A DNA stretch of 50,570 nucleotides, filler included, from Bipalium vagum (taxonomy: Eukaryota): NCBI GenBank assembly GCA_037834085.1. It is 3 parts of 3 records of this genome, joined end to end, with 100 filler letters (N's around TTAATTAATTAA, not from the genome) between each part and the next. Parts side by side here need not be neighbours in the genome. Positions count along the whole stretch, not along the records: positions 1 to 16,315 come from JBBMKC010116589.1; 2 more parts are not named here. One strand, given 5' to 3'. Each line of letters begins with the position of its first letter. The first letter of the stretch is position 1. Below are positions 1 to 50,570 of this stretch, in pieces. Under the pieces are notes generated by a model. That model searched no databases. It worked only from the letters and a program-made list of their open reading frames with translations, and was not told the DNA's origin. Position numbers and translations under genes: made by a program.

Positions 1-2709
1 ATAACGATAACAATACGATAAATTATTTTAAAAATCAATAAATTACTATTAAAAAAAATTTAAAATTAAACTTAAGCGAATAATAAATATGAAAGTGGCC
101 AGTAACAAATCATTTCTGAAATTTTTCTAGTGATAAATCGCTAAGTGCCTTCAGTAGAAGATGAAGTTCAAAAATTCAGCTCTTGATGCACTGCCGTAAT
201 ATCGTCGCAAATTGCAATTTATTTATCTTAAACTGACTTACATTCCGTAAGTCAAACAGAAATATTATACAAAATTATTATTTAGAATTTTAATATTTCC
301 CTTGAAAAAAGTAATCCATCAAAAATAATAAATTGAAGCGCAATAAATAAAAATTGGAATAAAATTATTGCCAGAATTTATTTCCATAATTTGAAATTGG
401 ACTCCATTCCAAAATGGAAAACACTGCCAGATTGGAAGTTTTCACTGGTACTCATGAGAAATGATGAACAGAACAATAAATTATGTACTTTTGTCATAAT
501 AACTACAACTTAAAAAAATAATTACATGAAAAAGTTTTTCTTCACTACAAGAAAATCATTACAAAATAATAATTAACAATAATAATAATAATAAATAATA
601 ATCCTGCTTTCAGCATAATTTTAAGTCATAAATTCTTGTGTCGTTTATGGAAAAAATATGGAAGAGATTGTCTCCTTAAAGAAAAGTGAAAATTATGAAC
701 AGAAAATGCAAGAAAAATTCAGTGAAAATACAAAGAGGAAAGAAAAAAGTTTGATTTATTTATTAAAAATACAACAAATCCAAAAAGATCGTTCTAAATC
801 AGAGAATTTTCATTAATTTACAAAAATATTGAAGCGAAATTATTTCTTTGTTGGGACAATTTTCCTTTTACTTTTCTCTTTTGAATTACATTTTAAAATT
901 TTAAAAAATAATCAAAATAATAAATTTGATAATAAATGAAAACTCCATGGTCCAAAGATAAGATAAAATAAAAAACGACTACTTGAACCATTTGATGAAG
1001 TCAATAAATTAAACCCAGAAGACCAAAACAATTTTACGTTAAATTACAATTGTTACTAAGGACTGATCTTGGACAGTTTGCATGAAAAGGATCAAATCAT
1101 TTCCAAAATTCATAAGATTTTTAATGGAAAAGACGGAGATTAATCGAAATTTTTGAGATTTTAATATTTCAATGTAATATTATCAACTTTTCAAACCAGA
1201 TGTTTTCACAAACCATTTCATAGGGCATTTCATTTAATATTGCCATGTCTTCATTTTTATATTGTCACTTTAAACGTTACATTGAAACCTCATTATTTTC
1301 TTGATGTGGAAAATACGATTTTTTTGTAATTGTTGTTGAAGGTTTGCGTGAAATAGTAATCCATAATCAAAGAGTTTTGAAGAAGTAAAACCTTCAAGAA
1401 CTATAAGAACCAATACAATAATTTGTGCCTATATGTCAATCAAAAGTTTTTATACCACTTTAGAGATTGTAAATCACATTCCATAATCAATAAACATATT
1501 AATGAAAAGATTAGATACCTATTCGTTGACAATTTGGCAAAACCTAAATCAAATCCAAATTACAAGCATCATTTCGATTATTTTCAAAAAAATAAAAGAT
1601 TTTGTGCTTAGTTTTATAGGGTTTTTCGGGTGTTCCGAAATTATCAACTAAAAACAAACCAATTTCTAATGAACAAGTGTAGTTCAACCACCTTAAATTA
1701 CAATTATACAATATTTATTGGAGTTTTTCTTAAATACATTGTTCAATGTGTCGGCATTCATTCTTAATGAGTAATTGTCAGCGATCCAGTACGCTCGAAA
1801 CTGAAATTTCCAAGCAACCAATTTCTGAAATCTCGTTGGCAGCAACCATGCCTCTTGGTCTTAGTTCTTCAACTTATCTTTAAATACTTACCTTATAATA
1901 CTATGATCGATCAGATTTATTTGATAAAGAAAATAATTCAACTAAACATTTGTTGATAATTTGCGGGTATTCAATGTGTAAAATAAGGGTCTGCTGCCAT
2001 TCTCCTAAATTGAATCAGGGATGTTAAAAATGGTCTGAACAACTCATTTTCAAGCTTGGAAACATCTAACGAATGGAAACATTGTAAACATGTAAAAATT
2101 CTTGTTTTTGAGAGGTAAAAACTATTTTTTAATAGGTTGATTAAGAAGGCAAAAACAATCGATTCAGAACATTGGAAAATGTCAAGTTAGATCGAAATAA
2201 ACATGTTTGAGAATGCTCTTGTTGGCAACAATTATTTTAATGAAACCAATTTCAAGGAATTGTGACATCCTTTTTAATGGTAGACTGTTATCTCATGATT
2301 ATAATGAAAGAAATTAACAAGGAATGCATTCAAACCTCGAAAAAATACGAAGACAATTGTACAAAAAAATTGTAAAATAATATTTCGATGGCCTGCCTGT
2401 GCATTAAACGTCAGACATATGTAAAAATGATTTTCTGATCTTTTTCAAAATAAAACTGTAGAAAATCTTGATATTTAATTAAACAAAATTTAAAGAGATG
2501 CCATATCAAATTCTCTGTGTCTACAAAGTACTTCAGACTGAAAGATTCTTATTTCAATTATTACTTTATATTATTAGTGTTATTTGTTAAAATAGCTATT
2601 CGAAACTATCTTCTAAACTATAATAACAATTTTCACTGGATATTAGTACTAGATCATTTATCCCTTAGATACTGTGACTTCATTATGACTTACTCTTTCT
2701 ATTAAATTA

Positions 2710-3813
2710 TGGTGGCTCATAAGTTTCCGGAATTTTGCATATTATTCTTATTTATAATAATTTTTAACATAAATAATATTTAGTTTTAAACTTGTAATTT
2801 ACTTAAATAGCGGTAAACAATTCAAATTTGGTAAGAAAAATATTTTTTTTAAATTGGTATTATTGTACGCGTTTCAACTCGGTCATACTGCGGCTGAGAA
2901 TATTCAAAAATATTTTAAAACCCAAAGGAGAAATTTCTATTACCATAAGCCCCATATATTAATGGTTCAAAAAAATTATAAGTTGTGATTTTGACCTGTA
3001 GGATCAGCCACGTATTGGTATACCATATTTGCATGATTCAGATACATTGAGGACGTCTGTACAAAACAATTCATTAGAAGTTGGTGCTTCTAAAGAAACA
3101 GTACTGAGAGATTTGCAAAAGCTGGTCGTGATGAATAAGAGATACCGAAGTATTTCCTCACAAATTAATACCAGAATAAAAAAATATGGAATTGAATGTT
3201 TGAAGTCAAGTTTTGCAAAATCTTTAAAATATTCGTTTCCTAAAAGAAATGTAACATGCAAGGAAAAGTGAGTTTACTACAACAATCCAAATATGAAAAA
3301 CCAATGGATGCAGAAAGACCAATCTGTAAAAAGAGACCCAAAATGGTCGCATTTTTGTGTCTGGTGGAAATATGAATGATTATTTTATTTCAAGGTAATT
3401 CTTGAAGGTATAGCTATTAATACTGACAACAAATCGATAGAATGTACGTGGTTATGCTTCAAAGATAACAAGAATGAACCAATCGAAACAGTCATTTTTC
3501 ACCAAGATAACGCTAGATTGAATATTGTACTGTAGATAAAACAAAAATTATGTCCATTAACAATCCACCTGTTTCATTCAATATCGACATTCTTGAAATG
3601 ACGGAAATTTCTACATCTTAAGGACATTGAAAAAGCATATTCAGAATTCGTTACATCAAAGGACACAGTCTGGAATCAAAATGGTCTCTTATTAATAGCT
3701 AAAACATGATTGAAAAAAATTGAGTAAAAGGGATTGTAATACGATGAATAAAATTTATTTTTGTATTCAATGACAATCTTACACTACAAATTCCAGAATT
3801 TCATGAGCCACAC
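2710..3813 (+). mobile_element. Decayed mariner-family DNA transposon (about 1.1 kb) with terminal inverted repeats
   Basis: TIRs gtggctcataagtttccggaattt (about 2712) and aaattccagaatttcatgagccac (about 3788-3811). Interrupted transposase motifs LLYAFQLGHTAAEN, DQPRIGIP (RSGRP-like), VTCKEK (VTxDEK-like) and FHQDNAR. Confidence 0.8.
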
Positions 3814-6800
3814 TTAGAGATAAATTTATGTACATCGTTTCTATGAAAATACCTAAATTGAAAACTAAGTAAATATTGAATGGAATAAAAATTTTTCAGA
3901 TTAATACGTAAATAACAAAATTCCCGTTCCATTAGATTTCCATATATTCAAATTCCTTTGTGGAAACCATTTCTCAACAATTTGTGAGATCATAGCAACC
4001 GTAGAGAAATATTTCGAAAGACTTCGGAAAATCATTTTATGAATGGGATTCTTCAATTAGAGAATAGTTAGCACAAGTGTATTGATCTTTAAAGATATAC
4101 TGAATAAGACAATTATTTTAAATATTATAAAACAAGATTTTTTCTTTGTCAGACTAAAACATTTTCAACTGGCCTAGTATAATTTCTTGTTATGATCTAC
4201 ATACTTAATTTGGTATTTGTGAATTTCAAATACAGTAGTTGAAAAAGAAATTAAAAATAAAACTGAGATGAACGATGAGGCAAGAGGCAATCCTATTTCA
4301 GTGTAATTAAATCATAACAGAGCCACTGCGACTTAAACTTCACAAATGTCAACCATAATTGCACGGAAAGAATCAATCAAAGGTTATTGTAAAGATTAAG
4401 ATAAAAAACTTGAAAATTTCGAAAGAATTTTGACGTTCTAGAACGTGTACTCCACTTTTCAGTGAAATATGGTAATATTCTTTTGAAAAAAATTCCAGAC
4501 AAGTTCCAAAGATAAATAAACATGAAAACTATTTTCTTTTGTGTTTCCTGGTGAAATATTCATTCCAGAACATATATTGATGACTTAAAACTAATAAAAG
4601 CATTCGTTGCAAAACAATCAAATTCTTGAAGGATAAAGAGAAACCATGACAGGATGATCACTCAACCAAACATTATGAAATTGAGATTGAATTTTCTCCA
4701 TAAACATCAATACTGACCATTTACGTGTAATTTTCACATTTTTTAACAGCTTAAGGAAATTTTTTAGTTGAAAAATAATAATTTATAATAATCGGGTCAA
4801 AAACGCGTGGGTTGAATATTTTGGGCCAAAAATAAGAGAATTCCGGAACCTCTGTCGGATAAGTAGTTAGAGGACAGCTATTTTTTTAATTATATTTATT
4901 GAAAACTCTGTTCATTTCTAATCATATTTAAAACCATTTTTGTATGACCTTATGTGATTCAAAATAGTTTTTGCAAACTCCTTTATAATAAACGAAAAGA
5001 AGCTTCCGACCAAGAGATCACTTTCAAAATGACATAAATATAATCATAAAAAAATATGAACATAGTACGTCCATGAATTGAAGTAATTTCGGATTTTCAG
5101 AATAATATAAGAAATGATTTTTCAAATCAATAAATCTTCATCATAAAAAACCTGTTGCTGTCTCTCAGCTGCCACAGATTTTAAGAATAATCTACATAAA
5201 TACAGGTGCGACTAGTTTTTATGGTAGATACTTTTTTTGTGATAAAGTTGATCAAGCTGAATGATATTTCAATTAGTAAAATATTCATATTTTATTTCAT
5301 CAGATTCTGAACGGGTTTTCTTGATGATCTGAAATTGATTTTACTTAATTTCCATGAAAATATATAATAAATAAATAACTGACGTAAATCTGAGTAAGAA
5401 ATAGATAAGGACAATTTGATCAATGATATATGAATATTTCAGTTTATTTCCCATCGTATTTGGTGAAATAAATAAAAATAAATTTAATATGAAATTAAAA
5501 TGACAATTAAAAAACACTTTAAATCATTGGTAAATATGAAATTAAATAAAATAACGATAAACATTTAAAATAAATCAATTTTATTAGAAATATGTGCTTA
5601 GAAAATTATTTATATTTTCCTTTGCTATAAATAATAAATGAATATTTCGGTTGTCATAAAATTCCTCTCAACCAATATATTAAATATAAATTAATATCTA
5701 TTTATCATATTTTTGATATTGCATCGACTTAACAATCCGATTTTTGAGTGAAACTAAACTGTTACTGAAACAAAATTGATAAAATATGTAAATGGAAAAA
5801 ATAAAGATTTCCTTTATCCATGAAAGAAATTAATTTCCATCACTGACTTTTACCATCATGGTTAAACGAAGTTAGTCAGGGGTTGAAAGGGAAATTATTA
5901 CATTAATAAATGTTTTTTTTGTTTTATTTTATCCCACTGCATTTATACAGTTTTATTATCCAGTTGATTTACAAAATTAATCTTCTGTTAAATATGCTTC
6001 ATTGAATGATAAGCCTTAGTTAAGTATCACGCGAATTAGTTATGCCAAACTAATTATGATGGAATGAATTTGGCCATATGATAATGCCTTGAGAATCAGT
6101 GTTATATTGATTTTTGTTATTTTTTGTCATTTTAAGCTCAGCCTCAACACGATTTTGTTTTAAACAAACTCCGTTTCATTCAAACAAGTTAGTCGTCCAA
6201 AATTGAGTCCCGCCTTCTAAGATCAACTATATTAAAAAATAACGTGATATTAGCTCATTTAATATTTATTTATTTATCATTGATATTTATTTTTTATTTT
6301 AATTTATTTTTTCCTATTCAGAGATGACTATCTTGATTTCCTTAAAGCAGAATCATGTATAATGAACCATAGAATGATTCTATTACTTATCAACGAATAT
6401 TTAGATATATCAAATATCGTTTTTTTTCTTACTTAATGATTTATTTAGGTTTAATATATAAAATAGATTGATTAAATCATTATACTAGAAAACGATACAC
6501 TTAAACAAAATCACTTACCACGGAAATATCCTAAAAGAAAGTCTACTTGATATTTAAATAATTCTTTTTAGTTTTTACATAAAAAAATGTAACATATTCT
6601 TAAATTATACATTTTTATAAAATGGAAAAAAGAGGATACATGAGATTAATATTTAAGTATCATGTAATAAAATAGGAAAACATTCTCTAAACCAAAAAAA
6701 AACAATTTTTAAATAATAAAAATAAATGAACAAATAATTTTTTTTCATTTAATTATCAAAAAATTACATTCCTTTATAAAAATAATTCAATTTATTTACT

Positions 6801-8449
6801 TACCCAGAATTCTTATCAATTCTTTTTCCTATATGATCATAATTAATTATAATTTCTTTAATTAATTAAATAGAGATTTTTCCATTCTTCTTCAGTAGTA
6901 AATTATCAAAGTATTATTAACTCAGTCTTGATGACATATTATATTTATCTCATGCAAAAGATAACAAAATGATTTATGATTAATAATATAATGATTATTA
7001 ATAATCAAAGAATTCTCCAACACATATAATAAATGATTAAAATTAGAAAAAATATTAATTATATCGTATTGCACAAGATTGTTAAAAAGATATTTCATTC
7101 AAACTACATTTCAGGTATTATTAGCGATAAATAACAAAAGAAAATTCCTGGACAAAAAAATATAGGACATCGATGTGTTAGTATTATTTTTTCTTAATAT
7201 CTGCATAAACAGAAGACCGTGGGGAAAAAATTTTGAAAAATTGGTCAGAAATAAATAAAATTCACTCAATAACTTAATCTAACTTTCTCGAATGTCTGAT
7301 TTTTCTTGTAACATTTCTCTACCCGAAATACTGAGATTGTCGAAGATTTTATGCAACTTGTCTTCCCGTACTCTAGACTTGAGAATAAAAATATTTATTA
7401 TAATTTCTCAATTCGTATTTGGGAATTCACTCTGATAATTTAAGTTTGTCGGTAAAATTTTTGAGTGAATGCCAAATAGAAATTGTTCTCTAACAACTCT
7501 TGCCCCTTAAGAGTAATATAATTTTTTCTTTTATAATATTAATAAAAAATCTTTTTTCAATACGATTGTTATTATATTATTATTGTTAATATTCTTTATT
7601 ATTACTATTATTATCATTATTATTATTTATTTTTATTATTATTCATATTAATATTAATATTATGTTTATCAATCTGAAAATTTTTGAAACATATTCCAAA
7701 AATGCATTTTCAATATTTTTTCTTTTTCATCACTAATAACAACCTGTTAATAAAATAGCTCTATCATTCATTTTCCACAAATATTTGCTTAAACGAATTT
7801 CGTAAATATTTCGAAAATTGCGGCAAAAGGTTCAGTTTATTTCTCATTTAACTCAATTGAACAAACAATTTCCCAGACTAGAAATGGAGCAACAAAAGCA
7901 AATTACAAAAAAAATATTTTAAATTGGATAAATTCATCAGATTGGAGCAGGAAAATAACAATGACACACGCACACGATAACATACATACATCGTGCACAT
8001 ACATATAGCTACACACGTCACAATGCCGTTTCCAAGATTACAAATAACCGTTTGTATGTCCAGAGATGTATTGCTTAATTTTACCTGATTTTATCACAAC
8101 CCAGGATGCAAAGCAGTTTCCTGGGTGTGTATCTGTTAGTATGTATGCATACATACTGGCCGATGAATATTAATCGATGGGTGCTTGACTACTTCGCCGG
8201 ACCATGTGATGACTATTTTATGGAATATTTTAATATAATAATTACCCTACTTATTTAACAGAAATTGCTTGTTAATATTAAAAAGAAATATATAATAATT
8301 CAAATTCAAAATCAAAAAACAATGGAAAGCAATTTTTGTTTATATAATATTGTGATAAAATCTCATTATTGAAGAATGGGAAATAAATATTCGATAAAAA
8401 AAATAAAGTGAAAAAATATTTTTTATTGATTTAAGTAATATTTATTTAC

Positions 8450-8794
8450 TTTCTCAATACATTGATTTCATTTTTTAAGGAATCTTCGCGTGCTTGTGCT
8501 TCTTGTTTATCTTTGCTACTTGCTCTTGAAGATGCTGTTATGGCTTTCTTTTTAATACACTTTACAGCAACAAAGGAATTATTTTCTGTATCTTCAGCAA
8601 GGCGTACCTCAGAAAATGCTCCGCTAAATGATAAAAACATAAATGTTAAAAATAAGTTTCGCAAAAGAAAAAAATTTATTCAATAATATTGAATAATAAT
8701 GAATACAATGACAAATAGCAAGCACAAAAATTATATCATACGTTCCCAAAACTTCTTTGAATTGATAACGAGAAAGTGAACTTGTAAAATTCAT
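8450..8794 (-). CDS. CAMK1: Calcium/calmodulin-dependent protein kinase type I-like, first two exons (partial; the rest was not found in this window)
   Basis: Exon 8794-8742 (ATG, MNFTSSLSRYQFKEVLGT) and exon 8623-8450 join in frame through a GT-AG intron to give LGTGAFSEVRLAE...VAVKCIKKKA...NEINVLRK, the CaMKI glycine loop, beta3 Lys and alphaC Glu. Confidence 0.8.
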
Positions 8795-9399
8795 AGAAAT
8801 TTGAAATATTAAAATAAATACAAATGAAGCAGCTGCTTAGAATGCATGACAATTAGTTGAATTAATATAATAATGATGCATTAAAAGAAGGTTTATTAAT
8901 ATGAAACTTAGAATAAATATTAAGAAAATTATTACTATTATTATTTATATATTCAAAATTAAATATTTTCGTATTAATTGATTAATAACTTTATTTAATT
9001 GTGACATTTTCGTAAATTATTTATTCGTTAATTTTTTTCAAAGGTTTTCAAGAATGAAATTAAATAAATTATTTCCTAAAAAGTATGTTTTTAATTTTTA
9101 TCAAACTTTTGACATTAATGTATTAGGCGTAGCAGTTGTTTCTGCGGAATTTTTTTTAAAAACAATTTATTTTATTTTAAAGACACAACACAATTATATT
9201 ATACATATTTTTCATCGTTAAGTATAATATTGGTATCTTCTTACCAATAAATAAATATCTTCTTTAGAAAAAATCTATTCATCGAGCTAAAAGATGATTT
9301 CATCATATTTGAAATTATTTTTATCATATTTCTATTATTAAAATAAGTTGTAATTTAACAAAATTTAATTTGTTTATATAATTCAAAAATTTTGTTGAC

Positions 9400-10743
9400 C
9401 ATAATTAATTGCCGCACTAAATTGAATTTGGATTTTCTTTATCAATTTTTATTTTATACTAACATTTTTACAATATATAATAAGTGAGAATTAATAATTA
9501 TAAAAATTATAATTTAAACTGTTTAGTAAATTCATACCATGCCAAATTTAAGAAAAATGTCCAACAATGAAAAAGGGATGATTAAAGCCTACCACGAAGC
9601 CGGAAAATCAAACAGGTGGATCGGAAATAAGTTAAACAGAAATGAAAGTTCCATAAGATATTAATTGAAAAATTGAGATAGCAAAAATCGTAAGCCTGGC
9701 CCAAAGACAAAGATTTCGCCAAAAACGAAATGATTGATTATTCACAAAGCCAGCAATAAATCGATTTCAAACTCGACAATTAAACATGAACTTAACTTAA
9801 ACGTAAGCAAGGAGACTATCTACCGTGTTATCAACAATTCCCAAGTCTTAAAATACCAAAAATGATGGTGAAACCACCACTCAAAGTTGAACACAAATTG
9901 AAGCGTTTGCAATGAGCGAAAACTAAAGTAGCGTGAGGCGACCAATGGAAGCAGATCATCTGGAGTGACGAAAAGAAATTTAATTTAGACGGACCAGATG
10001 GCCATTCATACTATTTTCATGATTTGAGAAAAGAAAACATGCAATTTTCCAAAAGACACTCGGGCGGAGGATCTTTAATGATTTGGGCCTGTTTCAATTT
10101 CAGTGGCAGGTCGAGTCTGGCGACTGTTTCCGGCAATCTAAATCAATGGGGGTATCAGAGACTCCTGAAAGACAATCTAATACCTTTTATAAAAGATTTT
10201 GGCGGATTCAGCCCTGTCTTTCAGCAAGATAATTGCATGTGCCAAGTATCCTGTTCAACTATGGAATGGCTAAAAAGCAAAAATATTGAAGTTATGGACA
10301 GGCCGTCATACTCACCGGATCTAAATCCCATAGAAAACTTATGTGAGGTGTTGGTTTGGAAGGTATATGCTGGTAGAAAGCAATTCAATTGGCTGTTGGG
10401 AAGACATGGACCAATACATAATGGAAAATTTGGTAAATTCAATGCCAAATAGAATTTATGAGACTATTTATTCTCACGGCAGCTTAATAAATTATTAGAA
10501 TCGTATTGGTACATTTTTTGTGAATAAAAATCGATTTTTTGGAAATTGTGGCAATTAATTTGTGTCGGCTTTTTTAATATTTTTATTTTTTGCTTAATAT
10601 AATTGGTTATATTAAGAATTTTTCAGTCATTTTTTTACATTTGCATTAAGACTACATTGTGTAAATATTTTGAAAATTTGGAAATCTTTGGACAAAAGAT
10701 AATGTCATTTTTGTAAGTGCGGCAATTAATTTGTGACGCACTG
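9400..10743 (+). mobile_element. Tc1/Tc3-like transposon with a pseudogenised DD34E-type transposase
   Basis: ATG at 9539 (MPNLRKMSNNEKGMIKAYH...). Motifs WSDEKKFNLDGPDG, GGGSLMIWACF, FQQDN and SPDLNPIENL, with in-frame stops. Inverted repeats taattaattgccgcact (about 9403) and agtgcggcaattaatt...gcactg-TA (about 10716-10745), plus an inner repeat near 10548. Confidence 0.9.
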
Positions 10744-11676
10744 TAATATTATGAAGCAATCAGTGAATTTAGTGAAACAAATTTAAAAATTGTTTTAACT
10801 TCAAAGATAAATTCAATTCCAGTTAATCAAACAGCGATGGAACATAATGAAAATTAAATATTAACAAATGCTTAACATGTATATTGTTCACATAGAGATG
10901 ATACAAAATGCAGAAATTCAAATTCCTTTCGGATTTTATCTATGAAGAACTGCTGAGTTTATATTAAGTGATAATTTTTGGAAAAATTTTAAACCACGTC
11001 TTTACAATTTTCAAATAGAGTTCAGTTTGAGACATATAAAGATATATTCTTGTTTGATCTCGCACATTTATTGGAGATGTGAGCCGATCTTTTGAAACTG
11101 AGAACCTCTGAGCACAAGAGCGAGTTGATTCTTTCCCTTCTCCTTGATCCTCTTGAGAAACCTAATGAAAAGAATATTCTACATTGTCACAAGTAGCACA
11201 AAACATTGTAACTTGTAATTATCAAATAAACATTTTTAAAAGAATTTTTGTTGGGATATTTTTATTGAATATCGAATAAGACGATAAAATTTTCTCAAGA
11301 TACTTGAGTCCTTATATTTTGACACATCTTATAGTTCAACATACGTTTTTAAATAACAATATATATGTTACAAAAAATAAAGAAAAAAACTTCTTCAAAA
11401 GACAAATCAAATATCGAATAATTTAAATTAAATGAAATGTAAGTTGAGTTACTAAAAATTTTGAAAAATGTTTATGAATCGGCAATTTCGAATGGAATCC
11501 AATGATATATTTAAAAAGTTAATGAATATTTTCAAAAATATTATTTTTATATAAAATGAAAATCCAAAGTTGCAAAATGTATTTTAAATAATAATTTTTT
11601 TCTAAATTCAATAGCAATAAATTAACTCGATATTCTTTTTGAGTAAAATTAATATTACTAACAATTATTGCCAATG

Positions 11677-11754
11677 ATTATTATTATTATTATTTTATTA
11701 TTATTATTATTATTATTATTATATTATTATTATTATATTATTATTATTATTATT
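11677..11754. repeat. (ATT)n microsatellite, imperfect
   Basis: Visible tandem att repeats. Confidence 0.9.
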
Positions 11755-11859
11755 GATAGTTCTCATACTAAAAGATGCAAAATTAATTTCAAAGTTTAGC
11801 AATTATTGTGGAAAAACAAACTATGTTAAGATAGGTATTGACAGAATTGTATAAGATTA

Positions 11860-12070
11860 AAGTGCCCAAAGTGCATAGAAAAATATTTTTCTATACTAGA
11901 TTTTATTGAATCCTCAAAATGAATTTCGAAATTATGGTTTCTATTTCAATCAATATTTTCCGAGAGCCTAGACACAATTCCACCTTCTTTGTAGCTACCT
12001 AATATAAATTATTTCTCAAAGGATTAAAAAAAATCAAATATTTTTCTACGGTTTCTGAGCTGACACTGGA
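11860..12070 (-). mobile_element. Mariner 3'-end remnant
   Basis: The minus strand reads LQRRWNCV*ALGKY, similar to the mariner C-terminus (RWxxCVxxxGxY). Confidence 0.4.
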
Positions 12071-14336
12071 GATTTTTGTAAAATGAAATATATTTTATTG
12101 GTTAAAAATATTAAATATTCATTAAAAATTATGAATTATTTTTATTAAAAGATTCTCTTGCCAGTATGATATGTAATTTATTTATTTTATATATTTTTTA
12201 TTCATATATAAAATTTAAAGAAAATACAATAAGCAAAGCTTTATGATGGTTTTAACTACCAAGCTGTGTACCATAAAAATATTTTATGACCTTAATGCTT
12301 TATACAAGGTTCATTATAAAGATATAAAAATGAGTAACTGAAATAAATAACATTTAACTTCTACAATAGATTAGTTCAGATCGATACATGATCAAAAGAA
12401 TTATTTTAGATTTATGATGAGATAATGAGGCATTTAGAAGAATGTTGGATACATTTTATTTTGATTTATTATTTAATCTGGAATGAAATTAAATTAAAAT
12501 TTATCTTATTAAACATATTTGACTTTTGAAATTATTAAATCTTATTTATTCCACCGTGATAATCAATTTAATTAATTAATATTTATTTTTCAAAATTAAT
12601 TATTGAATAATTGTATTATATTTTTTTATTATTTATTAATAACTTTTCAAAAAATACATGGAATTCATCGAACGACTGTTAGTAATTTTGAAAATTTGAT
12701 AATAATTAAATTTGTTTTAATTAAGTCGATTGAATTTTTCGTATTTCTAAATCATCGAAAATCAATTTCTCTGTTAACTTTCATATTTTTTACTATTGAA
12801 CTTTTTTTGTAATCTTGACTATCAATTTAATTTTTTTTTAATTTTTAATTAAATTTTTCTTTTTTTCCATTAGATCTAATTGTCTTCTTAATTGTCTAAT
12901 TGTCTCATTAGCTAATTATATAATATAAATTATAATGATATAAACATAAATTATATAATATGATTATATAAATATTTTATTTCTTTCGTAATTATTTATC
13001 TTTACTATTTGAAAGACCGTTTTTTATTAAATAATATTGGGAATTATAATAATAACGAGTTTGGGAGTGTATCGTTGTGATTTTATTTTTTTATTATATT
13101 ATGAACTAAGAAAACTCAATCTTTTACGTACTATGGTTCAAATTAACTCCGATATGTTCTAAAATTGCTGTAAGGAAAAAAAACACTAAACAATTTCATT
13201 AAATTATTATATTATTAATTGTTATTAATATTAATTAAGATTAATTATTATTATATTAAATTTTTCTTTGTATTGTTTTGAATCATCTATTTTTTGCTTT
13301 CAATGTTATCTATCCCGATAGCAGATCCAATGATTGAAAAATTTTACTTAATGTTTGGCTTTTTAAAACAATTAATTTACATATTAATTTTTATTAATTA
13401 ATTTTTCATCTTTCCTTCCTCGAATCTAAGATCGATACTCTTGATATCAGGCACCTTTTCAATTAACTTAACGTTTCTCATTGTTTTATCATATTATTAT
13501 CAGTATTGATTTTACATGTCGTCTTCATTTAAACATTTTAAACGTTATAAATTAAATAAATAAAATTAAATAAAAAGAAAATCATAAGATAATCAGGATG
13601 GTCTCAGATGATTAGATGAAATTAACATTCCTGTAATATTTTCTTTATTTCAATTTAATATTAACAAAATTCATTTCATAATTTCATAATAATTATTTAT
13701 ATTATTATACGAAGCGAATAATTTGATTAAAGTATTTCTTTTCTATAACCATTCTCAATTCAAAAGGATTCCATGATGCACATGTATACAGAATTTTTCG
13801 ACATTTCATTATGAAAATTAAATGCCAAGACTTCCTCAAACCTTAAAATTCCAAAATTCTTTGATATATTTTCTAATGGAAAAATTCGCTTCAGATCAAC
13901 TTTTACAAATTACGTTAAGATAAATTTGAATCATCCAAATATTATTATTTTCTCTTTCCTATTGTAAAAATAAACATTATCCTCCAAAAACATCAGCTTT
14001 CGGTATCTTCAAAATAATTTCCTTGAGTAGAACTTAAAATCTTTCCATATAAACAAATTTATAAATAAATAAAATAAATTTGACAACAATTCAGTTTTTC
14101 TTTCTTTCAAAATGCAAAAGTTACATCCTGGGAAAAAATCCTAAAACCCTCCAGTTTCTCTTTAGCGTCCATAAGCCTTCCTTTCATTAATTTTTCGTTT
14201 TAGAAATCATCTTTACAAAGCAACCAATAAAAATTCCCTTGAACAAAAGAAAAAAGTCTGTGATATTTTATTTTTTAATTATGTTAAAAACAAAACAATT
14301 GTTCAAAATGTAATATTAATTTAAAGCTAGATTCGT

Positions 14337-15124
14337 TCATATATCATCATGACCCTTGACAATTTCGGAATAACATTTCAAGAAACTGTCTTTGGATTTT
14401 TCGATTTTTCCCGACCAAATACCGCACAGGATCAGTTTTTTATTAAATTTAAGCCCGACCTTGATGACATTGTCTGATTTCAGATTTCCAAACACAGAAT
14501 TTTTCGATTCCTCGTGGGTATAGGAATATTCCTGACCATAAATCTCAAATGTTTCTCCAGCGTTTTTATTTAATTTCTATTAGAAAACGATGTATGACAT
14601 GAAAAATGGTCAAACAAAAGAAAAACTCACAAAAATCGTTTGTATTTCTGTGTTCGATGGCTTGGAATCAGTAGACAATGTAGCATATATCTCTCCGGTT
14701 ATTGAATTACAGAGAAAGGCATTGGAGAATCCATTGAAATTGGTCATGTGGGTATTGAAAGATTTGATTGCTTCATTAATATTCACTTTAAATGACTAAA
14801 GATTCCGGGATAAAGAAAACTAGTTGATCGAAAAATAAATACTTTTTTCCCACCTTTTCCGCCGCAAAACAGGAATGAAATAGATATCTTACGTTTCGGT
14901 GACTTCGATTCGTGACCACTGGAATCTTTAATTTCTTCAGACTTTTTCTCTTTGGAATGTTTCTCCTCCTTGATTTCCTTTTCCGTTACCTGTTCTACAG
15001 CTTTCGATTGGTTCGGCTCTTCTTGAATAATGACTTGTTCATTGGCCACTTCAATCTCATTGGAAGATTTGGAAGATTTCCTAACTTCCGTTCCAATATC
15101 TTCTGCAACTAAAACATTCTCCAT
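14337..15124 (-). CDS. Divergent profilin-like protein with a 94-aa charged N-terminal extension (228 aa, 3 exons)
   Basis: Exons 15124-14843, 14795-14631 and 14576-14337 (TGA), joined by phase-0 GT-AG introns of 47 and 54 nt, open throughout. The C-terminal 134 aa follow the profilin pattern: GFSNAFLCNSITGEIYA...PSNTEIQTIF...GETFEIYGQEY...SVFGNLK...VGLKFNKKLILCGIW, then a terminal helix. The gene model is strong; the fold assignment is by eye. Confidence 0.7.
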
Positions 15125-15629
15125 TGTAAAAATGAAAATAATAATGTTGAATGTACAAACAAATAATAAGAAAAATAAACCAGACAAATGTGTGGGCTGC
15201 AAATTCAATACAAAAGATGCACACCACGAAAAGGTTTGTTTTAATGAGTCAGTATAAAAATTTTATTTATATTCTGCTGGTATGTATATTTGATAATTAT
15301 ATTTCGATTTAAGAATGATTTCAATCAATAATTTGTGAACATTGTTTTACATTATTGTGTATGGCTTTGTCTGTGAACAAGTACAAGTACCGTGTAAATC
15401 TGCTGGTGGCAAATTACCAAGTAAAAAATTGTGCATCAAAATAATAAGAAATAGATGATCTCAATACCTTTTTGCTTTGATAGTTATGATAATTACCGTC
15501 AATATTTTCATAATGTAAAAATAGAATATTGGCAGACAATGATGTTGATTGTTGTCTTTGTCTCGTATCTGATTTGCCAGGAGTAAATATCTGATTATAT
15601 TGTAAATTGGCATTCTTGGAGCAACTTTT

Positions 15630-16215
15630 CTAAACAATGAGTATTTCAAAAATTCGTGTTATTATTAAGTACGAGTTCTATCGTGGTACTAATGCAAAGC
15701 AAACGGTTTGAAATATGAGTGATGCGTTTTGTAGCAAGGTTTTCAATGCATGGATGATTTCTGAGGTTCCATGCAGAGGATTTCTGTCTTCAAAATATGC
15801 TACGTGGTTGACCTGAGACGAATGTTAATCAAGCTGAGATGAAACCTATACTGGAGAATGGTCCATCTTAAAGTACTCAGTAGTTAGCGTTGAAATCCAA
15901 TGTCTCCATCCCCAGAATAATTGACCATTTGAAACAAATTAACAAGGTTACAAAGATTGACCGATGAGCACCTCGCGAATTATACGATTATCAGAAAACA
16001 AATCGTCTTCAAGCTTGTCTTTCTTTGTTGTTACGACAGAAAGGCGAACCATTTCTTCAACGTATCGTGACTTGTGACAAAACATGGATTAGATTCGATA
16101 ATCTCAATGGTTGGATAAAGATGAAGAGCACAGGCCCTGTCCAAAGCCAAACTTTCAACAAAAGAAAATCATGATATCCGTCTGGTGATCCAGTGCTGTT
16201 ATTATCCACTACACC
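15630..16215 (+). mobile_element. Decayed mariner transposase remnant
   Basis: Motifs RLQACLSLLLRQKGEPFLQRIVTCDKTWI and KKIMISVW, with frameshifts and stops. Truncated near the assembly gap. Confidence 0.75.
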
Positions 16216-16315
16216 AGTGTTTCTCAAAGTGGTTCACAGAGGATTCGTATTCACAAAATTTTTTTTGGCCATTTCACAAAAATTTAAGTAATTCAGCGCT
16301 ATTTGTTGCTATTAT

Positions 16316-16415
16316 NNNNNNNNNNNNNNNNNNNNNNNNNNNNNNNNNNNNNNNNNNNNTTAATTAATTAANNNNNNNNNNNNNNNNNNNNNNNNNNNNN
16401 NNNNNNNNNNNNNNN
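16316..16415. other. Assembly gap (N-run with TTAATTAATTAA linker)
   Basis: 100-nt block of Ns with a central TTAATTAATTAA, identical in design to 34802-34901. Confidence 0.97.
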
Positions 16416-16922
16416 ATAATTTATTTTAAAGGTTAATGTCAATACATAATAAATTTTACTATTTTATTTAAATTGTCACCAGATTATTAATCTGGCGCTC
16501 ATTGTACATTTTTAAAATGATTACAATGAAGAATTAAAACACGAAATATATATTTCATATAATTTAGTTAAATATTCTAAAATAAATTAATTTTAATTCA
16601 TGTGCTTAACAAAAATTATATGAATTCATCGATATATTTTTAAAAATCTCAAACAAAATAATTTTATTAACTAGGTCATTTATATAGATTCTGATTTATA
16701 TTTTGGAAAACATTAATATAAATAAATTTGATTGAATAATAAGTAGTACATTCCACTCTTATAAAAATATCTATAAGAATAGTTTTTTTTTTAGAAAAAA
16801 TTTTACATTTGAGTTAAGTCTAAAAGTAGTCAAAAAGATTTTTAAGTTATAAAAAAAATTATATTTATTTTAAAATTTATTTTTCGAATATACGACTTTT
16901 ATTAAATGAATACAAAATTTAT

Positions 16923-19900
16923 CATGAAGCATGTTTCGCTCTTTTATTTTTCAGTTCTTCATCAGTCAATGTTTTTTGATATTTACATTTTAAATCGCTA
17001 AATAACGGTATCTAAAAATTAAAATTTTTTTCTTAATTATTATTTGATAAAATATTTATTTTTCTTTTAAAAAAAATTAATCGCAGAAAACATTAACGAT
17101 CCATTGGTTCTTATTCTCTCCCGTTTGGATGTTAATATTTGGTTGCCTTTCTTTGATAAATAATGATTCACAGATCTTTTTTCATTTAATAAAAGGCGTA
17201 TATTCGAAAAAAACATTTATATTGTTCACAAGATTAAGATTATTTTAAAATATATAAATAATTATTTAAACTTCATTTTGTATGTGGTAATCAATGTTTT
17301 TAGTAAATAATGTCTTATAAAAATTTTTGGCATCGAAATAAAATCAAATCAGCACTGGCAGAAAATTAAAAAATGAAAAAATTTTTTTATTAAAAGTACT
17401 GTGAAATCTTTTCAAAACCCATCATTATTAAATTAGATCCACAAACTTGTAGAGATCAAAATATGACGTTGTGTTTAAAAGTCAAACAGATGAACAAAAT
17501 TTCATTGGTATAAACTTGGTCATAAAAAATATCCTTTTATTTACGTATTTTGTTTACTTTAATATAAACATTCCATGTTTATTTTATATATGATTGTGTG
17601 TACGGACAATTATATTTTGTATAATATAAATATTTAATATTGGGTTGTTCGGAAAGTCACTTCGCATGTTTTAATAAAAAGTAAGACCAAAAGTTTTATT
17701 AGTAATAAATATTTTAATAAATGATGTATTGTCTTTTTTGTTCCAAGGCCTTCTACCATCTACCAGGCAATTTGAATATCTCAATCTTTAAAATGACTTA
17801 AGTGCTTTAAATTAAGATTTAAAGATAGGTTTAAAAAAGCGAAGTGACTTTCCGAACAACCCAATAATATATCTTAATAACATGAAAATTAAAAAATACT
17901 TTTTTAACTAAAAAATTATTATTAAAAATTGAAAACATCATGATCTTACCCAAACATTGCAATTAAGAGATTTATTAGAAGAATATTTGTTAACAATAAG
18001 AACAAGGCGAACCCTCCCAATACTGTTGTATACTTCACAATGCAAGTAGCATTGGTACAGGGCATGACTGAAATGATATCAAACATTTAAACCATAGTGA
18101 ATATCAAAACTAAAAAATAAAATAAAATAATTTTTTAATTATAAAATATAATAATTGTTATAACTACTAATTGAAAAGTTTCATTAAAAATACATGGGAA
18201 ACGTGGCTTACATAATCATAAAATAAACGAATGGTATTGAAAATCATTTTTCAATTTACAGCTGGTCATTTATAGAAATAGGCATTTCATATGCGACGTA
18301 GCATTTTTATTTTTTTCAATAACATCTATCAAGGAAAACCATATCGGGATTCATAATTTGAACTTCCATTTAAGGGGTTCACTTGTGTAACTCTGTAATC
18401 AGTCAAGGGTAGGTCACCTTTTTGATATATATTTGTGATGTAAACATTGATGTTGTTCTGAAAGTTATTCTAGAAAATCATCGGACATCATCTCAAAAAT
18501 TCAGATTAGTTTGAGATGATAAGCCTGATTTGGCAATATGTGACATTACACTTTTTACCAAAAAATAAAATGAATGACCACTGGTTTTATATCATGAAGA
18601 CGTTTTACAGACATTGAACTCACACCTTTAGAGCACACAAAGTTTTTTGTTGGAATGAATTCCTTAGGTTTCAATTTAAACAAATTATACAGACCAAAGA
18701 TTATGGTAATAGATATTTTTAAAACCAATTATGTCATTTATTTGCATAAATGTTTTCGATTACTCCTTAAACTGCCTGACCGCTATTCGCATTTGATAAG
18801 TGTGATTAATAAGCAATAGGATAATAATTATAAAAAAAAGGTTGTTTAATTGAAAATTTCGTTTTCTTTAACAAGAACATTTATTTAGAAAACAAGATTA
18901 ATACACATTAGTAAAATGGGTATTCTCTTCCAGTATCAATTATCTGTCCCAAACTTCAACGTAATGAGTGAATAAATTTCTAGAAAAATACTGTTGGTTG
19001 TGATTGAAGACGTTGGAAAGAAACTTTGATTTCGACTCGGTTTTAGAACATTTTCTGTCTTAAAAAAATGGTAATCAGATGGATCAAGGTCTGAGCTTTG
19101 TTGGGGTGAGACAGAACTTCTTAGCCAATTTTCTCTATATTTTGATGGGTGATTTTTGAAACGTGCGGACGAGAGTTGTTATGGAGAAAATTTGTCATCG
19201 TTGTATTCATATTCTGGTGCAACAGAACTTAGTCCACGTGACTCAGTAGTTGTGAATATGGGTTAAAATTGACCATCTAATCTGATTCCAGCAAATCAAA
19301 GTACATCAATCCACTAGTGTTTCACCAAAAGCAAAGCAAGTTTCTTTTATCATGAAGGTCTGGCTTTGGCCATTATTTTATAATCACTGTCACTTTTAGT
19401 TATCTTATTACATAAGATCCACTTTTCTTCAGATGTAACGATTGATTCGAAAGAATCTGTGTTTTTGGCACTGTGGAAAAGAATACTGATCATCTTGACT
19501 CATTCAGCCTTGCTTGCATCGCTGATGTGATGGGCAAACATTTCCGCGCCGCTTATTCTTTCCAATTGAATGTAAGTCAAATGTAATGATGAAATACTGA
19601 AAATCAAATCTCTTCGCCAGTTGACGACAAGTTTATGTTGGATCAAACTCAATTTCTGCCTTCAAATCCTCATTATCGTGGATTTCCGGATGTTTTCCAG
19701 AATGCATATCTTCAAGTTTTACATCGTCTTGTCTGAAACGTTGGTACCACCGTTAGCCCTGACAAAAGGTTGGAACATTCTTACTGAATACTTGACATAG
19801 GATACTGTGAGATTCTTTTGTGTATTTTCTTGTTTATAGTCATATAGGAGACACATCCGTATACGATATTTTTGCTAAATAATATCTAAAATATTTATTA

Positions 19901-22900
19901 AATTTTAAAAATCAATTATATATTGATTTTTAAAACAAAAAATTCGCCAGAGATTTTCTTTCAAAATGAGTATTAAGCAATAGTTAAGATATTATTATTA
20001 AAAAAAATAGAATAAATTTAGCAATATTCAACCTAATAGTACCACAAAAAGACGGATATTTTATGAAAATTATAATAGCAATCTTACTTTAATTAAAATC
20101 CAGATTTTATGAATTAATTACTAAGCAAAAAAAGGTTTGAAAGTAAAATATAGTTTTTGTAAAAAATTTTATTATTTTATTTAATATAAAATAAATATAA
20201 TTTCTACGAAAACTTTTGCAGTAAAAATTTATTACTATTAAAGGTGTCTAGCATCAATTCGCCGTATGATTGGAAATATGGATTATAAAATATGTCCTTG
20301 ATAACTTCTAGGTTTATTTCTGAATGTTCATATAGGACAGACTGGACTAATAAACCATATGAAACAAGAAAAAGAGCAAAGAGGCTCAAGAAAAAAACAA
20401 TGTCAACAATCTGGAAAAAATAATATTAATTTATAAATCATTTCATGAAAATATACCATTTTTCTAATCATGATAACTTTAGGGCCAAAATATTCACTGA
20501 TACAATAGAATTGCATTGTTCGTAAACAGAAAAAGCTTAAAGTAATGGAAAAAGAGCACCGAGTAATAATAAAATATGCTTCGGATAAAACAAATCTAAG
20601 TACTACACTAAGGAAAAACCAAAAAATCAAGACAACATCGAAAATATTCCAAGCGCCCGACAAATATCCCCACAGTTGATATTTAAATCCTTTTTGTTCT
20701 TGATCAATTACCTAAATAAAGTAATTATTTATGAAATAATAGAGTTATTTTATTTATTTAAAATATATAATAAATGAAAAGGTTCAATACATTATAGTGA
20801 ATTTACCAAATATTTTATATCATTTTGAAGAGAAAGGTCATGTCTATTTTTCTTATTATTAAATTTTCTGAGAAAGTGTAAAAGGAATAACTCTGCTCCA
20901 TGATGTGGATTGATTTACTTCAACAATCTCCTTACAGTCCAGACTTATCTCCCTGTGAATTTGAGTCTTCAAAGCCTCAAGAAATATTTAAGTGGTCGAA
21001 AGTTTGTGACAGACAAAGAGCTGGAAACAGCTGTTTTCTCTTCTTTGACAACAACCCTTCTGAGAACTTGCGCGAAGTCTATCGTAAATCGGAAGATCTG
21101 ATGAGACGGTGTACGCAGTTTTGGGAGATTACTTTTATAGATTGTGGTAATAATAATTCAATAAACTTTTTGTCTTCCTGTACTTATGCTAAAGACTTTT
21201 CACTGATACTAATACTAATAGTGCCGCATACTGTATATACTTGAGGAGACTAGTCTAGGATCGAATAATTTTATTTTTATCCTTTCGATTCTTTTCTTTG
21301 TATCAGTTCAAACGAAAATACGTATAAAAATGTAACATTTTTTCGATGGCTTTATCAGCTTATCTCTCCATTAAAATAAAAACCCCAAAAAGTCAAGTTT
21401 TTTTAAACATTAACACCTGTCATATCGTTAACATAAAACCAAATATAATTTTAAATACCTCAAGAGGGTTATATTTATTTTATAAAAGAAATCATTTTGT
21501 CAATGTTTGAGGTATGGGGTAGAGAATATTACTTATTATCAACATCAAATACTGATGGTATTAGTTCGAAAATAAAATTCTTTAGTATGAACATTTAAGA
21601 GGTCAACGAACCAACATACTTGTTTGATTTCTTCGAAGAGTTTCGTTAGAAAATAAATGTATACAAATATTTCGACAGGTTTTATATTCCACACCTTTTT
21701 AGATTTATTAACTGGTTTCATTTCTACCAAGTTTAAGTAAGCAAATGCTAATAGGAAAATGATGTATGAAATCTAAAGGTTTTTAATAGTTCATTTAAAC
21801 AATTAAATCTAAAATTACTTACCACATGCATAACAAATTTAACTTTAGGAACGTTATAGAATTTTCTCAATGCCTTAGTGTAAGTTAAATTTGTATTCTC
21901 AGGTGTAGGTTTATCGTTTCTGGTTTCCTTTTGAGGCTTATATGAATTATTTAGCTCTCGAATAGGCTTGTTAATAAAAGATAAATTAATTAAAAATTGA
22001 AAATTGTTAAAAATAAAAAATCAAAATATTCTTTTACTTATTATTGTAAATAGAAAATATATTATTAACTATACCCAATCAAATTCTAAGAAAAAGCAAC
22101 AAGGTCAGGATATTCACAGAGATATTCACAAATCAAAATTGCCGTCTAGTTATCTAAGTTTGATTATATAGTGTTTGATTTCACCTTTTAGTAAAATGTA
22201 ATATAAAAAAATAATAATAATTAATATTATTATTTGAAAATAATAATTAATATATAAAAAACTTACTATACATTTCCGATTAAAACAAACTCTAATTAAG
22301 GAAATCATTAATCACTCTTTCGTTTCTGCTTTTCCTATTTTGTGAATTATATTTTTCATTAGTAATGATTAACTGATTTTTCTTTCCTATTTATTAACAA
22401 AGTTGCTCATTAAAACACAAAATTCATTTTTAATTCGCATATTTTTTCCTTGTTTTTCTTTACAACTAACAGTGTGACCCAGCACTTTGATTGTCATTTT
22501 TTTTGGGAATGCATAGTAATATCTAAAGGTATCGTTAAACTGATTATCGGCTGTATTTCATCCAATATTCTTTATCTTTTATTAGAGTTCTCAAGGCCTT
22601 TCATTTCATAATCTATTTTTATATCTTAAACAACCATTTGACCTTAAAAAGGATAAAGTTTTCAAAAATTGAATAAAACATTGATAACATGTTCAGAATT
22701 TTTTACCAAGCTTCCTGCATTTCCCTGCATTACTATGTTACATAGTGTGGGTCAAAGTATTGAAAACATCTTTGATATTTTCTTTGACCGGCAGGAAGTT
22801 TTCAATTTTCGGCGATAAGGTTCGAAATTTCTGAACATGAAGAGATCTAGCAAATTTATATCAGATGTCTTAAAAATCTAATGTCGGCATTGTGGAAGAA

Positions 22901-25900
22901 GGAAGAAGTTCGTTGGGATCTATGAAGAGAAGCAATATTATGCATCCACAATATTTCTTGTCTATCATCTATTTCTATATTCAAATTAACTAATGCATTT
23001 TTGACAAATTCCATGTTTCTTTCTCAGGTTTAATAAATTGACCATATCTGAGTAATTCAAATAAATTGTGACATGAAAGTTGCACACCATAATCAGATGA
23101 AACTTTTCCGGCATATTGTTTTTTCGTGGAACCATTAGTCTTGAAATTCACTCGATACATTCAAGCATACCCACTTCCTCTTATTATTGACATGAGGAGA
23201 AAGATCCATGTAAACACATTTCTCATCAGTTACATAAACATTCTTTCTCGCATTCCCCATTGACAGTACTTCAACAATTATCTTAAAAAGGCTGACGAGA
23301 TTTTGTTTGCTTATTTTTTAAAATATGTGGAACTTATTTTCTTGTAATTGACTTGAATTCTTAGAATTGACCTGTATCGAAATTTGTTAGATACAGAATT
23401 TTATCGATCAAGAAAATTTTTAACTAAAGTGTTGCTCTGATCATTGACAACTGATATTGGTCTTCCTGAACCCTCCTTTCTTTTGTAGTTTATTCTGAAT
23501 GTACTGAAATCCCTAGGAATTTATCTTACTCTTCTCTTCTTGGCAACATTTTTTCTCCCCTCCATAGACCAAATACCAATAGGCATCTGCGACAAAATGA
23601 CCATTGTGTGCCATTGTCGCAATAAAATACTTCACGTTTTTGAATGTCATATACCTTTTTAAATAAAAATGCAAGAAAAGAAGTTAAGAGATAAATTTAA
23701 ACAAACCATTACGAATTTTAGAGATTTTATTTATCATAAAAAATACTTATTCAATATTAAAACATGGGAATTTTTTTCTTTTAAAAAAGGCAATTTATTT
23801 TATGCACCCCTATATAATGTAAATAAATTAATTGATACATGATGAAAGATTAACTTTTGTATAAAAATAATTTTTATTTTTGACAAATGTTTGCAATTTC
23901 CTTAAATAGACGACATTTTAAATAAAGAATTATCTCACTAACCTTGTTTGTGAACGAATATATTTGAAAAAGCACTGGACTAAAAGGAATTGTCAAGAGA
24001 ATCTGCAGTTGAAAAATTATTCAATTTTTAAAATCTTCAAATTTAAAACTTACTTTCCATGTTGAAGTTGAAATAGAGAGGCTCCCCTTCCAAGCCTCAT
24101 TACTGTATGACTTACAAATACTCAGGTTTAAAAAATCCAGCAAACGACCACTAATTGCAATTTGTAGACAACTTAAATAACCCCAATGTTCTATTTCTCT
24201 AAACAAGATCATGTATGTCATCTTTTGATTGTTCTCAAAGGCTTCAGTGATCGCCTCACAAGAAATCTGTATAAAAAATCTATTGAAAATTGTAAGACCT
24301 TTATGAAACCTATGTTTTCAAGCTTACTGGGAACCTAAGAAAAACTTCTCGGATATTTCAGTGTCTCCTCTTTTCAGAGCACATTCTCTCATTTTATCCA
24401 TAATGATTGTCGCAATTAACGCAGAACTGATGTGGGATTTGCCTACTCTCCACAATATCACTGCGGTTTCAATATAGCCAGAAAGTACAGCCCAAAGAAA
24501 AAATTCCTGAATGCAAGAATGCCCACAATCTTCTGATTTATCTTGTTCTTTTTTTTCCATTTGTGTTTCGATATCTTCAGCTACGTTATTATTAATTAAA
24601 ATTTAAATAAAAAATTGGAAAAAATTCAGAAAGAATCAAAAACCAGTACAAGATCTGATTAGTATTAACTTTATTTTTCATAGAGGCAGATTGTAATTAA
24701 TGACATTATTAACCTTTTCAATTCTGTAAATATTTTAATGGTGCTGTCAAAAAACCTCTTTACATTTTGATATTCCTTCACAGAAAAGGGTTTTCAAGAT
24801 TTGAACCACCAATGCAAGAGCGACTCAATTACATTGTGAACGCTTATCACCACTCTATTTTCAATATTTAATTCAACTTGAATTTTTGCATAAAGTTCAA
24901 ATCAAAGAGTGAAGTATCATTGTGGGAAATCTCTATTTGGAATATTTAGATGAATGCAGAGAATAATAAAAAGCTTGGGAATTCTAGATATATTTAAAAC
25001 TAATGGCATTCTAAATAAAAGGATTATTGAACAGAAACATAACAATGTAAGTCTTCACAATTTTAAACTTTTTGTAAGTTTAATAAGAACTTGTTGTCTA
25101 TAGAAAGTTGTTTCTTTAATAAAATTCATTAAAATATTACTGCTGACACTGAGCTTATTGTTTTGCGAAGTATTTTACATCTATAGGTTTCTTGAAAGGT
25201 TTTTAGTCTTTCACATGGATAGTATCATTATATGAAAACAATTATATTTAATAAAGTAGTCTAACTTTTAAATGTATTAGGTCATCACATAAGTAATGCG
25301 CTTTTTCCTAATATTTTTAAATTCCAAAAAGAAACTTTTTGATAAAATTTATTAAATAAAATATGTTCCCTCGTTCTGTACAATGTGTTTCCACCTTTCT
25401 GGTAAATTTCCAATGCCTCTTATGCAAAAATCCTTAGATTTTGACTCCAAGTACTCGTTCAGTACCTTTTTGAAATAAATAGATTCATAAATACCATGTT
25501 ATATTTCTTATTAAAAGATGAAATAAGATTGGCAATCTCCAGTAGAGATAAATTTAGATAATAAAAATTTTTTTAAAATATGTAAAACTCGGGGTACATC
25601 AATCTCAAGGTGGCATAAATGAACTTTAGAATTTGAGTTAATCTTCCGAAAAGATTAATTTAATCAATAATTGAAAAAAATAATATTTTTTGTATAGAAT
25701 TACTTGATTCTGATGTACCCCTTTCATTTGCTCTGGTTTTATGCTTTCCAAATTCTAAAAAGAATTCAATTAAAATGAACATTAAAATAAATAATTTTAC
25801 CTTTCACTTTCAAAATATTGCCCGTCAATCTTTTAACTATTTTCGATATAATAGTTAAAAATTTATCCGTGTCGCCAGTTTTCAATTTTTCCGGATCAAA

Positions 25901-36368: not shown

Positions 36369-39300
36369 AAAATGAAATTAAAGAATTACCAAAATCATTA
36401 TGGGATCTGAAAAAAACCTTAGAGGTTATTGATATTTCTGAAAATTTGCACTTTTCACAGATTCCTCTCCAAATTTGTAATTTGTCGAAATTACGTCAAT
36501 TCAGCTGTACACTCACATACTTAACATATCCTTCACAAGGTATAAAAAATTAACCTTAACTTATTTTTGTCTCAAATCATTTAGACATCTGCAAACAAGG
36601 TATTGTTGAAGTGCTTAGATTTCTTTATAAAGGTTATTATAACAATTACAATTCCTTAATCGATAATACTATTTAGAAAAGAGATTTGATCTGGACAATT
36701 CTTTAATACAGAGGTTATCTAGACATGAAGTTAATAATTCGACTGTTATAGACAGTTCTGTAATTTGATTTTTATATATAATTCATATAAAGACTGTCCA
36801 TGATGAAAATTGGTCGATTACAAACTGTGATAACTTTTGAATAGGTTGCTATAATACCATTATTTTTAAAATTAAATTATTTGTGTCATATTATCTAAAT
36901 ATTTTATTGATTTTGTAGGCCTTTAAGTATTAGCAACGAAAATGAGTAAAAAAAAATCTAAATAAGAAAAAATTGTATAAATACAGTCAAAATACAGCTG
37001 CTTCATATTCAATTATCACTAAAAATGTTTTATTTACAAAATCAACCTTTTAAAAAGTTATTAAAAACTAAAAGAAGACTTACTGTTAAACGGAAGGAAG
37101 GTTTATTTAAGTAAGCAGTTCTAATGATACCAACTTAGAAATAAGATCATCAGTGTGTTTAAGAAAAATCCGTCGCTTTCAGTTTGTGATGCTGCAAAAA
37201 ATGTAAAACATCTAAATCATACATTAACAAAATGAAGCAGGATTGAGGATTCAAGTCCTACAGAACAGAACAGAACATTAAATTGTATTTTTTCACGATT
37301 TAAGTCCTACAAAGTCACTATTGCTCCTGATCGTAATGAACGAAAGAATAAAATTGCTAAAACCCGTTAGAGAAAGCTTTATGAAAATTTTCTTACCAAA
37401 AGTGATCCTGTTATTATGGACGATCAGATTTAGATTAAAGGAGACTTCAAACAAAAACCAGATCAGAAATATTATGTGGCACAGACTGAAGACGTAGTTG
37501 CTGAAAGATTTAGGATGAAAAACATCTCAAAATTTGCAAAGAAATAACTCGTGTAGTTTGCAATTTTTACATGTGTTTAAAAAAGTAAAAGATCCATCAA
37601 TACTGGAACTATGAATCAAGAAATTTATATTAAAGTGTTCCTTCAAAAATGTTTATTGACTTTTATAAATATACATAGTTGTTTTACTTTGTTCTGATCC
37701 GATCTCGTAAATTCTCATTAAGCAAAAATACATTAGAATGGTATAAAATAAATAATTTGAATTTTTTTCTCGATAAACCAACCCTCTTAACTGCCCAAAA
37801 ATCCAACCAATAAAAAAATAATGAGCAACTATTAAAAGTATCTTAAATAACACTCGGAGCACGCCAGAAAATGAAGCAGACTTTAAAAGTGGAAGAAATC
37901 AATGTATAAGTTCACTCGAATGACTGTGCAGAAGTTTTTGAGAGATATAAAAAAATGAGATATATAAAAATATCAATAGAATTTGTTCTCTGTATAAAAT
38001 CTGTTTAAAACAAATATAGTTTTATTAAAAATTTGTCTTATAGTTTTTAAATTATTTTTATAATGACCTATTTTTGATCGTGGACACTCTTTATTATTTT
38101 TATCTAATTATTCTTAACGTGAATAATTTCCTTTAATTTATTTAGTTTATTATATGAAAATTCTTAAAGATAAAATTACTGTAAGAGGGCTGTATTTTAA
38201 ATTTTGTAAATTGGTGCATACAAGCCTACAATAAAAAATTATGATGTAAAACAAACGTCAATATTTAAAAACTATGAATTATAAATATATAAATTTTTTA
38301 AATATACCAGTCTGTTTACAGCGACTATATATAAAAACATAATCAATGAAAAACTTTAATTCACGAGAGAAAATGTACGAGCAATAATACTGCACAATTT
38401 TCGACAAAGATTTTCTCAGAATCATTGTCGATCCGAAATTATATCTTTTATTGGTGATGAAGTACCACATAAGTCCACAATTTCCCGCTGGTACCGCGAT
38501 TGCCAATGTGGAAGCTCTAGTCTGATCGATGAGCGGAGAACTGGTGCAGCAAAGACAGCTGTTACCCAAGAAAAAATCGATGCTGTACGTCTGCTCATCT
38601 TGGAAGATCGACATGCAGTATATCGTGAGATGGAGTGTTCATTGAGCATTTAAAAGACCCCATTGCATAAGATCCTGTATGAGGAACTGAATGTGAAGAA
38701 GTTAATTTCCCTGTGGATCCCACATCTTTTAAGTGATGAACAAAAAGTATCTCGAGTCAACTGATGCCGAAAACTTTGAATAGATACAACAACGAAAGTT
38801 TAAAAAATGTGTTAACATTGTCAGTGGTGATGAATCATGGATTTATTTGTACGAGGCGTAAAAGAAAAGTCGATCTTGTGTTTGTGTGCCAATCTGAGGA
38901 GAATCCGACAAAAGTTACCCGTTCTCGCAGATGATCACAACGTTTGTCTCAAAAGCAGGTCATCTCGCTAAAATTCCTTTACAAAATCGAAAAAATGTTA
39001 CTGAGCAATGATGCAAACAATGTTTTCCAGAAATAATTTCAGTTCTTCAAGGAACAAACATGAAACGGAGAATCATTCTCCATCATAAAATTCTAGTTCA
39101 CATACAGCTTTAGCAGCAATAGATTTTATCAACTTCAAATATAGAATTATCACTATTATACCCTATTAAAGTAACTTTCGCTCGTCAATCAATAACTTTC
39201 ATTATTTTGTAATTATTTGTTTCACTTTAATAGGTCTTAGACTATGAACAATACAAAAGAGATCGATTACAATTTCTGGATTCCATTGAAAACGAATACA

Positions 39301-42300
39301 ATCAAGTAATGCTGTGTCAGAAAGCCATAGCAGACAAGGCGACTAATTGTCGTATTTCAGTTTTGAAAATATTAGCCGAAGTACTTTAAAAATGAAATTT
39401 GGTTAATTTATTATTTTTGGATTTCAGCAGGAAGCTAAATTCTCAAATCAAATCTCTCTTTTACAGAGAAATAGAGATCTTTTAAGGAAGCAACTGATTA
39501 ATGATGTAAAGGCTGCGGAAAGAGATGCTGCAAATTTGATTCAAGAGATCATGGCTGTTAGCAAGGCCTGTCAAAAACAGGACAGCATTCTGGACGAGAT
39601 TGAGAATGAGACGATAAAGAAATATCAGCTATATCAGATTTCCAAAGACGAAATACAAAATTTGCGAAGAACAGAAATTTTAAGTCTGTAAAATATTCAT
39701 GATAAAAAATAACATTTTATACATTTTAGGTGCCATGTCTCAATTAATAATTTCTCAAGAAATAACTGAAAAGATTTTCGAAGAAAATGGAGTCTTTGGA
39801 AAGAATTCATCTCATTCTCATTCCTTAAACAGTAAAACATTATCAGAACTAATTAATAAAAAACAAACAAGGCAGAATAAAATTTTAGCTCAGATTGAGA
39901 ATGAGGTTCATTGATAAAAGAACTTTGTGATAATCTTAATTCTTTACTTAATTAGGAGAATATGCAAAAACTGGCCTTTCAAATGTTGCAAATACAAAAG
40001 GACATTCGCACATTGCGATTGATCAATCATATTTATTCCGTACAATCGGAATTGATATTATTATCACAAGTCGAGCAAAAAGAGATATCTGAAAATGTGC
40101 ATGTGAAGCTTGACAATATTTTAAACAAACGTCGCCGCCAATTGATGGAAATGCTAGAAGATTTAATAAAAAAGAAAAATGCAAGGGAAAAAGTATTGTC
40201 TGAACGGATGGTGCAATTTTTTTAAGTCAATTGGAAGAAATTTAGGTCATGTTTAGGAAACAATTGAAGGGCAACGTCGACATAATCAGACGGATTTCTG
40301 GCTAGTTCATTATCAGAGATGCCTTGATATGAATTGCTTTAAAATTTGCGATCAGGTTATAACTATAACTATAATTAGTAAATAGTTATTAAGTATTTGT
40401 CATTTTTATTATAATTTATGTTCGGAAGTCATCAATATATTCTAAGTTGAATTATTTTCTTTATCAAATAAATTAATCGATTATATTATTAAAAGGATAT
40501 TATATAAACATTACAGTTTTCTATACTCTCCTCACTGTGAATATCTAAACAAAAATTCACATTATGCAATGATTTTACTAATCAGGAAAATCTTCGTCAT
40601 GAATTATTCGTCTATTCAAAAGACCCCATGGTATGCGGATTGATCCATTTAATGCATCAACAGTGACAATTTTCAGTCTTCATCATGCAAGGAAAATCTC
40701 CTAGATGTCAGGAATTCCAAAGATTAATTTTATGAAATTCTTAGTCAAATCTGATGAAATATATTTATCGCTTTCAACTGCACCAAGACTTCAATCCGCG
40801 TAACTTTTAACCAATGTTTAAAATATGCCCAATGGTCTGTTCGTAACATGATAAACACACTTGAGTCTATTTTCTGGTCAGAAAAGAGTTACTTTAATTT
40901 CTTAGATTAGGTAAACACATAATGCTATTAGTTGGACTAATGGAAATTCGATATTATTTACAAAATTACCTTACCCTGCCAAAGTCTGTATATGAATTTT
41001 TTCATACTGGAATCATTATTGATGGAGAAACAATTGATGGTGCTAAATATCAAATTTAAAACGAACAAATCATATCAAACCTAAAATTAATTTGCAACCA
41101 CCATGACGTAATTAACAAAATCTAATACTTACAAATTATTTTTTATATAAAAAGCACAATTTAATCAGTGTCACTTAATTGAACTTAAGAAATCCCCAAC
41201 AGATTTTTTGATTTATTGATGGAAGTGTAAAATCCACTAGAACTATACCTTTATAAATATCTCAGAGACCCTACCAGCAGATCACTATCATAGTTAGTAT
41301 GTGAACTGTAAAAAAATCGAAAACAAAAAAATTAAGTAATTTTAGGATCAGAACCATAATACTTATAAGAGTTTGCTGGATTATTTAATACTCAATAAAA
41401 TAAAATTTTGTACTTTAATAATATTAATAATTATAAATTTTAATTCTCAAAATGCATTGTCTTCTTTCATCTTTCGTTTGTGCTCTCTTTTTTCTTTCTA
41501 TCATTGTTTCTTGTCGTTTTCTCGTGTCTTTTTTGTATCCTTTTTGTGTTACTTATATTTTATATTATATAATATTATAATTTGTAATATCTTTAATAAT
41601 AAATATATTATTATTTTAATTTTTTATAATTATTGTAAATTTAGAGATATATTGTGAAATATGAATTTTCTATTTGTTTAAAATTCAGGAATCAAAATAT
41701 AATAAAGTCTTGTTCGGCGTAGATATAATAAATACGAAAATACCTGAAACCAAACGCCCTTCCATCATCGAAACATACGGAGAAATGAAGTGTGGTATTT
41801 GCCTTGAACAACAGGTTATTTTCTTAAGAAAATTGAAAAAAATAATTTTATTTATAACAAATTTCTCTACATTTCGTGCCAGGTAACCATTATCTTTCAA
41901 ATTTGAACACTAAGGTATTGAATTACATACGCATTATTATTAATTGTATATGTATTTGTCTAAAAGAAATGTATGATATTGCCGAGTTTCTCTAAAGCTT
42001 AGATTGCCCTAATTGTTTAAATATTATAATAAGAATATTTTGTTTCTTCTCTACAGCATTTCTTCATTACTTTCGTGAGATGTATTTAAAATTATTTGGA
42101 AAATTTTAAATGAATGGTAAATTCAGTTTTTTCATAACTTTTAACAGTTTTATATTATTTGATTTATAAATAATGATCCTACCCATTTTTTATATACATA
42201 ATATAATTTTTATTATAATAATTAATAATAACTCAGAAGAGATTTCTAAGTAGCAATCATACCAATTTTATTTTAAAAACTTTTATAATCTTAACTAACA

Positions 42301-42782
42301 TTTGTGTACTAACATCAGCAAAGAACCAAAACATTAAAAAAAACATTAGAATTTGATTACACCGTTATACAGTCCCCGTCAAAAGTCTGAGCCCACTTTC
42401 AAAAATTGAAATGATTTCATTATTTATCCATTGGTATGACATCAATTTAGATATAGGTATTTATATAACTCTGGTCTATATCAATTTATTGTTTTTTCAT
42501 TAATATTGCATAATTATCAATATTATTCTTGTCAAATAAATACTTTTGTTTAAATAATGGCTTAAATTTTGATTTTGCGCGACGAAGGTAAAAAAATTCT
42601 TAAAATCAGTGATTGAAAGTTGGTACAAGACTAACCAAATAATGTTTAATCTAAATAATTTTTAGGCCTCAGTTCTATTCCTAACTTGTGGTCATATTTG
42701 CTGTGAAAACTGTGCAAATAAAATAACCGAGTGTTCTCTATGTCGCAAGAAAATTACACAGATTTTCAAAATTTTCATGTAA
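36369..42782 (+). CDS. LRSAM1: LRSAM1-like E3 ubiquitin ligase (LRR, coiled-coil, RING), 5'-truncated, no SAM domain found
   Basis: In-frame GT-AG exons: 36369-36539 (LRRs, ...YPSQ), 36585-36632 (DICKQGIVEVLRFLYK), 36677-36759, 39234-39380, about 39428-39683 (QNLRRTEIL), 39730-39905 (AMSQL), 39956-40210 (MQKLAFQMLQIQKD), 40257-40355 (DFWLVHYQRCLD), 41689-41814 (CGICLEQ), 42666-42782 (FLTCGHICCENC...CSLCR, TAA). These blocks match the LRSAM1 motif order. Confidence 0.88.
36790..38090 (+). mobile_element. Decayed DD37E (ITmD37E)-like Tc1-superfamily transposon in an LRSAM1 intron
   Basis: Degenerate TIRs agactgtccatgatgaaaattggtc and gacctatttttgatcgtggacactct. Motifs VIMDDQ (MDDETY-like), F*SDLVNSH (FWPDLAxxH-like) and NPLNCPKIQPI (NPPNxPxxRPIE-like). 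Confidence 0.7.
38185..39170 (+). mobile_element. Decayed mariner element in an LRSAM1 intron
   Basis: Motifs SRENVRAIILHNFR, GDEVPHKSTISRWY, WIPHLL and IVSGDESWIYLYE, with frameshifts. Confidence 0.8.
40440..41100 (+). mobile_element. Highly decayed Tc1/mariner-superfamily remnant
   Basis: IFWSEKSYFNF...VNT-like motif near 40868. An exact 29-nt match (40445-40473) to the reverse complement of 1915-1943 indicates a dispersed repeat. Confidence 0.45.
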
Positions 42783-43959
42783 CCTTTACCAAATAATTAT
42801 TTATTTTCTTTGGTGTGTATTATTTAATAGTATTATATCGTTTGTCTTTCTCAGTGATTGGTATTTCAAGTCATTTGTGATTCAAATATACTATAATTTT
42901 TCAGACACTGCATATGTAATTTCAAGCTTTTTATGTATGTATATATATATATATTTATATGGGTTACATATAATTTATGGGAAACGGATAAATTGAACCG
43001 TTTGAATCTCGCTTTCCTTTTTTTACATAATAAATAAAACCAATTTTTTATAGTCACTAACTCTACTGTAAACAATTGGTATGATGGTCATGGTCCTGTC
43101 TTAAAAATAGTAATAATGTGTGACAAAATATATATTTACTGAGTTGACCAATAAATTAAATTTTAAAAAAAACCGGATCATGTTTTTTTACCGAAATGTT
43201 GATATTAAAGAAATGAATATTAAATCAATAATCAGCATGTTGATGGATATTGCATCCTAAACATTATGTTTTTAAGAGAAAATATTCTTATTAATATAAT
43301 TATTACTGATTTTGTTTTATGGCGCGCTACACGAAAATTGTATAAATTACAATAGATATTTTTCTATTAGAAGAAAATCCTTTTTTGAGAAATTCAAAGT
43401 ACCTCTAAAAAATGTGTCCATTAAAAAAAGCAATTTTTGCACCATCTTTTTCATATTTTTTCTATCTTCACTTATTTCTCTCTCTTTCATCAATCTTGGG
43501 TAGCGCAAAATACAACACATACTCATCATTCACACACATAAAAGGAAAACCAAGACTTATCTGTGTCTAAAATGAAGAATTCACAACTTCCTTAACACAT
43601 CAATCTTTAATTATTTAAAATAATATCATATGTAGAAAAAAAATCCCGCTGCTATATTACTTTTCGAACTCAGGGTATTGTCGTGTAGATGAGCGGATGA
43701 GTCAGGATACAATTCTTTGATTCATTCATTGAGGATTACTTATTGACCTTTTTTGTTCTTACAATTTTATAAAAATATAGATAAATAAATAAAGGATAAA
43801 AATAAAATTAATTTGTAACGTTTTGGGTCATATCTGTAAAGCTAGAAGCGATGGGTCCTGAGCAGATCATAAAAGTCAATTCCTGAAGACACGAGCGTTT
43901 CAAAATCTGTCGTTATTAATTTCTATGCAGAAATGAGGAAGAAATGTGAGATTTTGTCT

Positions 43960-44100
43960 TGAAAATCTAATAAAAATTGGAGAACCCATGTTTTCAACTG
44001 TATAAAGATGAAATTTATGTTCATCGAACTGTCAAGCATAAGATGAATTTTGTTGATAGGAAGACTGGTGCTCACACGCAAAATGAATGGATTTAGGGGA
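43960..44100 (+). mobile_element. Merlin/IS1595 (ISXO2-like) transposase fragment
   Basis: About 44023-44083 translates HRTVKHKMNFVDRKTGAHTQN, matching the HxxVxH...FVDxxTGxHTxxIE signature. Confidence 0.7.
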
Positions 44101-46707
44101 AAACTATGGTGATCTCTTGAAATTATATCTAAATTATTATTATTAATAATTATAAATTATTATCTATAATCACAAGATATATCCCAGACAGTTATTAGGA
44201 ATTGCTAGTAGCACACAGGGTTCACCAAAGAAAATCCTTCAAATAAGCTCACCGTGGAACCTATCAAAATTGCAAATTATGAAAAATTAACAAATGAGAT
44301 GGATCTAAGAAATAAAATTAGTCAATACAAAGTTTTAAAATTGTACTTGACCATCGAGGATCGACTTTTAAATCATATAGTTTTTAAAAAATATTCAATT
44401 TGAAATGGTGCTTTAAAACAATCTAAAGTAGTATTTAGAAAATATTTTTAAAATGTGAAGAAAAACCATCTTTTTCAGGAGTCAATAAATCTTTTTTACA
44501 ATTTAAAGTCACACTTAACTTGATTTCTTTTAGTTTCAGAGGAAGGTATTGAATCCTTGAAAATAAATGAAAACAATCTAAATTCCCCAAAACGTTGAAA
44601 TAGAAATTTAATGGTCTAGGTCGCTTAACTAAAGTGTTACTAGAGTCTTATATCTGTGTTCACCAACTCCATCGAAGGAATTGTAAATAGATTAAAATAT
44701 TTGTATACTGTATTTTAATAGAAAATTCACGAATAAGCAAAGCGATTAACAAAATAAAGTATAATTTTATCACAAATGCAAGGTGTGAAATCTAATTCAC
44801 AATCAATCAATATTCATAAAACAAATATTTATTTAATTATTTAAATCCCTTCTTGACTTTATGATAGCTGAAGAATTCCTGTTAACAAACATGAGTGTTC
44901 TGTCGACTAGAGCGAATCAGAATCGAATTATCAAGAGAACAATATAAAAGAATATAAGAGAATACTAAAAAGTTATTGATGAGAAGAATGTACTTCTATC
45001 ACTAAATAAACATTAATTAATTAATTATGTTATTTAACTCTGTCGGTTAAACACGACTAAGTTCATGTGTGCGCAGTTTCTATTTTAGGTAAGTTCTTCT
45101 TTCTAATAAGAGAATTATGTGGTTAATATTTTAATTAGTACTTATATTATAGAACTTACTATATTTAGTAACTTTACTCCCACTTCCTTTATTTATATTA
45201 AGTTGCTTTATTTTCATAATAATATTATTTAATCATGTTGGTTATATTTTTTTAATTAATTTTTTAAGCCCACATTATATATTTTTTATTTTGTCTTATT
45301 ATTTATTTATAAAAATATGAATGAAAATTATTATGAATAATTTTAATGAATAATATTTTCGAACATAAAATACAATACAATACTTTAAGAATTATAAAAA
45401 TAAGAAAATAGGACTTACAAAGCCTTTTCATGCACATTGTAAAATGAAATCAATTTGTTAAGTTTTGAATATAGTTGATAGAATAAATTTAATAGATTTA
45501 AAACAACATTTAATCCAAACTTAACGTACCTCGTCATAATTATTAAAAATTCAGAAAGGTTTAAAATTAAACAGTCAAATGGTAGATAACGCAATAAAAA
45601 TCGTTCAATAAGACAAATCAAGAAACGATGTTGATTTTACAAAAATATTTTTTAAAAACTTTGTTGAACAAAAAAAATTCGATTAATTATTTTATTGACA
45701 AATCTCGGAGAAATCGTAATTTAGGAAAAATTTGGACTGCTCTTCGCTATCCTAGCCTCAAGAGCCCTCAAAAGTATCAAGCGCCTCTCAGCCCTATTAG
45801 ACGTAGAGAAGGCAATAAAAAGAAAAGATGGGAAGTAACAAAAAATGATTTTGATAAAGATAGAATAATTGGGGAACTATCCAATTATTCTATCTAGATT
45901 ATTGTAGATATAAGTTAATTAACAATCAAAATATTCAATCTGTGGTCAAATTGTTATTTATGATTGATTTTATTTTTTAAAAAACAACAATAATTACTCT
46001 TATGAATGATTACTAGAATATGGTTGAAGCTTTCTAACTGATTAATGGTGATTCTAAATATTCCTAAATCGGAATATGAATGCCACAATTGATTGATTGA
46101 AATTTCACTGCTTGACTGCTTTCTTTGACACGATTTATAAGTATTCTAAATTCTCCACGTTTGCGTTGGTGGGTTTATCTTTCTTCTGTCTCTATTTACC
46201 TAAACTTGATTTCTTTTATACTGATTGTAATGATGCGTCTTTGACAGAATCAATTTGATTTCTTCTTTTGATTTCGTATGATGAATATCCTATTTCTCTG
46301 TAAGAAGATATCTTTTTCGCTGCTCTGAAATTTAATAGCTGGTTTGATCTAAAAATTTTGTCTTCTTCTCTGAAAGTCGATATTTTGACAGCTACTCGGT
46401 AATCCGATAGTTGGTTTAATAAAAAATTTTTCTCTTTTATTAAAAAACTTTAATTTATATTATTATTTTTTAACCTATTTTTATTTATAGTAATATAAAT
46501 TTACTATATTTAATTTTTATATAAATTCTTTGTTATTTATTTCATTATTTATTTATTATTTTTATTTTTAGTAATTATTTTTGTTGGTATTTCTAAATGT
46601 ATAATTATTTTAATTTATTTGTTATTTTTGTGAATATTATTTATATTTTATTAATTTATTTATTTTTTCGGGACTTATCAATTTTTAAACATATTAGTAT
46701 ACATATA

Positions 46708-48295
46708 CCGATGGTCAATTTTTTTGACACACCTGTGATTTAAAAATCTAAGAAACTTGTGTTGAAATATTCTTTAAAATTTATAACTAAATGAGTTAAA
46801 AGTTATAAATAATTGAATTTAAAAGTTGTTTGCAATATTGTTTTACGATAATATTCTAATTTATTAAAATATGCAAAATGAAAAAGTCAATTTTTTGACA
46901 TACTTATTTATTTACAGGAAAAAACTAACGATTATACAGATCACCATGCTTTTCTAATACCGTATATAAATATATATATTATATATTGATATATATTATG
47001 ATATATATTATAATATTATTATTTAATATTATTATTATTATTATATTAATTATTATTATTATTTATATTATTATTGATATATATTATATAAATCAATAAC
47101 TTTGCATCGTTTGTTGGCATTAAGGGAATTTAAGACGGTAGTTATTTTTTGTAACCAAATCCTCCTTGCCATTGAACTGATTTCCATCGTAGACCAGATC
47201 TGATATTATTTACCAGTAGTCCTCAACAATATTTAAATCTGGACTTTTGCCATTTTAACACTGATATACCCGATTCATTCATGAATTGTTGAACTTTCTT
47301 ACATTTGTGCACCAAAGAATTATCCTCCTGGAACCACCATTTTTTTCCGTAATTTAATTTTATTATGGGCACAGCACTTTCTGACAACAGCCTCATGTAT
47401 CTATCAGAATTCATGTTTCCTTTCACGACTTCGAAGGAGAGTGGACCATTTGACATTGTCATCATCCATATCATAACGCTTCGACCTTTGCAATGCCCCT
47501 TAATGCGATAACTTGACGATGATTTTTGTACATATGATCTCCAATCATCTGGAGCATCTAAAGAAAACCGCTTTTCATTAGAAAAAATTGTGAGATCACA
47601 ATTATGATTTAATGAAATCCATGATCTTACGCATTCCATACGCAATTGCTTCTGTGCGACTGTCAAATGAATTTGGGTTGACATCCTTTTGTAAATGAAA
47701 CCAGTTTTCCTTAAATATCGCTGTACGGTACTTCTTGATACATCTAAGTCACATTCATCTATTAATTTCATCGCATTTATCTTTTCTTTGCTTTCATTAA
47801 GACTAAAAATCTTCCTCTTCACGCGCAACTTACACGCTTTATCCATTTTTAATTTCGGTTCTGTCTTCTTTAATTTTTTTTAATCTGTAGACTCATAAAT
47901 TGCAGGATGCATTACGTGTAATGCTCAACCTTGTGGCAATGGCCAAATAACTTAAACCTTCTGTTCTCCATTGAATAGCCAGTTTTCTTGCAAATACATT
48001 GTGCATTACTAAAGTAGAATCTAAAATACTTTTAATGTACTATGAAATTAAAATATACTTTAACTCAAAAAAAATACGCAATAACAATTTAAACTTACTG
48101 TGTCAAAAAATTTGACTTTTAAATAAATTCAAAATTTACTAAATTAGGCAATATTATTTAAACAAGTACAATTAGTTAAAAAAATTTATATATTTTAAAT
48201 AAGTATTTTATATAGATACATAACTAATTATAAAAGTTCTTTTATTAAGCATCGTTTATAGAGATATCAGGTGTGTCAACAAATTTAACCATCGG
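46708..48295 (-). mobile_element. Full-length Tc1/Tc3-like transposon with IR-DR ends, pseudogenised
   Basis: TIRs ccgatggtcaatttttttgacacacctg and caggtgtgtcaacaaatttaaccatcgg flanked by TA, with inner repeats near 46886 and 48099. ORF 47223-47846 has FSNEKRFSLDAPD, VMIW and FQEDN. An AT microsatellite interrupts the 3' end (about 46963-47090). Confidence 0.92.
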
Positions 48296-48862
48296 TATAT
48301 ACATAACATGCATAAAGAATTTACATAGTAAAAGATTAAAAGACCACTGAATTTACAACATAAAGTTTTGCACAATAGGTTAAGGGATTTGGATCACAAT
48401 ACAGTAATTTTTTCATCATTTCTTTTCTGTTTCTTTGCCTGGGAGTAGTCTCAACAAATTAAATGCTAAATTTTTCAAATTTTTTCAATAAGCTTTCGTA
48501 TTCTGATATATTTTTGTACTCTGAATACGGAAATTTTTAAAATCATTGAAAAATAAAAGTAAGATCCTAATTAAAATCTCGTTTTAATCTTCTAATTATA
48601 AATATATTTCACTATTTTTTGTTTCAACCTATAACGATTAATTTTAATTAAACTTTCAGACATAATTTAATACTATTGAACTAATTTAATTGGTATGAGA
48701 AACATCTTTTCGAAATGTTAAATAGTTTAAATATATTATTTTTTATGAAATTAAAATAAGTGTAATGTTTTAATAAACAAATAGCAGTTTACCTAAGGTC
48801 ATCATTAAATAAGTTTTATAAAGAATTTGTTTCAAATTATTTTGCAGAACTATAGATAAAAA

Positions 48863-49772
48863 ATGCAAAAAGTTTTTTACTCATCAACAATAAGACGTAA
48901 TATTGTTTTATTTTCTTTATTTTTATCTTAAGATATTGAAGATAACCTTTTGAAGTGTATTTCATTAAACATGTCTACTGAACCCAAAAAACCTATAATG
49001 AAGACTGAAGTTCCTGGTCCTAAATCTAAGGAATTAATCAAAAATATGTCTGAATTCCAAGTAAAATATTTTTTATTCACTTTATTACCAAGATTTTTAT
49101 TTATGGATGACCAATTGCATCAAATTTGTTGCTGACTATCATAATTCTATTGGCAACTATATCGCAGACGTTGATGGTAATTATATGATGGACCTTTTTT
49201 GTCAAATTTCCAGTATTCCACTAGGTTTGTTGTTAAAATCTTTGAAATTATAACTTTTACTTTCTAGGCTACAATCATCCAAATTTGAATAAAGCTGTGA
49301 AATCCGAAGAGTACATAGTAAATGAATTATTATTTTTTAAAATAAAAATAGCAATTGATCGTTGTTGCATAAACGAACTTAGAATTGTATTGCAGTTTTA
49401 GATTTAAAGAATCGTTTTCTCAGGTTTCGGCAATAAACAGACCTGCTCTCGGAATGTTTCCAAATAAAGATTATAAAGACAAAATGAAAAATTCTTTGAT
49501 GTCTGTTGCTCCAAAGGGTATGACCCATGTACAGACGATGATGTGCGGTTCGTGCTCCATTGAGAACGCTATTAAAGCAGTATTCATTCGCCAAAGAGTA
49601 AATTTCTTACATATAAGTTGATAATGTTTATATAATTTGTGACAGGCTCTAGAAAGAGGAGGGAAACCGTTCACGAACGAAGAACTGGAATCGTGCATGA
49701 AGAATGAGCCTCCTGGTTCTCCTAAATATTCTATCCTCTCTTTTAAAAATGGATTTCATGGCAGAACAATCG
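48863..49772 (+). CDS. ABAT: 4-aminobutyrate aminotransferase (GABA transaminase), 5' part; continues beyond the last recognised exon
   Basis: Exons 48863-48896, 48933-49060 (MKTEVPGPKS), 49107-49224 (GNYIADVDGNYMMDLFCQISSIPLG), 49268-49317 (YNHP), 49424-49597 (NRPALG...MMCGSCSIENA), 49646-49772 (ESCMKNEPPGSPKYSILSFKNGFHGRT). Confidence 0.93.
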
Positions 49773-50357
49773 GTAATAATAATTTTTATTTTATATTCTT
49801 TCAATGAAAAAGGTTACTATTTGTTTTTAACAATTATGAATGAACGTTTATACTAAAAATAGTAACAGAATTTAAGAACGTTTTCTCAATTTCAAAACCA
49901 ATAAAGGCCTTTTTTGATTTTTCTGTCTAATTAGACAATATTTACACATGGGAAATATCGTTAATGTTTACTTATTGAAGAGTTTTGATCTAAATAAAAT
50001 TGTGTTTAACGATAATCCGAATGAGATTTCTTCATATTTAGGACTAATTTTCTTGGCCATGAGTGCTGTATAACAGTTATTATCTTCTGGTAACAAAACT
50101 AAACCAGTAGACCAAATATCATCTTTAGTATTTATTATTACTTTTAAAAACTGTTTAGTTTTTCTAAATTCTTTGAAGTTTATTTTCTAATAATTAACTT
50201 TTTCAGCAAGAAGAATTTCTGAGTTTTCAAATACTTTTTTATTTTCAATATTTTTACTTGCTCTTTCTAGTCCTGCCCTAAGGAAACCTTTCCTTTCATT
50301 ACTTAACTTCACTATTGGCCTTTCAAGTTTTTCTTTGGTGTTGGATTTGGAATATTA

Positions 50358-50570
50358 CAGTCAAACCCGTTTAATATCACGTCGTTTAATAACACACTTC
50401 GCATTATATCATTTTATATTTTATTACCAATTTTTTAGGTTTGACTGTGCTGCATTTGACATCGTTTAATATCAGTTCTCATATTGTCACTCATTGCTTA
50501 TTATCATTACTATAGTATTACAAATTAAATAATTAATTCTTTTAATATCATTAAAATAATTTGTTTTAAT
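50358..50570 (+). mobile_element. Probable left end of a pogo/Tigger-like element
   Basis: TA followed by cagtcaaacccgtttaatatcac, with three subterminal cgtttaata repeats. The partner end lies outside the window. Confidence 0.55.

Follow-up and report, generated by a model that had tools for sequence, protein, structure and literature searches.

A predicted three-exon gene of Bipalium vagum joining a conserved, charged N-terminal arm to a divergent profilin-like domain

The window, that is, the whole 50,570-nt stretch of Bipalium vagum DNA that was analysed (assembly GCA_037834085.1, filler included), carries on its minus strand a gene whose predicted product combines a charged N-terminal arm with a profilin-like domain. 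The features of this gene, followed by two others in the window, are given below with the evidence from which each was placed.

15124, minus strand: ATG start codon (translation).
14843..15124, minus strand: exon 1, with the start codon and the 94-residue charged arm, ending in ...SPKRKISISFLFCGGKGGKK (translation).
14843..14902, minus strand: domain-adjoining motif SPKRKISISFLFCGGKGGKK, residues 75-94 (alignment A1).
14866-14864, minus strand: codon of Cys87, within this motif.
14796..14842, minus strand: intron 1, 47 nt, GTATTT...TTTAG, phase 0, separating the arm from the domain (sequence).
14631..14795, minus strand: exon 2, 55 codons, with the N-terminal helix, strands 1-2 and a short helix of the profilin domain (BLASTP and secondary structure of the orthologue model).
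14577..14630, minus strand: intron 2, 54 nt, GTGAGT...AATAG, phase 0, containing in-frame stops (sequence).
14337..14576, minus strand: exon 3, 79 codons and a TGA stop, contributing strands 3-7 of the profilin domain and its C-terminal helix (phmmer and atlas features).
14267..14272, minus strand: AATAAA, perhaps a polyadenylation signal, some 65 nt past the stop (read from the sequence; a weak sign in AT-rich DNA).
10024-10452, plus strand: transposon remnant, a 142-codon ORF matching DDE_3 (Tc1-type transposase; 31.4 bits).
8446-8664, minus strand: probable Ser/Thr kinase exon, a 72-codon ORF (weak match to a protein-kinase N-lobe at 17.8 bits, under the cut-off).

A group of overlapping short ORFs at about 15950-16230 resembles, by eye, a mariner-type transposase fragment (CDKTWIRFDN), with no Pfam match at E <= 0.01. 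In the assembly as a whole, at least 69 matches to zf-C4 nuclear-receptor zinc-finger exons were found, which indicates a metazoan, and a search of the same assembly found no nematode SL1, no Col_cuticle_N (nematode cuticle collagen) and no Chitin_bind_4 (arthropod cuticle). The genome is that of an AT-rich, mini-intron metazoan.

The only long frame that appears at this locus in the ORF list is the ORF of exon 1 (141 aa). Splicing of the two GT..AG, phase-0 introns gives 94+55+79 = 228 codons. An open frame of 94 codons is itself improbable by chance (P about 2e-4, taking 0.086 as the chance of a stop at each codon in this window of 26% GC). Two relatives allowed the gene model to be examined from outside the genome. 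When exon 3 was used as query in an exhaustive phmmer search of 1.84 billion protein representatives, exactly two relatives were returned, P0001 (282 aa) and P0002 (222 aa). Residues 3-79 of exon 3 aligned with residues 206-282 of P0001 (E 9.2e-23, 60% identity), and the exon also matched residues 148-221 of P0002 (E 8.4e-10, 42% identity). By pairwise BLASTP, exon 2 matched residues 149-200 of P0001 with 62% identity (E 7e-20), while exon 1 matched residues 46-148 of P0001 (E 3e-11) and residues 1-93 of P0002 (E 4e-7). On P0001, the exon boundaries fall at 148|149 and 203|204, exon 1 ending at K148 and exon 2 beginning at T149. Since the exon ends thus fall on adjacent P0001 residues, both junctions are exactly as proposed. 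Alignment A1, which contains the three exon translations together with P0001 and P0002, indeed shows end-to-end tiling, the exons neither overlapping nor leaving a gap at the two junctions. Both relatives are full-length and share the two-part layout of the window protein, and an aligned methionine is the start of all three; residues 1-45 of P0001 have the look of read-through of a 5' leader. The sequence of the window itself was analysed one exon at a time, and what is said of the whole protein draws on P0001 and P0002.

On the evidence of these alignments, the locus is read as a three-exon animal gene. It is single-copy in the 440-Mb assembly of 272,664 contigs. The first-pass annotation had proposed this very model, with exon 1 as the sole long ORF, two phase-0 mini-introns of 47 and 54 nt and a product of 228 aa, and both the translation and the gapless tiling on P0001 and P0002 bear it out. 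Its further claim, that the charged arm of 94 aa fused to the domain is a genuine part of the protein, holds as well, the arm being homologous in P0001 and P0002. So strongly fragmented an assembly could in principle bring unrelated ORFs together through chance splice sites, or hold a decaying pseudogene, and the gene model would then be an artefact. We consider this extremely improbable: each exon has its counterpart in two independent full-length proteins, where the junctions are exactly adjacent, no frame is broken, both introns have canonical splice sites, and all three proteins share the start methionine.

The source of P0001 is a 1045-nt JGI environmental contig (L010), which holds one ORF unbroken across both junction positions and ends just past an AATAAA; an mRNA-derived contig would look like this. 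A word-index protein search with the exon 1 ORF gave no match, and the same kind of search with alignment A1 returned P0001 and P0002 only. Two scans of metagenome contigs gave no match. Within the genome, weak matches to exons 2 and 3 at four loci (L002, L003, L008 and L015) were rejected as transposon remnants or noise. L002, L003 and L008 have, by eye, the appearance of mariner-type transposon remnants. The arm-bearing profilin family is very rare: of about 15 billion proteins searched, three belong to it, a rarity which marks a poorly sampled animal lineage.

The assignment of exons 2 and 3 to the profilin family was approached from the sequence and from predicted structure. The first-pass annotation had suggested a scan with the Pfam Profilin profile, and the outcome was divided. 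P0002 passed PF00235 with 26.9 bits for a cut-off of 25 (E 5.6e-6), its residues 108-205 aligning with profile positions 10-106. The window exons, scanned one at a time against Pfam, gave no PF00235 match but sub-threshold noise only, and P0001 gave no match to PF00235 either. By the Pfam cut-off, membership of the family is reached through P0002, an orthologue homologous to the window exons. Other profile comparisons gave little signal: a profile built from the family only found no profilin among PDB sequences, and hhalign of the family against the genome's own profilins reached only 39% probability, but in register. Clearer results came from the language-model feature search of the atlas, in which exon 3 of the window, taken alone, gave 21 Profilin clusters among 30 named matches (top score 0.92). 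The P0002 domain gave profilin clusters as 27 of its 30 nearest neighbours, again with a top score of 0.92.

Structural evidence was obtained from the orthologue P0002 rather than from the window protein. An AF2 model of P0002:92-222, built from a nine-row alignment (A5) that included the genome's own profilins, reached a pLDDT of 82.6 and a pTM of 0.80, and its elements follow the order helix, two strands, helix, five strands, helix. Because canonical profilins were part of the alignment, this model is not fully independent evidence; with a four-row, family-only alignment AF2 gave a pLDDT of 42, which was unusable. The model predicts the profilin fold, namely a seven-stranded antiparallel sheet packed by N-terminal and C-terminal helices. 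In a Foldseek comparison with the PDB, all 45 matches at E <= 0.001 were profilins, the best being Arabidopsis profilin I (3nul; TM 0.76, rmsd 2.5 over 129 columns), so that the structural check proposed by the first-pass annotation, carried out here on the P0002 domain, came out in favour of a profilin fold. With VIA-align, run against 48,161 representative chains, the top nine matches were profilins (Z 12.0-15.3), followed by Roadblock/LC7/MglB structures (Z 10-11). For the single-sequence model of P0002 in the atlas, the structural neighbour ranked first was a profilin cluster (TM 0.72 in both directions over 119 residues), next to two unannotated archaeal clusters that scored 0.73-0.74 by query only and Roadblock at 0.62.

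This second rank of Roadblock/LC7 structures, at Z 10-11 with VIA-align and TM 0.62 in the atlas, raises the question of whether the domain might have another profilin-like fold, of the Roadblock/LC7/MglB or longin type, and belong to a regulator associated with small GTPases or dynein, all the more as the profilin sequence signal is weak in two of the three family members. Such an identity appears very improbable. The curated Pfam cut-off was passed for Profilin with no match to Robl_LC7 (PF03259 matched neither the window exons nor P0001 nor P0002), the profilins score about four Z units higher in VIA-align and cover the full domain, all nine profilin representatives rank above the Roadblock structures, and the feature searches give almost exclusively profilin. 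Taken with the Pfam match of P0002, its AF2 model, the leading profilins in Foldseek and VIA-align and the exon 3 features, the reading of exons 2-3 as a profilin-like domain given in the first-pass annotation is upheld, and the domain is very probably a highly divergent member of the profilin family.

The arm that precedes this domain measures 92-103 residues in the three proteins. About 33-40% of its residues are charged, with a net charge near zero. It is acidic over its N-terminal half to first two thirds and basic at its C-terminal end. Trp is absent from it, and Tyr occurs once at most. In a charge-hydropathy plot, the arm falls on the disorder side in the three proteins and the domain on the folded side, and the 94-residue arm of the window protein is probably disordered. 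It is homologous from end to end and evolves faster than the domain (30-42% versus 41-60% identity). Conservation is concentrated towards the domain: 19 arm positions are identical in the three proteins, and 11 of these lie within the last 26 alignment columns. This is where the motif SPKRKISISFLFCGGKGGKK is found, with the family pattern [ST]PKRK[TI]S-x3-LF-x(0,1)-CG-x(1-3)-GKK, ending two to four residues before helix 1. It comprises a basic cluster, a proline-directed [ST]P site, an RKxS site of basophilic-kinase type, an LF pair, an invariant Cys-Gly and a GKK, the LF...CG element and the basic cluster being equally conserved. The MARCKS effector domain and the SNAP-25 cysteine cluster are basic-hydrophobic or S-acylated segments that anchor proteins to membranes. 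The motif shares with them a short mixture of Lys/Arg, Phe/Leu, Ser and Cys beside Gly, a likeness of composition only.

A PF00235 search of the whole genome returned three other loci, the arm-bearing locus not being among them.

G000:C213569 1232-1618, minus strand: L004, an intronless profilin of 129 aa (PF00235, 99 bits).
G000:C195819 1456-1863, minus strand: L005, a canonical intronless profilin of 136 aa with N-terminal SWASW, of SWxxW type (PF00235, 27.9 bits, barely passing).
G000:C224425 1215-1656: L006, a candidate second arm-bearing profilin (PF00235 positions 2-52, 25.3 bits).

When a mixed profilin alignment (A3) served as query in a word-index search, the newcomers were P0003 and P0004 alone. 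Both come from environmental assemblies and stand close to the ordinary profilins: P0004 is 67% identical to L004, and P0003 is kin of L005. The ordinary profilins of this genome are thus almost without close relatives in the databases, which again indicates that the lineage is poorly sampled. On its contig (L012, JGI 3300030569, 1603 nt), P0004 follows, at a distance of 176 nt downstream, an unannotated same-strand ORF of 281 aa. The contig represents either a piece of compact genome or a polycistronic transcript from a relative of Bipalium vagum.

The third locus, L006, may be a second arm-bearing profilin. A charged, ATG-initiated ORF of 70 codons, which contains GKTFITFFTCGLCTHGNK (FITFFTCGLC, with an F-x-CGLC cysteine cluster), is followed by a 52-nt GT..AG phase-0 intron and then by the exon that matches PF00235. 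This intron and intron 1 of the arm-bearing gene coincide in position to within one residue. The contig breaks off within the next intron, in an (ATA)n run, and the 3' half is therefore missing. The profilin exon of L006 has a methionine of its own (MWRNIL...), and BLASTP of its putative arm against that of P0002 detected no similarity; for these two reasons, the linkage of arm and domain at this locus is a lead only.

Profilin is a small actin-regulating protein. Nearly all profilins are bare domains of 125-140 residues, whose regulation is attributed to ligands and to phosphorylation. The canonical members (PF00235; 3nul, yeast 1k0k and Acanthamoeba 1f2k) have the fold and topology in common with the arm-bearing family, with a domain of about 131-134 aa, but share only 10-19% identity with it. 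They also lack an arm, whereas in the present family a conserved arm of 92-103 residues precedes the domain. The usual small single-domain architecture of about 125-140 aa is accordingly replaced by 228 aa, of which 94 form the arm and 134 the domain. In our literature searches, no description came up of an animal profilin with a comparable conserved arm at its N terminus.

The aromatic platform by which profilin binds polyproline comprises Trp3, Tyr6, Trp31 and aromatics of the C-terminal helix (PMC2694148). In the MAFFT alignment A5, W3 and W6 of L005 and P0003, the counterparts of Trp3 and Tyr6, face I/M/I and A/A/A, respectively, in the three family members, and one C-helix aromatic is kept in the family (KC[YF]). 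The mapping of these N-helix residues rests on an alignment at 13-20% identity and is indicative only. With this reservation, the aromatic platform seems to be missing from the arm-bearing family, and the same alignment agrees with the first-pass annotation, in which the N-terminal aromatics of SWxxY type were described as replaced.

We take L004 to be PFN4-like, a putative label that goes by the human PFN4 sequence. Since this separate, putatively PFN4-like protein exists in the genome and shows 13-19% identity to the arm-bearing family in MAFFT alignments, orthology of the family to PFN4 was rejected. Profilin-4 (PFN4) is nevertheless one of the closest points of comparison, for it has lost the polyproline platform and binds phosphoinositides rather than actin or poly-L-proline (PMC2694148). 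Mammalian PFN4 is, like the arm-bearing family, a divergent profilin paralogue without the aromatic platform, and despite this same loss it is classed as a profilin. It is also a precedent for the re-use of the profilin fold in lipid binding. PFN4 is however a bare domain of about 129 aa, while the arm-bearing family has its arm. An N-terminal extension is found in Asgard archaeal profilins, in which a profilin core carries a flexible extension (bioRxiv 10.1101/2021.08.06.455371). Those of Thorarchaeota (7pbh) and Heimdallarchaeota (6yrr) were among the structural matches to the P0002 model, with Z of 10.5 and 9.1, respectively, but they match less well than the eukaryotic profilins (Z 9.1-10.5 versus 12.0-15.3). 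No sequence relationship was found between their extensions and the arm, and these extensions lack the basic-hydrophobic-Cys motif.

Our overall explanation of the locus, which we hold to be moderately probable, is that of a single-copy three-exon gene encoding a probably disordered arm and a divergent profilin domain, the protein being positioned by means of the motif at the end of the arm. From a mechanistic point of view, the domain would no longer read polyproline ligands, as is the case for mammalian profilin-4, and the conserved motif before helix 1 would serve to position or switch the protein instead. This motif could act as a reversible membrane anchor, through S-acylation of its cysteine and/or through binding of its basic-hydrophobic patch to acidic lipids, and phosphorylation may release the anchor. 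A lipid- or actin-binding module of profilin fold would thereby be placed at the membrane. Although the most likely reading of the motif, this membrane-anchor mechanism is a tentative one. The first-pass annotation had likewise suggested a neofunctionalised, possibly membrane-tethered actin or lipid regulator with a palmitoylated cysteine and a basic patch, and what speaks for this is that no other stretch of the arm is as well conserved as the patch.

The motif may alternatively be a signal for nuclear localisation or for phospho-regulated protein docking, with PKRK, which is invariant in the three proteins, as a monopartite nuclear localisation signal and [ST]P and RKxS as kinase sites; the protein would then be a specialised profilin of the nucleus or the soluble phase, unattached to membranes. 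The hydrophilic nature of the arm and its place on the disorder side of the plot are compatible with this, as are the presence of a single cysteine in the motif and the lack of a myristoylation glycine and of a CaaX box; a nuclear localisation signal, however, would leave the equally conserved LF...CG element unexplained, and we regard this alternative as rather unlikely. The position of the motif, two to four residues from the helix 1 that lines the polyproline groove in profilins, is also what would be expected of an intramolecular pseudo-ligand or autoinhibitor lying at the former groove and releasable through phosphorylation. That the linker is Gly-rich (GG/GKK) suggests flexibility rather than docking, and autoinhibition by the arm appears improbable.

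Reversible anchoring through the motif remains our working proposal, and it can be extended from one gene to a lineage. There may exist a little-sampled animal lineage with a class of tethered profilins that have lost polyproline reading and are kept at membranes by an S-acylated, phospho-switchable, basic-hydrophobic motif terminating a disordered arm. The locus on C224425, which may join a more canonical profilin exon to another charged arm, would be a second member of what would then be a small gene family; taken as a whole, this larger picture is unlikely, and we put it forward as speculation. The arm-bearing protein is in any case an unusual variant of a well-known family and no new kind of system. 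If the proposal is true, a conserved paralogue that carries its own targeting or regulatory arm and lacks the polyproline platform would be the second example, after PFN4, of a profilin fold re-used away from formin/VASP-driven actin assembly, and it would be a natural system in which to ask what a profilin does when tethered to a membrane.
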